64,000 bases of DNA from Bdellovibrionia bacterium (GCA_040399745.1 JBBARP010000008.1:90079-154078), one strand, 5' to 3'. Positions 1-64,000 are shown, numbered from the stretch's first letter. Program-made: numbers and translations. Notes: a model not told the origin generated them from the sequence alone.

Positions 1-1
1 G

Positions 2-64
2 GCCATGCAGGTCCGAAACAAGATCCTCGACGCCTACCGCGAAATCATGCGGATGCAGGTCTGA
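2..64 (+). CDS. fliE: Flagellar hook-basal body protein FliE, 3' end only (truncated by window edge)
   Basis: Frame from base 2 reads AMQVRNKILDAYREIMRMQV-stop, the conserved FliE C-terminus; directly upstream of fliF. Confidence 0.93.
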   Translation, partial: AMQVRNKILDAYREIMRMQV

Positions 65-86
65 TGAGCAGCAAGGAGCATGAAGC

Positions 87-1781
87 GTGTCTGAATACCT
101 GAAGAAAGTATTCGCGGAAGTTTCCGACTTTTATAAGGGGTTGACCCCGGGGCGGAGAATTGCCGTTGTCGTCACGGGGGCGGGGATCTTGGCTGGGATC
201 ATGGGAATGTTCCTGTGGGCCGGCGAGAAAACCTTCCATCCCTTGATGACCAATCTGAGCCCAGAAGACTCCGCGAACGTGATGCGCGTTCTTCGGGAGA
301 AGCGAATCCCGTTTCGGGTTGATGAGACTGGCCGAAGCATCACAGTTCCGCCCGAGATGGTCGACCAGCTGCGGTTGGAGTTGGCTGCTAACAACGTGGT
401 TCAAAGCAGTACGGTGGGCTACGAGGTTTTCGACAAGCAATCTTTGGGCGTCACTAGCTTCGTTCAGAAGATCAATCAAAAGCGCGCTCTTGAGGGTGAA
501 CTGACCCGCACGATTCAAACGATTCACGGGGTTCGTCGTTCCCGCGTGCATTTGGCGCTCCCACAAAAAAGCGCCTTCGTCGAAGATCAGCGAAAGCCTT
601 CGGCTTCGGTCGTGGTGGACGTTGAAAACGGAATTCTTCTTACCGACAAACAGATTAACGGAATTCAAAACCTAGTGGCTCGCGCCGTCGAGGGGATGGA
701 CGTAGAAAACGTAGTGATCGTGGATGCCATGGGAAAACAGCTTTCCCGAAGCATTCAGGACACGATGGCCATGGCGAACGCCACTCAGCTCGAGTTTAAA
801 CAGAAGATGGAGCGCGACAGTGAGCGCCGAATCGAAGAGATGTTGGCCCGCGTCGTGGGTGATGGAAAAGTAGTGGCCCGAGTTTCTGCGGACCTGGACT
901 TCAGTCAGACCGCCGAGACACAAACGGTCTATGACTCCGACGGAGCTGCGGTCCGTTCGGTTCAGCGCGATCAGAAGTCGATGGAAGGCTCTCGCCCAGG
1001 ACCGCAAGGCCCAGCAGGTGCGGCATCCAATCTACCTGGCCAGCAGCAGCAGGTGGCCCAGGGCACCAAGAGCGATACCAAAACCAGCTCTGAAACGACC
1101 AATTACGAAGTGCCCCAGACGGTCCGCAAAACCACCCGTCCTTCGGGCCAGGTACGTCGCTTGTCGGTCGCTGTTCTGATGGACGGCAAGCAGGTTCGGG
1201 TACCGGGCAAAGATGGCGCGGCTGACAAGAATGAAGTTCAATCGTGGAGCCCGGAGAAGTTGGCTGAGTTCGAAGCCATCGTGATTCAGGCTGCCGGGAT
1301 CGATCGCAAGCGGGGTGATACGGTTGAGATCAAGAACATCGAGTTCACGAAGGAAGACTTCGAAGAAGCTCAGCGTATGGCAAACGAAGCCGCGCGTAAG
1401 AGCTACATCCGCAGCCTGACGGTCTACGTCGTGGTCGGGATGCTGATCCTCCTGTTTTTCATCTTGGTGGTTCGTCCCTTCATCAAGTGGATCACAGACA
1501 ACACCGTTCACAGCGTCGAAACTTACCTGCCTCAAACCATCGAGGAGTTGGAGAAACTCAACAAGGCCTCGGTGCTCCCAGGCTTGGAAGCGGCGATGCC
1601 AGAGATTGCCGACAAGATCGACCCGGAAAAGGTCGAGGGCGAGATGATCAAAGAGAAGGTCATCAGCTTGGTCGAAGGCAATCCGCACAAGGCCGCGCTC
1701 ATCCTGCGCGACTGGCTGCATGCCGACTTGGCGAAGAAGAAAGACGACAAAGCTCCCGCCGCCGGCGGAAAAGGCAAATAA
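87..1781 (+). CDS. fliF: Flagellar MS-ring protein FliF
   Basis: 564 aa, two TM segments, VGYEVFD and RALEGEL..TI motifs, PSASV motif. Confidence 0.97.
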   Translation: MSEYLKKVFAEVSDFYKGLTPGRRIAVVVTGAGILAGIMGMFLWAGEKTFHPLMTNLSPEDSANVMRVLREKRIPFRVDETGRSITVPPEMVDQLRLELAANNVVQSSTVGYEVFDKQSLGVTSFVQKINQKRALEGELTRTIQTIHGVRRSRVHLALPQKSAFVEDQRKPSASVVVDVENGILLTDKQINGIQNLVARAVEGMDVENVVIVDAMGKQLSRSIQDTMAMANATQLEFKQKMERDSERRIEEMLARVVGDGKVVARVSADLDFSQTAETQTVYDSDGAAVRSVQRDQKSMEGSRPGPQGPAGAASNLPGQQQQVAQGTKSDTKTSSETTNYEVPQTVRKTTRPSGQVRRLSVAVLMDGKQVRVPGKDGAADKNEVQSWSPEKLAEFEAIVIQAAGIDRKRGDTVEIKNIEFTKEDFEEAQRMANEAARKSYIRSLTVYVVVGMLILLFFILVVRPFIKWITDNTVHSVETYLPQTIEELEKLNKASVLPGLEAAMPEIADKIDPEKVEGEMIKEKVISLVEGNPHKAALILRDWLHADLAKKKDDKAPAAGGKGK

Positions 1782-1806
1782 GGTTTAGGACAAGAGGACC
1801 GATCAC

Positions 1807-2820
1807 ATGGCATTCATGAACTTCGAGGAAATGTCGGGTCTAGAGAAGTCGGCCCTGCTTCTGAACGTGCTAGGGACGCAGGTCACTTCCCAGGTTTTCC
1901 GGAAGATGAAGGACAACGACGTCAAGCGTCTCGTGACCGCCATGGGCCAGGTGTCCAAGGTTCCGGTCGGTGTCGTGAAAGAGGTTCTCGAGTCGTTTTA
2001 CTCTGAGATTGCCGAGGAAGATCAGCTGATCTTCGGCCAATCTTCGGGCCGGGACTTCGTGCTGGCGACTTTGGGCGAAGAGCGTGCAAAAACCGTATTG
2101 GGTCAGTTGTCGGTGGCCGAAGGCAGCCGCACCCTGGAAGCTCTCGAATTGGTCGACTCGAGAACGCTCTCGAACTTCCTCATCAACGAACATCCGCAGA
2201 CGATTTCCTTGATCCTGGCTCACCTGGAGTCGGGCAAGAAGTGCGATGTCTTGAAACGCCTTCCCGAGAACATTCAGACGGAAGTGGTTCTCCGGATCTC
2301 GAACTTGGATTTCATCTCGCCAAACCTCATTGCGCAGGTGGACGAAGTGCTCAAACAGGAGCTTGCCACCTTGGGCTCGATCGACACTCAGCAATTGGGC
2401 GGTGTGCAACCGATCGCCGAGATGCTCAACGTCATGGACAAGACCTCCGAGCAGAACATCATGGCGCGGGTCGAAGAGAAGGATCCGACCTTGGCGGAAG
2501 AGATCCGCAAGTTGATGTTCGTGTTCGAAGACTTGATCTACATCGACGACCGCGGAATGCAGGAACTGCTGAAGGCAGTTCCAAACGACAAGCTGACGAT
2601 GGCCATGAAGACGGCTCCCGAGGATATCAAAGAGAAAATCTTCAGAAACATGTCCAAGCGTGCTTCGGACATGTTGCGCGAGGACTTGGAGACCATGGGA
2701 CCGGTCAAGGTTTCCGAAGTCGACTCGGCTCAACAAGAAATCGTCAATATCGCCAAGAAACTCGAAGGGGAAGGCAAACTCTTCGTGGCTCGCGGCGGAG
2801 AAGGCGACGCCCTGGTTTAA
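1807..2820 (+). CDS. fliG: Flagellar motor switch protein FliG
   Basis: EHPQ, GG linker, MFVFEDL motifs; follows fliF. Confidence 0.98.
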   Translation: MAFMNFEEMSGLEKSALLLNVLGTQVTSQVFRKMKDNDVKRLVTAMGQVSKVPVGVVKEVLESFYSEIAEEDQLIFGQSSGRDFVLATLGEERAKTVLGQLSVAEGSRTLEALELVDSRTLSNFLINEHPQTISLILAHLESGKKCDVLKRLPENIQTEVVLRISNLDFISPNLIAQVDEVLKQELATLGSIDTQQLGGVQPIAEMLNVMDKTSEQNIMARVEEKDPTLAEEIRKLMFVFEDLIYIDDRGMQELLKAVPNDKLTMAMKTAPEDIKEKIFRNMSKRASDMLREDLETMGPVKVSEVDSAQQEIVNIAKKLEGEGKLFVARGGEGDALV

Positions 2821-2856
2821 TACCAGGCACCTTAAACGGGCAGGGGAGACAGGGCG

Positions 2857-3771
2857 ATGGAAAAGAAGTTCGATCCAGTTCAGAAGCGAGCTGCACAAGA
2901 AGCTCCCAAGTCCACGGGAAATCGAATCATCAAAGCCGAAGACCCGATGCGAATTCAGGTCGACGGTTACTCGGCTAGGTCGGTTCATGAGCAGGGCTTC
3001 GGGGAGTATGGCTCGGCAAAGTCCAAGTTCGGCCCCCTGGCCGCGACCGATGCCGAACGCTCGCATCGAGCTTGGCGCGATAGCCGCTTCCAGATGAGCC
3101 CGATTGTGAAAGAGCGCTTGGGAATTTCGAGCGAAGAACGCCGGATCATCGATGAGCGTGTGGAAGCCGAGCTTTCGGCCCTCCGGGAAGAAGCGCGAGA
3201 GCAAGCTCACGCGGAGGGGTTGGCTCAAGGGCGCGAAGAGGGCAAAGCAGAGGCTCTGACGGCGTATCAAACCGAAGCGGCTGAAAAGATCGAGAAGATC
3301 CACGCTTTGACGCGTGAGTTTGAAGCTTTGAGAACCAGTATCTATGAGGCCAATGAGCGGATGCTGGTTGACTTGATGTTCCGGCTTTCCAGAATGCTCT
3401 TCCTCAAGGAATTGCCGCAAGATCGGCAATACGTCCTTCGATTAGCGAAGAACCTCGTGGAGCGGGTAGGGACGCGGGAGAACATTCGCCTGCGCTTGAG
3501 TCGTCGAGACCTGGAGCTCCTGGATGAGCTTCACGCGGGTCTTAGCAAGGAATTTGCTAATCTGACGAACTTGTCGATCGAAGTAGATCCACAAGTTCGC
3601 GGTGGCGGCGTTCACTTGGAGACGCGCTGGAACGCGATTGATGCGTCGGTGGATACGCAGCTCGAGAAAATATTCGAAGCCCTCTTTGGTTCTGGATCGG
3701 CAAACGTCATCACTGGCGGCGGAGCGGATCCGGTGGCGGCTATCTCGATGGAAGCGGGAGAGTCGGCGTGA
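2857..3771 (+). CDS. fliH: Flagellar assembly protein FliH
   Basis: AxxxGxxxGxxxG repeat (AHAEGLAQGREEG), C-terminal GGVHLETRWNAIDAS; between fliG and fliI. Confidence 0.9.
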   Translation: MEKKFDPVQKRAAQEAPKSTGNRIIKAEDPMRIQVDGYSARSVHEQGFGEYGSAKSKFGPLAATDAERSHRAWRDSRFQMSPIVKERLGISSEERRIIDERVEAELSALREEAREQAHAEGLAQGREEGKAEALTAYQTEAAEKIEKIHALTREFEALRTSIYEANERMLVDLMFRLSRMLFLKELPQDRQYVLRLAKNLVERVGTRENIRLRLSRRDLELLDELHAGLSKEFANLTNLSIEVDPQVRGGGVHLETRWNAIDASVDTQLEKIFEALFGSGSANVITGGGADPVAAISMEAGESA

Positions 3772-5114
3772 GCACTCAGGACATGAACCTGGGCCCGTAC
3801 CTGGATCGCCTGACTCGGACACCGATTTATTTGGAAGCGGGAAAGGTGTCTCAGTCCCTGGGACTCGTTTACCATGCCCATTTGCCCGGCGCCGGAATCG
3901 GAGCCCAGGTGCGAATCCTCGAAGGCCAAGACCCCCATTCGGAAGCGGGCGTTGATGCCGAGATCATCGGCTTTAAAGATCAGCAGGTCGTGCTGATGCC
4001 TTTTGGCGACGCATCGGGTGTGAATAACGACAGCCTCGTGGTGCTTCGAAAACGTGCTTCGGTAGTCGCAGTGGGCGAGTCGCTTTTAGGGCGCGTCCTC
4101 GACGCTCAAGGCCAGCCCATCGACGGGAAAGGGCCACTGGGACTGTTGGAGGAGCGCAGTCTGTACGCGCAGCCCTCGCACCCCCTGGAGCGGGATGTGA
4201 TCCGCGAACCTTTAGATCTTGGGATTCGAGCCATTAATGGTCTTTTGACCTGCGGCAAGGGCCAGCGGGTGGGCATCATGGCAGGCTCAGGGGTCGGGAA
4301 GTCCGTGATTCTGGGCATGATGGCCCGTCACACGGCTGCCGATGTGAACGTGATCGCCTTGATCGGCGAGCGGGGACGCGAAGTTCGAGAATTCATCGAA
4401 CGCGACCTAGGCCCCGAGGGCTTGGCCCGCTCAGTAGTCATCGTTGCTACCTCTGATAAGTCCCCGCTCCTTCGGATGAGGGGAGCTTTCCTGGCTTCCG
4501 CTGTGGCGGAATACTTCCGAGATCGAGGGAAAGACGTCCTCTTGATGATGGACTCGGTCACTCGCTTCTGTATGGCTCAGCGCGAGATCGGGCTCAGTCT
4601 GGGTGAACCTCCTGCTTCCAAGGGGTATACGCCGTCGGTTTTCTCGACTTTACCCAAGCTTCTGGAGCGCGCCGGTACCGGTGTGGGCGGAGGTTCGATC
4701 ACCGGTCTATACACCGTTCTTGTAGAAGGTGACGACATGGACGATCCAGTGGCCGACTCGGCCCGATCGATTCTGGACGGACACGTCGTGCTTTCGAGAA
4801 AGATCGCTCAGAAAAACCACTTCCCAGCTATCGACGTCCTTCAGTCGGCAAGCCGGGTAGCCCGAGCCGTGACCGGAAAAGATCAGCAGCAGTGGGGCGG
4901 TATGATCAAAGAGTGGATGGCGCTCTACGCACAAGCGGAAGATTTGATCAATATCGGTGCTTACACAAAAGGTGCGAGCGCCAAGATTGACCAGGCCATC
5001 GCGGTTCATGACCGTATTCAAAGCTTTTTGCGCCAGGGAATCGAAGAGAAGTCGAACTTCCAAGACACTTTGGCGCTCATGCACGGGATTATCAGAGCGG
5101 GGCAATCGGCATGA
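3768..5114 (+). CDS. fliI: Flagellar export ATPase FliI
   Basis: Walker A AGSGVGKS, LIGERGREV, DSVTRF, ILDGH motifs. Confidence 0.97.
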   Translation: MSTQDMNLGPYLDRLTRTPIYLEAGKVSQSLGLVYHAHLPGAGIGAQVRILEGQDPHSEAGVDAEIIGFKDQQVVLMPFGDASGVNNDSLVVLRKRASVVAVGESLLGRVLDAQGQPIDGKGPLGLLEERSLYAQPSHPLERDVIREPLDLGIRAINGLLTCGKGQRVGIMAGSGVGKSVILGMMARHTAADVNVIALIGERGREVREFIERDLGPEGLARSVVIVATSDKSPLLRMRGAFLASAVAEYFRDRGKDVLLMMDSVTRFCMAQREIGLSLGEPPASKGYTPSVFSTLPKLLERAGTGVGGGSITGLYTVLVEGDDMDDPVADSARSILDGHVVLSRKIAQKNHFPAIDVLQSASRVARAVTGKDQQQWGGMIKEWMALYAQAEDLINIGAYTKGASAKIDQAIAVHDRIQSFLRQGIEEKSNFQDTLALMHGIIRAGQSA

Positions 5115-5183
5115 TTTTCCCGATGGAAATGGCAGGATTTGCCCTCTTTTCGGACTCATCGGTGTGACGGAGACTGGACTTGA

Positions 5184-5645
5184 ATGAAAAAGTTCCGATT
5201 TCAATTTGAGACTCTCGAGAAGGTACGGAGGACCCGCGAAGGCGAGGCCCTGCGCTTGCTTTCTGAGGCTCAGGCCAAGGTTATCCACGCGAACGAGCAC
5301 AAACAGGCGCTCATCCGTGGCATGTCTCTGGCCATGGATCGTCGGGCAGGCTTGGGTGGTTCGGCCACGTCGCCACTCGACTTCATGCTCGAGTCGGATT
5401 TCATTTCAGGACAAAAGATTCGAATTGTTCAAGCTGAAGTGGCCATTCAACGCTCCAAACGAGCAGTCGAAAAGGCATTGAGGAATTACCTTCACGCTAA
5501 GCGACAGACTCGTGTGATCGAGATGATTCGTGAGAAGCGCTTTGCCGAGTACAAGCTCGAGCGGGCGAAGCACCTTCAGAAGGAAATGGACGACGTCAGC
5601 ACCATGCGCAATCGGTTGCGCCAGCTTCGTAAGGAGTCGGCATGA
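5184..5645 (+). CDS. fliJ: Flagellar export chaperone FliJ
   Basis: MKKFRFQFETLEKVR N-terminus, coiled coil, QKEMDD C-terminal motif; follows fliI. Confidence 0.9.
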   Translation: MKKFRFQFETLEKVRRTREGEALRLLSEAQAKVIHANEHKQALIRGMSLAMDRRAGLGGSATSPLDFMLESDFISGQKIRIVQAEVAIQRSKRAVEKALRNYLHAKRQTRVIEMIREKRFAEYKLERAKHLQKEMDDVSTMRNRLRQLRKESA

Positions 5646-6355
5646 TCCGGTTGCTGGAGCGTCGCGGAGCATGGTCTTTCCTGGTACTCGCGCTTTTGTG
5701 CGGAGCGCTTTCGTTGTCTGTGGACAGCGGCCAGGCAGAAGGTCAGGAAGCTCCGGCAGCGACGCCTTCGGCAGTACCGTCTGCTAATCCGGCTGAATCG
5801 GAATCGGCGGATCCTGAGGCTCTGAAAGACGCTCAGAAGAGTAAGGCAGCACTGAGACATGATTCGGGTCGATGTTTGGTAGATCCGACTGCGATTTCCG
5901 ATTTGCGCCGCCGTAGCGAAGAAGTGGAAGCTCGCGCCAAAGCCCTTGAATCACGGGAGCAAGAGCTCGCTGCTCAGAAGCGTGCAGTCGAAGAGGACGT
6001 GAAGCGTTTGACCGCGGTTCGCGAGGAAATTGAGAAGTTGCAAGGCTCGCTGAAGAAGTCAGGCGAGGAACGAGTCGCCAAGCTCGTCGAGACGATGGAA
6101 GCGATGGCTCCGAAGGGGGCTGCGCAGCTCATTTCTGGGGTCGAGGACCAACTGGCCGTTTCCGCGATGACACGGCTTTCGACCGCTAAACTTGCAAAAA
6201 TATTACCGCTCATGAGCCCAGAGCGTTCTGCATTTTTGACCGAGAAAATGGCAGGGGTGATTCGTACCCAAGCCAAGAAAGGAGGCAAGGACCATGATTC
6301 AGAACATCTCGACAATGCAAGCACGCGCGAACCCGCGCGCGAAGCACAGTACTGA
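5642..6355 (+). CDS. MotE/YlxF-like flagellar protein (MgtE N-terminal-like C-domain)
   Basis: N-terminal hydrophobic segment, coiled coil, then KLVETMEAMAPKGAA..AKIL..MSPE motif; fliJ-X-fliK position. Confidence 0.75.
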   Translation: MIRLLERRGAWSFLVLALLCGALSLSVDSGQAEGQEAPAATPSAVPSANPAESESADPEALKDAQKSKAALRHDSGRCLVDPTAISDLRRRSEEVEARAKALESREQELAAQKRAVEEDVKRLTAVREEIEKLQGSLKKSGEERVAKLVETMEAMAPKGAAQLISGVEDQLAVSAMTRLSTAKLAKILPLMSPERSAFLTEKMAGVIRTQAKKGGKDHDSEHLDNASTREPAREAQY

Positions 6356-7976
6356 AGAGGCTTCAGATTCCAAGTCAAAGGGCCTTGCCACCGAGGCGGG
6401 TCTCCCTTCGGATCAAGTCGATTTCAGCGCGGCCATGCTTCAGCAGGCCGCCATGCTTCAAGCGCAGCCGGCTCAGCCCCAGAAACCGATGGGTGCGGGC
6501 CTTGGGATCGCGCAGGTCGCGACTACGGTCGATGGCGATACTTCGATTGCTTCACGTTTACCTGAGACCGAGCGCGCCGCAGCTTCCTTAGGAGCGGGTG
6601 GACAGATCAGTCTGGGGCGCCCGTGGAGTAAGGACTGGGTGTATCGCCCGGGCGATGACAAAAACCTCGATTTGAAGCCTCTTTTTGGCGAGTCGATGGC
6701 AGAGGCCAATCCGATGCTGAAGCTTGCCCAGTTGGTGGCCGCAGCTCGGTCCAAGGCAGAGGCCCAAGAAGGTTCTCCGGCAGCGGGCCTACCCGGTTCG
6801 CTGTCTGCAAAGGCCACTGCAGCCAAGGATCTCGTCAAGAAGGGTGAAGCTCAGGGCGTGAATTCAGCGACGGCGGCGCCGATGGGCGCTGAATCGGTGG
6901 TTCTGCCTGCAGTCTTCCGGAGTGAGAACTTTGAGACCGCGTCGAGAATCCCTGCTTCTACCTTGATTCGCGAAGCGGCTCAGGCGGGACGGGAAGTCTC
7001 GGAGCAAGCTTTCCTATCGAGCCAGGGCCTCATGGAGTCTTCGATAGCGGCTGGAGTGGTGGATGCAAAAGTCCAACCCGGCGATCGCTCGAATGCTTCG
7101 AAGAGTGCTCTCCCTTCGGGCGCATGGTCGGGAGGCGAGTTCTTGGAAACTCTTCAAGGCGCCCGTAGTTCGCTGCTCAACCAGACCAAACCCGTGAACT
7201 CTGGTGTGCAGCTCGGTGACGCACTTTCAGCTCCGACTCTGCGCGGACAGGATTTGGATTCTCTGAAGCAGGAGCCGGGTAGCGAGGCGTTGAGTCCGTT
7301 TGATTCGAGCTTGGCATCAGTCGTATTGAATCAACCGACAGCAGCGCGAAATAGTTCTGCTGAAGCCGGCATGATCGCGACGATGGATGGCCAAGTGACT
7401 CAGAACGGCGCTCAGCAAAATCGACTTTCGAGCCAGTCGGTACGTGATCTTTCCTCCCAGATTCGTTTGGTGAGCCAGAACCCGACGGGTGGGGAAATGC
7501 GAATTCGCCTGAATCCAGGAAACCTGGGCGAGCTTCACCTGAAGATTACGACTCAAGGAAACCAAGTGGGTCTGAAGATCCAAGCTTCTGATGAGCGCGC
7601 ACGCCGGATTATTGAAGAGTCCTTAGGATCTTTGAAAGAGGGCTTGGCCTCTCAGCGGCTCCAGCTCGTTCAAACTGATGTGGCCGTCGGCCAGGGTTTC
7701 GCAGGCTCGCTAGGTCAGTTGGATGAATCGCTTCGTCAGAACCTGTCTCAAAATCAGCAGGGTTCGCAGCAGGGTCAGCAAGCCTGGAATCAAGCCATGG
7801 GGAATTTTGACCAGAACGGCGGTTTCCGGGAGCGAGGGTCGCGCAGTGACTCCCAAGATTCGGGCACTGGCCCGGTGAGTGGGATGCCGCCGAGACCCAT
7901 GGCCAGCCTCGCGGGTCGTTCCATTTCGAGTTCCCTGAACCGGCTTTCTAATGGAAGGGTGGACATTCGAGCATGA
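6294..7976 (+). CDS. fliK: Flagellar hook-length control protein FliK
   Basis: Long low-complexity N-region, C-terminal MRIRLNPGNLGELHLKI domain, Gln-rich tail. Confidence 0.9.
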   Translation: MIQNISTMQARANPRAKHSTEEASDSKSKGLATEAGLPSDQVDFSAAMLQQAAMLQAQPAQPQKPMGAGLGIAQVATTVDGDTSIASRLPETERAAASLGAGGQISLGRPWSKDWVYRPGDDKNLDLKPLFGESMAEANPMLKLAQLVAAARSKAEAQEGSPAAGLPGSLSAKATAAKDLVKKGEAQGVNSATAAPMGAESVVLPAVFRSENFETASRIPASTLIREAAQAGREVSEQAFLSSQGLMESSIAAGVVDAKVQPGDRSNASKSALPSGAWSGGEFLETLQGARSSLLNQTKPVNSGVQLGDALSAPTLRGQDLDSLKQEPGSEALSPFDSSLASVVLNQPTAARNSSAEAGMIATMDGQVTQNGAQQNRLSSQSVRDLSSQIRLVSQNPTGGEMRIRLNPGNLGELHLKITTQGNQVGLKIQASDERARRIIEESLGSLKEGLASQRLQLVQTDVAVGQGFAGSLGQLDESLRQNLSQNQQGSQQGQQAWNQAMGNFDQNGGFRERGSRSDSQDSGTGPVSGMPPRPMASLAGRSISSSLNRLSNGRVDIRA

Positions 7977-9064
7977 TCCCGATCAGTGGTGGTAAATTCG
8001 GTGAAGGTGCTCTGCCTCAAGTGTCAGCCGCGACGACCTCTACGTTGGCGTCGAAGGATCTGGCTCAAAACGGCCAAACTGAAAAATTCAGCGACGTTTG
8101 GAAGAAAATCCAAGCTGAGTATGGTGCCAAGCAGGAGAAGCCTCGGGAGATTAAAAAATCCCTCGGTAAAGACGATTTCATGAAGATCATGGTGACGCAG
8201 ATGCAGCACCAAGATCCCACCAATCCCTTCAAGGCCGAGCAAATGGCGCAGCAGATGGCGCAGTATGCTTCGGTCGAGCAGCTGCAGAACATCAATCAAA
8301 ACGTCTCGAAGATGGGCAATCAGAATCAGCCGCTCGAGCGATTGGCGATGACGAATTTGATTGGTAAGACTGTGACCGTGGACCGCGAACGGTTCCCTTA
8401 TAAAGAGGGAACGAAGCTTCCCCTGGGATTTACTTTGCCGCGTGAAGCTTCGCAGGCTCGAATTTCGATTAAAAACGAAGCGGGTGAAGAAATCTTCGGA
8501 CGCGACCTGGGTGCACAGAAAGCGGGACCAGGGACCTTCCTGTGGGACGGGATTCTGGCCAACACGCTTCCAGCGAAGTCGGGGAATTTGTCGTACCACC
8601 TGGAAGCCAAGGACGCGAAGGGCGCTGATATCCCGATCGATCCGCGTGCGAAAGTCCAGGTCGTTGGCCTGAGCTTCGAAGGGAAGGAGCCCATTCTTCT
8701 GGTGGGTGATCCCTCTCGCCCCGATTCGGTGGCGATGTCGGCTATCTCCAAAATTGAAGCGGATGCTCCTATGGTTTCGAGAGCGGCTCCGCAGGCGGTC
8801 ATTTCTGCGATGCCAAATCAGCACGATCTGGCCATCGATATGGCTCAAAGCCGCTCGGCCGAAAGAAACGGACCGGCACAAGCTGCCGAGGTTGCGGAAG
8901 TTCAAAAACCGCAAAATAATTATTTTACGTTCCTGCGAGGAGAAGGTTCGAAGACCATCGAATCCCAATCCGAACAGGAGAGCCTGCGAGCAGCAGGTGA
9001 AGGGACCTACCGCGGCCCTCGTGAAGAACGCGGTTTTCCGAATGGGTTAGGAGGAGGTGAATGA
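7973..9064 (+). CDS. flgD: Flagellar hook capping protein FlgD (extended termini)
   Basis: LGKDDFMKIMVTQMQHQDPTNP..QMAQYASVEQL motif; Ig-like WDG motif. Confidence 0.93.
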   Translation: MIPISGGKFGEGALPQVSAATTSTLASKDLAQNGQTEKFSDVWKKIQAEYGAKQEKPREIKKSLGKDDFMKIMVTQMQHQDPTNPFKAEQMAQQMAQYASVEQLQNINQNVSKMGNQNQPLERLAMTNLIGKTVTVDRERFPYKEGTKLPLGFTLPREASQARISIKNEAGEEIFGRDLGAQKAGPGTFLWDGILANTLPAKSGNLSYHLEAKDAKGADIPIDPRAKVQVVGLSFEGKEPILLVGDPSRPDSVAMSAISKIEADAPMVSRAAPQAVISAMPNQHDLAIDMAQSRSAERNGPAQAAEVAEVQKPQNNYFTFLRGEGSKTIESQSEQESLRAAGEGTYRGPREERGFPNGLGGGE

Positions 9065-9527
9065 GATCATGAGTCAAAATCCGTTCCTTTATCCGAGCGT
9101 CACATCGATCCCATCGCAAGGGGTAGGTGAGGCCCGGGAAAGGATTCAGCCCAGGAAGACGGAACCTGGGGAATTCGACAAAGCCCTCGATCAGGTTCTG
9201 GTCAAGGACAAGTCGAAGACGCCGCCCGAAAGCCGGGCAGCGGGGTTGACGGCCGATCTGGGAATGATCAGCCAGCCCTTGAAGTTCTCGACGCATGCCG
9301 CTCAGCGGATGCAGGAACGCAAGATCAAGCTGGATGAACCCACGATGGCCAAAGTCAACGAAGCAGTCAGAAAGGCGGAAGCCAAAGGATTAGAAGACAC
9401 TCTGATTCTGACCGGCGACGCAGCTCTGATTGTGAGTGTGAAGAACAGGACGGTCATTACGGCGATGGATAAAGCCCAACTGACCGGAAACGTCTTCACC
9501 AATATCGACGGTGCCGTCATCGTCTAA
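9057..9527 (+). CDS. Flagellar operon protein, TIGR02530-like
   Basis: LKFSTHAAQRMQER..IVSVKNRTVITAMD..NVFTNIDGAVIV; located between flgD and flgE; SD AGGAGG upstream. Confidence 0.9.
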   Translation: MNEIMSQNPFLYPSVTSIPSQGVGEARERIQPRKTEPGEFDKALDQVLVKDKSKTPPESRAAGLTADLGMISQPLKFSTHAAQRMQERKIKLDEPTMAKVNEAVRKAEAKGLEDTLILTGDAALIVSVKNRTVITAMDKAQLTGNVFTNIDGAVIV

Positions 9528-9663
9528 TGCGAAGTTTGATCTGACTTGAAGTTCGACAGGAAGTTGAAATTGGACCGGAAAGACTGGCAAAGGGAAGGCT
9601 GGACCCATCGCGGGAAGCCCACCTGATCTCCTGAAGCGGGATTAGGAATTTGCGCAGGCAGAC

Positions 9664-9692
9664 CGGTTGAAAAACCGACGCAAGGAGGCGTC
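9664..9692 (+). promoter_or_regulatory. flgE leader: GAAA-tetraloop hairpin plus hairpin presenting the Shine-Dalgarno AAGGAG in its loop (CsrA-type site)
   Basis: CGGTT-GAAA-AACCG (9664-9677) and GACGC-AAGGAG-GCGTC (9677-9692), ending 5 nt before the flgE ATG. Confidence 0.55.
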
Positions 9693-9697
9693 TCGTC

Positions 9698-10981
9698 ATG
9701 GGTATTCTTTCTTCGATGTACACGGGTGTCACGGGTCTGCAAGGTCAGGGCGAAGCCCTCTCCATCTTCGGTGACAACATCGCGAACGCGAACACCACGG
9801 GCTTCAAAGTTTCCCGTCCCGAGTTTCAGGACGTCGTCGCCAAGTCGTTGAAAGGCCTCTTGGGTGGTAACCAGATCGGTCGGGGTACCCGTCTTTCGGG
9901 CGTTAACCCCGTTTTCTCGCAAGGCTCGATCACTCAGACCGAATCGGCCACTGACTTGGCTGTTACGGGCGACGGTTTCTTCTCGTTGAAAGGCCAAGAC
10001 GGGATGAGCTACAGCCGGAACGGAGCTTTCCACTTCGATAAGGACGGAAAGCTCATCAATACCGACGGCCTCCGCGTTCAAGGTTTCCTTGCAGACGACA
10101 AAGGCAAGCCCACCTCGAAGATGGGCGACATCTCGGTGGATCGATCGGTTCTCGATGCCAAGAAGACGGAGAAAGTTTCTCTGTTCATGAATCTGGATCT
10201 GCGTACCGCGAAGGCGATGGAGTTCGACCCGGAGAAGCCGGAAGCCACTTCGAACTTCGCAACCGGCGCAACGGTCTACGACACCGCAGGCACTCCGCAC
10301 GTCGTCACGGTCTTCTTCAATAAGACCGAAGAAGGTGAGTGGTCCTGGCGCGCAATGGCCAAAGGCGAAGAGATCAACGGCGGCAAGGCCGGCACCTTGA
10401 TCGAACAGGCCAAAGGCACTTTGAAATTCGATACCGATGGACGTTTGGCCGAGCAGAAAGTGGACAAGTCCGAGTTCAACTTCAATAAGGGTGCGTTGCC
10501 GAATCAGAAAATCGTTTTCGACTTCGGCTCCGACAAGAAATCGGGCGGAGAAGGCACTTCCGTGACTCAATACGGTTCTGCTTCGGAAGCCTACAAAACC
10601 CTGCAAGACGGCTACACTGCAGGCACCTTGAGCGGCCTTACCTTTGAAGACGACGGCATGTTGTCGGCGATTTTCTCGAATGGTCAGAACGTGAAGCTAG
10701 CTCAAGTGGCTTTGGCAAAGTTCGAGAACCCGGAAGGCCTTTTCAAGATGGGACAAAACCGGTTCCGTGAATCCCGCTTGTCGGGACAGCCGACCACCGG
10801 TAGCCCGGGAACTGGCGGCCGCGGAACGCTGGTGTCGAAGGCTTTGGAAAGCTCTACGACCGACATTGCAAACGAGTTCATCAACCTGATGACTGCTCAG
10901 CGCAACTTCCAGGCAAACGCGAAAGTGATTTCGACTGCCGACGAGATGATGCAAGAAGTGATCAACATCAAGCGCGGCTAA
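9698..10981 (+). CDS. flgE: Flagellar hook protein FlgE
   Basis: GDNIANANTTGFK N-terminus, DLAVTGDGFF, YSRNGAF, LESSTTDIANEF..QRNFQANAK C-terminus. Confidence 0.97.
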   Translation: MGILSSMYTGVTGLQGQGEALSIFGDNIANANTTGFKVSRPEFQDVVAKSLKGLLGGNQIGRGTRLSGVNPVFSQGSITQTESATDLAVTGDGFFSLKGQDGMSYSRNGAFHFDKDGKLINTDGLRVQGFLADDKGKPTSKMGDISVDRSVLDAKKTEKVSLFMNLDLRTAKAMEFDPEKPEATSNFATGATVYDTAGTPHVVTVFFNKTEEGEWSWRAMAKGEEINGGKAGTLIEQAKGTLKFDTDGRLAEQKVDKSEFNFNKGALPNQKIVFDFGSDKKSGGEGTSVTQYGSASEAYKTLQDGYTAGTLSGLTFEDDGMLSAIFSNGQNVKLAQVALAKFENPEGLFKMGQNRFRESRLSGQPTTGSPGTGGRGTLVSKALESSTTDIANEFINLMTAQRNFQANAKVISTADEMMQEVINIKRG

Positions 10982-11020
10982 TAGCCTAGGCTTGATGACT
11001 TGAAGTTCTAATCGCCCTAG

Positions 11021-11056
11021 AGAAAGGGGCCTCGGCAATGCCGGGGCCCCTTTCTT
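11021..11056 (+). terminator. Intrinsic terminator after flgE
   Basis: AGAAAGGGGCCTCGGC-AAT-GCCGGGGCCCCTTTCT hairpin ending in a T-rich run. Confidence 0.8.
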
Positions 11057-11247
11057 CGTCACCGGGTTGACGAGAAAGTGGGTAACTTTTTCCACTTCGT
11101 CAATAAACGGTGAAAATCCTGCCGAGCCGCGCTGAGTCGATGTCTTGGGATGTCCATTTTAGCCGAGTCGAAACTTGCCTCTCGGCCCAATGACAGTGCA
11201 GACTGATAAGGCACCGTTATCCCGATCATGGAGGATCAGGAGAGCTC

Positions 11248-11853
11248 ATGTCTGACGAAGGCGCTGGAACACCTAAGCTCGAGGAAAGTGGCAAAGGCGG
11301 AAACAACAAGTTGGTGATGATCATCATCGCTGCCAACTTGGTGATCACGCTTGGAATGATCGGAGTTCTGGTCATGTCCTTTCAGAAAGATCGCAAAGAA
11401 GCTCAAGCCGTCGATATGGTGGCGAGCGAGGAACACGGCGGTGGTGGCGAGCACGGCGAAGGCGGCGGCGGTGGTGAGCATGGCGGCGGCGGTGAGCACG
11501 GCGGCGGCGATAAATCTTCTGAGAAGAAGGGTTCGAGCAACTACGGAAAGATGATCCAGCTCGAACAGTTCACTGTGAACTTGTCGACTCCCGGAACCGT
11601 CAATCCGAAGTTCGTGCGCGTGAATATCTCGGTCGAAGTTCCCACTTCTGAAACTGAGAATGAAGTTCAGCAAAAAATGCCGCAGGTTCGGAACACTATT
11701 ATTGACCTCTTCAATAGTAAGCGTCCCACCGACCTGGTGACGGCTGAGGGCCGGGATTACCTGAAAGAGGAAATTCGGAACGCACTGAATAGCTTTATGG
11801 TGAGTGGTCGAGTGAAGAGCGTCTTCTTTACTAACTTCGCGGTTTCAAACTGA
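11248..11853 (+). CDS. fliL: Flagellar basal body protein FliL
   Basis: Single TM segment, FTVNL motif, C-terminal VKSVFFTNFAV; precedes fliM. Confidence 0.92.
   Translation: MSDEGAGTPKLEESGKGGNNKLVMIIIAANLVITLGMIGVLVMSFQKDRKEAQAVDMVASEEHGGGGEHGEGGGGGEHGGGGEHGGGDKSSEKKGSSNYGKMIQLEQFTVNLSTPGTVNPKFVRVNISVEVPTSETENEVQQKMPQVRNTIIDLFNSKRPTDLVTAEGRDYLKEEIRNALNSFMVSGRVKSVFFTNFAVSN
11431..11508 (+). repeat. Four EHG(G)n repeats inside fliL
   Basis: Encodes EHGGGG EHGEGGGGG EHGGGG EHGGG. Confidence 0.85.
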
Positions 11854-11875
11854 TCGATCGGACGGAGCAAGGGCG

Positions 11876-12886
11876 ATGAATCAGGTATTAAGTCAGGCAG
11901 AAGTTGATGCGCTGCTCAGTGCCGTCGCGGACGTCAACGATGATCCGCCTGCGGAGGGCGACTCTGGCGCGGGAGGCTGGGGAGCGCCCCAGCCGCAGTC
12001 CGACGCGCCCGAGATTACCACCTATGATCTGACCAACCAGGACCGCGTGATTCGCGGTCGAATGCCAACGCTCGACATTATTTACGAGCGTTTCATCCGT
12101 TTGTTCCGGATCAGTCTTTCGAACTCCCTTCGCAAAATTGCATCGATCACGATCATCTCGACCGACCTTCTGAAGTTCGGTGAATTCGTGAATACTTTGC
12201 CGATTCCTAGCTGCATGTGCATTATGCGCTTTGAGTCTCTGCGCGGGCCCGCCCTTTTGGTTCTAGAAACCAAGTTGGCCTACGCGCTGGTTGATAGTTA
12301 CTTCGGCGGAACCGATCGTCCCTACACGAAGATCGAAGGGAAGGAATTCACCCGCATCGAACTTGCGATCATCAAACGTGTGATGGACATCGCGCTGAAG
12401 GACCTCGAGGAGGCCTGGGCTCCTGTTTATAAAAGCGAAATCACCTACATTCGTACGGAAGTGAACCCGCAGTTCGTTGGCGTGGTTCCGCCGTCGGAAG
12501 TGGTGATTTCGACGACGTTTGAAGTGGAACTCGAGAACGCAAGCGGAACGATCGTTTTGGTCATTCCGTACAGCACCATCGAGCCCATCAAAGGGAAACT
12601 GAACCAGACCTTTCAGGCCGATAATGAGCGCCACGACAAAGAGTGGACGGTTCGGATGGAAGAACTCGTTCGCGCCTCGGAAGCTAACATACGGGTGAAT
12701 CTTGGGAAGGCCAAGATTACGGTGGGTGATCTAGTGAACCTTTCCGTGGGCGACATTATTCCTCTCGAGCAGGACGCTGACGGCGAGTTGGCAGTTTTGA
12801 TCGAGGGAGTTCCGAAATTTAAGTGCTTCTTCGGGGTCTCCCGTGGAAATCGGGCCGTTCAGATCTCGCGAATGATCGAAGAATGA
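11876..12886 (+). CDS. fliM: Flagellar motor switch protein FliM
   Basis: LSQAEVDALL CheY-binding N-terminus, EVNPQF motif, C-terminal SPOA domain. Confidence 0.97.
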   Translation: MNQVLSQAEVDALLSAVADVNDDPPAEGDSGAGGWGAPQPQSDAPEITTYDLTNQDRVIRGRMPTLDIIYERFIRLFRISLSNSLRKIASITIISTDLLKFGEFVNTLPIPSCMCIMRFESLRGPALLVLETKLAYALVDSYFGGTDRPYTKIEGKEFTRIELAIIKRVMDIALKDLEEAWAPVYKSEITYIRTEVNPQFVGVVPPSEVVISTTFEVELENASGTIVLVIPYSTIEPIKGKLNQTFQADNERHDKEWTVRMEELVRASEANIRVNLGKAKITVGDLVNLSVGDIIPLEQDADGELAVLIEGVPKFKCFFGVSRGNRAVQISRMIEE

Positions 12887-12907
12887 GAAAGTCAAAGAGG
12901 GGGAATC

Positions 12908-13240
12908 ATGAGTGATGCAATGATGATGGGTGATGTCTCGTCAGGGGCAGTTGGGGGTGCGCAGGGGGTAAGTGCCGGGCTGCATTCCTTAGATTTCATC
13001 CTGGATATTCCGTTGACCGTCACGGTCGAGCTGGGTCGTGCGCGGATGGCAATTCGCGAGCTTTTGCAGCTTTCCCAAGGTTCGGTTGTCGAGTTGTCTA
13101 AATTTGCGGGCGAGCCGCTCGAAGTGATGGTGAACGATAAGCTGGTTGCACGCGGCGAAGTGGTCGTGGTGAACGAGAAGTTCGGGATTCGTTTGACCGA
13201 CATTATTTCTCCGATCGAGCGGATCGAACAACTGAAGTGA
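12908..13240 (+). CDS. fliN: Flagellar motor switch protein FliN
   Basis: LDIPLTVTVELG..GEVVVVNEKFGIR SPOA domain. Confidence 0.97.
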   Translation: MSDAMMMGDVSSGAVGGAQGVSAGLHSLDFILDIPLTVTVELGRARMAIRELLQLSQGSVVELSKFAGEPLEVMVNDKLVARGEVVVVNEKFGIRLTDIISPIERIEQLK

Positions 13241-13248
13241 AACCCAGC

Positions 13249-13279
13249 GGGAGCGACATGATGTCACTCCCTTCTTATT
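13249..13279 (+). terminator. Putative intrinsic terminator between fliN and fliO
   Basis: GGGAG-C-GACA-TGA-TGTC-A-CTCCC followed by TTCTTATT. Confidence 0.55.
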
Positions 13280-13291
13280 GACAGGTGCAGG

Positions 13292-14653
13292 ATGCTCCTC
13301 AGTAATAGAAAACTCTTTAGACCCTTTGCTACGGTAATGGCCGCGGGCATTCTCGTGGCCCTGACTTCTCCATCTGCCTGGGCTGTGACGGCATTGAAGA
13401 AAGTTCAGGTCGGCGACGGTCAGCAGCTGTTCCTCATGTTCGACAGCAAGATTACGCAGGGGCAAATTAAGACTGAGTTCTTTAACGACACCGTTCAGCT
13501 TTCCTTGAATGATGTCTCGGTTTACCCAGCCAAGATTTTCTCGGTCGGTGGACCGGATCTGACGAAAGTCTTCGCTTATCAGTATGCGCCGAAGCTGGTG
13601 CGATGCCGCCTGACCCTGAAAGGGGATGCCGAGACCTATAAGGATCGCGTCAGCGTTCATGTCGACGGGAAGATGCTCACCGTTCGCATCGGTGGTGGCG
13701 CGTCGACTCAGGACTCTGTTAGTTTAAGCGCCGCTCAGTCGATTCGTGAGAAACCCACTCCGAAGAAAGCAGAAGCACAAGCGAGCTGGGGTAGCCCAGT
13801 GGCAGAAGAGCCGAAGCTGAACGCGGACGAGAAGCTGCTTTTAGATAAAGTTCTTCGTGATCCCGAGAAGGTTGAAAAAGCTGAGAAGGGCGAGAAGAAC
13901 GAGAAGTCCGAGAAATCGGAAAAATCTGAGCGCACGAGACGTGCCGATAAGTCGGATCGATCTGAGAAGAATGGATCTTCCTCGTTGGGCGGTCGACGTG
14001 AAGGTCCGAGCTTCATGCGACCGATCCTGGTCCTAGGCGGGATTTTCGCACTGATGGGTGCGGTCCTCTTCTTGGTGATGCGGTTTCGGAATACGCGCCG
14101 AAGCGGCTCGCCTTCCGCGGGAGCGACCGGTAAAATTTCCGGTGTCCTTGGGAAATTGATGGATCAGACTCTGGGTACCCGCCGGGAAAAGCTGATCGAC
14201 GTAGTTGCGACTCATAACTTGGGTCCAAAGAAGTCGATCACGATCGTTCGGATCTCGGGAAGAATGCTGGTCTTGGGTGTTTCGGGTGAGTCGATCAATC
14301 TCATCGCTCAGTTGCCGGATCGGACGGATGCTCCTTCGAATAGTGAAGTCGAGCGGATTTTGAATGCCGAAATGGAAGCTGAGGCACGTCGAGCGGAAGG
14401 GCATTTGACTGAGCCGCTTGAAGCTGAGGCATTGGAACAGTTTCTCGATTCCGGAAAATCGCTGGGATATGCGGCGGCCACCCACGTCTCCGCTTCTGGA
14501 GCGGTTTCGGCACGGCGTAACGCATTTCAGGACACGCTGAGCGCCAAGATCCAGCCTGGCGCTGGAAATGCCGCTGCGGCCAATTCAATTCCGGCACGCG
14601 AGTCGGTTCGGGACCGGATCAAAAACCGAGTGCAAGGGATGAAGCAACTGTGA
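13292..14653 (+). CDS. fliO: Flagellar biosynthesis protein FliO, long form with N-terminal exported domain (start may be a downstream ATG near 13338)
   Basis: Signal peptide, TM segment, then IDVVATHNLGPKKSITIVRISGRMLVLGVS FliO domain; between fliN and fliP. Confidence 0.82.
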   Translation: MLLSNRKLFRPFATVMAAGILVALTSPSAWAVTALKKVQVGDGQQLFLMFDSKITQGQIKTEFFNDTVQLSLNDVSVYPAKIFSVGGPDLTKVFAYQYAPKLVRCRLTLKGDAETYKDRVSVHVDGKMLTVRIGGGASTQDSVSLSAAQSIREKPTPKKAEAQASWGSPVAEEPKLNADEKLLLDKVLRDPEKVEKAEKGEKNEKSEKSEKSERTRRADKSDRSEKNGSSSLGGRREGPSFMRPILVLGGIFALMGAVLFLVMRFRNTRRSGSPSAGATGKISGVLGKLMDQTLGTRREKLIDVVATHNLGPKKSITIVRISGRMLVLGVSGESINLIAQLPDRTDAPSNSEVERILNAEMEAEARRAEGHLTEPLEAEALEQFLDSGKSLGYAAATHVSASGAVSARRNAFQDTLSAKIQPGAGNAAAANSIPARESVRDRIKNRVQGMKQL

Positions 14654-15471
14654 GAAACGACTTCGTCGCTCAGAGCCGGTCGAGACGAACTTGGGCGAAG
14701 TGGGCCCTCTTGGGTGCCGTTTTCTTTCTGCTTCCAGTGGTCGTGATGGCGGAGGGTGGTTCGCGGGGAGCTTACGCCCCAGGAACTTCGGGCCTGACTC
14801 TCCCGAGCCTGAGTCTTTCTTTTGCGCAGAGCCAGAAGCCGCAAGAATTAGTCGGAGTCCTTCGCATCGTCTTGATGCTGACGGTTCTGACTTTGGCCCC
14901 AGCTATCTTGATCATGATGACTTCCTTCACTCGGATTGTCGTCGTACTGAGTTTCCTTCGCCAGGCGTTGGGCACTCAGCAGATGCCACCCAACCAATTG
15001 ATCGTGGGGCTCTCGCTTTTCCTATCCATGTTCGTCATGGCGCCGACTTGGAAGAACATCTCGAGCCAGGCGATTGAGCCGTATTTAGCCGAAAAAATTG
15101 ATCAAAAGACTGCTTTTGATCGGGGCGAGGCGCCGCTTCGCGAGTTCATGTTCAGTCAGACCCGTGAAAAGGATCTGGAGCTTTTCCTATCCATGTCCAA
15201 GGAAGCCAAACCGCAGAACCGGGAAGAAGTGCCCACTTATGTTTTGGTTCCGGCTTTCGTGATTTCTGAATTGAAGACGGCATTCCAAATCGGCTTCATG
15301 CTTTACCTGCCGTTTCTGGTTCTCGACATCGTCGTTGCGAGCGTTTTGATGGCGATGGGCATGATGATGGTTCCGCCGATCGCGATTTCGCTTCCGTTCA
15401 AATTATTGCTCTTTGTGCTGGTGGATGGCTGGGAGCTCGTGGTGGGCAGCCTGGTCAAGAGTTTTGGGTGA
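14650..15471 (+). CDS. fliP: Flagellar export protein FliP
   Basis: MMTSFTRIVVVLSFLRQALG, PAFVISELKTAF, LFVLVDGW motifs. Confidence 0.97.
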   Translation: MRNDFVAQSRSRRTWAKWALLGAVFFLLPVVVMAEGGSRGAYAPGTSGLTLPSLSLSFAQSQKPQELVGVLRIVLMLTVLTLAPAILIMMTSFTRIVVVLSFLRQALGTQQMPPNQLIVGLSLFLSMFVMAPTWKNISSQAIEPYLAEKIDQKTAFDRGEAPLREFMFSQTREKDLELFLSMSKEAKPQNREEVPTYVLVPAFVISELKTAFQIGFMLYLPFLVLDIVVASVLMAMGMMMVPPIAISLPFKLLLFVLVDGWELVVGSLVKSFG

Positions 15472-15479
15472 GGTGAGCC

Positions 15480-15749
15480 ATGACTGAAGACGTCGCAATC
15501 GGAATTGGATCAGAAGCCATCAAGACCGTGATTCTCTTGGCAGGGCCAATGCTCGTCGCCGCTTTGGCGATCGGTTTGGTGGTGTCGGTCCTTCAAGCCA
15601 TCACGCAGATCAACGAATCCACCTTGACCTTCATCCCGAAGATGGTGGCCGTCGTAGTGATTTTGATGGTGATGGGACCTTGGATGCTTGAGGTCCTGAG
15701 CGAGTACACCGTTCATGTGCTGGAGTCGGCAGGGGAGCTGGGGCGATAA
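15480..15749 (+). CDS. fliQ: Flagellar export protein FliQ
   Basis: QAITQINESTLTFIPK motif, 89 aa. Confidence 0.97.
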   Translation: MTEDVAIGIGSEAIKTVILLAGPMLVAALAIGLVVSVLQAITQINESTLTFIPKMVAVVVILMVMGPWMLEVLSEYTVHVLESAGELGR

Positions 15750-15752
15750 GCG

Positions 15753-16562
15753 ATGCCGAACTTCGGATTTTCTCCCGAAGAGCTGCTGGTCTTCTTCGCC
15801 GTGCTGGTGCGGTACTCCACTTTGGTGGCGGTATTGCCGGTTACGGGTGACCGAACGATCCCGACCCCTGTGAAGGTTCTTTTCAGCTTGGCTGTCACGA
15901 TCGCGCTCTTTCCAGCACTTCTTCGGAACGGTGAAGTTCGAATTTCAGAAGCCAACACTTGGGGCAGGACGACCGGTGGAATTGTCAGTACCGTGGTGGT
16001 CGAAGCGATGTTCGGCCTGATCCTTGGGTACGTCGCCAAGCTTTGTTTTGACGCCATCAATATCGGCGCCAACATGGCGGGCAACTTCATGGGATTTGCC
16101 ATGGCGTCGCAATACGACCCGCACCAGGAAACTCAGAGCCAGGTGATTGCCGAGATCCAAATGGCTTTTGCGATGCTCATCTTCCTCGCTCTCGACGGGC
16201 ACCACTTCATGTTGAAGTCGGCCTTCACGAGCTATCAGATTGTGGGGATCGGCCGCGCTGGAATCACTGAGGCGTTCTCTCGTCATCTGACCGAACTCAC
16301 GTCTCAGGTCTTTGGTTTTGGGCTTCAGCTTGCCGCACCTGTGGCTCTGAGCGTTTTTTTTGTGAACGTGGGCTTCGGGATTATTGGTAAGGCGCTGCCT
16401 CAGCTGAACATCTTCGTTCTCGCGATGGGTGTGACGGCACTTGTCGGTTTGGGAGTCACTTGGCTGGCTTATCCTGAGCTAGCCACAGCAATGACCTCAG
16501 TCATGGAGCGCATGACCGACTGGATGCGCCTCGTGTCGGAAAGCCTGGTGAAGAGTGGCTGA
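15753..16562 (+). CDS. fliR: Flagellar export protein FliR
   Basis: Multi-TM, FLALDGHH and KALPQLNIF motifs. Confidence 0.95.
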   Translation: MPNFGFSPEELLVFFAVLVRYSTLVAVLPVTGDRTIPTPVKVLFSLAVTIALFPALLRNGEVRISEANTWGRTTGGIVSTVVVEAMFGLILGYVAKLCFDAINIGANMAGNFMGFAMASQYDPHQETQSQVIAEIQMAFAMLIFLALDGHHFMLKSAFTSYQIVGIGRAGITEAFSRHLTELTSQVFGFGLQLAAPVALSVFFVNVGFGIIGKALPQLNIFVLAMGVTALVGLGVTWLAYPELATAMTSVMERMTDWMRLVSESLVKSG

Positions 16563-17643
16563 GGGTCAGGAAGATCGGAGTACAGAAGACTTAGGCGAAG
16601 AAGCCTCCCCGTTCCGATTGGAAGAACTCCGGGAAAAGGGTCAGGTTTCCCAGTCAAAAGAAGTCACCGGACTTCTAGCATTCATGGCTGCCGCGGCGGT
16701 TTGCTGGAGTTTGTCTCCGCAAATGGGAACTTCGCTCGCGGAGTTGATGCGCGACGTTTTTCGAACTGACGTCATGAACAAGATGGATCTGAGTCAAAGT
16801 GGCGTCTTGTCAGGGGTACTCGGAAGATGCCTGACGACGATGGGGAAGATCATCCTTCCCGTGGCGGCGACAGGTTTTATAGTGGGTGCTCTGGGGAGTT
16901 TTGCTCAAGTTGGATCCATTTTTTCGTTTGATCCGATCACCCCCGACTTCGCAAAGATCAACCCCTTGTCAGGTCTGGGTCGACTGTTCTCGATGAAGCA
17001 CGTGATGGACAGCCTGTCCGTCATTCTGAAGTCGGTCGTTCTGATCACCATGGTTGTGATGTCGGTCAAAAGTCACCTTTTTCAAGCACCTGGTGCTCTC
17101 TCGGTCGAACCCGCAGGCCAGATCTCGATCATGGGTCAGGCGATCAAGTCGATCGTCCTTCCTGTGGTCGTCGTCCTGGCCATCTTCGCAGGAATTGACT
17201 ACTTCTTGAATCGTCGCGAGTACATGAAGCAAGTCCGCTTGACGAAGCAGGAAGCGAAGCAAGAAGCAAAAGAACGCGACGGTGATCCGCAGATCAAAGC
17301 GCGTATTCGGAGTATCGCGCGGGATCGCTCCCGTCGGCGGATGATGGATGCCGTGAAGAAAGCGGATGTGATCATCACCAACCCGACTCACATCGCTATT
17401 GCGATCCGTTACGACCGGGAAAACATGGCGGCTCCGAAAGTGGTGGCCAAAGGAGCCGATTTCCTCGCGCAGAAGATCAAGCAGTTGGCCGCCGATGCAG
17501 GTGTTCCCATGGTTGAGAACGTGCCGCTGGCGCGGACACTTTATAAGACGGTGAAAGTCGGGCAGGGCATTCCCCGCGCCTTGTATCAAGCCGTCGCAGA
17601 AGTCTTGGCTTACGTCTACCGCCTGAAAGGGAGGGGATTCTAA
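16555..17643 (+). CDS. flhB: Flagellar export switch protein FlhB
   Basis: NPTH autocleavage motif, PKVVAKG, ENVPLAR. Confidence 0.97.
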   Translation: MAEGQEDRSTEDLGEEASPFRLEELREKGQVSQSKEVTGLLAFMAAAAVCWSLSPQMGTSLAELMRDVFRTDVMNKMDLSQSGVLSGVLGRCLTTMGKIILPVAATGFIVGALGSFAQVGSIFSFDPITPDFAKINPLSGLGRLFSMKHVMDSLSVILKSVVLITMVVMSVKSHLFQAPGALSVEPAGQISIMGQAIKSIVLPVVVVLAIFAGIDYFLNRREYMKQVRLTKQEAKQEAKERDGDPQIKARIRSIARDRSRRRMMDAVKKADVIITNPTHIAIAIRYDRENMAAPKVVAKGADFLAQKIKQLAADAGVPMVENVPLARTLYKTVKVGQGIPRALYQAVAEVLAYVYRLKGRGF

Positions 17644-19713
17644 ATGAACGGCATACTCGAACGGATCGGTAAGAACTCAGATCTAGCGATCGCGCTAGGT
17701 CTGGTCATGATCCTGGCGGTCATGATCATCCCGATGCCGGCCTTCCTTCTCGACCTCTTCCTGTCGGTGGGCATCGCGTTCTCTCTCGTCCTGATGTTGA
17801 CAGCGGTTTACGCCAATAAGGCACTCGATTTTAGCGTTTTTCCATCGATCTTGCTCGTCGTGACCCTGTTCCGACTGGCTTTGAACGTGGCGACCACGCG
17901 AGTGATTCTGCTGTACGGAGCAGAGCGTGGCACGGCAGCAGCCGGTGAAGTGATTCAATCTTTTGGTAACTTCGTCGTCGGCGGTAACTTCGCCGTCGGT
18001 CTCGTGGTCTTCATCATCTTGGTGATCATTAACTTTATCGTTATCACCAAGGGCGCTGGCCGCGTCGCTGAAGTGGCAGCCCGCTTCACCTTGGACGCCA
18101 TGCCCGGTAAACAAATGGCAATCGATGCTGATTTGAACGCCGGCATCATCAACGAAGAACAAGCTCGCGCACGGCGATCTGAAATTGCGCGTGAAGCTGA
18201 CTTCTACGGGGCCATGGACGGTGCCAGCAAGTTCGTTCGCGGGGATGCCATTGCAGGCATCATGATCGTGATCGTGAACATCGTGGGCGGGATCCTGATT
18301 GGGACTTTGCAGCGCGGGATGGATCTCGCGAACGCAGCCCAGACCTTCACCTTACTGACGATCGGTGATGGCTTGGTCACTCAGATTCCTGCCCTGATCG
18401 TCTCGACAGCAGCGGGCATTATTGTCACGCGAACCGCCACTTCGACCAACTATAGCCAGGAGTTTGCTCGCCAGTTGGTGATGCAACCGAAGGCCCTGAT
18501 GGCTGCCGGAGGCGTTTTAGGCTTCATGGCGATCATCCCGGGATTGCCTCATATTCCGTTCATGTTGCTCGGTGCCGCTTTCTTTTTTGGCGGACGCACC
18601 TTGATCGCCAAACAAAAGGCCGATGAAGTGGCGAAGAAGCAGGCAGAGATCGCGGAGAAAGCCAAGCCCTCGAGCGACAAACTCGAAAGCCTCCTGGCTG
18701 TCGATGTCTTGGAACTCGAGGTGGGCTACGGTTTGATCTCGGTGGTCGATGCCGATCAAAACGGCGATCTGCTTGAGCGGATTACGAACATTCGGAAACA
18801 GTTTGCGTTGGATTACGGAATTATCGTTCCTCCGCTTCGCATTCGGGACAATTTGGAGTTGAAGCCGGGCGACTACCAGATGTTGCTCAAAGGTGTGGTC
18901 GTTGGCCAAGGCTCCTTGATGGTCGGTCACATGTTGGCCATGGACCCAGGCAACGTGATGAACCCGATCTCTGGGGTTCCGACCAAAGAGCCTGCCTTTG
19001 GCCTGGATGCGATCTGGATCACTCCGCGACAAAAGGAAGACGCCTCTTACGCGGGCTACACTGTGGTCGATCTCTCGACGGTCATCGCAACCCACATTAC
19101 CGAGCTGGTTCGCCAGAATATCCACGAGCTCTTGGGACGTCAGGAACTCCAGCAGCTCCTGGACAACGTCAAACAGTCGGCTCCGAAAGTGGTGGAAGAC
19201 CTCATCCCCAATCAGCTTCCTTTGGGAACAGTGCTCAAAGTGGCCAGAAACCTGCTGCGTGAAGGGGTTCCGATTCGCGATATGCGAACGGTCCTCGAAA
19301 GCCTGGCAGACATGGCTCCTTATCAAAAAGATCCTCAGTTGCTCACCGAACATGTGCGGACCGCTCTGGCGCGTGTCATCACTCGAAAACTGGTGGGGAT
19401 GGATGGAACCCTTCAGTTGCTGACTTTGGACCGAGGAATCGAAGAAACGATCGCAGGCGGAATTCTTCAGACGGATCAGGGCCAGCAGCTCTCGCTGGAT
19501 CCCGAATTTGTCCGTCAGTTCATTCAGCGTTTGAACGAACAGGCCATGGAGCTCGCTCAGCAGTCGAGTCAGCCGGTGGTCTTGTGTTCACCGCTGATTC
19601 GCCATCATTTGCGCAGTCTGGTGGAGCGCTTTGCTCCGAACGTCGCTGTTCTTTCCCACAACGAAATTACGCCGAACATCTCAGTTCAGGCCTTCGCCAC
19701 CGTGAGGATGTAA
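17644..19713 (+). CDS. flhA: Flagellar export gate protein FlhA
   Basis: RVAEVAARFTLDAMPGKQMAIDADL FHIPEP motif. Confidence 0.98.
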   Translation: MNGILERIGKNSDLAIALGLVMILAVMIIPMPAFLLDLFLSVGIAFSLVLMLTAVYANKALDFSVFPSILLVVTLFRLALNVATTRVILLYGAERGTAAAGEVIQSFGNFVVGGNFAVGLVVFIILVIINFIVITKGAGRVAEVAARFTLDAMPGKQMAIDADLNAGIINEEQARARRSEIAREADFYGAMDGASKFVRGDAIAGIMIVIVNIVGGILIGTLQRGMDLANAAQTFTLLTIGDGLVTQIPALIVSTAAGIIVTRTATSTNYSQEFARQLVMQPKALMAAGGVLGFMAIIPGLPHIPFMLLGAAFFFGGRTLIAKQKADEVAKKQAEIAEKAKPSSDKLESLLAVDVLELEVGYGLISVVDADQNGDLLERITNIRKQFALDYGIIVPPLRIRDNLELKPGDYQMLLKGVVVGQGSLMVGHMLAMDPGNVMNPISGVPTKEPAFGLDAIWITPRQKEDASYAGYTVVDLSTVIATHITELVRQNIHELLGRQELQQLLDNVKQSAPKVVEDLIPNQLPLGTVLKVARNLLREGVPIRDMRTVLESLADMAPYQKDPQLLTEHVRTALARVITRKLVGMDGTLQLLTLDRGIEETIAGGILQTDQGQQLSLDPEFVRQFIQRLNEQAMELAQQSSQPVVLCSPLIRHHLRSLVERFAPNVAVLSHNEITPNISVQAFATVRM

Positions 19714-19714
19714 G

Positions 19715-21220
19715 ATGCAAGTCAAGAAATTCGAAGCCCCGACGATTCAAGAAGCTCTGGAGACGATTAAGCGGGAGCTTGGGCCAGAAGCCATCATCCT
19801 TCACACGAAGAAGAACCGAAAAGGTTTCGGTTTGATGAATCAAGGTTCCGTCGAAGTGACGGCAGCCATCTCGGATCGTTCGGCAACGAAAAAGACGGTG
19901 ACCGAGAAGAGGCTTCCCGACTCAGTGAAGGAACAACTCAGGACGCTGCCGGCAAACCAACAGGCCGAAGTTTACGACAAGCAAATGGAGCGGATGCTGG
20001 CTCGCGAGGCCGCTCGCACTCAAGACCGTGTGGAAGTGGGCGCGGGAAGTCGTCCTTCGGTAAAAGGGGCGGCGGCACGTGCTGCGAAGATGACGGATGC
20101 TCCGAGTGCGACTTATCCGAATGCGAAAGTTTCCGTTCGCCAACCGGAGATGAGCGCTGCGAATCGTCCGTCGTCCGCTCAGAGCGCTGCCGTGGCGAGA
20201 GGAAATTCCGCGAACCAGCCTTCAGGCGCCCAATCGGCTCAGGCCACGCGTCCTCGTCCGACGACGGGAGTGGGCGGAATGACTTTGGCCGAAGAGGTGG
20301 CGCAACTGAAACGCATGCTCCATGAGATGCGCACGAATCCTTCTGTGAACTCGTCCTCATCGACTCAGGATTCGTCGGCAGGTGCTCAGTCGTTAGGAAC
20401 GGGCTCGCTCCATACTCCGGCGCTTCAGGACGCTTTTGAACAGCTCGTTTTAGCAGGCGTGGATCGCCGCGGGGCCTTGCAGCTCATTCGCAAGGCGGGC
20501 TTTGAGCTCGGCGATTCCCGGGCCCAGGAAACCGACGAAGTCCTAGACCAAGTGGCCACAGGCATGATTGAAGCCATTCGAGTCGAAGCGCCGCTGGGGC
20601 GAATTCAAAAAACGGAATCTCAAGGCTCAGAGGCAGGCCCGAAGGTCTTGGCCCTGGTTGGACCTACGGGCGTCGGCAAGACCACGACCATCGCTAAGAT
20701 TGCATCCGACGCCGTCTTAAAGCGAAACTTGAAGGTGGGTCTGATCAACCTGGACAGCTACAAAGTAGCGGCTTTCGATCAATTGGCGACTTACGCGAAA
20801 ATCCTGAACGTACCGTTCCGCGCAGCTCAGTCGGCAGAAGATCTGAAAGTGGTCTTGGGTGATTTCAGGGGGCTGGACCTGGTCATCATCGACACCACGG
20901 GGCGATCGCCGCGCGATCCAGGCGCTTTGGCCGAGATGCAGCAGCTTTTGTCGGCAATCTCTGGGGTTCGTACTCAGCTCGTAGTCTCGGCAACAACCCG
21001 AGAAAACGAGTTGGCCGATATCGTTCAACGCTTTGCGCTTTTCCAGCCAGAAGGGATGGTGGTCTCGAAACTCGACGAGGCCACTCTCTACGGGCCCATC
21101 TTTAATCTCAGTCAGAAATCTAAAATGCCGCTCAGCTACTTCACCACGGGCCAACGAGTGCCTGAGGATTTGGAAGAAGCGACTCCGGAACGTTTGGCCG
21201 CCCTCATCTTGGAGCTGTGA
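19715..21220 (+). CDS. flhF: Flagellar biosynthesis SRP-type GTPase FlhF
   Basis: GPTGVGKTTT, DTTGR, SKLDE, GQRVPEDL motifs. Confidence 0.95.
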   Translation: MQVKKFEAPTIQEALETIKRELGPEAIILHTKKNRKGFGLMNQGSVEVTAAISDRSATKKTVTEKRLPDSVKEQLRTLPANQQAEVYDKQMERMLAREAARTQDRVEVGAGSRPSVKGAAARAAKMTDAPSATYPNAKVSVRQPEMSAANRPSSAQSAAVARGNSANQPSGAQSAQATRPRPTTGVGGMTLAEEVAQLKRMLHEMRTNPSVNSSSSTQDSSAGAQSLGTGSLHTPALQDAFEQLVLAGVDRRGALQLIRKAGFELGDSRAQETDEVLDQVATGMIEAIRVEAPLGRIQKTESQGSEAGPKVLALVGPTGVGKTTTIAKIASDAVLKRNLKVGLINLDSYKVAAFDQLATYAKILNVPFRAAQSAEDLKVVLGDFRGLDLVIIDTTGRSPRDPGALAEMQQLLSAISGVRTQLVVSATTRENELADIVQRFALFQPEGMVVSKLDEATLYGPIFNLSQKSKMPLSYFTTGQRVPEDLEEATPERLAALILEL

Positions 21221-21226
21221 CCCGAA

Positions 21227-22189
21227 ATGGCCGATCAAGCCGATACGCTGAGAAAATTGATGCAGCAGCGCGAGAGCGCTGAAGCCTCCGTTGAAGTTCT
21301 GGAAACTGAGAACCCGAAAACCGGGCCTATTGTCATCAGTGTGGCCAGTGGCAAAGGTGGGGTAGGGAAGAGTTGTCTAGTCGCCAATTTGGCCACAGCG
21401 CTCGCTCAGGCTCAGGTGCGGGTCATGGTCGTGGATTGCGATTATGGACTCGCCAACTTGGACATCCTTTTTGGCGTTCAGGCCGAGGCGACGGTGGATC
21501 AGGTTCTGGCTGGCGAAGCCCGGATGCAGGACGCCTTAGTCGGTGTGGGCCCGAATCTATGGCTGCTGCCATCGGCTTCCGGCGTGCTCCGGGCGCGGAC
21601 TCGGAACTGGTCCGAGCGGGAACGGGTGCTGGCGATGCTGGAGGGCTGCCCTTGGGAGATGGACGTAATTCTTCTGGACGCAGGCGCTGGCATTCATGAC
21701 TCGGTTTTGAATCTTCATTCGCCCAGTTTTCGAAGTCTCTTGGTGGTGACGCCCGAGCCGACTTCGCTGGCTGATGGTTATGCACTGATTAAGAAGCTTC
21801 GTCAGGTTTCTGGCACTGCCCGGTTTGAAGTCGTCGTGAATCAGGTTCAAGACGCACGCGAAGCTCAGGCCGTTTACCAGAAGCTTCGGGATACCGCGTC
21901 GCGATTCCTCGACGTCGAAGTTTCCTATTTGGGGCATTTAGCGCGTGATGAAAAAATCGCCCAGTCAGTCAGGAAAAGAAAAATCCTGGTAGACTGGGAA
22001 CCGGGGGCCGCATTTTCGAAATGCATCGGTCTCATCTCGAAACGGATTCAGCGGGATCTTGGAATCGGGATGGAGGGCGATGTTTCCGGAATGGGACTCA
22101 GTCGGTTTAGGGAAGAACCGGCGCACGATGCGCCAGGAAACGTAGCAAAGGCTTTTTTTAAGCCTTTGCTCGGCGAGGTGAACGCATGA
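21227..22189 (+). CDS. flhG: Flagellar number regulator FlhG/FleN (MinD-like ATPase)
   Basis: DQADTLR N-terminus, deviant Walker A SGKGGVGKS, TPEPTS motif. Confidence 0.92.
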   Translation: MADQADTLRKLMQQRESAEASVEVLETENPKTGPIVISVASGKGGVGKSCLVANLATALAQAQVRVMVVDCDYGLANLDILFGVQAEATVDQVLAGEARMQDALVGVGPNLWLLPSASGVLRARTRNWSERERVLAMLEGCPWEMDVILLDAGAGIHDSVLNLHSPSFRSLLVVTPEPTSLADGYALIKKLRQVSGTARFEVVVNQVQDAREAQAVYQKLRDTASRFLDVEVSYLGHLARDEKIAQSVRKRKILVDWEPGAAFSKCIGLISKRIQRDLGIGMEGDVSGMGLSRFREEPAHDAPGNVAKAFFKPLLGEVNA

Positions 22190-23217
22190 GCATGAATCCA
22201 GGTCTGCAGAAGTATCGCGAAGCAGGAAAGTCCGCGAAAGGCGCCTCGAAAAACGCTTCCAAAAATCCGCAAAAAGAAAAGGCTGCGAAGCCGGAGCAAA
22301 ATGCCTCTGCGAAACCCGGCAGTCCGGACGACGCTCAGGTTTTGGAGACGGCCGCTGAAGAGGCGCTAGTAGCCGAGGCCGCCGCTCGCGAAGAGGCCGA
22401 GCTTCAGAAAGAAATTGCGGCGGAATTGGAGCGCGAGAGCGTCCAAACGAGTTCTCTGGTGAAGGATGACTTCACACCGGTGAATGCCACTCGCGATAAG
22501 CTCATTGTCGAGTACGCTCCGCTGATCAAGTACATCGCGCAGAAGATCGCCGCACGTTTACCTGCCAATATCGAACTCGATGATCTGATTTCGTCCGGTG
22601 TGATCGGATTGATGGACGCGATCGACAAGTACGATTCCTCGCGCGACAACAAGTTCAAAACCTACGCTGAGTTCCGAATTCGGGGTGCGATTCTCGATGA
22701 ATTGCGTGCCCAGGACTGGGTTCCGCGTTCGGTTCGCGAAAAAGCCAAGCAGCTTGAGCGCGTCTACTCGAAGATCGAGCAGGTCAAAGGCCGTCATGCG
22801 ACGGACGAGGAAGTTTGTTCGGAGCTGGGGCTGTCGCAGGAAGAATTCCACGACATGCTCAACCAGGTCAGAAGCGTGTCGCTGCTTTCTTACGACGACA
22901 TTTCGAGTTTCTCAAAATCCGATAAGCGTACCCTTCACGGCTATAGTGAAGGAGGAGGGCGCTCCGCTAACCCATTTAGTGAAATCAGCGTTGCTGCTCT
23001 GAAGAAGCTCATCGCTGAAGCCATTCGCGATCTGCCTGAAAAGCAGCGTTTGGTCCTCTCGCTTTATTACTATGAGGATCTGAACTTGAAAGAAATCGGA
23101 CGCGTTTTGGACGTGACCGAGTCCCGCGTCAGTCAGCTCCACACTCAAGCCATCATTCGCTTGAAAGGAAAGCTGAAGAATCACTGGGACGACTTTGTTT
23201 CCCTGATGGGCGGCTGA
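22186..23217 (+). CDS. fliA: RNA polymerase sigma-28 factor FliA with long N-terminal extension
   Basis: DLISSGVIGL, RIRGAILDELR..DW, LYYYEDLNLKEIG..VTESRVSQ motifs; follows flhG. Confidence 0.95.
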   Translation: MSMNPGLQKYREAGKSAKGASKNASKNPQKEKAAKPEQNASAKPGSPDDAQVLETAAEEALVAEAAAREEAELQKEIAAELERESVQTSSLVKDDFTPVNATRDKLIVEYAPLIKYIAQKIAARLPANIELDDLISSGVIGLMDAIDKYDSSRDNKFKTYAEFRIRGAILDELRAQDWVPRSVREKAKQLERVYSKIEQVKGRHATDEEVCSELGLSQEEFHDMLNQVRSVSLLSYDDISSFSKSDKRTLHGYSEGGGRSANPFSEISVAALKKLIAEAIRDLPEKQRLVLSLYYYEDLNLKEIGRVLDVTESRVSQLHTQAIIRLKGKLKNHWDDFVSLMGG

Positions 23218-23219
23218 GG

Positions 23220-23657
23220 TCAGGGATTGGGATAGCCGATCGGTTCTAGACTGAGTAAGTCGATCACTTCATTGAGCTTCATTTCGCCGTCCATCGAATC
23301 GAAAGTGAATGAGATTCCTGCGCGCCAGATAAAGGGCGTAGCAGAGACAATGTGCGATCCGAGATGGTGTTCCTGGGACCAAACCACTTTGCCTTTGATG
23401 AGGCAATCGGGATGGTTTTCGAGTGTGAACTCGACTGTGTGACCTTGAAGCAATTTCTGGTTGGAGAAAATCCCTGCACCCTTGTTGCTCAGGTCGTGCA
23501 AGATGACACGAATATCCATTGCGAGGGCTTCGCCCTCCATCATGTTCATTTTCAAATTGCCCCGAATTCGGCGCATTTGAACATTGAGGCGCTCTGAATT
23601 TCGCTCGTCTTTGCAGTGGGCCATCAGGCCGCCGTAGCGATTATGGGAAATAGGCAT
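23220..23657 (-). CDS. PilZ-domain protein (start uncertain: 23657 has a GGAG SD; 23624 also possible)
   Basis: RNSER (RxxxR) and DLSNKG (DxSxxG) motifs, GKVVW..AGISF beta-barrel pattern. Confidence 0.75.
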   Translation of the reverse strand: MPISHNRYGGLMAHCKDERNSERLNVQMRRIRGNLKMNMMEGEALAMDIRVILHDLSNKGAGIFSNQKLLQGHTVEFTLENHPDCLIKGKVVWSQEHHLGSHIVSATPFIWRAGISFTFDSMDGEMKLNEVIDLLSLEPIGYPNP

Positions 23658-23793
23658 CAACGTCTCCCTGCTTTCTGTAATTCTGAGCAGGTGCGTCACG
23701 AAATGGAAGTGTGTCGCAATCGACCCAGGGGGAGGGCGTCATCGTCTTGGCGATTCTGAAGATTGCCTAAAATCGCTTCAGTTCTTGCTGACC

Positions 23794-24948
23794 TTAGATG
23801 CGGATTTGGGTGCGGATGGCGTAGCGACGATCTTCTAGGCCGCCCGGAAGGAGGCTCATTTCCTCGCCGTAAGTGGCAAGTTCCAGAGTCCAGAACTTCA
23901 GATCCAAGCCAAGGCCGCCTGTTAGGTAGCCTTGGTTGATTCCGAAGCGCGGGACGAGGACGCCGTAGCGAATCTCACTCCCGAAGTGGACCAGGCGATA
24001 GAAGCTTCCACCGCCGTTATTTCCGATATCGGTGAGTTCAAGCGCCAAGCGAACGTCTTCGAAAGGTCCTGCGGTCTCGCGTTGAGCCACAAAGCCGGCG
24101 TTATAGGTTCGAGGCTGGGAGATCGGCAGGTTGCCGGTGCTGAGCTGCTGCATACCCAGGTTCTTGTACTTTCCGCCCAAAACGTTGTTCACGGAGCCTG
24201 CGAGTTGGAATTCCCAGTTTCTGGGCTTCCAGTTCACCTTATGGAGCGCGCCGAGGTCGAAGTCGATGTGAGCTCCGTCTCCGCCTGTATCGGTGGGGCT
24301 CAGGCTCTTGCCTTGAACAATGTCAGCTAGGCTAAAGCCTGCGTTTGAGCTCATGCGGTAAGCCACATGGGTCGTGAGGCCGACCGACAGGCTTTCTTTG
24401 AGCAGCCGCCGAGCCACGGTGAGGGCCGGTCCCACGTCGACGACCACTTGCGGATCCAAGCGATAAGAGCGGCGAAGAGCGAAGTCGACTTGGGTATTTT
24501 GAATGAGTCCGAACGACCAAGCCCACTGACCGCCAAACGAGCGCGGGCGGTGGTAGGCGGGGAATACAGACTGAATGCGCACGTGCGAATTTCTACCGGC
24601 CGTATCGCCCAGGGCCTCGAGCATCTCAGTTCCGCTTTGAGTGAGGTCGCTGAGGTTAGAGAGCGTGTCTGAGGAAGTCTCCAGGTTCAGGTCCATGAGG
24701 TCAAACCGGGCAACCGGGTTCTCGGTGGCTCGAGCGGGGTTCCCGTAGAAGACCTCGTCGTACAGTCCAGTCGAAATGCGAGTGCCGCCCATGCCGGCGG
24801 CGCGAATTCCGTAAAACGGGCGAACGATCTGATCGAGCGCCAGAGCAGGAGTTGCTGACAACAGTGTGCAAGCTGCAGCCGATGCGGTGAGAGCTGCGCG
24901 CAAGAGGGGGGCCGATCTTTTGCGATCCTTCTTCTGGTCTTGAATCAT
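23794..24948 (-). CDS. Putative outer-membrane beta-barrel protein (TraF/FadL/PorV-like N-terminus)
   Basis: Signal peptide, GIRAAGMGG..FYGNPA motif, alternating beta-strand pattern to the C-terminus. Confidence 0.65.
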   Translation of the reverse strand: MIQDQKKDRKRSAPLLRAALTASAAACTLLSATPALALDQIVRPFYGIRAAGMGGTRISTGLYDEVFYGNPARATENPVARFDLMDLNLETSSDTLSNLSDLTQSGTEMLEALGDTAGRNSHVRIQSVFPAYHRPRSFGGQWAWSFGLIQNTQVDFALRRSYRLDPQVVVDVGPALTVARRLLKESLSVGLTTHVAYRMSSNAGFSLADIVQGKSLSPTDTGGDGAHIDFDLGALHKVNWKPRNWEFQLAGSVNNVLGGKYKNLGMQQLSTGNLPISQPRTYNAGFVAQRETAGPFEDVRLALELTDIGNNGGGSFYRLVHFGSEIRYGVLVPRFGINQGYLTGGLGLDLKFWTLELATYGEEMSLLPGGLEDRRYAIRTQIRI

Positions 24949-25775
24949 TGGCCAACTCCTTGGCTGAGAAGAAGCGTACGGAAGAGCTTCTCACTGGCTT
25001 GAGCCCCGATGACACTCGGATCCAAGGAATTAAACGCCGCTGCGATATCTTGCGTTCCCGTTTTAAAGTCGCCTGCGGCTACGAGCTCAGTTGCCATGGC
25101 GTGAACAATGGCGAGGTAGGCGCCCTTGAACATTCCCCAGGTGGGAGAGGCTCCGGTCATAGCTCCTGCAGGAGTGGGATTTGAGGTGAGGTCGACCGAC
25201 GTACCTGCGATGATCACCGGGCTGGTCTTCGTGCAGTTCGGGGAACAGGTGTTGGGGTTACTAGCAACGTCAGTTGCCGAGAGCGTTCCATCGCCACCGG
25301 CTTCTTCAGCCAGAATCGCTGCCGAAAGAGCGTAAGCGGTGATGAACCGCACCAAGCCACGCAACTCACTTTGAGTCGAAATATTGTCGACCTCTTGATA
25401 GGCCGTGTAGAGGCTTTGTCGTAGGGTTTGCCCAGCGTTTGCAGAAAGATCGCCAGCAAGTGAAGTGAGGCCAGCGCTCAGATCGCCCGAGGCCATCGTG
25501 GTCATGAACTTGCCCATTCCAACGCCGTTTTGATCGAGCACCGCAAAGGCGCGCTCGGCAGCGGCCACTTCGCTGCTGGAGCCGCTCGAGAGTTTGGAGT
25601 AGTGGTCGAGCGCGCAAGCGACGTCGCCTTTGTCAAAGCAAGCGCGGGCTGCCGAGAGCAGTTGCGCGTCGCCGTCTGGGCTGTCCAGACTGCTGAAAAC
25701 GTTACAGCCGGAAAGTGACAGAGCCAGCGTTCCGGAAAGGGTCAGTGCCCAGGCCTTAGCGCGAGTGGGAATCAT
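24945..25775 (-). CDS. Hypothetical helical lipoprotein
   Basis: ATG at 25775 gives MIPTRAKAWALTLSGTLALSLSGC with LSGC lipobox; 4-nt overlap with the barrel gene. Confidence 0.7.
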   Translation of the reverse strand: MIPTRAKAWALTLSGTLALSLSGCNVFSSLDSPDGDAQLLSAARACFDKGDVACALDHYSKLSSGSSSEVAAAERAFAVLDQNGVGMGKFMTTMASGDLSAGLTSLAGDLSANAGQTLRQSLYTAYQEVDNISTQSELRGLVRFITAYALSAAILAEEAGGDGTLSATDVASNPNTCSPNCTKTSPVIIAGTSVDLTSNPTPAGAMTGASPTWGMFKGAYLAIVHAMATELVAAGDFKTGTQDIAAAFNSLDPSVIGAQASEKLFRTLLLSQGVGQ

Positions 25776-26361
25776 GAGAAAGGTCTCCGAGTCCAAAAGT
25801 GTGCGACAGCACCTTCAGGACTTCCAAGACCTTTTCTTCAAGGCTCACGAGATCTTCATCATTCGTGATTAAATGCGTAGCTGCGGCGCGTCGCGCCTCG
25901 TCCGTTGCTTGGCTCCCCACGATGCGCTCGGCATCGGCGCGCGCGCAGCCGTCGCGCTTCATCAGTCGCTCGATGCGAGCCTCCAGCGGGGCTTCGACTA
26001 CCACCAGCGCATCGAGCTCGTGCGCCCGGCCGGTCTCGACCAAGAGCGCGGCTTCATACACCACCAGCGGTTGGCTAAACGCTCGGATGCGGCGTTCGCT
26101 CTCGGCCCGGATTGCCGGGTGCAGAATGGCCTCGAGCGCTCGCCGCTCCTCTGGCCGGGCGAACACGCGCGCGCGCAAGGCGGGGCGCTCAGCTGTCCCG
26201 AACCGAGCGATGACCGCTTCGCGCACGGGTCCTTCTTCGGCCAGAAGCTCGTGCGAGACTTGATCCGCATCGACGACGGGAATGCCACGGGCTTGGAGAA
26301 TTCGCGCCACCGCGCTCTTTCCTGAAGCCACTCCGCCGGTCAGTCCCGCCACGCGCTTCAT
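25756..26361 (-). CDS. coaE: Dephospho-CoA kinase
   Basis: GLTGGVASGKS, VDAD, LEAILHP motifs. Confidence 0.95.
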   Translation of the reverse strand: MKRVAGLTGGVASGKSAVARILQARGIPVVDADQVSHELLAEEGPVREAVIARFGTAERPALRARVFARPEERRALEAILHPAIRAESERRIRAFSQPLVVYEAALLVETGRAHELDALVVVEAPLEARIERLMKRDGCARADAERIVGSQATDEARRAAATHLITNDEDLVSLEEKVLEVLKVLSHTFGLGDLSHDSHSR

Positions 26362-27221
26362 TTTTTCTCGCGCTCCAATTTCTTCGCCTCATCCCACCAC
26401 ACATCCATTTGCTCGAGCTTGCATTTCTCCAGTGGCAGGTTTTCTTCGCGCGAGCGTTTTTCGACGTGTTTGAAGCGGCTTTCAAAGCGGTGGAGCTGCT
26501 CTCGAAGGGCGTCCTCAGGCTTGATGCCGCTCAGGTAAGCGACGTTTGCGATGGTGAAAAGGACATCACCCAACTCGCTCCCGAGTTTTCTCCTCAGCGC
26601 CTCTTTTTCGTGCTCCGGTGCTTTTTCTAGGGCCAGGACTTCGGCTTTCAGTTCACCGAGTTCTTCTTCCACTTTGGCAAGCGGGCCGTGAAGATCTGGC
26701 CATTGGAAACCCACGCGGGTCACTTTTTCGATCACGCGCTCGGCCCGCTGGAGTGAGGGAAGGCCCTTGGGGAGGCCGTCCAGAACGGAGGCGTCTTTTT
26801 TCTCGGCTTTCTCTTTCAGCTTTTGGCGCTCCCAGGTGGCGACAGCAGCGTCCGCGCTCTCGGCCGGCACATCGCCAAAAACATGGGGGTGGCGGCGAAT
26901 CAGCTTGTCGTTTAGCCCTTCGGCCACATCGTAAAAATCAAAAGCGCCGGTCTCCGAAGCCATTTCTGCGTGCAGGACCACTTGCATCAGCACGTCGCCC
27001 AGCTCCTCCCGGAAGGGGAGCCTGACTTCATCGCGCTTGAGGTCTTCGGGCGTGTGGACGGCGTCGATCGTTTCCAGGGCCTCGTAAGCTTCTTCGATCA
27101 AGTAGGGGCGAAGGCTTTGGTGGGTTTGCTTTCGGTCCCAAGGGCAGCCTCCCGGGGCGCGCAGGCGGTGCACGGTCTGAATCAGTTCGGTGAGGCGCTG
27201 AAGCTTCGGGTCTTGGCTCAT
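26358..27221 (-). CDS. mazG: Nucleoside triphosphate pyrophosphohydrolase MazG
   Basis: GCPWDRKQT, EEAYE, EELGD, RRHPHVF; tandem MazG domains. Confidence 0.96.
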   Translation of the reverse strand: MSQDPKLQRLTELIQTVHRLRAPGGCPWDRKQTHQSLRPYLIEEAYEALETIDAVHTPEDLKRDEVRLPFREELGDVLMQVVLHAEMASETGAFDFYDVAEGLNDKLIRRHPHVFGDVPAESADAAVATWERQKLKEKAEKKDASVLDGLPKGLPSLQRAERVIEKVTRVGFQWPDLHGPLAKVEEELGELKAEVLALEKAPEHEKEALRRKLGSELGDVLFTIANVAYLSGIKPEDALREQLHRFESRFKHVEKRSREENLPLEKCKLEQMDVWWDEAKKLEREKK

Positions 27222-27257
27222 ACCTCAGTCGCCTATCATGGTAAGCTTCAAGAACGG

Positions 27258-27842
27258 ATGCGGAAAAAGAAGCCAACAACCCGGAAGAAAACACCTCTCC
27301 AGCTTTGGAATGCCCGCGCCCAGAGGCGCGTCGGCAAGATCTTAGAGGTCATGGCCACTTTTGCAGAACTCAGGCGCCTCGGGCCTCGCTGGATTTCCTC
27401 TCAGACCTTGAAAACGCGGGGCTTGAGAGCAGAGGGAAGTCAGGGGCGGGCTCTTCTTTGGACGGTCGAGATCCAAGTATTGGGGGCTGCGCGGATGCAG
27501 AAATTCAACTCCCAGTACCGCAAAAAAGACGCGCCTACCGATGTCCTCAGTTTCCCGGCGCACCCGGTGTTTTCGGCTCAAGGGGTTTTGGGTGACCTTC
27601 TGATCTGCTTGCCCGTATTGCAGCGCCAGGCGCGGGAAGCGGGGCATTCAGAAAACGATGAACTCGACCTGCTTTTAGTTCATGGGGTGCTCCATCTGCT
27701 GGGTTTGGATCATGAATTAGGCCAGGAAGAGGCGGCTCGGATGCGGGCTTTCGAGCAGAAAGTGCTGAGAAAGCTGAGCCGCCGGAAAACGCCGTCTGGG
27801 CTGATTGAAAGGGCAGGAGCCGGAGTTCAGGCCTCCGATTGA
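27258..27842 (+). CDS. ybeY: rRNA maturation endoribonuclease YbeY (start set at in-frame ATG 27258)
   Basis: PTDVLSF, LGDLLI, HGVLHLLGLDH motifs; the longer ORF overlaps mazG. Confidence 0.9.
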   Translation: MRKKKPTTRKKTPLQLWNARAQRRVGKILEVMATFAELRRLGPRWISSQTLKTRGLRAEGSQGRALLWTVEIQVLGAARMQKFNSQYRKKDAPTDVLSFPAHPVFSAQGVLGDLLICLPVLQRQAREAGHSENDELDLLLVHGVLHLLGLDHELGQEEAARMRAFEQKVLRKLSRRKTPSGLIERAGAGVQASD

Positions 27843-27900
27843 ACGCGCCCAATCGATTGCGATCTTGATCCTGACCCCTCAATCGCGTAAATCCGAGTCT

Positions 27901-29041
27901 ATGACTTTGGCACTGCACGAGATTCGGAACCATTTTGAGGCCATGAAAACCCGCCTCGACTTCCTTCGGGGGTCTCTTTGACCTGGCGTTTAAACAACGC
28001 CGGATCTCAGAACTAACCGACTTTTCCACCCAGCCCGACTTCTGGAGCGACAATAAGAAGGCCCGGGCACTTTCGGCAGAAAAAAGCCGCATGGAAGACG
28101 AAGTGAACGGCTTCCTGGCGCTCGAGCGCGGCTACAACGACGTCGTCACGCTTTTTGAACTCGCTCAAGAAGAAAAAGATGAATCCGCGATGGCGGAAGT
28201 CTCGTCCATGATCGGCGAACTCGGAACGAAGTTCGAGCAAGCGGAATTCCGGAAAATGCTCTCAGAAGAGCAAGATCCTTTGAACGCCATTGTCACCATC
28301 AATGCGGGTGCAGGTGGCACGGAGTCTTGCGACTGGGCTCAGATGCTGCTTCGCATGTACCAGATGTGGGGCAAGGATCAGGGCTTTAAGGTCGAGGTTT
28401 TGGATGCGCTCCCTGGCGAGACGGCAGGCCTGAAAAGCGCAACTCTCACTTTCAGTGGACCGTTTGCTTATGGCCGGATGAAGTCAGAAGCGGGAGTGCA
28501 TCGCCTGGTGCGGATTAGTCCGTTTGACTCAAACGCGCGTCGGCAAACGTCGTTTTCTTCGGTCTACGTGACTCCAGAAATCGATGACAATTTTGAAGTG
28601 GTCATCAATCCGGGCGACCTTCGCGTGGACGTTTATCGCGCAGGCGGCAAGGGCGGACAGGGCGTGAACACGACCGACTCGGCCGTTCGTTTGACCCACT
28701 TGCCGACCGGGATTGTGGTGGCTTGTCAGGACGAGCGCTCGCAGATCAAAAACAAAGACAAGGCCATGAAGGTGCTTCGCTCGCGTATTTACGAGCGTCA
28801 CTTGGAAGAGGAACGGAAAAAACAGCAGGCCGTGGAAGATGCCAAAAAAGACATCGCCTGGGGCTCGCAGATCCGCTCCTACGTTCTTCATCCCTACAAA
28901 ATGGTGAAGGACCACCGCACGGGCCATACCGTCTCGCAAGCCGACAAAGTACTCGACGGCACACTCGACGATTTCATGAAGGCTTACCTCACTTGCCGAA
29001 TTACGGGTGATTGGGCGCGCGGCGGAAACGACGACGTTTAA
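27901..29041 (+). CDS. prfB: Peptide chain release factor 2, programmed +1 frameshift at CTT-TGA-C
   Basis: ATG 27901 frame stops at CTT TGA C (27976-27982); the +1 frame continues into the ORF with SPF and GGQ motifs. Confidence 0.96.
27967..27982 (+). promoter_or_regulatory. prfB frameshift cassette
   Basis: CGGGGG-TCT-CTT-TGA-C: internal SD-like run 3 nt before the slippery codon and UGA. Confidence 0.92.
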
Positions 29042-29102
29042 GAGGGGCGAGTCCCACTCGAGCCGAGGCTTCTGCCTCTGCAAGAACCGGGTTTAGAGAG
29101 CC

Positions 29103-30092
29103 CTATTTCTTTCGAAAACTCAGCTCGACCAGTAGGTCCGTCACCCAGTCGCGAAGTCCGTAAGGGCGCCTGCGGTGCTTTCGCTCATCCTGCGGACTCG
29201 GAGGTTGAATGCCCAGCGCGCTGATATCAATATTTTGTGCGTAAAAAATGCCGAACATCACGGGAGTGAGCCTGAGGCTCAGTTCGCCGATGGATTTTCC
29301 AAGCACGAGCGGCAAGCGCGACAGGACGAGCGCGTAGACTTCTTCAAATTTTCGGTCCGTGGCGAACTGAATTTTTCCGACGAGCAGGCCCTCGCGCGTG
29401 CCTTGCAGGATCTTTGAAATTCGCCTTCGGTACTCGGCCAAGCTTTGGGCGCGGTCCCCAGCCACACCGTGAGCAGCCGAGGCAAGCCCGGTGACTGCTT
29501 CCTCAAACTCGAGGTAGTTCATTCCACCTTCGATCTCTTTTAAGAAACTTTCCAGCTGAGCGCGGGTTGCGGCGTTCAGCGCGCGACCGCTTGAGGAAAA
29601 GCTCCGAAGCAAGATGGCCCGAACTTGGAGCGCGTGAAACAGGTGACCCAGCTCGTGCCGATGAGCAAAGCCCGCGGGGCGAATTTCCGCGCCCGCTTCA
29701 TCGACGCGGTCAAAACCGGAAAGTGCGATTTCATTTAAGCCCTCGGGGAACACGCCCACGGTGTCGGCTTTTCGAGTCAGCTCGATTCCTTGTTCTTGGG
29801 CGAATTTCCCGAGCGCATCAAAAGCAGCATTGAATTGCGCGTTGGTCATGGGGCCAGAAGACTGTGCAGCGGCCTCTCTAAAAACCTGGCGTGCCAGACC
29901 CTCGAGCCGCGTGGTCACTTCGTTGGCTGCTTTCTGTGAAATCCCTTTCAGTACGCTCTGCGTATCGCTGGAAGGTAAACGGCTCAGGTGCTTCTTCACG
30001 CAGTCTGAAACGCTTGATGCGTGCGCAAAAGTTGGGCTCACCCACGCAAGAGCGAAAAGGAGCGAAATCCAGGTTGGCTTACGACTTCTCAC
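29103..30092 (-). CDS. Hypothetical secreted protein with HExxH motif
   Basis: GTG at 30092 overlaps the upstream stop (GTGA); signal peptide ending AHA; HRHELGHLFH. Confidence 0.6.
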   Translation of the reverse strand: MRSRKPTWISLLFALAWVSPTFAHASSVSDCVKKHLSRLPSSDTQSVLKGISQKAANEVTTRLEGLARQVFREAAAQSSGPMTNAQFNAAFDALGKFAQEQGIELTRKADTVGVFPEGLNEIALSGFDRVDEAGAEIRPAGFAHRHELGHLFHALQVRAILLRSFSSSGRALNAATRAQLESFLKEIEGGMNYLEFEEAVTGLASAAHGVAGDRAQSLAEYRRRISKILQGTREGLLVGKIQFATDRKFEEVYALVLSRLPLVLGKSIGELSLRLTPVMFGIFYAQNIDISALGIQPPSPQDERKHRRRPYGLRDWVTDLLVELSFRKK

Positions 30093-30778
30093 AAGCCGAT
30101 TCCGCTCACGGGGAAAAGGGCGAAGATGCAGACGTCCCAAACCAAGTGCGACACCAGACCCGGCACGAGCGATCCGGTTCTCCGGTACAAGTAGCCCCAG
30201 TGAATGCCCAAGACCAGAGCAGCCAAGAGCAGGGGTGGGTTCAGTGCGGAAACGTGCACCCCGCAGTAAATCAGGGAAGTGAGAAGCCAGCCCTTGGTGA
30301 CCCCTCGGGTGCGCTGAAAGTGGTCCTGCACCCAGCCTCGCCAGAAGAGTTCTTCTGCCGGTGCAATGAGGCAGCCGAGGAGCATTCCCACGGCCCAAAG
30401 CGGAAGCTGGGTTCGCGTGCTGTAGATTTGGCTCAGGTAATCCGCTACTGGATCGCCAAACAGGGTCAGCATCAGAAAAACACCCAAGCGTGACAGTGCG
30501 TAAAGCCCCGCAGCGTGCAAAAGCCCCAAGCCCACGAGCTTGGGCTCAAAACGCAGGATGCGGGATTTCCACTGCCCGCGCTGCGCCCACAGCGCCCAGG
30601 CCGCGAGGACCGACGTCGAGAAGCTCATGGCCGGCCAAAACGCATGGTCGTGAAGCCAGCGAGTGGGCGCGGTCAGGGGCGAGAACATGAGGAACCAGAG
30701 CCCCACCGAAACTCCGAGTGGTAGGGCAATGGCTGGCCGAAGGGTTTCCTTCTTCACGCGCTCGGCGTTCCGATCCAA
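30089..30778 (-). CDS. CPBP (CAAX protease-like) intramembrane metalloprotease
   Basis: EELFWRG, YCGVH, SHLVWD motifs; multi-TM. Confidence 0.88.
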   Translation of the reverse strand: MDRNAERVKKETLRPAIALPLGVSVGLWFLMFSPLTAPTRWLHDHAFWPAMSFSTSVLAAWALWAQRGQWKSRILRFEPKLVGLGLLHAAGLYALSRLGVFLMLTLFGDPVADYLSQIYSTRTQLPLWAVGMLLGCLIAPAEELFWRGWVQDHFQRTRGVTKGWLLTSLIYCGVHVSALNPPLLLAALVLGIHWGYLYRRTGSLVPGLVSHLVWDVCIFALFPVSGIGL

Positions 30779-31680
30779 AGGCCCGCCAAAGTTCCTAAAG
30801 TCAGCAAAACTCCGAAAGCCAAGTGCAGTTGCGCCGACTGAACGTCGAGCATGCGAACCCGGGGATCGCTCGGAGCCGTGCTCGAGAGCGCTGCTTTCAG
30901 GGCTTGGAGTGCGGGGATCAAGCTCACGGCAACGATCAGCGAAGCCGCGGGAAGCAGGCCCACCAGCGCCATCACGATGACCGAAAGATACGATCCTGCG
31001 ATCAGCACCAAGTAGTACTTCTGTGCGCCACCAAAGCCCAAGAGGCCGGCCAAAGTGCGGAAGCCGCTCTGAGCGTCGTCATTGATGTCGCGCATATTGT
31101 TGCCGTGAAGAATGGCGATCACGAGCAGGGCCACGGGGATGGACTGGATGAAGATTTTTCCGATCGGCATTTCACCCGTCAGAACAAAGTAAGAACCCAG
31201 GACCATCAGGGGGCCCATCAGAAGGCCGACGAGCGGATCACCCAGTGCCACGTACTTGTAGCCTTTCGGGCCACCCGTATAGAGGTAGCCACCCAAAAGG
31301 CCGATCACGCCGAGTGCGGCCAAAGGCCAGCCTCGCAGCGCCACGAGTCCCAAGCCCAGGGCCGATCCAATGGCGAACAAAAGGATGCCGCCTTTGTGTA
31401 CCTGTTCCTGCTTCAAGAGTCCTGCGACCAGGACACCGCTTGAGCCTTGGGTTCCCGGGCGGTCCACGCCTTTTTTGAAGTCGTAGGCGTCGCTGACCAG
31501 GTTCGTCGCTGCTTGGAAAAGGATCGAGGCCACGAGGATGACCGGAAGAGTCCACCACATCGGCGAAGGGTCTTTGGGGCCCTGCCAGGCTGCCAGAGCG
31601 GCGCCAAAAAGCACGGGCACGGCGGATGCGGTGAACGAGAAAGTGCGAACGGCTTGAATCCAGACTTTGCGTTGGGTCAT
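30754..31680 (-). CDS. menA: 1,4-dihydroxy-2-naphthoate prenyltransferase (UbiA family)
   Basis: NLVSDAYDFKKGVD, YTGGP..KY.ALGD, NNMRDINDD motifs. Confidence 0.88.
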   Translation of the reverse strand: MTQRKVWIQAVRTFSFTASAVPVLFGAALAAWQGPKDPSPMWWTLPVILVASILFQAATNLVSDAYDFKKGVDRPGTQGSSGVLVAGLLKQEQVHKGGILLFAIGSALGLGLVALRGWPLAALGVIGLLGGYLYTGGPKGYKYVALGDPLVGLLMGPLMVLGSYFVLTGEMPIGKIFIQSIPVALLVIAILHGNNMRDINDDAQSGFRTLAGLLGFGGAQKYYLVLIAGSYLSVIVMALVGLLPAASLIVAVSLIPALQALKAALSSTAPSDPRVRMLDVQSAQLHLAFGVLLTLGTLAGLWIGTPSA

Positions 31681-31744
31681 AAGAAAAGTGATAGTTCAGG
31701 CCCTCGTGAACGGCAAAGATTTTTTAGTCCGGATTTCAGGACGG

Positions 31745-31773
31745 TTGACATTCCAACGGGGTGCGTCTAGTTT
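31745..31773 (+). promoter_or_regulatory. Sigma70-type promoter of tRNA-Asp
   Basis: TTGACA-17 nt-TAGTTT, about 30 nt upstream of the tRNA. Confidence 0.75.
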
Positions 31774-31803
31774 GCCGCTCACTCGCAAACAACGTGTTGA
31801 TGC

Positions 31804-31880
31804 GGGGGTGTAGTTGAGTTGGTTACAACGTCGCCCTGTCACGGCGAAGGCCGCGGGTTCGAGTCCCGTCACTCCCGCCA
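31804..31880 (+). tRNA. tRNA-Asp(GTC)
   Basis: 77-nt cloverleaf: acceptor GGGGGTG/CACTCCC, anticodon arm TCGCC-CTGTCAC-GGCGA, GGTTCGAGTCC T-arm, encoded CCA. Confidence 0.97.
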
Positions 31881-31894
31881 TTCACGAAGTAGAG

Positions 31895-31927
31895 AAGGCT
31901 CCCCCCAAAGGGAGCCTTTTTTATTTT
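31895..31927 (+). terminator. Intrinsic terminator after tRNA-Asp
   Basis: AAGGCTCCC-CCCAAA-GGGAGCCTT followed by a T-rich run. Confidence 0.85.
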
Positions 31928-33189
31928 CTAGGGGTCCTCAGCGCTTTCCAAATGGCCCAAAACAAAGCAGCGCTGGCTGCGCAGGGAACGCCCCAGCGGC
32001 TGATGGCGTCGGGCTCACTGAGGCCCAGCCACTCATTCAGCCACAGCCCAACCCACTGAGACACCCGGCTTTGCGTCAGGAGCGCCAAGCCTGCCCAAAG
32101 GGCAAGTGTTCGTGCTGGCGCTCCCAAAGCCAAAACACTCATGCACAGAGGTACCCAAAGAAACGTGAGCCATCGCCAGCTGAGGGGCGAAAAAAGCAGG
32201 TAGCCTGCCAGAGCGAGTGAGAAGAAACCCAGGGCTGCATCCCAAGGCAACGTTCCTGGGCGCCGATGAAGGCCTGAATCGGTCGCACTTTTCCCGAACC
32301 CAAGCCAAAAGCCCAAGACACCTAAAGCACCCAAAGCTCCCACCCACTCGGGGCGTCCTAGCCAGCGCGCCAAGACGGATGCGGCCGATTGGTTGATGTT
32401 GGCAGCGAGGAATGCAGAGTCCTGCTGAACCCGAAGGCAGTCCGTCCACGCCTGAATCTGTTGAATGAGATTCTTGGGTCCGATTGTGAAAGCTGGCGCC
32501 AGGTAAAGAGCCGCCGTGCAGAGAGCCGCAGCGAGGAGCTCCCGCTTTCCTACGACCAGGGCCAGAGGCAGCAGCGCGATCAAAAACTGGGGCTTCACGG
32601 CCAGAATGCACGCGACGAGCAGCGACCGAGCGATCCACTGAGATGAGGCCTCGGCGCGAGTGTCGTCGCGCGGGCCTCCGGGCGCCGAAAGAAACGTCGC
32701 CATCATGAAAACCCAGGCCGAGCCTAAAAAAAGATCGGCTTGCCCGTAGGAAAGAGTCTCTAAAAAGCCGTGCCAGGAAAGAGCGATTCCAGCCAGCACA
32801 CCAAGAGCCAGGCGTCCGGGCCGATCCACGCGGTTCAGCAGGCGAATGCCAAGGAAGCCAAGTGACCCAAGATAGGCCAAGACCGAAGCGACATTCCAGA
32901 CGGCAGCGGCTAAGCGCGGGTTCAGCTGAAAAAAAGTGGCCTGAAAAAAAATGGCAAAACTGGGGGAGTACTTAAAAGGCGAAGGGTCGCTCGGAAGGTA
33001 AATGGGGCTGCCTTCTACCCAGCGCTTTGCTGCAAGCCAGTAAACTTGAAAATCGCCGGGCAGAGGCGAGTTCCCTTCGCTGTTCCAGAGGGGGCCGAAG
33101 CGGTAAGCGAGCAAGCAGAAAACGGCAGAAAGGCCGCTCAAAAGCAGCCATTTCGAACGATTCAAAGCAAAGCCGGATCTCCCGCCCAT
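31921..33189 (-). CDS. GT87/DUF2029-family membrane glycosyltransferase (GT-C)
   Basis: DFQVY, FKYSPSFA, GQAD, VKP, NQS and SPLSW motifs; multi-TM. Confidence 0.8.
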   Translation of the reverse strand: MGGRSGFALNRSKWLLLSGLSAVFCLLAYRFGPLWNSEGNSPLPGDFQVYWLAAKRWVEGSPIYLPSDPSPFKYSPSFAIFFQATFFQLNPRLAAAVWNVASVLAYLGSLGFLGIRLLNRVDRPGRLALGVLAGIALSWHGFLETLSYGQADLFLGSAWVFMMATFLSAPGGPRDDTRAEASSQWIARSLLVACILAVKPQFLIALLPLALVVGKRELLAAALCTAALYLAPAFTIGPKNLIQQIQAWTDCLRVQQDSAFLAANINQSAASVLARWLGRPEWVGALGALGVLGFWLGFGKSATDSGLHRRPGTLPWDAALGFFSLALAGYLLFSPLSWRWLTFLWVPLCMSVLALGAPARTLALWAGLALLTQSRVSQWVGLWLNEWLGLSEPDAISRWGVPCAASAALFWAIWKALRTPRK

Positions 33190-33246
33190 GCTTTCTTCGT
33201 AACACTCCCGGACGAGAGCGGGCAGCGGCTTTTTGGCCGAAAATTT

Positions 33247-33456
33247 TTAACGCTCGTCGATCAGATCGCGAATTTTACAATTCAGCGCCAATGCGAACTT
33301 CGTCAAAGTGCTCAGCTTCGGATTGTAATCCGGGCGAAAGTACTCAAAAACGGCGGGGTACTGGATGTTCAAAAGCTTCGCGAATTGACGCTTGCTGATG
33401 CCGCGTTTTTCTAAAATCTGCTGCAGGAGTAGGGCAGGAACGGCCTGTTTCTTCAT
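33247..33456 (-). CDS. Small XRE/Cro-family HTH regulator (69 aa)
   Basis: LQQILEKRGISKRQFAKLL..NPKLSTLTKFALALNCKIRDLI. Confidence 0.82.
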   Translation of the reverse strand: MKKQAVPALLLQQILEKRGISKRQFAKLLNIQYPAVFEYFRPDYNPKLSTLTKFALALNCKIRDLIDER

Positions 33457-33621
33457 GGTGTCATTCGGATTATGGTCGAGGTTCCTCTTTTCCGGCAGCA
33501 TAGGCCGTGCCCTACTGCCCTAGGTCAGGGCAAAAAGGGAGGTGCCCCACTTGCGGAAGCAAGCGACGCAAGTCAGTGGTTCGTTAAGTTGCGGCTTAAT
33601 GATCCGCGAATTCGGTCGCGC

Positions 33622-34044
33622 TTAGGCGTTCTTGGGAACCTTCAAGCGCTGCAGTTGCGACTGAAGGCTGCTCCGCGAAGAAATCATCCCGCGGATGGCG
33701 CCTAAAATAATTTTCAGCTGCGCCTCAGAAGGCTCCGAACGAAGCCATTCTAGAACCAAGCGTGCGAGTTTTCCCTCTCGGCCTTTGGGGAACGCGATCG
33801 GTGCTTGGGGCGAATCGCCCGATGATTCTCCTTGAGGGGACTGCAGGAGCGACCACGTGGGAACCGAGAGAGCTTTGGAGAGGCGATCCAGAACATCTAG
33901 GCCCGGCGATGTTTTTCCAGTCAGAATGCGACTGAATTGCGGCGGCGTCATTTTTGCGCGAGCCGCCAGCTCTTTGCCATTCCAGCCACGGGCCTGCATG
34001 GATTCACGAAGACGAAACTGAGCGATTCGCAAGCTGCTCTTCAT
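33622..34044 (-). CDS. XRE-family HTH regulator with short C-terminal helical domain
   Basis: LRESMQARGWNGKELAARA..SRILTGKTSPGLDVLDRLSKALSV; GAGGG SD before ATG 34044. Confidence 0.8.
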   Translation of the reverse strand: MKSSLRIAQFRLRESMQARGWNGKELAARAKMTPPQFSRILTGKTSPGLDVLDRLSKALSVPTWSLLQSPQGESSGDSPQAPIAFPKGREGKLARLVLEWLRSEPSEAQLKIILGAIRGMISSRSSLQSQLQRLKVPKNA

Positions 34045-34085
34045 TGGGTGAAGCCCTCGATGTTGAACCAATTCAGCAATCGCTG

Positions 34086-34101
34086 TGCAAACGAATTGCC
34101 G
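34086..34101 (-). promoter_or_regulatory. Putative sigma54 (-24/-12) promoter of the XRE gene
   Basis: Minus strand CGGCAA-TTCGT-TTGCA fits the TGGCAC-N5-TTGCW spacing exactly. Confidence 0.45.
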
Positions 34102-34248
34102 AGATAGTTATTCTTTGTGTCGCCTTTCGCTCTTTCTGCTGAACCTGTTTTCGCGGAGGAGATTTCTTCGCGAAGGTCAGCAACCGGAAGGATCCAGGAG
34201 CGGTTGCAGGACGGAATATTCATTGAGGAGACGGTCTATGCCGATTCC

Positions 34249-34905
34249 TTAATTTTTTCGCAAGCGTTTTTCTGCTTCAAATTTGCTGCATATTTCGCAA
34301 GTTTTTCCGTTGCACCCTCGTGCGCTGCAGTGCTCGCGTCCATAAAAAATGATTTGCAAGTGAAGCGGGTTCCAGCGTTCTTTTGGAAAAAGACGCTTCA
34401 AGTCGCGCTCGGTCTGAACGACGTTTTTTCCGCTCGAGAGTCCCCAGCGCGCAGCCAAGCGATGGATGTGTGTGTCGACGGGAAAGCTGGGCACACCAAA
34501 AGCTTGCGCCATGACCACCTGAGCCGTTTTGTGGCCGACTCCGGGGAGTGTTTCGAGAGCTTCCAGATCGGCTGGGACTTTCCCGCCAAATTTCTCCACT
34601 AAGATGCGCGAGAGTCCCGAAATGGCTTTTGCTTTCTGAGGGGCCAGCCCGCAAGTGCGAATCAGTTCCAGGATTTCTTCGACCGGAACCTGCATCATGG
34701 TTTCTGGAGTCGACGCCCGGCGAAAAAGATCCGGCGTCACTAAATTCACTCTCTTGTCGGTGGTCTGGGCCGAGAGCAGCACAGCAATGAGCAGGGTAAA
34801 CGGATCGCTATGGTCGAGCGGAACCGGTGGGTTCGGATAAAGTTCGGCTAAGCGCTGCGAGACGTATTCAGCGCGTCGCTTTTGTTCAGCTTGAGTGAGC
34901 CGCAT
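34249..34905 (-). CDS. nth: Endonuclease III
   Basis: LLIAVLLSAQTTD, HhH LPGVGHKTA, VDTHIHR, four C-terminal Cys. Confidence 0.93.
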   Translation of the reverse strand: MRLTQAEQKRRAEYVSQRLAELYPNPPVPLDHSDPFTLLIAVLLSAQTTDKRVNLVTPDLFRRASTPETMMQVPVEEILELIRTCGLAPQKAKAISGLSRILVEKFGGKVPADLEALETLPGVGHKTAQVVMAQAFGVPSFPVDTHIHRLAARWGLSSGKNVVQTERDLKRLFPKERWNPLHLQIIFYGREHCSARGCNGKTCEICSKFEAEKRLRKN

Positions 34906-36754
34906 TCGCAATCCAGGCTTCAAAACGCGCCCAGAGTTCCTTCATAGAATTTTGATTGTCGGCGATCACTTCTTTTCCGTGCGCAATCGTGATGCGCGCG
35001 TCCAAGCTTCCGTCGGTCGGCGCCTGCGTTCGAGTCAGCGCCGTTTGTTGTTGAGCGTTGGCGTAAGTCCAGGCCTGCTCGATCGTGCGGTTACACACTC
35101 GCGCTAGTTCTCGGCCCGACAGCTTTTGCCCAGTCAGAGCTTGAAGCATTTCGGAATGAGTGACGCGGTTTCCGGGCTCCCAGGCCGCCTTTGCCAGTTC
35201 AGGGCCGATCTTGGGGTTGTCAGTCAGGTAGCCATCGCGGTTCAGGAAGTGGCCTCGCACCTGATAGACGGCCATGTGGGCGAGTAAGTAGCCTTGATAA
35301 GAGCAAGAAGAGGAATCGCTCAAAAGGTGAGGAATGGAGAGGGTCGGACGCGGGTGAGCTTCCACTCCCAGGATTTCCTTCTCCACTTTACGAGCCAGCC
35401 GGATCACCGCTTCAGGAGTGCGCTCGGAATCGTTCATTCCGTAAAGTGCGCGCTCAAAAACGGGGACGAGCAGAATGCCGCGTTCGCCGTAGGCCATGAA
35501 AGGCTGGCCTGCTTCGATCCGTTTTTTGATGAGCTCAGCCGGCACGCTCTCGCCGGATTCGGATTTCGCATAAAGCGTCATCCAGTCGGCATCACTGATC
35601 AGGGAATCAAAGAACATGGACTGGGTTTCCGCTTGGGCCATGCTCATGGGCGGGAACTCATGAGCAAAGCAGGGGGATGCTTGCGCGATATTGGCGAAGT
35701 GCGCTGCGTGCCCGCCTTCGTGAAACAGCGTGATCAGCGCAGTGCGCCCGCTTCCCACCTGCGATGGGGTGGCGTTCGAAGTGAAGTTCACGCGCGCGGG
35801 CTGCCAGCGGCCTGATTCGTCAAAGTACGAGGGCCCAGGACCATGCATGAAGCCGTTCTCGTATTTCCCTTTTCGGTCGAGCAAATCGAGCGTCAGTTCT
35901 GCGTTCCGATAGGTGACCCCCATTCGGGCAAACGAAGCGCACCAGCGTTCCAGAGCTTTCGAGAAGGGGAAGTAAGGCGAGAGTGCCGTGTCGGCGTCGC
36001 CTGCGATGCTGAATCGCAGATTGTGCGGCTGGATGGCGGCAGGCCCTTTTTGTTTCTTCAGCTCTTGGAGCGATTCAAAGCAGCGATCGCGGGTCAGTGC
36101 TTCGAACTCGTCTAAGATACTGAAAAGTTCGCTGACACTGAGGTGTTCGTTTCGCTTCACTTTATAAGCGAAAAAATCGGGGTATCCCAATTCGCGCGCA
36201 AACGCGTTTCGTCGCGCGACGAGTTCTAGGTAGCCCGTCTTTTCGACAATGAATTTTTCGAGTTGAAGGAGTGCGTCGTGTGACCGCTTCCTGAGGGCTT
36301 CGTCTGGGGAAGTGGCCAGGTTTTGAGAAAGGACGTTGATGGTCGTGTCGACTTCCTGGCCGCTTGCGTCCACGTAGCGGGGCGGGTTTTTGGCTCGAGC
36401 CTGGAAAACTTGGGATTCAAACTCGATCAGCTCGCTTTGCAGCTTTCTTGCCTTTTCGGATTCGATCGTCAGAAACGAGAAGTGCCGCTCCCAGCCCTTG
36501 AGAACGGTTTCCTCGCGCTCTTGCTCTGCCGTTGAAAGCTTGGCTTTTCTTGCCTGATACGCTTCCAGGGCAGAACGGACTTCAGTCAGGCGCTCGGGGT
36601 TGCTTTGCCAGTCCTGAAGCGCTTTTTCAGCCGCTTCGAGTTTTGGCGCGTCCTTGGATTCGCCCATGTAAGTCGACCAAAACAGGTCTTCTTTCGTAGT
36701 CAGAAGGTGAAGAAACTCACGATCCAAGTCGGCGCTGGTCTTTGGGGCGTTCAT
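34886..36754 (-). CDS. M3-family oligopeptidase
   Basis: RKGKYENGF, LFHEGGHAAHF, AETQSMF motifs. Confidence 0.85.
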   Translation of the reverse strand: MNAPKTSADLDREFLHLLTTKEDLFWSTYMGESKDAPKLEAAEKALQDWQSNPERLTEVRSALEAYQARKAKLSTAEQEREETVLKGWERHFSFLTIESEKARKLQSELIEFESQVFQARAKNPPRYVDASGQEVDTTINVLSQNLATSPDEALRKRSHDALLQLEKFIVEKTGYLELVARRNAFARELGYPDFFAYKVKRNEHLSVSELFSILDEFEALTRDRCFESLQELKKQKGPAAIQPHNLRFSIAGDADTALSPYFPFSKALERWCASFARMGVTYRNAELTLDLLDRKGKYENGFMHGPGPSYFDESGRWQPARVNFTSNATPSQVGSGRTALITLFHEGGHAAHFANIAQASPCFAHEFPPMSMAQAETQSMFFDSLISDADWMTLYAKSESGESVPAELIKKRIEAGQPFMAYGERGILLVPVFERALYGMNDSERTPEAVIRLARKVEKEILGVEAHPRPTLSIPHLLSDSSSCSYQGYLLAHMAVYQVRGHFLNRDGYLTDNPKIGPELAKAAWEPGNRVTHSEMLQALTGQKLSGRELARVCNRTIEQAWTYANAQQQTALTRTQAPTDGSLDARITIAHGKEVIADNQNSMKELWARFEAWIANAAHSS

Positions 36755-36767
36755 GGCGCCCCTGATA

Positions 36768-37748
36768 TCACATTCGAGCCTGAAGGCAGGCTTTTCCAAA
36801 ACGCTCCATCAGGACGCCGGCCGGCTCGATCGTTTCGATGCCTTCGACGCTTTTTCCCGCCTGCCAGTAGTCCTGGTAGCCCAGGCCCTGACTACTGGCT
36901 GCTTTCAGTTGGCGAAGCGAGTTCAGGCTGTACCAAAGGCGTGCCCAGTGTTTGAGCCTCTGATTTTTCAGCATCCAGCGCGCCAGCCACCCAGCCTGGG
37001 TCCCGGTCTTTTTCACAAAAGGCGTTTCGATGATGGCCACCGGGACGCCTGTCAGGCGTTCTGTCAGGACAATATCCTGGGCCCGGGCCTTGAGAATGGC
37101 CGCTTTGTAATCGGGATGCGCGGAGCATTCCTCGGCCGCAATGAATCGCGTGCCCAGCTGAACGCCCGCGTAGCCCAGGCGAATCATCCGGGCAGCGGTT
37201 TCTGGATCACCCACGCCGCCTGCACAAATCAGGGGAACGCCTAGGTCCTTCAGTTCCTCATAAAGCGCCTCGGGCGATCGGGTGCCGGCGTGGCCGCCCG
37301 CATTCGCGTTCACGCAGATCAATCCGTCCACTCCAGCTTGGAGAGCTTTTTCGGCCCATTTCCGCTCGGTCACGTCATGAAAAACAAGGGCGCCGTGAGG
37401 CTTTGCCTTCTCGACAATCCAGCGGGGATTTCCCAGCGCCGTAACAAAAAAGCGGCAGCCTTCTTCGAGAGCAATGTCCACCCACTGGCTCATTCGCTCT
37501 AAGTAAAGTTTGGAGCTTTGCTCGGTCAGCACGTTCATTCCAAAGGGGAGCTTTGAGTCGCCGCGAATTTTCTTCAAAGCTTCGCGAAAATCCATCTTGT
37601 GGGCATAGACCAAGGACAGCGGCTGAACGATTCCGATGCCCCCGCCTTGGCTGGCGGCTGCCACCAGTTCCCAGTTACTGCAGGGATACATCGCACCGCA
37701 AATCACGGGGTACTGAATACCAAGCCGGGCTTCGAGGGGAGTGCTCAT
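36768..37748 (-). CDS. Nitronate monooxygenase / FabK-like flavin-dependent oxidoreductase
   Basis: YPVICGAM, AGGHAG, AGGVG, GVQLGTRFIA motifs. Confidence 0.88.
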   Translation of the reverse strand: MSTPLEARLGIQYPVICGAMYPCSNWELVAAASQGGGIGIVQPLSLVYAHKMDFREALKKIRGDSKLPFGMNVLTEQSSKLYLERMSQWVDIALEEGCRFFVTALGNPRWIVEKAKPHGALVFHDVTERKWAEKALQAGVDGLICVNANAGGHAGTRSPEALYEELKDLGVPLICAGGVGDPETAARMIRLGYAGVQLGTRFIAAEECSAHPDYKAAILKARAQDIVLTERLTGVPVAIIETPFVKKTGTQAGWLARWMLKNQRLKHWARLWYSLNSLRQLKAASSQGLGYQDYWQAGKSVEGIETIEPAGVLMERFGKACLQARM

Positions 37749-37796
37749 CTAAGAAGAGTACCATGCGTCAGCAGGCCTGTGGTAACGAGCCTCACG

Positions 37797-38468
37797 ATGC
37801 CGCGCGTAGGTTCCCGCCACCGTTGTCCCGAGTGCCTGATGAGCGGGCTTCTTTGCCTGTGCGACGATCTTCCGAAAGTTCCCCTCCGGCGCACCCGGGT
37901 CATCGTCTTGATGCACTATTTGGAACTGAAGACTTCGACCAACACGGCGCGAATCGCGAACCTGATGTTGCCCGAAAGCGAAGTGCGCCTGAGAGGGCGT
38001 CCCGGTCAACCGCTGGAAGAGCAGGGCTTAGTCGTGCCCGAGCGGCGATCGCTTTTCCTGTTTCCTTCGCCTCAGTCGCGCGTGTTGGATGTCGACTTCT
38101 TGCGTGAACTGAGTTCAGAGCCGGTGAACTTGATTGTTCCCGACGGCAGTTGGCGTCAGGCACAGAAAGTAGCCCAGCGAGTTCCTGCGCTCGCGGGCGT
38201 TCAGCACGTTCGCTTGGAGCCGGGGCCCCCTTCAGAATATCAGCTTCGCGCTGAGCCGAATCCCGAAGCGGTTTGTACGCTCGAGGCCATTGCGCGAGCT
38301 CTCGGGGTTCTTGAGGGGCAAGCCGTGCGCGATTCGATGGAGCACTGGTTTCGCGTCATGGTCGAGCGCACTTTGTGGAGTCGCGGAAAGCTTAAGGATA
38401 CGGAAGCGCCGAACGTACCGGACGAGGCAAAGTTCGCTCGGCGGCGCTCGGGGGCTTCGTCAGGCTGA
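37797..38468 (+). CDS. DTW-domain tRNA-uridine aminocarboxypropyltransferase (TapT/YfiP-like)
   Basis: N-terminal CxxC..CxC, TSTNTAR, LFP, DGSW, LR..CTLEA motifs; start set at ATG 37797. Confidence 0.85.
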   Translation: MPRVGSRHRCPECLMSGLLCLCDDLPKVPLRRTRVIVLMHYLELKTSTNTARIANLMLPESEVRLRGRPGQPLEEQGLVVPERRSLFLFPSPQSRVLDVDFLRELSSEPVNLIVPDGSWRQAQKVAQRVPALAGVQHVRLEPGPPSEYQLRAEPNPEAVCTLEAIARALGVLEGQAVRDSMEHWFRVMVERTLWSRGKLKDTEAPNVPDEAKFARRRSGASSG

Positions 38469-38961
38469 CGCCAAACTGGGTATTTCCCCATTTTCCCGAG
38501 CAATCGCCGACTGGAAAGGGAGTGACCTCGTGCGCTTGATCGTAGCGTGAGCACTCGGAAATCAGGCCCGCTTGTTGGTGAGAAATTCGAATGCGCGTGA
38601 CGACAGAGTCCTGAAAAGGCTTGTCGGGCTGCGGGCGTTTTCTAGCCCAGGAAAAATTTAGGTGAACCGTCCAAGGGCCATTGTGAAAGGCTTGGGTCGT
38701 TGTTCCGGGGCGTTCCGGTGATTCAGGCGGGGTCAGTAGAAAGCCCGCTTCCCAGAAAATCCCCATCGTCTCTTTGGGTCTACAGTCGGGCGGCAGGCAT
38801 TCGGGCCGCTGCCAAAGCGAAAGAGTTCCGCGCAAGCTCAGGAAGTTGCTGGGCTCAGAAAGTTGTTGCGGCGGAAAAGTCATCGACGAAAACAAAAGAA
38901 AGGCGCAGGCGGAGAAGGTGAGCCAGATGGCCCCCTTCTGAAGGCGTCGTCTTCTGATCAT
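38392..38961 (-). CDS. Hypothetical exported protein with paired cysteines
   Basis: Basic N-terminus plus hydrophobic segment; CLPPDC and ECSRYD..GDCSG; 3' end overlaps the DTW gene. Confidence 0.5.
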   Translation of the reverse strand: MIRRRRLQKGAIWLTFSACAFLLFSSMTFPPQQLSEPSNFLSLRGTLSLWQRPECLPPDCRPKETMGIFWEAGFLLTPPESPERPGTTTQAFHNGPWTVHLNFSWARKRPQPDKPFQDSVVTRIRISHQQAGLISECSRYDQAHEVTPFPVGDCSGKWGNTQFGVSLTKPPSAAERTLPRPVRSALPYP

Positions 38962-39017
38962 GAGTCCGGGGGTGTAGCGACGATGATCTCTTGCGGCAAG
39001 CGGAATCGTTGCGGCTT

Positions 39018-39428
39018 TCAGTCCCTTGAATCGGTGGGGGTCTCAGTCGATTCCGTCGGGCCGGGAGTCGCGGCGAGCACGTAGCCCATCCACGCTAAAT
39101 TTTCTGGCGAGTCGCACGCCAAATCCCAAGGCGTGTTGCCCTCAAAAGTGGAATTAGGGCGCGTCAGCCACCGCACCTGATCTTGCGATTCGGGGTAATG
39201 GAGACGAATTTTCCGATGAATCGTAATCAGTGCCGGCGCCTGTCTCAGAGCGCGAGGCAACGGTCCGGAAGGATTTGCGCGCGCCTGAGCAAGGCCTTCA
39301 CTCAGCTCCTCAGTCGAAACGTGGAGGAGCTTTCCGAGTTGTTCAGTGGAAAGCTGCCAATCGATCTGAAGCGCGGCGAGTGACTCCACAACCCCAGCTT
39401 CTGAGGTGATTTCTTTTTCCATGGTCAT
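39018..39428 (-). CDS. Xre/MbcA/ParS-type antitoxin-like protein
   Basis: WQLSTEQLGKLL HTH-like part and VRWLTRPNSTFEGNTPWDL, typical of the MbcA/ParS C-terminal domain. Confidence 0.7.
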   Translation of the reverse strand: MTMEKEITSEAGVVESLAALQIDWQLSTEQLGKLLHVSTEELSEGLAQARANPSGPLPRALRQAPALITIHRKIRLHYPESQDQVRWLTRPNSTFEGNTPWDLACDSPENLAWMGYVLAATPGPTESTETPTDSRD

Positions 39429-39527
39429 GGCGCTAGGGGAATACCACCCGGAGGGGGCTCGGCCCAAGTCCTATATTGCTAGGCGTCAATTGCTTTGATA
39501 GCCCTTCTCCCCGGGGGAAATCGATCG

Positions 39528-40913
39528 ATGGGGCGGTGGAAACTCAGTCTGACTTTAGGGGCTTTTTGGCTCTTTTTGGTCTCCTTTGCGGAGGCTAGAG
39601 TAAGCCAGGTTTCTTTGAGCGAGCTGGGCCCTGAGCTCTGTCAGTCTCCGTGGGAAACCGTTTGCGAAGCTCCCATTCGCCCTCGTACCCCGGGGCGATC
39701 GATTGCCGAGATCAAAGACGAGGTCAGGCGAAAGGTCTTGAAGCGCATTCAGTGGCCCGCGGCTCAAGGGGGCTGCGCTGTGAAAGCGAGTGCGGAGTTG
39801 GTGTCGCGCTACCGCGGGACCGGGCACAGCGACGAGGAGACTCTGTTTCTTGCCCTCATGGACGTCGTGCACACGCGAGGTCAGGAAGGCGCTTTGTTTT
39901 GTCTAGCGCGGGTGGCGGAATCGGAAGTGTTTCGCGCTCTGGGGCCTGACTGGAATCCCGCTCGGATTCAGAAAATTTACGCTCAAGTCCGCGAGAGTTT
40001 GCAAGCTGAAGTCCTGGCCGAACTTGCCGGAAAAGGGAAAGTTGACCTGGGCGTCGAGATGTCGGCAGTCCTCGGAAAAACGCAGCTCGTGCTGGCCTCG
40101 GGCTTGCGTGAGTTAGTGCTTCTCAATTCTCCTCAAGTGCCTGGAGCGCGCTCTGATTTTTCGGCGCTCATGGCGTATTCGAACGAAACGCGCGGAATTT
40201 GCGGAACTGAGTTTTTGGATCGGAACCTCTCGGCCAGTTCCTCGGGCTATTACGAAGAGCGCACCGGTGTGCCGATTCATACCGGGCTCTTTGCTGTCGT
40301 AGGTTGCCCTGGCCAGTGGCTGGAACTTGCCGACCCCAGGTACCTGGACCACGCCGAAGCGCGCTTGGCCCAAGTGCTTGGGCATGAGCTTGGGCATTTG
40401 ATTCACGTCTCGCGAAATCGGCCGGCTCTCGGTGTGGTTGAGTTGAAGCCGGATGGAGCTCGCGTTCCCATGACCTTTAACGCCACTCCTGCCTACGAAG
40501 AGTACCTTCGCTGTGCGAACGAAAACTATGCGCACGTGATGCCCGAGGTCACTCGCGTCGCAGGCGGAAATTTCCGGCAAAAACGCTTGGGCCTGGCCCT
40601 GGGGCATGAACCCACTTCGGTGGAACTCAGGGCCGATGAACTCGTGGCCGATGAGTGGGGGAATCGCGTCTTGGCGCGGGTTCTTGAAAAATCTGGCAGT
40701 GAGGCGCGGCCCAATCTAGTTCGCGCGGCTCTCGAGCGGCTTTGTAAGGACACTTATGGCGCGCCTTATGAAGAGTTCGGAGAAGAGCATCCTTCCGGGC
40801 GTTTTCGCGTGGAGCAAGCGCTGAGGAATCCTCGCATTCGCAGGGCTCTGAGCTGCGAAGGTGAGACACCCGGGAATGTGCAACATCCTGCGCTTCCTTA
40901 CTGCGCACTCTGA
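39528..40913 (+). CDS. Secreted zinc metallopeptidase-like protein (M13-like motif order)
   Basis: Signal peptide ending AEA; GHELGH, ELVAD, HPSGRFRV; start set at ATG 39528. Confidence 0.6.
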   Translation: MGRWKLSLTLGAFWLFLVSFAEARVSQVSLSELGPELCQSPWETVCEAPIRPRTPGRSIAEIKDEVRRKVLKRIQWPAAQGGCAVKASAELVSRYRGTGHSDEETLFLALMDVVHTRGQEGALFCLARVAESEVFRALGPDWNPARIQKIYAQVRESLQAEVLAELAGKGKVDLGVEMSAVLGKTQLVLASGLRELVLLNSPQVPGARSDFSALMAYSNETRGICGTEFLDRNLSASSSGYYEERTGVPIHTGLFAVVGCPGQWLELADPRYLDHAEARLAQVLGHELGHLIHVSRNRPALGVVELKPDGARVPMTFNATPAYEEYLRCANENYAHVMPEVTRVAGGNFRQKRLGLALGHEPTSVELRADELVADEWGNRVLARVLEKSGSEARPNLVRAALERLCKDTYGAPYEEFGEEHPSGRFRVEQALRNPRIRRALSCEGETPGNVQHPALPYCAL

Positions 40914-40931
40914 CGGTAGGCTCCTTCCCAC

Positions 40932-41597
40932 ATGTCGACACTTCTCTCGTCGCTTCTAGATTCGGTTCGTTCGCTTCACACTGCCGAAGGCATCTCCTCG
41001 CTCATTCAGACCGGGGGGCTTCTAGCTCTGGTGGGAATCATCTTTGCCGAGACCGGTCTTTTGGTGGGGTTTTTCCTGCCCGGCGATTCGCTTCTCATTA
41101 CGGCAGGAGTGCTTGCGAACCCCGCCAATCCGAATCATGTGGCAGCGCTCGATATTGGCGTGCTCAACGGAATTCTCATGGTTGCCGCGATCGTGGGCGA
41201 TCAAGTGGGTTTTTTTCTGGGCACTCGCGCAGGCGCCTCGATTTGGAATCGGCCTGATTCCCGGTTTTACAAACGAAAGCACCTAGAAGCCGCTCATGAA
41301 TTTTACGAGCGCTACGGGGGGTTTTCAGTCGTGGCTGCCCGCTACGTGCCCATCGTCCGCACCTTCGTTCCTTTTGTCGCAGGCGTTGCCCGCATGCCTT
41401 ACCGGAACTTTGTGTTCTGGAACATCGGCGGGGGAATCCTCTGGGTGACGTCCCTTCTTTGGGTGGGCTATTACTTGGGACAAACGTCACTCGCCAATCG
41501 CTTGGATAAGATCATTGTCGTGGTGGTGCTGGTGTCGGTACTGCCGATGGTGGTGGGAATCCTGAAAAAGTGGATGAAGCGAAGTCCTGCCGTCTAG
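40932..41597 (+). CDS. DedA family membrane protein
   Basis: FAETGLLVGFFLPGDSLL, ARYVPIVRTF motifs. Confidence 0.92.
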   Translation: MSTLLSSLLDSVRSLHTAEGISSLIQTGGLLALVGIIFAETGLLVGFFLPGDSLLITAGVLANPANPNHVAALDIGVLNGILMVAAIVGDQVGFFLGTRAGASIWNRPDSRFYKRKHLEAAHEFYERYGGFSVVAARYVPIVRTFVPFVAGVARMPYRNFVFWNIGGGILWVTSLLWVGYYLGQTSLANRLDKIIVVVVLVSVLPMVVGILKKWMKRSPAV

Positions 41598-41655
41598 GGT
41601 CTAACGACGCTCTGCGAATTGACGCCTGAACGGAATCCGTTACTCTTTTGAGAGG

Positions 41656-41826
41656 ATGATTCACATTCGTTGGCGCTACTCGCTTCTTTTTGTCTTGGCT
41701 TTGGCAGGTTCCGTGACCGGCATTCAAAGTTGCAGCGATCGTGCAGGCGGTCTCAGGGACGTGGCTTCGGTTCCCGCTTCTTCTGAAGCTCCCGTTACTT
41801 CCAGCGAAACAGCGCAGCCCCGCTGA
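41656..41826 (+). CDS. Small 56-aa putative lipoprotein (absent from ORF track)
   Basis: MIHIRWRYSLLFVLALAGSVTGIQSC-SDRAGGLRDVASVPASSEAPVTSSETAQPR; preceded by TTGACG-16-TACTCT. Confidence 0.5.
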   Translation: MIHIRWRYSLLFVLALAGSVTGIQSCSDRAGGLRDVASVPASSEAPVTSSETAQPR

Positions 41827-42799
41827 CCAGGAATACGGTGCCCAGGATCAGCAAGGTCGCCACCTGCGGCTGAACCTGCGAAAGCGTTGCGCCTTCGGTC
41901 ATGATCAGGCGCGAGGCCTCAATCACTGGGGTGAGGGGGAAAGCGGAGGCCACCTTTTTCAGCCAGGGTGCTGCGCCTTCGAGCGAGAACCAAACGCCTG
42001 ACAAAAAGATCATGGGCCAGGTCAGGACGTTCAGTAAGCCGCCTGCAAATTCTTCGCTCGAAATACGAGCCGCAACGAGGAGCCCCAAGGAAGTCAGGCA
42101 ATAGGCCCCCGACATCAAGACGACGGCCAAGTGCCAGTACGAGCCCAGCATCGTGAACTTCACGAGCGCGTGACACCCGGCGTAGACGACTGCAGAAGAC
42201 AGCCCGATGATGAAGAGGCGCGAGACCACTTGAGCGGACAAGAACTCAAAAGCGCCCACGGGAGTGGCTTTCAAGCGCTTGAGAACGCCGTTTTTCCGGT
42301 AGCGCACTAAAGTGTAGCCCACGCCAAAAAGGGCACTGAACATCATGTTCATGCCCAAGAGGCCTGAAATCAGCCAATCCACGTAGCGGATCTCTTTTCC
42401 GCTGACCGTACCGCGCTCGACTGGAGCGCCCGTTCCCCGAAGCAATTTCTCGAGCAGGTAACCTTTCGGAGAGGTCTCGTTGATCCAGTACCGAGGCGGC
42501 TGGCTTTCGGTGTCGAGCACTAAGTCGACTGCGTGGCGACGCAGTTTCGATAAGGATTCGTCAACGCTCGGAGCATCCACCCATTGCACGGTTTGGATGG
42601 CGTGAAATTCGCTCAGCGCCGTTTTCGGGGCGGGCGTGCCATGGATCATGGCTTTGAAAAGAATTTGGCTGTTGCTTCGAAACGCAAAACCAAAGCCCAA
42701 GATGACCAAAAACGGAAACACCAGACTCCAGCCCAAAACGCCTAAGTCTCGGTAGTACTCTTTGTTTCGTGCGCTGATCAGTAACCAGAAATGCTTCAT
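41795..42799 (-). CDS. ABC-2 type exporter permease
   Basis: Multi-TM, RKNGVLKRLKATP, FLSGVWF motifs. Confidence 0.9.
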   Translation of the reverse strand: MKHFWLLISARNKEYYRDLGVLGWSLVFPFLVILGFGFAFRSNSQILFKAMIHGTPAPKTALSEFHAIQTVQWVDAPSVDESLSKLRRHAVDLVLDTESQPPRYWINETSPKGYLLEKLLRGTGAPVERGTVSGKEIRYVDWLISGLLGMNMMFSALFGVGYTLVRYRKNGVLKRLKATPVGAFEFLSAQVVSRLFIIGLSSAVVYAGCHALVKFTMLGSYWHLAVVLMSGAYCLTSLGLLVAARISSEEFAGGLLNVLTWPMIFLSGVWFSLEGAAPWLKKVASAFPLTPVIEASRLIMTEGATLSQVQPQVATLLILGTVFLVSGAALFRWK

Positions 42800-43719
42800 G
42801 TACGGAGGTCCTTTCCCGTCAGTTCCAGGAACAAGTCTTCCAGGGTGCGGCTTCTGACTTTGATATGGTCCAGTGCCGCGCCCGAGGCCAACAAGGCTTG
42901 AAGAGTGGCATTCACGGAAGTGGATTGCACTTCGAGGCGTCCATCAAAAGTGCGCATTTTTCCGGGAAGCACAGCCGGTACTTCCCCGCGAGGGAAAGCA
43001 TCCAGCGGAAGTTCAATCACGTTGCCTTCGAAGTGATGCTTGAGCAGCACTTCAGGGGTGCCTTGAGCGACGATTCGCCCTCGGTCCATGATCGCGATTT
43101 CATCGCAAAGCTCGTGCGCTTCCTCCATGTAGTGAGTGGTGAGAAGAAGTGTTTTTCCGCGCGCGCGAACCGTGCGAACCAAGTCCCAAAAGTTTCGACG
43201 CGCTTGAGGGTCAAGACCTGTGGTGGGCTCGTCGAGGAAGATCAAATCCGGATCGCCCACTAAAGCCAAAGCCAAAAGGAGCCGTTGGCGTTGCCCCCCG
43301 GACAAGCGATCCGAGTCGCGATCGAGAAGCTCGCCGAGATGGCAAAGCGCGATGACTTCGTCGAGATCCATTCGGCGCGAGTAGAGGCTTTGGAAGAGCT
43401 TCAGCACTTCGCGCACTTTCAAGTAATCGGGGAGTGCCGTGCTTTGAAACTGGATGCCCGTGCGTTCTCGGTAACGCGCCATGGAAGCGCTTCTGGGGCC
43501 GCCGAGTTTTTCTCCCTGAAACCAGATCTCGCCGTCAGTGGGATCTTGAATCCCTTCCAAGATTTCGATCGTGGTGGTTTTGCCGGCGCCGTTCGGTCCA
43601 AGAAGGCCCAAGCACCGTCCCGCTTGAAGCTTCAGGTCCACGCCGTCGACCGCTTGAATTCGGTTTCGTGACTGGATGAAGTGTTTCTTCAGGTTTTTCG
43701 CTTCTAAGATCGGCGTCAT
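42796..43719 (-). CDS. ABC exporter ATP-binding protein
   Basis: GPNGAGKT, LSGGQ, FLDEPTTGLD, TTHYMEEA; start set at ATG 43719. Confidence 0.93.
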   Translation of the reverse strand: MTPILEAKNLKKHFIQSRNRIQAVDGVDLKLQAGRCLGLLGPNGAGKTTTIEILEGIQDPTDGEIWFQGEKLGGPRSASMARYRERTGIQFQSTALPDYLKVREVLKLFQSLYSRRMDLDEVIALCHLGELLDRDSDRLSGGQRQRLLLALALVGDPDLIFLDEPTTGLDPQARRNFWDLVRTVRARGKTLLLTTHYMEEAHELCDEIAIMDRGRIVAQGTPEVLLKHHFEGNVIELPLDAFPRGEVPAVLPGKMRTFDGRLEVQSTSVNATLQALLASGAALDHIKVRSRTLEDLFLELTGKDLRT

Positions 43720-43757
43720 GGCTTGGCAGTATGGCACAAAACCGCTAGGCAGGGGGC

Positions 43758-44504
43758 ATGCTTCACTATCAATCCCTTTTTGTAGTTTGCGCGATGCCCG
43801 AAGAACTCGCGGCAGCCGAACGGGTTCTCGTTCAGGCAGGCGCGAGGCGAGAATCCAAAGAGTGGCCGCTTGGGGTGGAAGCTCGGCAATTTCAGCTTTC
43901 CGGAGGGCGCAGTCTGACGCTTCTTCAAAGCGGAGTGGGCTTGGTGAACGCTGCTGTGACGCTTGGAGTGGGGTTTTCGCAAACGCGGCCCGAAGGCGTT
44001 GTTCTACTCGGTGTTGGCGGAGCTCTTCAGCCCGAGCTCGAAGTGGGTGAGGCACTGGTGGTTTCTCGAGTGCTTCAGCACGATTCGGTCTCCTCGATGG
44101 AGTGCGGTATTTATCCCATGTCGCCAGGGACTTTTTTCCCGGACCGCGCATCAGTCGAAGGGCATGAGCCATCGTTTGTGACCGATCCCGGAATCACGAG
44201 TTGGCTTGAGCAGGCTCTGGATGCAGGAGCGCGCCGCGGAACCCTCATTTCCGGGAGTGAGTTTGTCGGCGCGGTCGAAAGAAAGCGCGCTCTCGGGAAA
44301 CTGGCTCCGGATGCATGGCTCGTCGACATGGAGGGTGCTGCCGTGGCCCAAGTGGCTGTGCGTGCGGGTGTTCCATTCGGAGTTCTCAAGACCGTTGCGG
44401 ATCGTTTGAGTCCGGATGGCTCGATTGGGCACGACTTTGTTCGGACCTTGGATGCGGCTGCCCAGTCGGCTGCTCGGGTGCTGGAAAAATTTGTGGCGGG
44501 CTAA
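43758..44504 (+). CDS. mtnN: 5'-methylthioadenosine/S-adenosylhomocysteine nucleosidase
   Basis: AMPEE, SGVGLVNAA, GVGGAL, DMEGAAVAQV, KTVAD motifs. Confidence 0.82.
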   Translation: MLHYQSLFVVCAMPEELAAAERVLVQAGARRESKEWPLGVEARQFQLSGGRSLTLLQSGVGLVNAAVTLGVGFSQTRPEGVVLLGVGGALQPELEVGEALVVSRVLQHDSVSSMECGIYPMSPGTFFPDRASVEGHEPSFVTDPGITSWLEQALDAGARRGTLISGSEFVGAVERKRALGKLAPDAWLVDMEGAAVAQVAVRAGVPFGVLKTVADRLSPDGSIGHDFVRTLDAAAQSAARVLEKFVAG

Positions 44505-44572
44505 GGCCCCCCAGCCCGCCCGCCACGGTCGTACTGCCTCCCCCGAGGCTGAAACGACAATCGTCTCGCGAC

Positions 44573-45127
44573 TTACTTCACGACCACCTGCTGAATGCCC
44601 ACCGGCTTTCCGGCAAGTTTGCGCGAAATAAAGCGCATCGAACTCACCGGGCGACGCCCCTCTTTGTCGTCAATCCAGAGAATCCACTCCGGGCCGGCGC
44701 GGTCGACATCGAGTTGCAGTTCCCCGCGACGATCGCCAAAGGGATTGGGTGAGCTGAGGTAGTTCAGTGTCACCGGCCCACCGTTTCTGGGATGAAACTG
44801 GGTGGATTTTAAAATCACGGCCTTCTTTCCGAAAGTGGATGCCGGATCAATCGGAACCAAACCTTTAGCGAGCTGAGCCACGGGCCAGGTGTAACTAGAA
44901 GGTTCACCTGTCTTCGGGCTCGTTCCGTCGTATTTGAAGTGAGTCACATCACCGTTTTCATCCACGATCATTCGGATGTAAGCAGGAAGCTCGTTTCCGT
45001 TTTTGTCCTTGATCAGATCGGTGGTGACTTCCGCCAAAGTCACTTCCTTTGCCTGTGCGGTTGATGCGCTTGCGGCCAGAAACCCCAAAGCTAAAATCCA
45101 AACTGCCTTCACTGACGTTTGGTGCAT
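44573..45127 (-). CDS. Hypothetical secreted beta-rich protein
   Basis: Signal peptide ending AQA; GAGGGGGG SD; TTGACA upstream (minus strand, 45181-45186). Confidence 0.7.
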   Translation of the reverse strand: MHQTSVKAVWILALGFLAASASTAQAKEVTLAEVTTDLIKDKNGNELPAYIRMIVDENGDVTHFKYDGTSPKTGEPSSYTWPVAQLAKGLVPIDPASTFGKKAVILKSTQFHPRNGGPVTLNYLSSPNPFGDRRGELQLDVDRAGPEWILWIDDKEGRRPVSSMRFISRKLAGKPVGIQQVVVK

Positions 45128-45239
45128 TCGATTTTCCCCCCTCGAAGCTGGCACGGGGGTTATCGCTGGCGTGCACTTGCTGTCAACGCAGGCGGGAAAG
45201 AAAGCCTAGGCGACTCTCTACGCTATGCGTAAAAATCGC

Positions 45240-46127
45240 TCAGTGGGTGACTTTGAACGACTGCATGAGCTCGGCGGCAATCGGATTTTCGATTCGGCGA
45301 TTCGCAGAAATGAGCCAGATTTGCTCGGTAATTCCTGGGATATCGCTAATCAGCGTCAGCGACTTTGCGCGCACCAAGTCGATGGCTGCGGGCTCGGATA
45401 GGGGGACGAGTCCAACGCCGTTGGTTCCTAAGATCTTTTGGAGCGCCGTGTCTTGAGTCTCGGCTGCGACTTCCACTTCCAAGTGGTTTGACTTCAAAAA
45501 GTGGTCGATGTCGTGCCGAATTTTTGAGTGCCGGGTGGGCATGACAAAAGGCTGATTCTCTAGCGATTGTGGAAAATCTTTTGTGAGTTTCTTGAATTGC
45601 GGCGCACCGTAAATTCCGACGGGCGATTCGGCCACTAAGCGGGCTTGGATATTTTGTCGATCATCGATCGCAGGCTGGTAGTTCGAAAGCATCAAATCAA
45701 TGCGGTGAGCGAGGAGCTCCCGCGTCAAGGCGTCGCCCTTATCTTCGAGGATGGTCACTGTACAGGGGCCAATCTCTTGGGCGGCTTGAGTCAAGCGAGC
45801 TGCGACTGATTTCGAAAGGCTGTCGAGAATCCCGATCTGAATGTGGGTGCGGTTACTGACCAAGCGGTCTTGAACGGCTTCGACCATTTCATCGCCCAAC
45901 CGAAAAATTTCGTCGGCATATTCCAGCACCACACGCCCGGCTTCGGTCAGAATCAGGCGACGGTTTCGGCGATCGAACAAAGGATGGCCCAAGCGTTCTT
46001 CTAATTTTTTCAGCTGCGTCGAAAGAGTGGGTTGACCGAGCTGGAGTTTTACAGCGGCTTTAGCAATGCCGCCTTCATTAGCGATCACTTTGAAGTAGAG
46101 GAGGTGGTGGTAATTCAGCCAGTTCAC
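45240..46127 (-). CDS. LysR-family regulator, NhaR-like
   Basis: WLNYHHLLYF N-terminus, QPTLSTQLKKLE HTH, LysR substrate-binding domain. Confidence 0.9.
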   Translation of the reverse strand: MNWLNYHHLLYFKVIANEGGIAKAAVKLQLGQPTLSTQLKKLEERLGHPLFDRRNRRLILTEAGRVVLEYADEIFRLGDEMVEAVQDRLVSNRTHIQIGILDSLSKSVAARLTQAAQEIGPCTVTILEDKGDALTRELLAHRIDLMLSNYQPAIDDRQNIQARLVAESPVGIYGAPQFKKLTKDFPQSLENQPFVMPTRHSKIRHDIDHFLKSNHLEVEVAAETQDTALQKILGTNGVGLVPLSEPAAIDLVRAKSLTLISDIPGITEQIWLISANRRIENPIAAELMQSFKVTH

Positions 46128-46198
46128 GGAACGCTCTCCTTCTCGGGTGGTCGTTAGTTTTGAAGTGCAGGGAGATTATCATTTTAGGAAAATTAAAT

Positions 46199-48838
46199 TC
46201 AAGAACTTCTAAACAAGCTGAGCGGGCTTTCTTTCAAGCTCCTTCGGCTTGCCCAGGTGCTTGCGAGTACGACTCCCAGTGCCGTGAGAACTCCAAGCGC
46301 TGCTAATGCGGCGTCGGGAGCCGGAGCGGGTAAACCAAACTGCCTTGCCAGAAGGGCTCCTGCTACCAAGCTTGAAAGTGCGGTTCCGACGCCAGCAGCG
46401 GTTACGCCCAAGACGCCAAATTCCACGCGCAGCGCGCGCGTGATGAGTGTTTTTTTAGCACCCAAAATTCCCAGAAGCGCCATTTCCCGCGCACGGTGGC
46501 GCGCCGATTCAAGTGCAATCAAAGCAACGCCCAGTGAGCCCGTGAGCCAACTGAAGAGTGAAACAAAGCGAACGACGGCTTCGATTTTTCGAACTAAAAG
46601 AGCGAGTTTTTTGGATGCGTCTTGAACATCGATCAAGGTGGCAGTCGGGATGTTCTTGGCCATCTCGCGTTGAAAATTTTGGCGACTTTCAGGCTGATCG
46701 AGGCCTGAAGCAGAAGCTATCCAACTAAACGGGGCACCTTCGAGTGCGCCCGGTTGAAGGACGACGAAAAAATTCGGTTCAAAGCGCGCCCACTGCACGG
46801 TGCGAATACTCGTCACTCGCGCGCTCAGCGATACTCCTTGGATTTCGAATTTCAAAATATCCCCAAGCCCGACGCCACTTCGTTCGGCCCACTGGGCTTC
46901 GATGGAAGCTTCTACTTCGGTGTTTACTGAGCTTTCGTCAGCGCGCGAGTTCGGCTGCCAAAAACGACCGCGAGTGATCCGTTCGCTGGAATAAAGAGTG
47001 GCGCGTTCGGTGAGTCGGAACTCCCGGGACCGATTCTCTGCGTCTTCTTGCGTTCGCGGTGCGGAGTCGTTGATCGAGCGAAGGCGCGCAGGCACAAGCT
47101 TCGAGAAACGCAGCGATGCGGCCTTTGCTCCAATTTTTTGGATCAAACTTTCCACCTGCGGGCGATCTTCGTCGCCCAGATCAATCAGGAAAAACTGAGG
47201 GCGCTCGGCGCCCTGGGGAGCTTCGAGCTCTTGAAGCATGGCACTTCGAAGTTGGAGCATGGAGCCCACTAGCAGGGTTGCCAAAGTCAGGAAGCTTGCA
47301 GCGAGCGCAGAGCGTCCTTTTTGGCGCCAAAGGTGGCGAAGTCCGAGTCGGACTGCGAGCGAGGTTCGCCCGTCCCAGCGTGAAGTCAGCTTTTCCAAAA
47401 ATCCAAGGGCAAGAAAGAGCAGCGAATGAAGAATGGCACCGATTCCAAGAAGCGAAGTCACGGCTGCAGGACCGACCCAGTTCTGAGTTTGGCGAAACCC
47501 AAGCAGGAGCAGTAGGCCCAAGGTCAGGCCTCCGACTTGGAAACGTTGCCAGAGAAGGGTGCGTGATGTTTTCTCGGGCTCATCTGAACCGAGCGCGTCT
47601 TCTCGTAACAGCGATAAAGGCTTACCCCAAGGAAGGGTTGTTTGGCCTAAGGCTGAAAAAACTAAGCAAAGGGCGACGCCCGTAGCCCAGGCTTCCCCTG
47701 CTGCCCAAAAAGAAAGGGGGGACTCGCTGACCTGGAACGGAAATAGTCCACGAGCGAGACGGGGTAGGGCTTGGCCGAGTACGAGGCCAGAGAGTGCACC
47801 TAAGGTTGAGCTGAAAACGCCCAGGATGAGTGCTTTCTGAAAAAGGGTGCGACCGATTCGTTTTCTGGAGGCGCCGAGGCAACTCAAGATGGCGAGCGTC
47901 TTTTCTTCCGCTTGAAGCTTCACTCGCATCGCAAAAGCGATTCCAGTTCCTCCGAGTAAAGCGACCAAAAGAGAAAGGAGCCCTAAGAATTCGCTCAGGC
48001 GTTTGAAAAATCCGCGAAGCTGAGGACTGGCCTCACGGTAGGTGCGGGCTTGGCTTGCGGGATCTTTCAGGCACTTTTGAATGACGGCGCGTTTCTCAGT
48101 AAGCTCTGAGTCAGTAGCTGAGAGTCCAAGCGGGGTGGCGAAAACTTCTCGGTAACGCACCCGCGATTCGGGGCCGGCAAGTCCGGTCGATGGAAGGTCT
48201 TTGAGCGGGATCCAAACGCGAGGCCCGAGCGCAAAAGCCGAGCCCGCAGTGGTGGTTTCATCGCTGACCCGGCCTTGCAGTTGAAACTTTTGCTTACCGA
48301 GTTGAAAGGCTTCGCCTGGCTTCCAGTCCAGTTGAGCGAGCAGATCGTCTTGAGTCAGCAGCGGGGGAAGGGGGGCTGTCGGAGATGAACGGGTCGGTTT
48401 TTTGAGGCGGGCGTGCGGGTTTTTTTTGGGGTCGTTTTTCAGCGGCTGGCTTGCGCCGCTCTTGTTGTCTTCGGCGCCGAGCGTGACGAATTTTCCGTAG
48501 AACGGGTAGCCTTCGCCCCAGGCGCGCACTTCGACGAGTCGCGAGCGCGGCGTTCCCGGGATGGCCGCCATGGACAGAAAATCGCGAAGGCTTGCGTGGC
48601 GCCAGCCCGCGCCCGCAGCCGCTTTCGCGCACTGAAGCTCGGCTTCCGGCAGCGGGCGCGGGCTCGTCACCTCCAGGTCCGCGCCGGCCAGGCCGCGCGC
48701 TTCGCGCCCGAGGGCCTGCGCAGACTGCTGCTCAAATCCGCGAGTGGCCGTCATGGCGGCTACGGCCACCGCTAAGCATAGCGCCGGGATGCGCAGGCCC
48801 TCGGCCCGCGTGCGGCGGATCTCGGCCCAGGGCCTCAT
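46199..48838 (-). CDS. YbbP-like (FtsX-type) ABC permease
   Basis: Duplicated FtsX/MacB architecture, GYPFYG, PQFFLID, PNFFVV motifs. Confidence 0.85.
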   Translation of the reverse strand: MRPWAEIRRTRAEGLRIPALCLAVAVAAMTATRGFEQQSAQALGREARGLAGADLEVTSPRPLPEAELQCAKAAAGAGWRHASLRDFLSMAAIPGTPRSRLVEVRAWGEGYPFYGKFVTLGAEDNKSGASQPLKNDPKKNPHARLKKPTRSSPTAPLPPLLTQDDLLAQLDWKPGEAFQLGKQKFQLQGRVSDETTTAGSAFALGPRVWIPLKDLPSTGLAGPESRVRYREVFATPLGLSATDSELTEKRAVIQKCLKDPASQARTYREASPQLRGFFKRLSEFLGLLSLLVALLGGTGIAFAMRVKLQAEEKTLAILSCLGASRKRIGRTLFQKALILGVFSSTLGALSGLVLGQALPRLARGLFPFQVSESPLSFWAAGEAWATGVALCLVFSALGQTTLPWGKPLSLLREDALGSDEPEKTSRTLLWQRFQVGGLTLGLLLLLGFRQTQNWVGPAAVTSLLGIGAILHSLLFLALGFLEKLTSRWDGRTSLAVRLGLRHLWRQKGRSALAASFLTLATLLVGSMLQLRSAMLQELEAPQGAERPQFFLIDLGDEDRPQVESLIQKIGAKAASLRFSKLVPARLRSINDSAPRTQEDAENRSREFRLTERATLYSSERITRGRFWQPNSRADESSVNTEVEASIEAQWAERSGVGLGDILKFEIQGVSLSARVTSIRTVQWARFEPNFFVVLQPGALEGAPFSWIASASGLDQPESRQNFQREMAKNIPTATLIDVQDASKKLALLVRKIEAVVRFVSLFSWLTGSLGVALIALESARHRAREMALLGILGAKKTLITRALRVEFGVLGVTAAGVGTALSSLVAGALLARQFGLPAPAPDAALAALGVLTALGVVLASTWASRRSLKESPLSLFRSS

Positions 48839-49536
48839 GGCCGTGCTCCGGCCGGGGTGTGGAGCGTGTCACTTTCCACTTCGCCGTCCCTGAGCCGCAG
48901 CACGCGGTCGGCCTGGCCGGCCAGCGTGGCGTCGTGCGTGACGAGGACGAGCGCGCAGCGCCCGCGGAGCGAAAGCAGAAGCTCGGTCACTTTCGCCGCA
49001 TTCACGGAATCCAAGTTTCCGGTCGGTTCATCGGCAAACACGATGCGGGGCTCGGCCACCAAAGCGCGCGCAACGGCCACTCGCTGCTGTTCTCCGCCCG
49101 ACAGCTGCCGGGGCAAATGATCCATGCGCGTGTCTAACCCCACGCGTTTTAGCCAAGCCTCGGCCCGCTTGCGACACTCAGCGCGCGGAACATCCTGAAG
49201 TTCCAGCGGCAGCATCACGTTTTCAAGCGCCGTCAGCGTCGGAATCAAGTGGTAGGCCTGAAAAACAAAGCCCAAGTTTTTCGCGCGAAATTCGGTCAAG
49301 TCATCCGAACTCAAAGTGTCGAGCTTTGTGCCATTCAGGCTGACCGAGCCTTCCGTGGCCGAATCAAGTCCGGCCAAGAGTGCCAGCAGCGTGGATTTTC
49401 CGCTTCCCGAGGGGCCGAGCAGCGCAACGCATTGGCCTTCAGGAATTTCAAAGCTCACGTTCTTCAGAACAGGAAGAAGAGACGGAGGGTTTCCTTCGAG
49501 CAAGAAACTTCGACCTAAGTTTTGAGCTTGAATCAT
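48835..49536 (-). CDS. YbbA/LolD-like ABC ATP-binding protein
   Basis: GPSGSGKS, GFVFQ, LSGGEQQR, ADEPTGNLD. Confidence 0.92.
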   Translation of the reverse strand: MIQAQNLGRSFLLEGNPPSLLPVLKNVSFEIPEGQCVALLGPSGSGKSTLLALLAGLDSATEGSVSLNGTKLDTLSSDDLTEFRAKNLGFVFQAYHLIPTLTALENVMLPLELQDVPRAECRKRAEAWLKRVGLDTRMDHLPRQLSGGEQQRVAVARALVAEPRIVFADEPTGNLDSVNAAKVTELLLSLRGRCALVLVTHDATLAGQADRVLRLRDGEVESDTLHTPAGARP

Positions 49537-50189
49537 TGCGTGGACCTCGCAGACGCCTTGAGAAGGGGGAGAAGAAATTTTGCAGTCCGTTCGGCCAGAA
49601 TCTCTTGGCCGCGCGAGTTCGGATGAATGCCGTCTGCTTGATTGAGCTCGGCTTTCATCGCGACTCCTTCCAGGAGGAAGGGCAGGAGCGGAATTTTTTC
49701 GCGCTGGGCGACTCGCGGGTAAATGGCGTCGAATCGCTTTCGGTACTCGGCTCCGAGATTTGCAGTCGCTTTCATTCCGAAGAGCACAGGACTGACTCCT
49801 GCTTTTTTGATCTGCTCAATCAGAAGGGTCAGATTCTTTTCAGTCTCTTCAGGCTTGAGTCCCCTCAGCATGTCGTTCGCACCCAGAGCCACGACCAAGT
49901 GCGAGGGCTTTTGACGAAGCACCCAAGCGAGGCGTCTCAGTCCCCCTGCAGTGGTGTCGCCGCTGACGCCTGCGTTCACGACGATCACCTCGCTTTGCCC
50001 TGCCGCTTTGAGCCTTTCTTCCAAGCGAGCGGGGTAGGCTTCTTCTTGAGAAAGGCCTAAGCCCGCAGTCAGGCTGTCTCCCAAAATCACGATCGTTTGC
50101 CCGGCGGCGCTGGCACTGAGGGGAAGAAAGGCCAGCGTGAGGAGTGAGAGAAGGAGCCCGCGAAAGATCATCCCTCGTTCATAGCGCAC
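49533..50189 (-). CDS. tesA: SGNH/GDSL arylesterase (TesA-like); start may be ATG 50171
   Basis: Signal peptide, GDSL, NAGVSGDT, LGAND, DGIHP blocks. Confidence 0.88.
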   Translation of the reverse strand: MRYERGMIFRGLLLSLLTLAFLPLSASAAGQTIVILGDSLTAGLGLSQEEAYPARLEERLKAAGQSEVIVVNAGVSGDTTAGGLRRLAWVLRQKPSHLVVALGANDMLRGLKPEETEKNLTLLIEQIKKAGVSPVLFGMKATANLGAEYRKRFDAIYPRVAQREKIPLLPFLLEGVAMKAELNQADGIHPNSRGQEILAERTAKFLLPLLKASARSTQ

Positions 50190-50252
50190 TCTCAGCTCAG
50201 GTACGAAGCGCTTAAGAAGCCTTCTTTGCCCTCAAGAAGCTTTCCCGTGCCC

Positions 50253-51278
50253 TTACGAAGCCTTCCGGTCCGAAGCATTCCTGAAGGCTTCGGTTCGCTC
50301 CATCAAGTGGTTCCATAGCGGCGGCACGAGAGCTGCCAACATCATGGTGCTGTAGCCACCGGGCATTCGGGGCGCATCTTCTAAGTGTTCAAGCTTCTCA
50401 AAATGGCGCGTGGGTTCGCGGTGGTGTTGGGCGTGGTAGCCCAAGTTAAAAAGAAAGCGATTGGTCAGCCAGTGGCTCGAATCCCAAGAGTGTTTAGGTG
50501 ATACGGGCTCAAATCGCCCCGGCGCGATTTCCGCGCGGCTCAGGCCGTAGTGCTCCACATAGTTGATGGTCTCCAGAAGCAGGACCGCCACGAGGCTTTG
50601 AAAAGCTAAGAACTGAACTCCCGCCAAACCCTGCCACTGGAAAATTACGAAGTAGAGTACGCCTTGAAAAATCAGGTCATGCATCATTCGGTTTCTGAAA
50701 AAGGAATGGCGGTTCAGCTCAATTTTCCAAGCGCTGAGAAGGCCCATGAAAACGGAGCGCATCCAGAAAGCGTAAATCATTTCGCCACGGCGCGCGGTGG
50801 CGGGGTCTTGCCGAGTTCCGACGCGCAGATGGTGCCCCGAGACGTGCTCCACTCGGAACTGGCCGTAGGTGACCATGTAAAGGAGGACCGCTCCGAGTGC
50901 GCGCTCAAAGCGGGATCTTCGGTGCACCAGTTCATGAGCCGCCGTGATTCCAATCGCGCCCGTCATGGAACCAGTCGAAATGACGAGTCCCCATTTTTCC
51001 CAAAGCTCTAACGGCACGTTCGAGAAAGTCAGGATCGCCCAAGCCAAGAAAGCGGCTTGAAGAGGAACATACGCCCACAGCAAAAGTGAGGCTCCCGGGG
51101 CATTGAGTTCTACGTGGGCGGGCTTTCGGCCAATCAACGAATCAAAAAGCGGGTGGAGCAAAAACACGATCGAAGAAGCCGCCCAAGTCCACAGACCGCG
51201 CTGAACCAGCGCCGGGACTAGGAGAATGGGGATCAGGTAAGGGAGCGTGAAGGAGGCGACCCGAGAAATTCCCATCAT
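50253..51278 (-). CDS. alkB: Alkane 1-monooxygenase AlkB-family membrane di-iron enzyme
   Basis: HELVH, EHVSGHH, DPATAR.GE, NYVEHYGL, HSW and HAQHH motifs. Confidence 0.85.
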   Translation of the reverse strand: MMGISRVASFTLPYLIPILLVPALVQRGLWTWAASSIVFLLHPLFDSLIGRKPAHVELNAPGASLLLWAYVPLQAAFLAWAILTFSNVPLELWEKWGLVISTGSMTGAIGITAAHELVHRRSRFERALGAVLLYMVTYGQFRVEHVSGHHLRVGTRQDPATARRGEMIYAFWMRSVFMGLLSAWKIELNRHSFFRNRMMHDLIFQGVLYFVIFQWQGLAGVQFLAFQSLVAVLLLETINYVEHYGLSRAEIAPGRFEPVSPKHSWDSSHWLTNRFLFNLGYHAQHHREPTRHFEKLEHLEDAPRMPGGYSTMMLAALVPPLWNHLMERTEAFRNASDRKAS

Positions 51279-51412
51279 TGTCTTCAGATTGTAGCACGTT
51301 GCCCCGGGACTCAATCCAGCCTGTTGCCGGAGAGTGTGCCCAAGGTTCGCATATCCTGAAGTCGTGCCTAATCTCTTTTGAGACCCCAGAAAATGTGCCA
51401 TAAATCGCGGAC

Positions 51413-53122
51413 ATGAGCGTCACCCAAGCCGACTATTTAGCCCGTCTGAATGCTGCCCAAGGGAAGGTCGATTGCGACTGGATTTTGGAGGGCGGCCAAG
51501 TTCTGGATGTCTTCTCGGGCCGCTGGAAAAAGGCCGATTTGGCCTTTCACGCAGGCGTGATTGTGGGCTTGGATGAAAACCTAAGAGCGCGCGGCGTGCG
51601 CTCAAAGCGCGTCTTGGATGTGCGCGGCAAGTGGTTGGTTCCGGGCTTCATCGATGCGCACGTGCACGTCGAGAGTAGCTGCTTGGTGCCGTCGCATTTT
51701 CAAAACGCCGTTTTACCGCGCGGGACCACAACGGCTATCTGCGATCCGCACGAACTCGCTAACGTGCAAGGCGTCAGCGGCCTTCGGTATTTTTTAGAGC
51801 AGAGCGAGACACTCGCCCTCGATCTCAGGGTCATGCTTTCTTCGTGCGTTCCGGCCACTCACTTGGAAACAAACGGGGGCGGCACTCTCTCCGCAGCCGA
51901 TTTACTGCCGCTCGCGCACCATCCGAAGGCCTTGGGTCTTGCCGAGATGATGAATGTTCCGGGTGTGCTCGGGGGTGATCCTTCGATTCTGGAAAAGTTA
52001 GATGGCTTTTCAGGTCGCCCAATCGATGGGCATGCACCACTTCTCAGTGGGCCCGCGCTCTCCGCATACGCGGCCGTCGGGATTTCGAGTTGTCACGAAT
52101 CGTCTGAGCTTGAAGAGGCGCGCGAAAAACTTTCCAAAGGCATTGCCGTTTGGATTCGCGAAGGAAGCGTGGCCAAGGACTTGGACGCACTGATTCCGCT
52201 TCTGGATGAATCGAGTTCGCCGGCTCTCGGGTTCTGTACCGATGACCGAAATCCGCTCGATATTTTGACCGAAGGCCATGTCGATCACTTGGTTCGTCAG
52301 GCACTCAAGAAAGGAGTGCGTCCGGAAGCGGCGTTCCGCGCGGCTTCCTGGAGTGTGGCTCGTCACTATGGTTTGGACTTGGGTTGGAACCGCGTGGGCG
52401 CATTGGCCCCGGGTTACTTGGCGGATCTGATTGTACTCGACGATTTGGCAACCTGTGCGCTGGGGCGGGTTTTCAAAGGCGGAGTGCCGGTCGATGAAAT
52501 TGAGCAGGCTCGTTCGGTTGCGCAAAAAGCCGTGAACTCCATTCGCTGCTCGATTCCGGCAGCCGAAGACTTGGTTGGGCCCTCGGGGCAAGTTCATGTC
52601 ATCGGTGCTGAGCACGGAAAAATCATCACCACGCGAACAGTCGAGGCGCACGATGCTCCGGGTGTGGCTCGCCTCAGTGTGCTCGAGCGCCATGGTCGGG
52701 GCTTTAAGCCCGCCAATGGTTATGTGCGCGGGTTTGGTGCGGGACTTCGGGGTGCCATTGCTTCGTCCGTCGGGCACGACAGCCACAACCTGATTGCTGT
52801 GGGCGATCGCCCCTCGGATTTGGCTGCAGCCATGGCTTCGCTTGCCGAATGCGGCGGGGGCTTCTCGGTGGTGCGCGATGGAAAAGTGCTGGCTCGTCTT
52901 GAGCTTCCTATGGGTGGCTTGATGTCCGAGAGTGATCCGCAAACTTTGAAGGAAAAACTGGTGGCACTGAAAGAGGCTTCGCGCTCAATTGGCTGCGAAT
53001 TGCCTGAGCCGTTTTTGCAGCTCGCTTTCTTGAGCCTTCCGGTCATTCCTTCGCTGAAGCTCACCGATCAAGGCTTGGTCGATGTCGATCAATTCAAAAT
53101 CATCGATGTCAGGGCTTCTTAA
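51413..53122 (+). CDS. ade: Adenine deaminase
   Basis: PGFIDAHVHVESS, DPHE, DGHAP, TDDR, HDSHN motifs. Confidence 0.93.
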   Translation: MSVTQADYLARLNAAQGKVDCDWILEGGQVLDVFSGRWKKADLAFHAGVIVGLDENLRARGVRSKRVLDVRGKWLVPGFIDAHVHVESSCLVPSHFQNAVLPRGTTTAICDPHELANVQGVSGLRYFLEQSETLALDLRVMLSSCVPATHLETNGGGTLSAADLLPLAHHPKALGLAEMMNVPGVLGGDPSILEKLDGFSGRPIDGHAPLLSGPALSAYAAVGISSCHESSELEEAREKLSKGIAVWIREGSVAKDLDALIPLLDESSSPALGFCTDDRNPLDILTEGHVDHLVRQALKKGVRPEAAFRAASWSVARHYGLDLGWNRVGALAPGYLADLIVLDDLATCALGRVFKGGVPVDEIEQARSVAQKAVNSIRCSIPAAEDLVGPSGQVHVIGAEHGKIITTRTVEAHDAPGVARLSVLERHGRGFKPANGYVRGFGAGLRGAIASSVGHDSHNLIAVGDRPSDLAAAMASLAECGGGFSVVRDGKVLARLELPMGGLMSESDPQTLKEKLVALKEASRSIGCELPEPFLQLAFLSLPVIPSLKLTDQGLVDVDQFKIIDVRAS

Positions 53123-53135
53123 ATAAAAGGTAATT

Positions 53136-53642
53136 ATGAGCTTCAAGCGCACCCCCCAGCTATTGGCCTTTTTGTCCCGCCTTTCCGACACGGATCAGGA
53201 TTCGGATTCTCAGACTGCGACCGCTTATGCCGAACAAGTGGGTGCTGACAGCGCGCGCGTGATTTCTGAGCAGGGTAAAAAGCTCATCGCTTCCGGCGAG
53301 ATCCCAGTCGACGAATTAGGCTCGGAAGCCAATCGTTGGTTTGCGGACGCGGAAGAAGCCGGAGCTTGGCTCACGCAGGTTTTGGCCTCTTTTGATGCCA
53401 TCTCTTCGGGCGGCTCGGGCGGCGACTCAGACGTGGTGGTGAAAGACAGTAACGGAGCCGTTCTCATCGAGGGCGACTCGGTCACGGTCATCAAGGATCT
53501 GAAAGTGAAGGGCGGCTCGAGCGATCTGAAGCGCGGCACCCTGATTAAGAAGATTCACCTGATCGGCGATCCAGACAACATCGAGTGCCGAGTCGACGGC
53601 AGCACGCTTGTTCTCAAGACGATTTTCTTGAAGAAGGCTTGA
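53136..53642 (+). CDS. PhnA/YjdM C-terminal domain fused to an unrelated helical N-terminal domain
   Basis: C-terminal VKDSNG..L..GDSVTVIKDLKVKG..LK.GT..FLKKA; GGSGG linker; no zinc-ribbon Cys in the N-terminus. Confidence 0.75.
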   Translation: MSFKRTPQLLAFLSRLSDTDQDSDSQTATAYAEQVGADSARVISEQGKKLIASGEIPVDELGSEANRWFADAEEAGAWLTQVLASFDAISSGGSGGDSDVVVKDSNGAVLIEGDSVTVIKDLKVKGGSSDLKRGTLIKKIHLIGDPDNIECRVDGSTLVLKTIFLKKA

Positions 53643-53649
53643 GCCTGCT

Positions 53650-54492
53650 TCAGTTCTTTTTCAGGCCAATCTCGCGCAAGCGTTCTTCCAAGTAAGAGCC
53701 CGCCGTATGCTGCTCAGACAAGCGCACGTCTTTTCGCGGGTGCAGGAAAAGCGGCATCGAGTAGCGGGGTAGCCCAGCTTCCACGCCTTTTGGATTGATC
53801 ACTCGGTGCGTGGTGGACGGAAACCAGCGTTGTGACGCTTCCTGCAGCATGTCGCCGATGTTCACGACGATCGAGCCCGGATCGCAGGGAACATCAAACC
53901 ACTCGCCGCTCGTGCCTTTCACTTGTAGGCCCGGTGCGGTGGCTGCGGGCAAGAGCGTGATCAAGTTGATGTCTTCGTGGGCGGCGGCGCGAATGGCGCC
54001 TTCTTCTTCGCCGCCAGTGAGCGGTGGGTAGTGGATGGGGCGAAGGAGTACTTCGCGCGACTCTTCAATCATCGAGCGAAGCGGCATCGAGTAATTTCTT
54101 TGGATGTGGCCGGGCGAGTGGTCCTCGACCCAGCCCAGAAGTTCACCGGCCAGTTCCGACATGCGGTGAAATAATTCGCGCGTGCTGCCGGGCATTCCTT
54201 TGGGGAGCGCGTTCCAAGGGTAGAGGTGGAAGAACTCTTTTAAATCTTTTGCGGCCGCGCCTTTGGCATTCTCCGTTCGGAAGGGGAAGTAACCTGCCTG
54301 AAGCTCGGGATCGAAAGCGTATTGATGCTTTGCGTCAGAGCTAAAGAACTCTTTCCAGTCGTTGAACACATCCGTCACCAGCGTGAAGGGGATGGGGTGC
54401 TCGGTCAGTACGCCAAAGCCCGTCTCGCGCAGACTGTCAGTGAACTGCTTTGGGGCATCGACACTTCGATAGGACACGCTTCGAACGTTCAT
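53650..54492 (-). CDS. 2-oxoglutarate/Fe(II) dioxygenase (IPNS-like)
   Basis: HYPP, AHEDINLITLL (HxD), STTHRV, RYSMP; start set at ATG 54492. Confidence 0.9.
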   Translation of the reverse strand: MNVRSVSYRSVDAPKQFTDSLRETGFGVLTEHPIPFTLVTDVFNDWKEFFSSDAKHQYAFDPELQAGYFPFRTENAKGAAAKDLKEFFHLYPWNALPKGMPGSTRELFHRMSELAGELLGWVEDHSPGHIQRNYSMPLRSMIEESREVLLRPIHYPPLTGGEEEGAIRAAAHEDINLITLLPAATAPGLQVKGTSGEWFDVPCDPGSIVVNIGDMLQEASQRWFPSTTHRVINPKGVEAGLPRYSMPLFLHPRKDVRLSEQHTAGSYLEERLREIGLKKN

Positions 54493-54630
54493 ATTAATGG
54501 ATGTACCGGAGCCATCGAAGCTGGGGCAAGTGCGCTCGATAAAAATTTCATTGCGCATAGCCGCCTCTGGTTTATGGTTTCGGAAACACAGGGGAAGTTT
54601 CCCTGAACACTCCACGGAGAAACTGGAAAA

Positions 54631-55947
54631 ATGAAAAAATCCCACTTGGGACTGTCCGTCCTAGCTACGGCTCTGAGCGCTCCCCTGGCTCTGGGCGCAG
54701 GTTTCGAAAAGAACATCACTTTCTCGGGCAAGAACGCCGGTAAAGCAGGCACCGCTGTGGCCGACACCTCGGGCGCAGAAGCTCTTTACTTCAACCCGGC
54801 AGGTTTGGGCGGCGCAAAAGGCATCCAAATCAGCGCTAACTTCTCGCCCACCTGGGGCCACTACGAAGGCCCGGTTCGCGGGATTCTCTCTACCGATGGC
54901 AGCACTAAGACTTACGGTGGCGCTTCAGCACTCGACACCGAGACCGGCGACACCATGATGTCACCCGTATTCGGCGCATTGGCGAGCTACGGCCTGACCG
55001 ATAGCCTCAGCGTCGGCGCCGGCGTTTACGTCAGCGGTGGTTCGAAAGCCATGTACGAGAATATCCAGATGAAGGGTTCTGCTACCAATGGCGACCTGCT
55101 GGAAAAGACCACGATCAAAACCGATCTTTCGATCGTCGAATACGCGGCAGGCGTGGGTTACACCGTGATGCCGGGCCTGAAGTTGGGCGCCGCAATCCGC
55201 ATGGTCAACGTGGCTGGCGATTTCTGGTCGGTCGCAGGTGCCGGGGCGAACACGCAAGTCGTTGTTAAGCTCTCAGACCTGAAGAAATCAGAGCTTGGCT
55301 ACAAACTTGGCGCACAATACGAGGGTACTGGCTGGGGTGTCGGCTTGAGCTATCGCTTGGCCACTGACTTCACGGCAGAAGGAACGGTTGCGGCTCGCAC
55401 GCAAAGCACGAGTGCAGCCGCTAACACCGACGCTACCGTCGACAACAACGGCGCAGCGACTTTGTCATCCACTCTTCCGCAGCAAGTGGTGATCGGTGGC
55501 TACTACGACGTGATGAGTGATCTGCGTTTGCTCGGCCAAGTCGACTGGACCGAGTACAGCAAAAACCAGCAATTGGTTTACACGGGCTCATTCACTGCCT
55601 TGACTCAACCCACCAACCTCGCAACCAAGCCCACCTACTTGGGCTGGTCGAACCAGTCGGTTTACCGCTTGGGCGGTGAATTCTCAGGCTGGTCGTTTGC
55701 TAAGATCCGCGCGGGTTACGCTTACACCACGCAGGTCACCAACAGCAGCTTCGCATCGCCGACGCTCGCTGCTCCGGGCACTGCCAACACCTTCACCTTG
55801 GGCTTGGGTAAGTCCTTCGGCGAAGGCATCGAAGCCAACTTGGCTGTCGAATCGTCCAAGACCACGGGTACCGGCGCTGGCCTGACCACCGGCGACTACG
55901 CAACTGCCGGCACGATCGCTCACTTGGGCTTTAACTACAGCTTCTAA
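54631..55947 (+). CDS. OmpP1/FadL-family outer-membrane transporter
   Basis: Signal peptide then AGF, ALYFNPAGL hatch motif, beta-strands, terminal YSF. Confidence 0.85.
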   Translation: MKKSHLGLSVLATALSAPLALGAGFEKNITFSGKNAGKAGTAVADTSGAEALYFNPAGLGGAKGIQISANFSPTWGHYEGPVRGILSTDGSTKTYGGASALDTETGDTMMSPVFGALASYGLTDSLSVGAGVYVSGGSKAMYENIQMKGSATNGDLLEKTTIKTDLSIVEYAAGVGYTVMPGLKLGAAIRMVNVAGDFWSVAGAGANTQVVVKLSDLKKSELGYKLGAQYEGTGWGVGLSYRLATDFTAEGTVAARTQSTSAAANTDATVDNNGAATLSSTLPQQVVIGGYYDVMSDLRLLGQVDWTEYSKNQQLVYTGSFTALTQPTNLATKPTYLGWSNQSVYRLGGEFSGWSFAKIRAGYAYTTQVTNSSFASPTLAAPGTANTFTLGLGKSFGEGIEANLAVESSKTTGTGAGLTTGDYATAGTIAHLGFNYSF

Positions 55948-55983
55948 TCCGTAGCTTCTCAATAGAAGCTGCTGAAAGAGCTT

Positions 55984-56028
55984 AAAAATAGGCCGGGCTT
56001 CCCGATGGGGAGTCCGGCCTTTTTATTT
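55984..56028. terminator. Bidirectional intrinsic terminator
   Basis: AAAAAT-AGGCCGGGCTTCCC-GAT-GGGGAGTCCGGCCT-TTTTATTT between convergent genes. Confidence 0.85.
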
Positions 56029-56037
56029 GTGCTTGGT

Positions 56038-56817
56038 TTATCGCAGCCGCGCAACCGCGGCTTGGGCCAAAGCTTCACGCACTAGCGCGCTTTCCGCTAA
56101 AGCGCTCCCCATTCGAAAAGTGACGTGGGGGCTTTGCGTCTTCACTTCTTCGAGAAGCAGCGGAAGGTCGTGCGCGACGTGTCCGCCCGAAGAAAGAAAA
56201 ACCGGAATCACTTCGATCGAAGTCACCGACGGATGGCTTTTGATCAGCGCCGCGGCCGCTTCACTGAGCGTGGGCTTTGCGAACTCCATCCACGCCAATT
56301 CCCATGCGGTTTCCCGGGCGTGACGCCTGCTGCTTTCGAGAAGCCGCTGAAAAGGTTCCTGCCAGCGCGGGTCGCGGCTTCCGTGGCCTAAAAGCAGAGC
56401 ACCTTGAGTGGGTGCGCTCAAGGGGGTGGTCTGTGAATGCGCATGGGCCGGAATGAAAATCAGTTCGAGCGCGTTTTGATCGGGGTCGCGAAAATAAAAG
56501 CCGTAGCTTCCGTCGCGATGCAGTTTGGGTTTCCCCACCGAGAGCCCGCTTTGGCTCAATCGGCTGTGGGCTGCGTCCACTTCTTTTGGGGTTTCGACAA
56601 CAACGCCCAAGTGGCCGGGGTGGGTTCCGCCCGTGTCACTCTGGGGCGGAAGGTTTGCGACGCGGATCAGGCTCAGGGTGGTGCCGGATTGGCTCACCAT
56701 CACCCAATCCGCGTCGGAAACGTGATAGGGCGAAAAGCCCAGGACATCGCAATAGAAACTCAACGAACGTTGAAGATCTGTAACCGGCAAAGCGGCATGG
56801 CGAAGGCCCAGAGACAT
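56038..56817 (-). CDS. Fusion of VOC/glyoxalase domain and CbiX/SirB-type chelatase domain
   Basis: N-half LRHAALPVTDL..FYCDVLGF..FYFRDPDQNALEL; C-half LLGHGSRDPRW..MEFAKPTL..PVFLSSGGHVAHDLP. Confidence 0.82.
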   Translation of the reverse strand: MSLGLRHAALPVTDLQRSLSFYCDVLGFSPYHVSDADWVMVSQSGTTLSLIRVANLPPQSDTGGTHPGHLGVVVETPKEVDAAHSRLSQSGLSVGKPKLHRDGSYGFYFRDPDQNALELIFIPAHAHSQTTPLSAPTQGALLLGHGSRDPRWQEPFQRLLESSRRHARETAWELAWMEFAKPTLSEAAAALIKSHPSVTSIEVIPVFLSSGGHVAHDLPLLLEEVKTQSPHVTFRMGSALAESALVREALAQAAVARLR

Positions 56818-56853
56818 CTCGTCCTCGCTTTCTAATGAAGAGAAAGCGCGAGA

Positions 56854-57015
56854 TCAGTGAGCAGCAGCCGGGCTGGCTTCAGCGGCCGGAGCAGCGGGGC
56901 TAGCTTCAGCAGCCGGAGCGGCCGGAGCAGCAGCGGGTTCTTCAGCTTTTTTGGTGCAAGCCGAGAGGCTGGCGAGGGCGATGAGGGCGAAACCGGCAAC
57001 GATCAACTTCTTCAT
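56854..57015 (-). CDS. Small Ala/Pro-rich lipoprotein (53 aa)
   Basis: MKKLIVAGFALIALASLSAC lipobox, AAGGA SD, repeated PAAEASPAA. Confidence 0.8.
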   Translation of the reverse strand: MKKLIVAGFALIALASLSACTKKAEEPAAAPAAPAAEASPAAPAAEASPAAAH

Positions 57016-57112
57016 TTGGATGTTCCTTGCTTTGAGGCAATTAGCCTCGGGTTGTTTAAAAAACCGCTTCTCCTGCGGGGAAACCCTTGGGGTGTGCGGT
57101 AGGCCATGTTTT

Positions 57113-57166
57113 GAACCGGAGTGCGCCAAAAAGAAAGTGCCGATCCAAATTGGCGCACTCCGGTTC
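57113..57166. repeat. Perfect 17-bp inverted repeat with 20-nt spacer
   Basis: GAACCGGAGTGCGCCAA (57113-57129) / TTGGCGCACTCCGGTTC (57150-57166). Confidence 0.9.
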
Positions 57167-57344
57167 CAGGCTTCACTCGGAATCAAGGTGCAGATGCCGG
57201 AGGTGACCGAGTTAAGCGCAGGGCGTCGAATTTCCTCAAAATTACCGGTTTTGGCAAGAAAATCCTAGCGTAAAGTTTAAGGCTTCTTGAACTCTGTTTA
57301 GTTTAAAAATTGCTTTAATTTCAGAATATTGAATCAGGCTGTGC

Positions 57345-57379
57345 TTGAAAAGAAACAACTGTTCAATTAGGTTTGAACG
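57345..57379 (+). promoter_or_regulatory. Sigma70-type promoter, probably leaderless, with overlapping palindrome
   Basis: TTGAAA-17-TAGGTT-6 nt-ATG; GTTCAA-N6-TTGAAC at 57361-57378. Confidence 0.55.
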
Positions 57380-58336
57380 ATGGAGTGGTTAGTTCCAGCG
57401 CGCATTGCCCAGGCCCTTCAAGGCATGGATTTCGGTCTCCCCGAGCAGGATGTGGTGCCGGAAATCCCCGCACTCCTGAATAGAACCGTTTTAATGGGCG
57501 GCAAGCGCATGCGCCCGGCTCTTTGCCTGATGATGGGGGGCGTTTTCGGGCTCGACCTGGAAAAGGTGAAGCCTTTCGCCCGGGCCATTGAGCTCACGCA
57601 TGCGGCCTCCTTGGCTCATGACGACGTCATTGACGAGGCCTTGCTGCGTCGGCAGCGCCAGACCCTGAATGCCGCTGCTTCCAACGTGCGGGCGGTATTG
57701 GCGGGGGATCTGCTTCTGGCCCGCGTGATGGCTGAAGTTTCGCGCCTTGGACCTTTGAAGGTCATTGAAGATTTGGCGGGCTCGGTTGAGGACCTCGTTC
57801 GCGGCGAATGGCTCCAGGACGGCCTTCGCGGCCAAGTGACGGTCGATCGCGAAGTCTTAGATCAAGTGGCGCTTCTGAAAACCGGAAGTCTGCTTCGATT
57901 CTGTGCGGTGGCTCCGGCCCGGCTGGCGGGGGCTTCTGAATCTCAGGTTCAGGCCTGTGCTCGCTTGGGAGAGGCCATTGGCTTGGCTTTCCAGTGGGTC
58001 GACGATGTTCTCGACTTTGATGCGCATTCAGGAAAGCGTCCCAGTCAGGATTTGCAGGCCGGGCTTCTGAATTCGGTCACCGTGGAAATGCTCCGTGAAG
58101 ATCCCAGCCTGGTGATCGGCCTTGGGCAGATTTTGGGTCGTGAACGCCCCAGCTTTGAGTGGCCCTGGTCGGTTGATCAGCTGGCTCAGGCGCAAGATCG
58201 GGTTCGAAACCGGGCTGCAGACGTCCTGCAGGACGCTTCCCGTCTCTTGAAAGAAGTGGTGGGGCCGAAGTCCGACCCCGAGTGTGTGGAAAGTTTTCAG
58301 CAGTTCTTCGTGCTTTTGGCCAACCGCGCGACTTGA
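57380..58336 (+). CDS. Trans-polyprenyl diphosphate synthase (IspB/HepT-like)
   Basis: GGKRMRP, first DDxxD (HDDVID) plus RR, KT, second DDxxD (FQWVDDVLD). Confidence 0.9.
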   Translation: MEWLVPARIAQALQGMDFGLPEQDVVPEIPALLNRTVLMGGKRMRPALCLMMGGVFGLDLEKVKPFARAIELTHAASLAHDDVIDEALLRRQRQTLNAAASNVRAVLAGDLLLARVMAEVSRLGPLKVIEDLAGSVEDLVRGEWLQDGLRGQVTVDREVLDQVALLKTGSLLRFCAVAPARLAGASESQVQACARLGEAIGLAFQWVDDVLDFDAHSGKRPSQDLQAGLLNSVTVEMLREDPSLVIGLGQILGRERPSFEWPWSVDQLAQAQDRVRNRAADVLQDASRLLKEVVGPKSDPECVESFQQFFVLLANRAT

Positions 58337-58396
58337 GGCCTTTGGCCTGCTGCGCTAAGGTCTCCAGCAATCCCCGTAACCCCCCAAGGAGCAAGC

Positions 58397-59080
58397 ATGA
58401 CTTCGGTCGGTAAGAAGTTCGTGATGGCGCTGACTGGGTTGGCGCTCACGTTTTTCGTGATCACCCACCTTGCAGGCAATCTGCAATTATTCCTTCCTCA
58501 CGGCGACGCTTTCAATCGCTACGCGGAAGGCCTGGCGTCGCTCGGCCCGATTCTTTACGTGGCCGAGGTGGGACTCTTGGCGTTCATCCTCTTTCACGCG
58601 GTGAGCGGAATCCTGCTGAAGCTCGATCACGCTGCGGCCCGCGGTGGAGTGGGCTACTCGCGGTTTAAATCCAAAGGAAAGCCAAGCCGTCATAGCACTT
58701 CCACGCGCTCGATGATCATCACGGGCGTGATCCTGCTGGTCTTCATTATCCTTCACATCGCTCAGTTCAAATTCGGTCCGGGCGTAGCGGAAGGTTATGT
58801 GGCCACAGTTGACGGAAAAGAAGTGCGCGACCTGCACCGGTTGGTGGTGGAAACTTTCCGCCAGCCCATCTGGGCCGTCGGCTACATGGGTGTGATGGTG
58901 CTTTTGGGCCTTCACCTGCGCCACGGCTTCTGGAGCGCTTTTCAGAGTTTGGGGCTTCTTAGCCCGCGCCTCTCGGGTGTGATTTCACTCGTCGGTGTGG
59001 TGCTAGCTGCGCTTTTGGCTGTCGGCTTTTTAGGAATTCCGCTCTGGATCCTGGTGGATCCGATGGGGGTGTACGGATGA
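58397..59080 (+). CDS. sdhC: Succinate dehydrogenase/fumarate reductase cytochrome b558 subunit
   Basis: [12 protein letters not shown], five TM segments, His ligands, [11 protein letters not shown]. Confidence 0.92.
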
Positions 59081-61005
59081 GCTCGATCAATTTGAATTCA
59101 AATTCGCCCAGTGGACCGCTCGATACCAAGTGGTCGCGCCATAAAGGCGAGATGAAACTGGTGAACCCGGCTAACCGCCGCAAGCACACCGTCATCGTGG
59201 TGGGTACGGGGCTGGCGGGATCTTCGGCTGCCGCAACCTTGGGTGAGCTGGGCTACAACGTGAAGAGCTTCTGCATTCACGAGTCGGCCCGCCGCGCGCA
59301 CTCGATCGCAGCTCAAGGCGGAATCAACGCCGCTAAAGCTTACTCGGTCGACGGTGACTCGGTTCATCGCCTGTTTTACGACACCATCAAAGGCGGTGAC
59401 TTCCGCGCACGTGAATCGAACGTGCATCGCTTGGCCGAAGTATCGACTTCGATCATCGATCAATGCGTCGCTCAAGGCGTGCCCTTTGCCCGAGAATACT
59501 CGGGTGAGTTGGCCAACCGCTCGTTCGGCGGAACGCAAGTGTCGCGGACTTTCTATGCCCGCGGTCAAACCGGTCAGCAGCTTCTGCTGGGCGCTTATCA
59601 AGCTTTGATGCGCCAAGTGGATTCGGGTCGGGTGAAATTCTTCCCCCGCCGCGAAATGTTGGACTTGGTTTTGGTGAATGGAAAAGCTCGCGGGATCATC
59701 ACCCGGAACCTCGAAACCGGGGCTCTCGAGCGCCACGAAGCCGACGCGGTTTGCTTGGCCACTGGCGGCTACGGCCGGGTGTTCTTCTTGTCGACGAACG
59801 CCATGAATTCGAACGTGACGGCGGCATTCCGCGCCCATCGACGGGGAGCACTCTTTGCCAACCCCTGCTTCACGCAGATTCACCCGACCTGCATTCCGGT
59901 CTCCGGAACGCACCAGTCGAAACTCACGCTCATGTCCGAGTCGCTGCGAAACGACGGTCGTGTCTGGGTTCCGAAGAATCCTTCTGACCGCATGACCGAT
60001 CCTTCGAAAATTGCCGAAGCCGATCGGGATTATTATCTCGAGCGCCGTTACCCGTCGTTCGGGAACTTGGTTCCTCGCGACGTGGCTTCACGCGCTTCTA
60101 AATCGGTTTGCGATGAAGGCCGCGGCGTGGGTCAGTCGGGACTTTCGGTCTACCTGGATTTCCGCGACGCCATTCAGCGCGACGGCAAGCACGCGGTGGC
60201 CGAGAAGTACGGCAACTTGTTCCACATGTACCACGAGATCACCGACCAGGATCCTTACCAGGTTCCGATGCGGATCTTCCCGGCCGTGCACTACACGATG
60301 GGCGGCCTGTGGGTGGACTACAACTTGATGTCGAACATCCCAGGACTGCACGTTTTGGGAGAAGCGAACTTCTCGGATCACGGCGCGAACCGCTTGGGCG
60401 CTTCGGCTTTGATGCAAGGTCTGGCCGATGGTTACTTCGTGATCCCGTACACTCTGGCTCACTACATCGCGGGCACTTCGCTTGAGAAAGTGACCACCGA
60501 TCACCCTGCGTTTGCGGAAGCGGAAGCTTCGGTGCAAGCACAGATCAGCAAGCTGCTGACGGTAGGTGCCAAAGGTAAGCGCACGGTGACGGACTACTAC
60601 CGCACCGTGGGCAAGCTGATGTGGGACAACGTGGGCATGGCTCGGAACGAGTCGGGCTTGAAGTCGACGATTCAATCGCTCGATAACCTTCGCCACGAGT
60701 TCTGGGAAAACGTGCGTATTCCGCAGGACAGCACCTTCAACAAAGAGCTCGAAATGGCCGGCCGCGTGGCCGACTTCATGGAGCTCGGAAAGCTGATGGC
60801 CATCGACGCCTTGGACCGGCGCGAGAGCTGCGGCGGACACTTCCGCGAGGAAATGCAAACCGAAGAAGGCGAAGCCAAGCGGGACGACGAGAATTTCTCG
60901 CACGTTTCGGCTTACGAATATCAGGGCGCGGACAAGAGTCCGGTTCTGCATAAAGAGGCTCTCACCTTCGAGAATATTCACTTGGCGCAAAGGAGTTACA
61001 AATGA
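59077..61005 (+). CDS. sdhA: Succinate dehydrogenase/fumarate reductase flavoprotein
   Basis: [16 protein letters not shown] (covalent FAD His), HPT, HYTMGG, HGANRLG. Confidence 0.96.
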
Positions 61006-61766
61006 ACCTCACGCTGGTGGTTTGGCGTCAGAAGGGCCCGAAGGACAAGGGCGGGTTCAAGACCTATCAAGCAAAGGACGTCCTTCCGGATATGTCCTTC
61101 TTGGAAATGCTCGATTTCGTGAACGAGGATTTGCTGAAGCACGGCGAAGATCCGATCGAATTCGACAGCGATTGCCGAGAAGGCATCTGCGGAAGCTGCG
61201 GGATGATCATCAACGGTCAAGCGCACGGTCCGCTTCAGGGCGTGGCGACTTGTCAGCTCTACATGCGGCATTTCGCCGACGGCGCCACGATTTCCATGGA
61301 GCCCTGGCGCGCCAAAGGCTTCCCGGTCGTGAAGGACTTGGTGGTCAATCGCAGCGCGTTTGACCGCATCATCCAGGCCGGTGGTTACACTTCGGCCAAA
61401 ACTGGCAAGCACGCTGAAGGCAACGCCATTCTGGTGTCCAAAGACCAGCAAGAAGCTGCCATGGACAACGCAGCTTGCATTGGCTGCGGCGCCTGCGTGG
61501 CCGCTTGTCCGAACGCTTCGGCTTCGCTGTTTACGGCAGCCAAGATCACGCACCTTTCCTTGCTCCCGCAAGGTCAGGTGGAACGCTCGCGCCGCGTGAA
61601 ACGCATGGTCGAGCGCATGGACTTGGAAGGATTCGGCAACTGCTCGAACATCGGTGAATGTAGCGCCGCGTGTCCGAAGAAGATTTCGATCCAAGCCATC
61701 GCTACGATGAAGAGCGAGTACCGCGCAGCGCTCGTCACGGGCGAGCGCGAGATGAAAGACGAATAA
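61002..61766 (+). CDS. sdhB: Succinate dehydrogenase/fumarate reductase iron-sulfur subunit
   Basis: [33 protein letters not shown] clusters. Confidence 0.96.
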
Positions 61767-61791
61767 CAGTCCGATCAAAGCAATCGAAAAC

Positions 61792-61832
61792 GGGCCCCTT
61801 CGTCAGTCGTTGACGAGGGGGCTTATTTTTTT
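61792..61832 (+). terminator. Intrinsic terminator after sdhB
   Basis: GGGCCCCTTCGTCA-GTCGT-TGACGAGGGGGCTT followed by a T run. Confidence 0.85.
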
Positions 61833-63088
61833 GGAGCAGCCGCGGGTGCAAATGCGCCAAGGCTTGCTTGCTTCAGCGCTTCGCAGGTTTCTTTGCGGGG
61901 ATTGTGGAGTGGGAGTTTTCGCTCCGCCCATTCGCGTAAAAGCGGAGTGGTCAGATGCTCGATTCCGCCCAAGCCCGTTTCAAAGGCAAAGACTCCGGGC
62001 GTGGGTGAGAGCGACCAGTTTTCAGGTTGCTCGTCGGGCCGCTTGAGTCCCAGGCCTTGAGCCAAGTAGCGAAGGCCTGCAGTTCGGTAAGCGTTCTCGG
62101 CTTCGATATCCCCGCGCTCGCTCGAACTATCGGGTGCGTTCTCGCCGAGGTGCTCTTTTCGATCCGAGTAATACTGAGCGTGTGCTTTTTTCGTCTCTGC
62201 AAGGAGGCTTGCGTAGCTCTTTGGATGCGATGCCTTTCGAATCCCTTCCGGAAGGAAGCTCTCCAGCTCGGTCATGCACCGCGGGTTGGTTTGCAAGGTG
62301 GCGAGCAGCGCGAACCGATAGTTTCGAAAGTTCGGAGACTGCACGAGCAGTTTTGCCACGCGGTCGAAATTCGCCATACCCAAGGTGATGCTGAATTCCG
62401 TGTTGGTGGTAGGAGGGCCTTCTTGGAAGAAGAGTGCTGTTCCAAGGGTCTGCGTCCTGGGCTCTTTCCGGGAATCGATTTTCGTAATCAAGGCGTCTTT
62501 AGCGATTCCTTCTTTGGACTCGGGCTGGGTTTCATCGTCGTTGCTTTTGAAGGCTCCCGGCCACAGGCGGTAACTGTGCCAAAGCGGATGCCCTTGGTGG
62601 CACTGAGTACAAGAGTGGGCGTCTGATCCGCTGCCAGCCGAGCGGAAGGTTCCCGGGGCTTTTCCACTGGGGTCGAACTGAATTTCGGCAAAGTCCCAGC
62701 GACGAGTCACTGGATTTTGTTGGATCAGTTCGACGGTGTGGAATTGTTGACTCTTGGGAAGCGTGGCGAAGGCCAGAAGGAAGCGCCCGTTACTGGAGCG
62801 CAGAAGAAAACGAGGATGCTCCATTGAGGCCTGGTGGCGGCTCTTGCTTTGGTAAATCGCTACCCAGCTCTGAAAAAGAGCATCGCGGTCTTCAGAAGAA
62901 AGCGCGGTGCGCGCCGGGTCCTTGAGCTGCTCTAAAAGTGCTTCGACGCTGGTCGGGGCATGACGCTCCAGCAGTTCCTGGATCAGGGGGAAGTCCAGAG
63001 TGCGAGCAGAAGGAGAAGCCCCAGTCAGGGCCGGGGTCGAAAGGCCTAAAAAAACGAGGGAAGCATTCAGGATAGGATTCAACTTCAT
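61823..63088 (-). CDS. Hypothetical secreted protein with one CxxCH heme-c motif
   Basis: ATG 63088 gives a signal peptide; CTQCH followed by PLWHSYRLWPGAF. Confidence 0.65.
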   Translation of the reverse strand: MKLNPILNASLVFLGLSTPALTGASPSARTLDFPLIQELLERHAPTSVEALLEQLKDPARTALSSEDRDALFQSWVAIYQSKSRHQASMEHPRFLLRSSNGRFLLAFATLPKSQQFHTVELIQQNPVTRRWDFAEIQFDPSGKAPGTFRSAGSGSDAHSCTQCHQGHPLWHSYRLWPGAFKSNDDETQPESKEGIAKDALITKIDSRKEPRTQTLGTALFFQEGPPTTNTEFSITLGMANFDRVAKLLVQSPNFRNYRFALLATLQTNPRCMTELESFLPEGIRKASHPKSYASLLAETKKAHAQYYSDRKEHLGENAPDSSSERGDIEAENAYRTAGLRYLAQGLGLKRPDEQPENWSLSPTPGVFAFETGLGGIEHLTTPLLREWAERKLPLHNPRKETCEALKQASLGAFAPAAAPKK

Positions 63089-63247
63089 TTGTAGATCCCG
63101 AAAGGCGAAAGCCGAAGCGGGAGAAGGGGGGTACCGGGATTTAGGCCCAGAATCAAGGAGGATCGGCCGAGAGGGTGGGTAAGCGTTGGATCTCCGGGTA
63201 ATTTTTACCCCCTGGAAGGGTATTTTCAGGCTTCGTATTCTGGAAAG

Positions 63248-64000
63248 ATGCGGGGAGTGTGGGTTCTTCATGCAGTCGGGCTCGTCATTCTGTCCGGACT
63301 GGGGGGTGTGACCTCGGCCTGGGCGCTCGACGATCGCAGGAGTCCCGGAACCCCGAATGAGAGTTCGATGGAGCGTGCTTATCGTCGGGCAGTCGAGGTC
63401 GAAATTGAAACGCAGCGGAATCCCGGTCCGGGAAGCCAGCGCACGGTTCAAAGAAAGATTGAAGCCGCGATCCCAGATCAACCTTCCAAGCGCTTGGAAG
63501 TGGGCCTGGGGTTGATCTTCTTGGACTCACTTCGCTCGGGGCGCGAAGCAGCCAACGGGACGACTTCCTCGCTGCCGATGCGCCCCCTGCTCAGCTTAAA
63601 TGGGGCTCGGTTGATTTCGGACGAATGGTGGTTGGGCGTCATCCTAGCCTATCAGCCTCTGCAGGCTCAGTCGGAAGACGGGTTTGCTTCGAGTCGCACA
63701 ACGGTTCTTCAGACCTACTTGGGGACGGATTGGGCCGGATGGGATTTTCGGGGTGGGCTGGGGATTCTGTCCTATTCGGTGAGTGGCGAGGGTGGGACAA
63801 CCACTCAGTCAAACGGCGACGCGACCTCGACGTTTGCTTTGCCCAGTACGGCGGTCACTTCTCGGTTGCTTCTTCTGACTTTCGGGACGGGAAAGCGCGT
63901 TGGGAAGTGGGTGGCGAATCTCGACGCTCAGCTCAGTAATCCGCTATCCGGGAAGCGCGCGGCCGATCTTCTTTTCACCGTGGGAGTGGATTTCTGGTGA
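63248..64000 (+). CDS. Putative small outer-membrane beta-barrel protein
   Basis: Signal peptide ending AWA, amphipathic strands, C-terminal VGVDFW; stop at 63998-64000. Confidence 0.65.
   Translation: MRGVWVLHAVGLVILSGLGGVTSAWALDDRRSPGTPNESSMERAYRRAVEVEIETQRNPGPGSQRTVQRKIEAAIPDQPSKRLEVGLGLIFLDSLRSGREAANGTTSSLPMRPLLSLNGARLISDEWWLGVILAYQPLQAQSEDGFASSRTTVLQTYLGTDWAGWDFRGGLGILSYSVSGEGGTTTQSNGDATSTFALPSTAVTSRLLLLTFGTGKRVGKWVANLDAQLSNPLSGKRAADLLFTVGVDFW

Follow-up and report, generated by a model that had tools for sequence, protein, structure and literature searches.

The window, a stretch of 64,000 nucleotides from a Bdellovibrionia bacterium (GCA_040399745.1 JBBARP010000008.1:90079-154078), carries a short open reading frame of the TIGR02530 family between the genes for the hook cap (flgD) and the hook protein (flgE). 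This reading frame, 9057-9527 on the + strand, had been quoted in an earlier note on the same DNA and was confirmed at 117.3 bits against the TIGR02530 (flg_new) profile, which has an NCBIfam equivalog cut-off of 83.2. Residues 72-156 match profile positions 12-96 of 96, and PF12611 (Flagellar_put) is reached with 49.1 bits versus a cut-off of 21.1. A spacer of 170 nt separates the stop codon of the reading frame from the ATG of flgE. TIGR02530/Flagellar_put is described as 'function unknown' in the accessible part of a 2026 flagellar-gene survey (PMC13277936), yet many phyla carry the gene in their core flagellar operon. It is present in one copy per genome and in strict synteny across phyla; the order flgD-TIGR02530-flgE was seen in nearly all of 80 multi-phylum loci. 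Among the loci of 30 relatives, 29 have flgD on the 5' side of the gene, and the thirtieth ends at a contig edge.

The true start of the protein is probably ATG 9069 (152 aa) and not GTG 9057, because the Shine-Dalgarno sequence GGAGGAGG (9050-9057) overlaps the GTG. The nearest database protein is 152 aa long, and the ESM Atlas record of the protein begins at residue 5. An alignment of 143 sequences was used to represent the family, and loci were collected by means of a 24-row alignment. P0256, a protein of 4488 aa, was rejected as a family representative, since its match covers a 17-residue N-terminal stretch and is an artefact of repeats; alignment A1 omits it, together with the seven short fragments P0125, P0131, P0133, P0137, P0193, P0219, and P0258.

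Downstream of flgE, a G+C-rich hairpin with a U-rich tail is likely an intrinsic terminator or a stabiliser that closes the gene. Comparable hairpins were found within 140 nt 3' of flgE in 33 of 71 loci; two control sets from inside genes gave 2 and 5 of 71.

Table 1. Features from flgD to the hairpin after flgE (positions in the window; residues counted from GTG 9057)
Feature	Position	Strand	Details
flgD (hook cap)	7973..9064	+	Pfam FlgD 67.3 bits, FlgD_ig 41.5 bits; adjoins/overlaps the TIGR02530 reading frame on its 5' side
TIGR02530 family protein	9057..9527	+	GTG 9057 reading frame, 156 aa; between flgD and flgE
F40-D-K-A-L44	9174..9188	+	F-x-x-Φ-Φ motif (F36-L40 if the start is 9069); 143-sequence alignment
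DUF4258/Ntox49-like BECR-fold core	9279..9524	+	residues 75-156; pLDDT >90; topology b-a-a-b-b-b-a-b
Core residues	9294..9296 (H80)		H80, R84, R88, K110-G111, T135, C-terminal NVFTNID strand (PF12611)
13-nt repeat TGACTTGAAGTTC, copy 1	9542..9554	+	exact; 15 nt past the TAA stop of TIGR02530
Hairpin 1	9597..9619	+	outer stem GGCU/AGCC, conserved GGA/A internal loop, inner stem CCC/GGG; R2 match
Hairpin 2	9622..9646	+	short CUGAAGC loop here; 7/7 stem pairs covary in A2 and A5
Hairpin 3	9677..9692	+	GACGC-AAGGAG-GCGUC; flgE Shine-Dalgarno in the loop
flgE (hook protein)	9698..10981	+	NF004238 359 bits; TIGR03506 308 bits
13-nt repeat TGACTTGAAGTTC, copy 2	10996..11008	+	exact; 15 nt past the TAA stop of flgE, on the 5' side of the terminator hairpin
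G+C-rich hairpin, U-rich tail	11021..11055	+	16 bp; fold z = -4.78; 0/200 shuffles as stable

The core domain and N-terminus of the TIGR02530 protein

A BECR fold had been proposed in the earlier note for residues ~70-156, and profile comparison speaks for it, with structural matches of the same type at modest scores. Alignment of 143 TIGR02530 sequences with 29 DUF4258 proteins by hhalign gave a probability of 95.7% (E 9.8e-9, 66 columns), compared with 0.14% for FlhB as a negative control. The two families have the blocks FS-x-HA-x-x-R-x-x-x-R-x-I and IVS..N..VITA-x-D in common. The Pfam profile of DUF4258 (PF14076) scores 16.7 bits (E 0.0089), below its cut-off of 25, over residues 77-94 and profile positions 1-18 of 71, so the core is to be regarded as a remote homologue and not as a Pfam member. 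Comparison of the AlphaFold model with 48,161 chains revealed that the best 20 rows are all RelE/ParE/HigB/YafQ/YoeB-type toxins, apart from one Cami1 entry (rank 11); the same holds for the best 26 rows after re-alignment with Foldseek, with one Cami1 at rank 15. The top structural match by VIA-align is RelE1 (Z 6.3, rmsd 2.5 Å, 68 residues). The Z values of the best rows lie between 4.2 and 6.3, a range that the aligner rates as common, and the Colicin E5 RNase domain reaches 4.1. A Foldseek search with the model gave nothing at E <= 0.001 (best E 0.25). Solved structures yielded no relevant match when searched by sequence, either with the protein or with the family profile. In the ESM Atlas, a feature search with PF12611 excluded produced no usable match, and the structure search returned the family itself as the sole entry.

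The His and Arg residues that the earlier note had singled out are strongly conserved, with H80 in 143 of 143 family members, R84 in 140, and R88 in 137. At the aligned positions of DUF4258, H28 and R36 show no variation among 29 proteins. According to the accessible part of PMC3482391, Ntox49 is defined by a conserved H and [KR], and DUF4258 overlaps Ntox49 and is classed with the BECR RNases in the portion available of a preprint (10.64898/2026.08.28.747851). Of the activity of DUF4258, 'Little is known' (PMC11980606, accessible text). From the profile and structure matches, residues 75-156 of TIGR02530 are thus judged to be a remote homologue of the DUF4258/Ntox49 BECR-fold toxins, and their His and Arg are candidate active-site residues. 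The likeness extends over the whole domain and the order of secondary structure elements, and includes the conserved His of helix 1, the Arg eight residues on, and the [IV]-[IV]-T-A strand, with RelE/ParE-type proteins as the nearest solved folds. Unlike these toxins, TIGR02530 stays below the Pfam cut-off, lacks a neighbouring antitoxin or immunity gene, keeps its place between flgD and flgE across many phyla, and possesses an extra conserved C-terminal strand (PF12611) as well as an N-terminal export-like region. The word stem 'flagell' occurs 0 times in the accessible text of the two DUF4258/Ntox49 sources (PMC11980606; 10.64898/2026.08.28.747851), which there make no mention of flagella.

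The N-terminus is variable and modelled with low confidence, apart from a motif F-x-x-Φ-L. Its first residue, F40, is present in 142 of the 143 sequences at a median position of residue 36, and position 44 is hydrophobic in 142 of 143 (L in 121, F in 15, other residues in 6). The gate-recognition motif of FlgD comprises residues 36-40 and lies no closer than 30 aa to the N-terminus (PMC8983047, accessible part). Judged by its sequence, the TIGR02530 motif resembles, in placement too, the gate-recognition motif of early (rod/hook-class) export substrates. The conserved N-terminal helix (pLDDT ~81) may instead pack on the core like an antitoxin helix and not serve export. Docking of the N-terminal 72 residues on FlhB-C (215-362), both as alignments, gave a score of 0.30 against a mark of 0.32, a result which was obtained without controls and is not evidence either way.

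The RNA leader of flgE

The spacer between TIGR02530 and flgE had been described as structured. Folding energy does not bear this out (z = -1.30; 24 of 200 shuffles fold as well), whereas comparative analysis does, as it revealed three covarying hairpins (Table 1). Hairpins 1 and 2 form a motif that was aligned in 77 sequences, where 14 of 16 predicted pairs show compensatory changes. Paired cells make up 93.8% of the motif versus 68.7% in shuffled alignments; none of 500 shuffles equals it, and slid controls reach at most 54%. All 6 pairs of the outer stem of hairpin 1 show compensatory changes in alignment A5. The GGA bulge of this hairpin is unpaired, and its third base varies (A, C, U) in Geobacter-type sequences. 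The usual loop of hairpin 2 has 12 nt and consists of Y-GA-N three times; in the genus of the window it is replaced by a short loop, which the window and a same-genus locus (L019) have in common. Hairpin 3, with AAGGAG at 9682-9687, shows compensatory changes in 4 of 5 pairs among 26 relatives. It is confined to relatives within the Bdellovibrionota and lies outside the multi-phylum motif.

A model of the motif (R2) gave one match per locus in 72 of 80 TIGR02530 loci, on the coding strand and always between TIGR02530 and flgE, and no further match elsewhere in 531 kb. The remaining 8 loci, mostly from Armatimonadota, have TIGR02530 and no R2 match. Hairpin 1 follows the TIGR02530 stop codon closely, at a median distance of 5 nt in the multi-phylum set and at no more than 6 nt in 31 of 57 cases. 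A search of Rfam found no family at 9528-9697 (E up to 10), nor for the motif in 11 multi-phylum loci (E up to 1). The two-hairpin RNA (9597-9646) is a widespread and strongly covarying element that is not in Rfam. The co-conserved downstream RNA for which the earlier note had suggested a check exists, in a form distinct from the 13-nt repeat it had pointed to. Like Termite-flg RNA (RF01729), which was also found by comparative genomics as a structured RNA beside flagellar genes, it accompanies motility genes; it differs from the account in the accessible part of PMC2864571 in that it has no Rfam match and is spread beyond the termite gut over many phyla, cultured and uncultured.

Two other readings of the hairpins were tried and rejected. 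Pairing of UGAC in the hairpin 2 loop with GGAGGUCA, which is frequent at Firmicute flgE ribosome sites, was considered by eye and was abandoned because UGAU loops occur without matching sites. Hairpins 1 and 2 were also considered as a sigma-54 or sigma-28 promoter, for which the spacing is wrong, and the loop insertions and compensatory stems indicate RNA structure; a promoter scan of the + strand at these hairpins found none.

Joint occurrence of protein and RNA

Gene and RNA were compared in their distribution over 151 Bacilli genomes. All 69 TIGR02530-positive genomes contain the motif (59 by genome scan and 10 by an unfiltered scan of gene flanks), and the genome scan found it in 0 of 42 that have FlgD and lack TIGR02530, although the genomes are interrelated, so these figures overstate the independence of the cases. 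An unfiltered scan between flgD and flgE in 20 of the 42 gave no motif either. In Negativicutes, all 27 sampled motif-bearing genomes have at least one TIGR02530 match. Among 32 motif copies examined in this group, 30 have a FlgE-family reading frame starting 20-127 nt downstream, and 5 have no adjacent TIGR02530 and lie directly 5' of flgE-like genes; each genome with such a remote copy also has a TIGR02530-adjacent one. These extra copies before flgE paralogues imply that the RNA belongs to the hook-gene leader, and that the protein could act in trans.

These comparisons establish the homology, the retained residues, the fold of the RNA, and the joint occurrence of gene and RNA; contact between protein and RNA, cleavage, export, and the direction of any effect on FlgE are inferences from them. 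TIGR02530 would be a domesticated toxin-fold protein with a disordered export-like N-terminus and a compact BECR-type domain, and its gene would be inherited as a unit with the two-hairpin RNA, the 5' leader of flgE and its paralogues. Most likely, the protein would recognise this leader, by binding or by cutting beside the motif, and recognition would set how much FlgE the long transcript of the flagellar operon yields. Export of the protein through the flagellar type III gate could link this control to the state of assembly. That TIGR02530 and the leader RNA form a pair setting FlgE output, possibly coupled to secretion, is in our judgement an even call; such a pair would probably represent a previously unrecognised control of the hook protein. 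The overall proposal of the earlier note is retained for the toxin fold, the His/Arg residues, and a downstream RNA motif, and given up for the 13-nt repeat as the cis element.

The hook contains about a hundred subunits per flagellum. If the pairing is true, it would explain how these ~100 subunits are obtained from an early-gene operon message that is shared with low-copy proteins, and flagellar biology would gain a further class of control by protein and RNA as well as another example of a domesticated toxin. Independently of this, a gene of unassigned function is given a probable toxin-type RNase fold, and candidates for its active-site residues, its export signal, and its RNA partner. A more specific version, in which TIGR02530 would be a secretion-coupled RNA checkpoint, we consider unlikely. 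Here, a domesticated BECR RNase or an RNA clamp would hold or cut the flgE leader at the two hairpins while the gate is closed, and would be exported as an early substrate when it opens, with a burst of FlgE synthesis. FlgM and sigma-28 constitute a secretion checkpoint which acts after hook completion. As in that system, secretion of a cytoplasmic regulator would couple expression to assembly if TIGR02530 is exported; in contrast to it, TIGR02530 would act on RNA and at the rod/hook stage, with export read from the motif only. If this version is true, TIGR02530 would correspond to FlgM at the level of RNA, with conservation from Firmicutes to Bdellovibrionota, and a polymorphic-toxin RNase fold would for the first time have a housekeeping role in flagellar assembly.

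Alternatively, the protein and the RNA may have separate functions, which is possible and in our view somewhat doubtful. The protein would then be an accessory of hook assembly or export that works through protein contacts and reuses the toxin fold as a scaffold, while the RNA would be read by the ribosome, by a housekeeping RNase that gives a stable flgE message, or by another RNA-binding protein. Their co-occurrence would follow from adjacency, since gene and motif are contiguous and one deletion removes both, so that joint presence or absence could be the gain or loss of one DNA segment. The flgD-flgE gap of TIGR02530-negative Bacilli is in accordance with this, being 77 nt or less in 17 of 18 measurable cases and 146 nt in one. 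The position of the gene between two exported hook proteins and its export-like motif also agree with an accessory role, and the terminator-like hairpins after flgE fit a stable stand-alone message. Covariation between protein and RNA was not seen, as no core position sets two short-loop genomes apart from 28 relatives (n = 2, low power). On the other side, the almost invariable retention of catalytic-type His and Arg residues is unusual for a mere scaffold, remote motif copies before flgE paralogues occur only in TIGR02530-bearing genomes among the Negativicutes sampled, and no flagellated genome in the Bacilli set keeps the RNA without the gene.

Control of flagellin mRNA by FliW-CsrA, and by FlbT/FlaF in Caulobacter, offers a precedent for the proposed pair. 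In these systems, too, a small protein of the flagellar cluster is paired with the structured 5' leader of a gene for an abundant axial subunit, and their output is possibly linked to flagellar protein secretion. FliW-CsrA differs in that the target here is the hook gene and not flagellin, the fold is unrelated to CsrA, and binding is putative. The leader could itself be a CsrA target, with CsrA bound to hairpin 1 (at GGA) and hairpin 3 (at AAGGAG) repressing flgE translation and TIGR02530 irrelevant. The adjacent csrA and fliW genes of this genome, the AAGGAG hexaloop over the Shine-Dalgarno sequence, and the unpaired GGA would suit this, but it is made very unlikely by the distribution of the motif, which does not follow that of CsrA: among the flagellated Bacilli, CsrA is present in 33 of the 42 genomes without the motif and missing from 10 of the 69 with it (Fisher p = 0.44, uncorrected for relatedness). 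Hairpin 3 is moreover limited to Bdellovibrionota relatives whereas the motif is multi-phylum, and the variable third base of GGA also argues against CsrA.

It is highly improbable that TIGR02530 is still a toxin, either of a type II toxin-antitoxin system or as an RNase effector sent through the flagellar export apparatus. Homology to toxin families with their conserved residues and the export-like N-terminal motif would agree with this; the flgD and flgE neighbours in place of an antitoxin or immunity gene, and the single copy in cross-phylum synteny, are unlike mobile toxin cassettes.

Repeats and transcript coverage

The 13-nt repeat that recurs after flgE had been taken as a cis element in the earlier note, and exact copies indeed exist. 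When up to 2 mismatches are allowed, the window contains 3 matches to the 13-mer, where 2.0 are expected and 31 of 100 shuffles give as many, so its frequency is at chance level. At least 60 families of exact direct repeats with a length of 13 nt or above exist in the window. Only two of 159 loci contain the 13-mer, both of them copies of the window's own DNA, and it is absent from the other 157, which come from other genomes and include the spacer of the same-genus locus. That the two copies are functional paired sites for processing or protein binding that bracket the flgE message, as their placement 15 nt past a TAA on either side of flgE would suggest, is close to refuted, given how common such repeats are, their lack of conservation, and the location of copy 1 in the first 65 nt of the spacer, its non-conserved part; the real element is the two-hairpin motif farther 3'.

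RNA coverage was taken from four metatranscriptome runs compared as contigs, which show neither RNA ends nor levels. Contigs from two metatranscriptome studies run unbroken over TIGR02530, the motif, and the start of flgE (8884-9873 and 9152-9820), so any cut there is incomplete, and the bulk RNA is not visibly cut. Holes in the contigs (none over 11068-11300; X16, gap at ~9546-9630) prove nothing. Two RNA contigs from two studies end at 11014 and 11016, just 5' of the terminator hairpin; a G+C-rich palindrome can also break assemblies, and these ends are no more than a weak hint.

The TIGR02530 protein and its predicted fold

The + strand of the window encodes a flagellar operon of Bacillus-like type, whose nearest proteins and loci come from Bdellovibrionota/Oligoflexia metagenome genomes. 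The ORF between flgD and flgE scored 117.3 bits in a profile search with TIGR02530 (cut-off 83.2), and PF12611 matched the last 24 residues of its protein. The GTG at 9057, with which the longest ORF begins, overlaps the Shine-Dalgarno sequence GGAGGAGG (9050-9057), and for this reason translation more likely begins at the in-frame ATG 9069; the length of the closest database protein, 152 residues, also supports this. The Atlas record begins at residue 5 of the 9057-based ORF. Residues are counted here from 9057.

Genes and RNA elements of the flagellar operon (window coordinates)
Feature	Position	Strand	Remarks
fliK	6294-7976	+	operon member
flgD	7973-9064	+	operon member
TIGR02530 ORF	9057-9527	+	operon member
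hairpin 1	9597-9619	+	outer stem, unpaired GGA opposite a single A, CCC/GGG inner stem
hairpin 2	9622-9646	+	stem of free sequence; its loop is 12 nt (three Y-G-A-N units) in relatives and a short CUGAAGC in this genus
hairpin 3	9677-9692	+	flgE Shine-Dalgarno displayed in the loop
flgE	9698-10981	+	operon member
terminator-like hairpin	11021-11055	+	U-rich tail; right after flgE, inside the operon
fliL, fliM, fliN, fliO, fliP, fliQ, fliR, flhB, flhA, flhF, flhG, fliA		+	order after flgE

In a representative protein library, 1846 clusters are related to the ORF product at E <= 0.001. The window protein was aligned with 142 of the best 150 relatives (143 rows, with more distant members outside the alignment); seven fragments and one repeat protein of 4488 residues were left out. 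The latter (P0256) matches the query solely via a 17-residue repeat, present dozens of times, which is similar to residues 28-44 with their G-x-F/L-x-x-A-L part, and its relationship is probably a repeat artefact. Residues 1-70 are variable and residues 72-156 conserved. H80, K110, G111, and T135 each occur in 143/143 rows, S78 in 142, R84 in 140, and R88 in 137, which supports the His/Arg signature of the earlier note among these closest relatives.

AlphaFold2 run on this alignment gave a pLDDT above 90 over residues 75-156, with a predicted core of a strand, two helices, three strands, a short helix, and a strand. Foldseek returned nothing for the model at E <= 0.001, and YafQ and RelE head its weak list. 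In VIA-align comparisons, where a Z under 8 may reflect a common arrangement, the top 20 rows against 48,161 representative chains were all RelE/ParE/HigB/YafQ/YoeB-type toxins plus Cami1 (rank 11), with Z of 5.9-4.2; the re-aligned Foldseek list had the same toxin types in its top 26 rows, including one Cami1 entry (rank 15), and a best match with Z 6.3 (rmsd 2.5 Å, 68 residues); and the colicin E5 RNase domain reached Z 4.1. Because of this limit on Z, the structural similarity of the model to toxins is, taken alone, no more than suggestive.

The sequence link to DUF4258 is stronger than the structural one. The Pfam match to DUF4258 is below threshold (16.7 bits, E 0.0089). Genomes of the same phylum served as the source of DUF4258 ORFs, and 48/201 of them have one; 30 ORFs were taken and 29 aligned, one being dropped as truncated at a contig end. 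Profile alignment with hhalign placed the TIGR02530 alignment on these 29 proteins with a probability of 95.7% (E 9.8e-9) over 66 columns, which is the whole DUF4258 domain, whereas the same query gave 0.14% against a control alignment of FlhB. The two families have in common an N-terminal block with a His, an Arg at +4 and an Arg at +8, and likewise a late strand ending in [IV]-[IV]-T-A; all 29 DUF4258 proteins aligned have this His and the Arg at +8. Together with the toxin-led structural matches, this supports the BECR-type fold proposed from the sequence alone.

Ntox49 was described by Zhang et al. as a predicted BECR fold with a conserved H and [KR] (PMC3482391), and in a 2026 preprint DUF4258 and Ntox49 are treated as one family, which is grouped with the colicin-like BECR RNases (10.64898/2026.08.28.747851). 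Gerdes places DUF4258 among RelE/ParE toxins of unknown activity (PMC11980606). The word stem 'flagell' is absent from the text of both 10.64898/2026.08.28.747851 and PMC11980606, and Flagellar_put is entered as 'Function unknown' in a table of another 2026 preprint (PMC13277936). A literature search on TIGR02530, flagellar operon protein, and DUF4258 found no paper tying the flagellar family to a toxin fold. Catalysis by the TIGR02530 family, or by DUF4258, is putative. An ORF of the megaphage phage G has been annotated as TIGR02530-like (10.1101/2024.12.16.628780); given the homology of the two families, a toxin domain of the DUF4258 type may be the truer description of it.

The gate-recognition motif of early flagellar export substrates is worded F-x-x-x-Φ. 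The variable N-terminal region of the TIGR02530 proteins contains one near-invariant short motif, in which F40 is found in 142/143 sequences, position 43 usually holds V, I, A, or L, and position 44 is L in 121, F in 15, and another hydrophobic residue in 6. Across the proteins, residue 36 is the median place of this Phe, which is also residue 36 of the window protein if this starts at ATG 9069. In early flagellar export substrates, the short hydrophobic gate-recognition motif docks at FlhB-C, always lies at least 30 residues from the N-terminus, and comprises residues 36-40 in Salmonella FlgD, according to PMC8983047. The TIGR02530 motif resembles it, which is a resemblance only, and the gene sits between those of two early export substrates, flgD and flgE. 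The helix at the motif has a pLDDT of about 81 (AlphaFold2) and could instead pack on the protein's own domain.

A structured RNA leader of flgE

Among relatives of the window's organism, TIGR02530 is present in 39/41 genomes; it precedes flgE in 30/30 loci, with flgD upstream in 29. Three hairpins are common to the 30 spacers, which are 89-316 nt long. In the window's genus, the 12-nt loop of hairpin 2 is replaced by a short CUGAAGC. In 26 of the 30 sequences, four variant or N-containing spacers being omitted, compensatory changes occur at 16/20 pairs, and 96.1% of cells are paired vs 81.6% in shuffles (0/500 reach 96.1%). The covariance model of this alignment has a single match in the window's own genome, at 9591-9700. 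Hairpin 3 is a 5-bp stem with the flgE Shine-Dalgarno in a hexaloop (GACGC-AAGGAG-GCGUC); its conservation and compensatory changes are confined to the Bdellovibrionota relatives, and it looks like a CsrA site. The csrA and fliW genes are adjacent in this genome (contig C2:313267-313951).

Hairpins 1 and 2 also occur outside this phylum. A TIGR02530 scan of one genome per species confirmed 550 loci, the best 80 of which span Clostridia, Negativicutes, Brevibacillus, Geobacter relatives, Armatimonadota, Bacteroidota, Poribacteria, Omnitrophota, and others, with flgD upstream and flgE downstream nearly everywhere. Most of these spacers contain both hairpins, which often begin at the stop codon itself (hairpin 1 lies within 6 nt of it in 31/57). 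The 77 non-identical segments aligned were picked by a regular expression on the hairpin 1 anchor and loop, and letter invariance at those positions is partly by construction. Compensatory changes occur at 14/16 pairs; 93.8% of cells are paired vs 68.7% in shuffles and at most 54% in slid controls, and the covariation score is 0.70, which 0/500 shuffles reach, vs 0.22.

The covariance model of the two-hairpin motif (R2) has one match per locus in 72/80 loci (E <= 0.01 in 70), always on the coding strand in the TIGR02530-flgE interval, including loci outside model building; there is no further match in the 531 kb of loci. The co-conserved RNA that the earlier note expected downstream of TIGR02530 homologs thus exists. 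On the window, R2 finds hairpin 1 only (19 bits). The eight loci without a match are mostly from Armatimonadota (L069, L076, L085, L122, L130, L138, L139, L142); the motif model likewise has no match in L015 and L030. Divergence or replacement of the partner RNA may explain such loci, and L015, L030, and L069 show a variant of the first hairpin (GGCGGGUC...GCGCC). No Rfam 15 family matched the element, whether in the window at E up to 10 or in 11 loci from several phyla at E up to 1. Termite-flg (RF01729; described in PMC2864571) is part of that library and differs in giving no match to the flgE-leader motif. A search of the literature on flgE leaders found nothing on this motif.

The quoted peptide and the 170-nt spacer from ORF stop to flgE ATG were confirmed in the sequence, as were two exact copies of the 13-nt repeat (9542-9554 and 10996-11008). 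The repeat does not hold up as a special cis element: its near-match count equals the shuffle expectation, exact direct repeats of this length or longer form at least 60 families in the window, and among the 159 loci fetched it occurs only in two, both copies of the window's own DNA; it was not found in the same-genus spacer. The description of the spacer as structured applies to the conserved, covarying hairpins inside it, and not to the whole, which folds no better than shuffles (z = -1.30). The repeat is the weakest element of an initial finding that is itself real and more interesting than this element suggested. Near its start (9531-9565), where it is not conserved, the spacer carries the hexamer GAAGTT three times (9531, 9548, 9560), the middle copy being part of the 13-nt repeat; this was not seen in relatives.

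RNA structure is also found behind flgE. The post-flgE hairpin of the window folds better than shuffles (z = -4.78), and a terminator-like hairpin follows flgE in 33/71 loci (24 strong) vs 2/71 and 5/71 (0 strong) in two intragenic controls. Thus, flgE is bracketed by RNA structures in many carriers. Metatranscriptome contigs from two studies, which show neither ends nor amounts, run unbroken over TIGR02530, the motif, and the flgE start; therefore, a TIGR02530-motif-flgE co-transcript exists.

Joint occurrence of gene and RNA

The same 151 Bacilli genomes were searched for R2, TIGR02530 (in 69), FlgD (in 111), and CsrA (in 92). R2 matched 59 genomes, exactly once each, and all 59 have TIGR02530; in the remaining 10 TIGR02530-positive genomes, an unfiltered flank scan found the motif directly after the gene (23.7-43.8 bits), which brings the two scans to 69/69. 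The genome scan found R2 in 0/42 flagellated TIGR02530-negative Bacilli, and an unfiltered scan of the flgD-flgE region in 20 of the 42 gave at best 9.6 bits (E 0.89), outside the gap. This gap was measurable in 18 of the 20; it does not exceed 77 nt in 17 of them and measures 146 nt in the other. CsrA is present in 33/42 motif-less and absent from 10/69 motif-bearing genomes; the Fisher tests on these counts carry no correction for relatedness. So the RNA follows the TIGR02530 gene, and follows neither the flagellum nor CsrA.

Gene and motif are adjacent and would thus be gained or lost together in a single insertion or deletion, and kinship among the genomes makes their counts non-independent. 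The Negativicutes count against a purely physical linkage. The motif occurs in 27/41 sampled genomes, 19 of which have 2-3 copies. Of 32 copies examined, 26 follow TIGR02530, one is at a contig edge, and the other five, which lack a neighbouring TIGR02530 gene, come after a flgD-like or flgE-like one. A FlgE-family ORF begins within 20-127 nt after 30/32 copies, and therefore the two-hairpin RNA is a hook-gene leader. Second or third copies stand before flgE-like paralogues, away from the TIGR02530 gene, in L147, L148, L198, L216, and L218. A protein from one locus could serve several leaders.

Possible action on the flgE leader

The analysis supports a predicted fold of the RNA-directed toxin type whose signature residues are intact, a dedicated structured RNA in the flgE leader, their joint inheritance, and an export-type motif on the protein. 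Computation gives good support to the assignment of the fold and to the coupling of protein and RNA, and neither was found in print. The flgE product is the most abundant early flagellar subunit. The simplest model joining these parts is that the protein binds the flgE leader or cuts next to the motif, and that this would set flgE translation or message stability, a proposal drawn from sequence comparison to which we give an even chance. The direction could be either activation, for example by a cut leaving a flgE message protected by a 5' hairpin, or repression. Export of the protein itself would tie leader control to assembly, which seems doubtful, if conceivable. Where hairpin 1 starts at the stop codon, ribosomes finishing the TIGR02530 ORF would have to melt it; as speculation, this would fit RelE-like ribosome-linked action or simple translational coupling.

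The main rival has the protein acting on proteins (in hook assembly or export) and the RNA being read by some other factor; we regard this as rather unlikely. Binding or cutting of the leader by the TIGR02530 protein is a directly testable candidate mechanism.

The FliO-like ORF (13292-14653) is unusually long (453 aa), with a FliO domain at residues 294-349 only, preceded by an acidic/lysine-rich run of EK(S/A)EK repeats. FliL (11248-11853) has a Gly/His/Glu-rich low-complexity insert of GGGGEHG-type repeats after its membrane segment.
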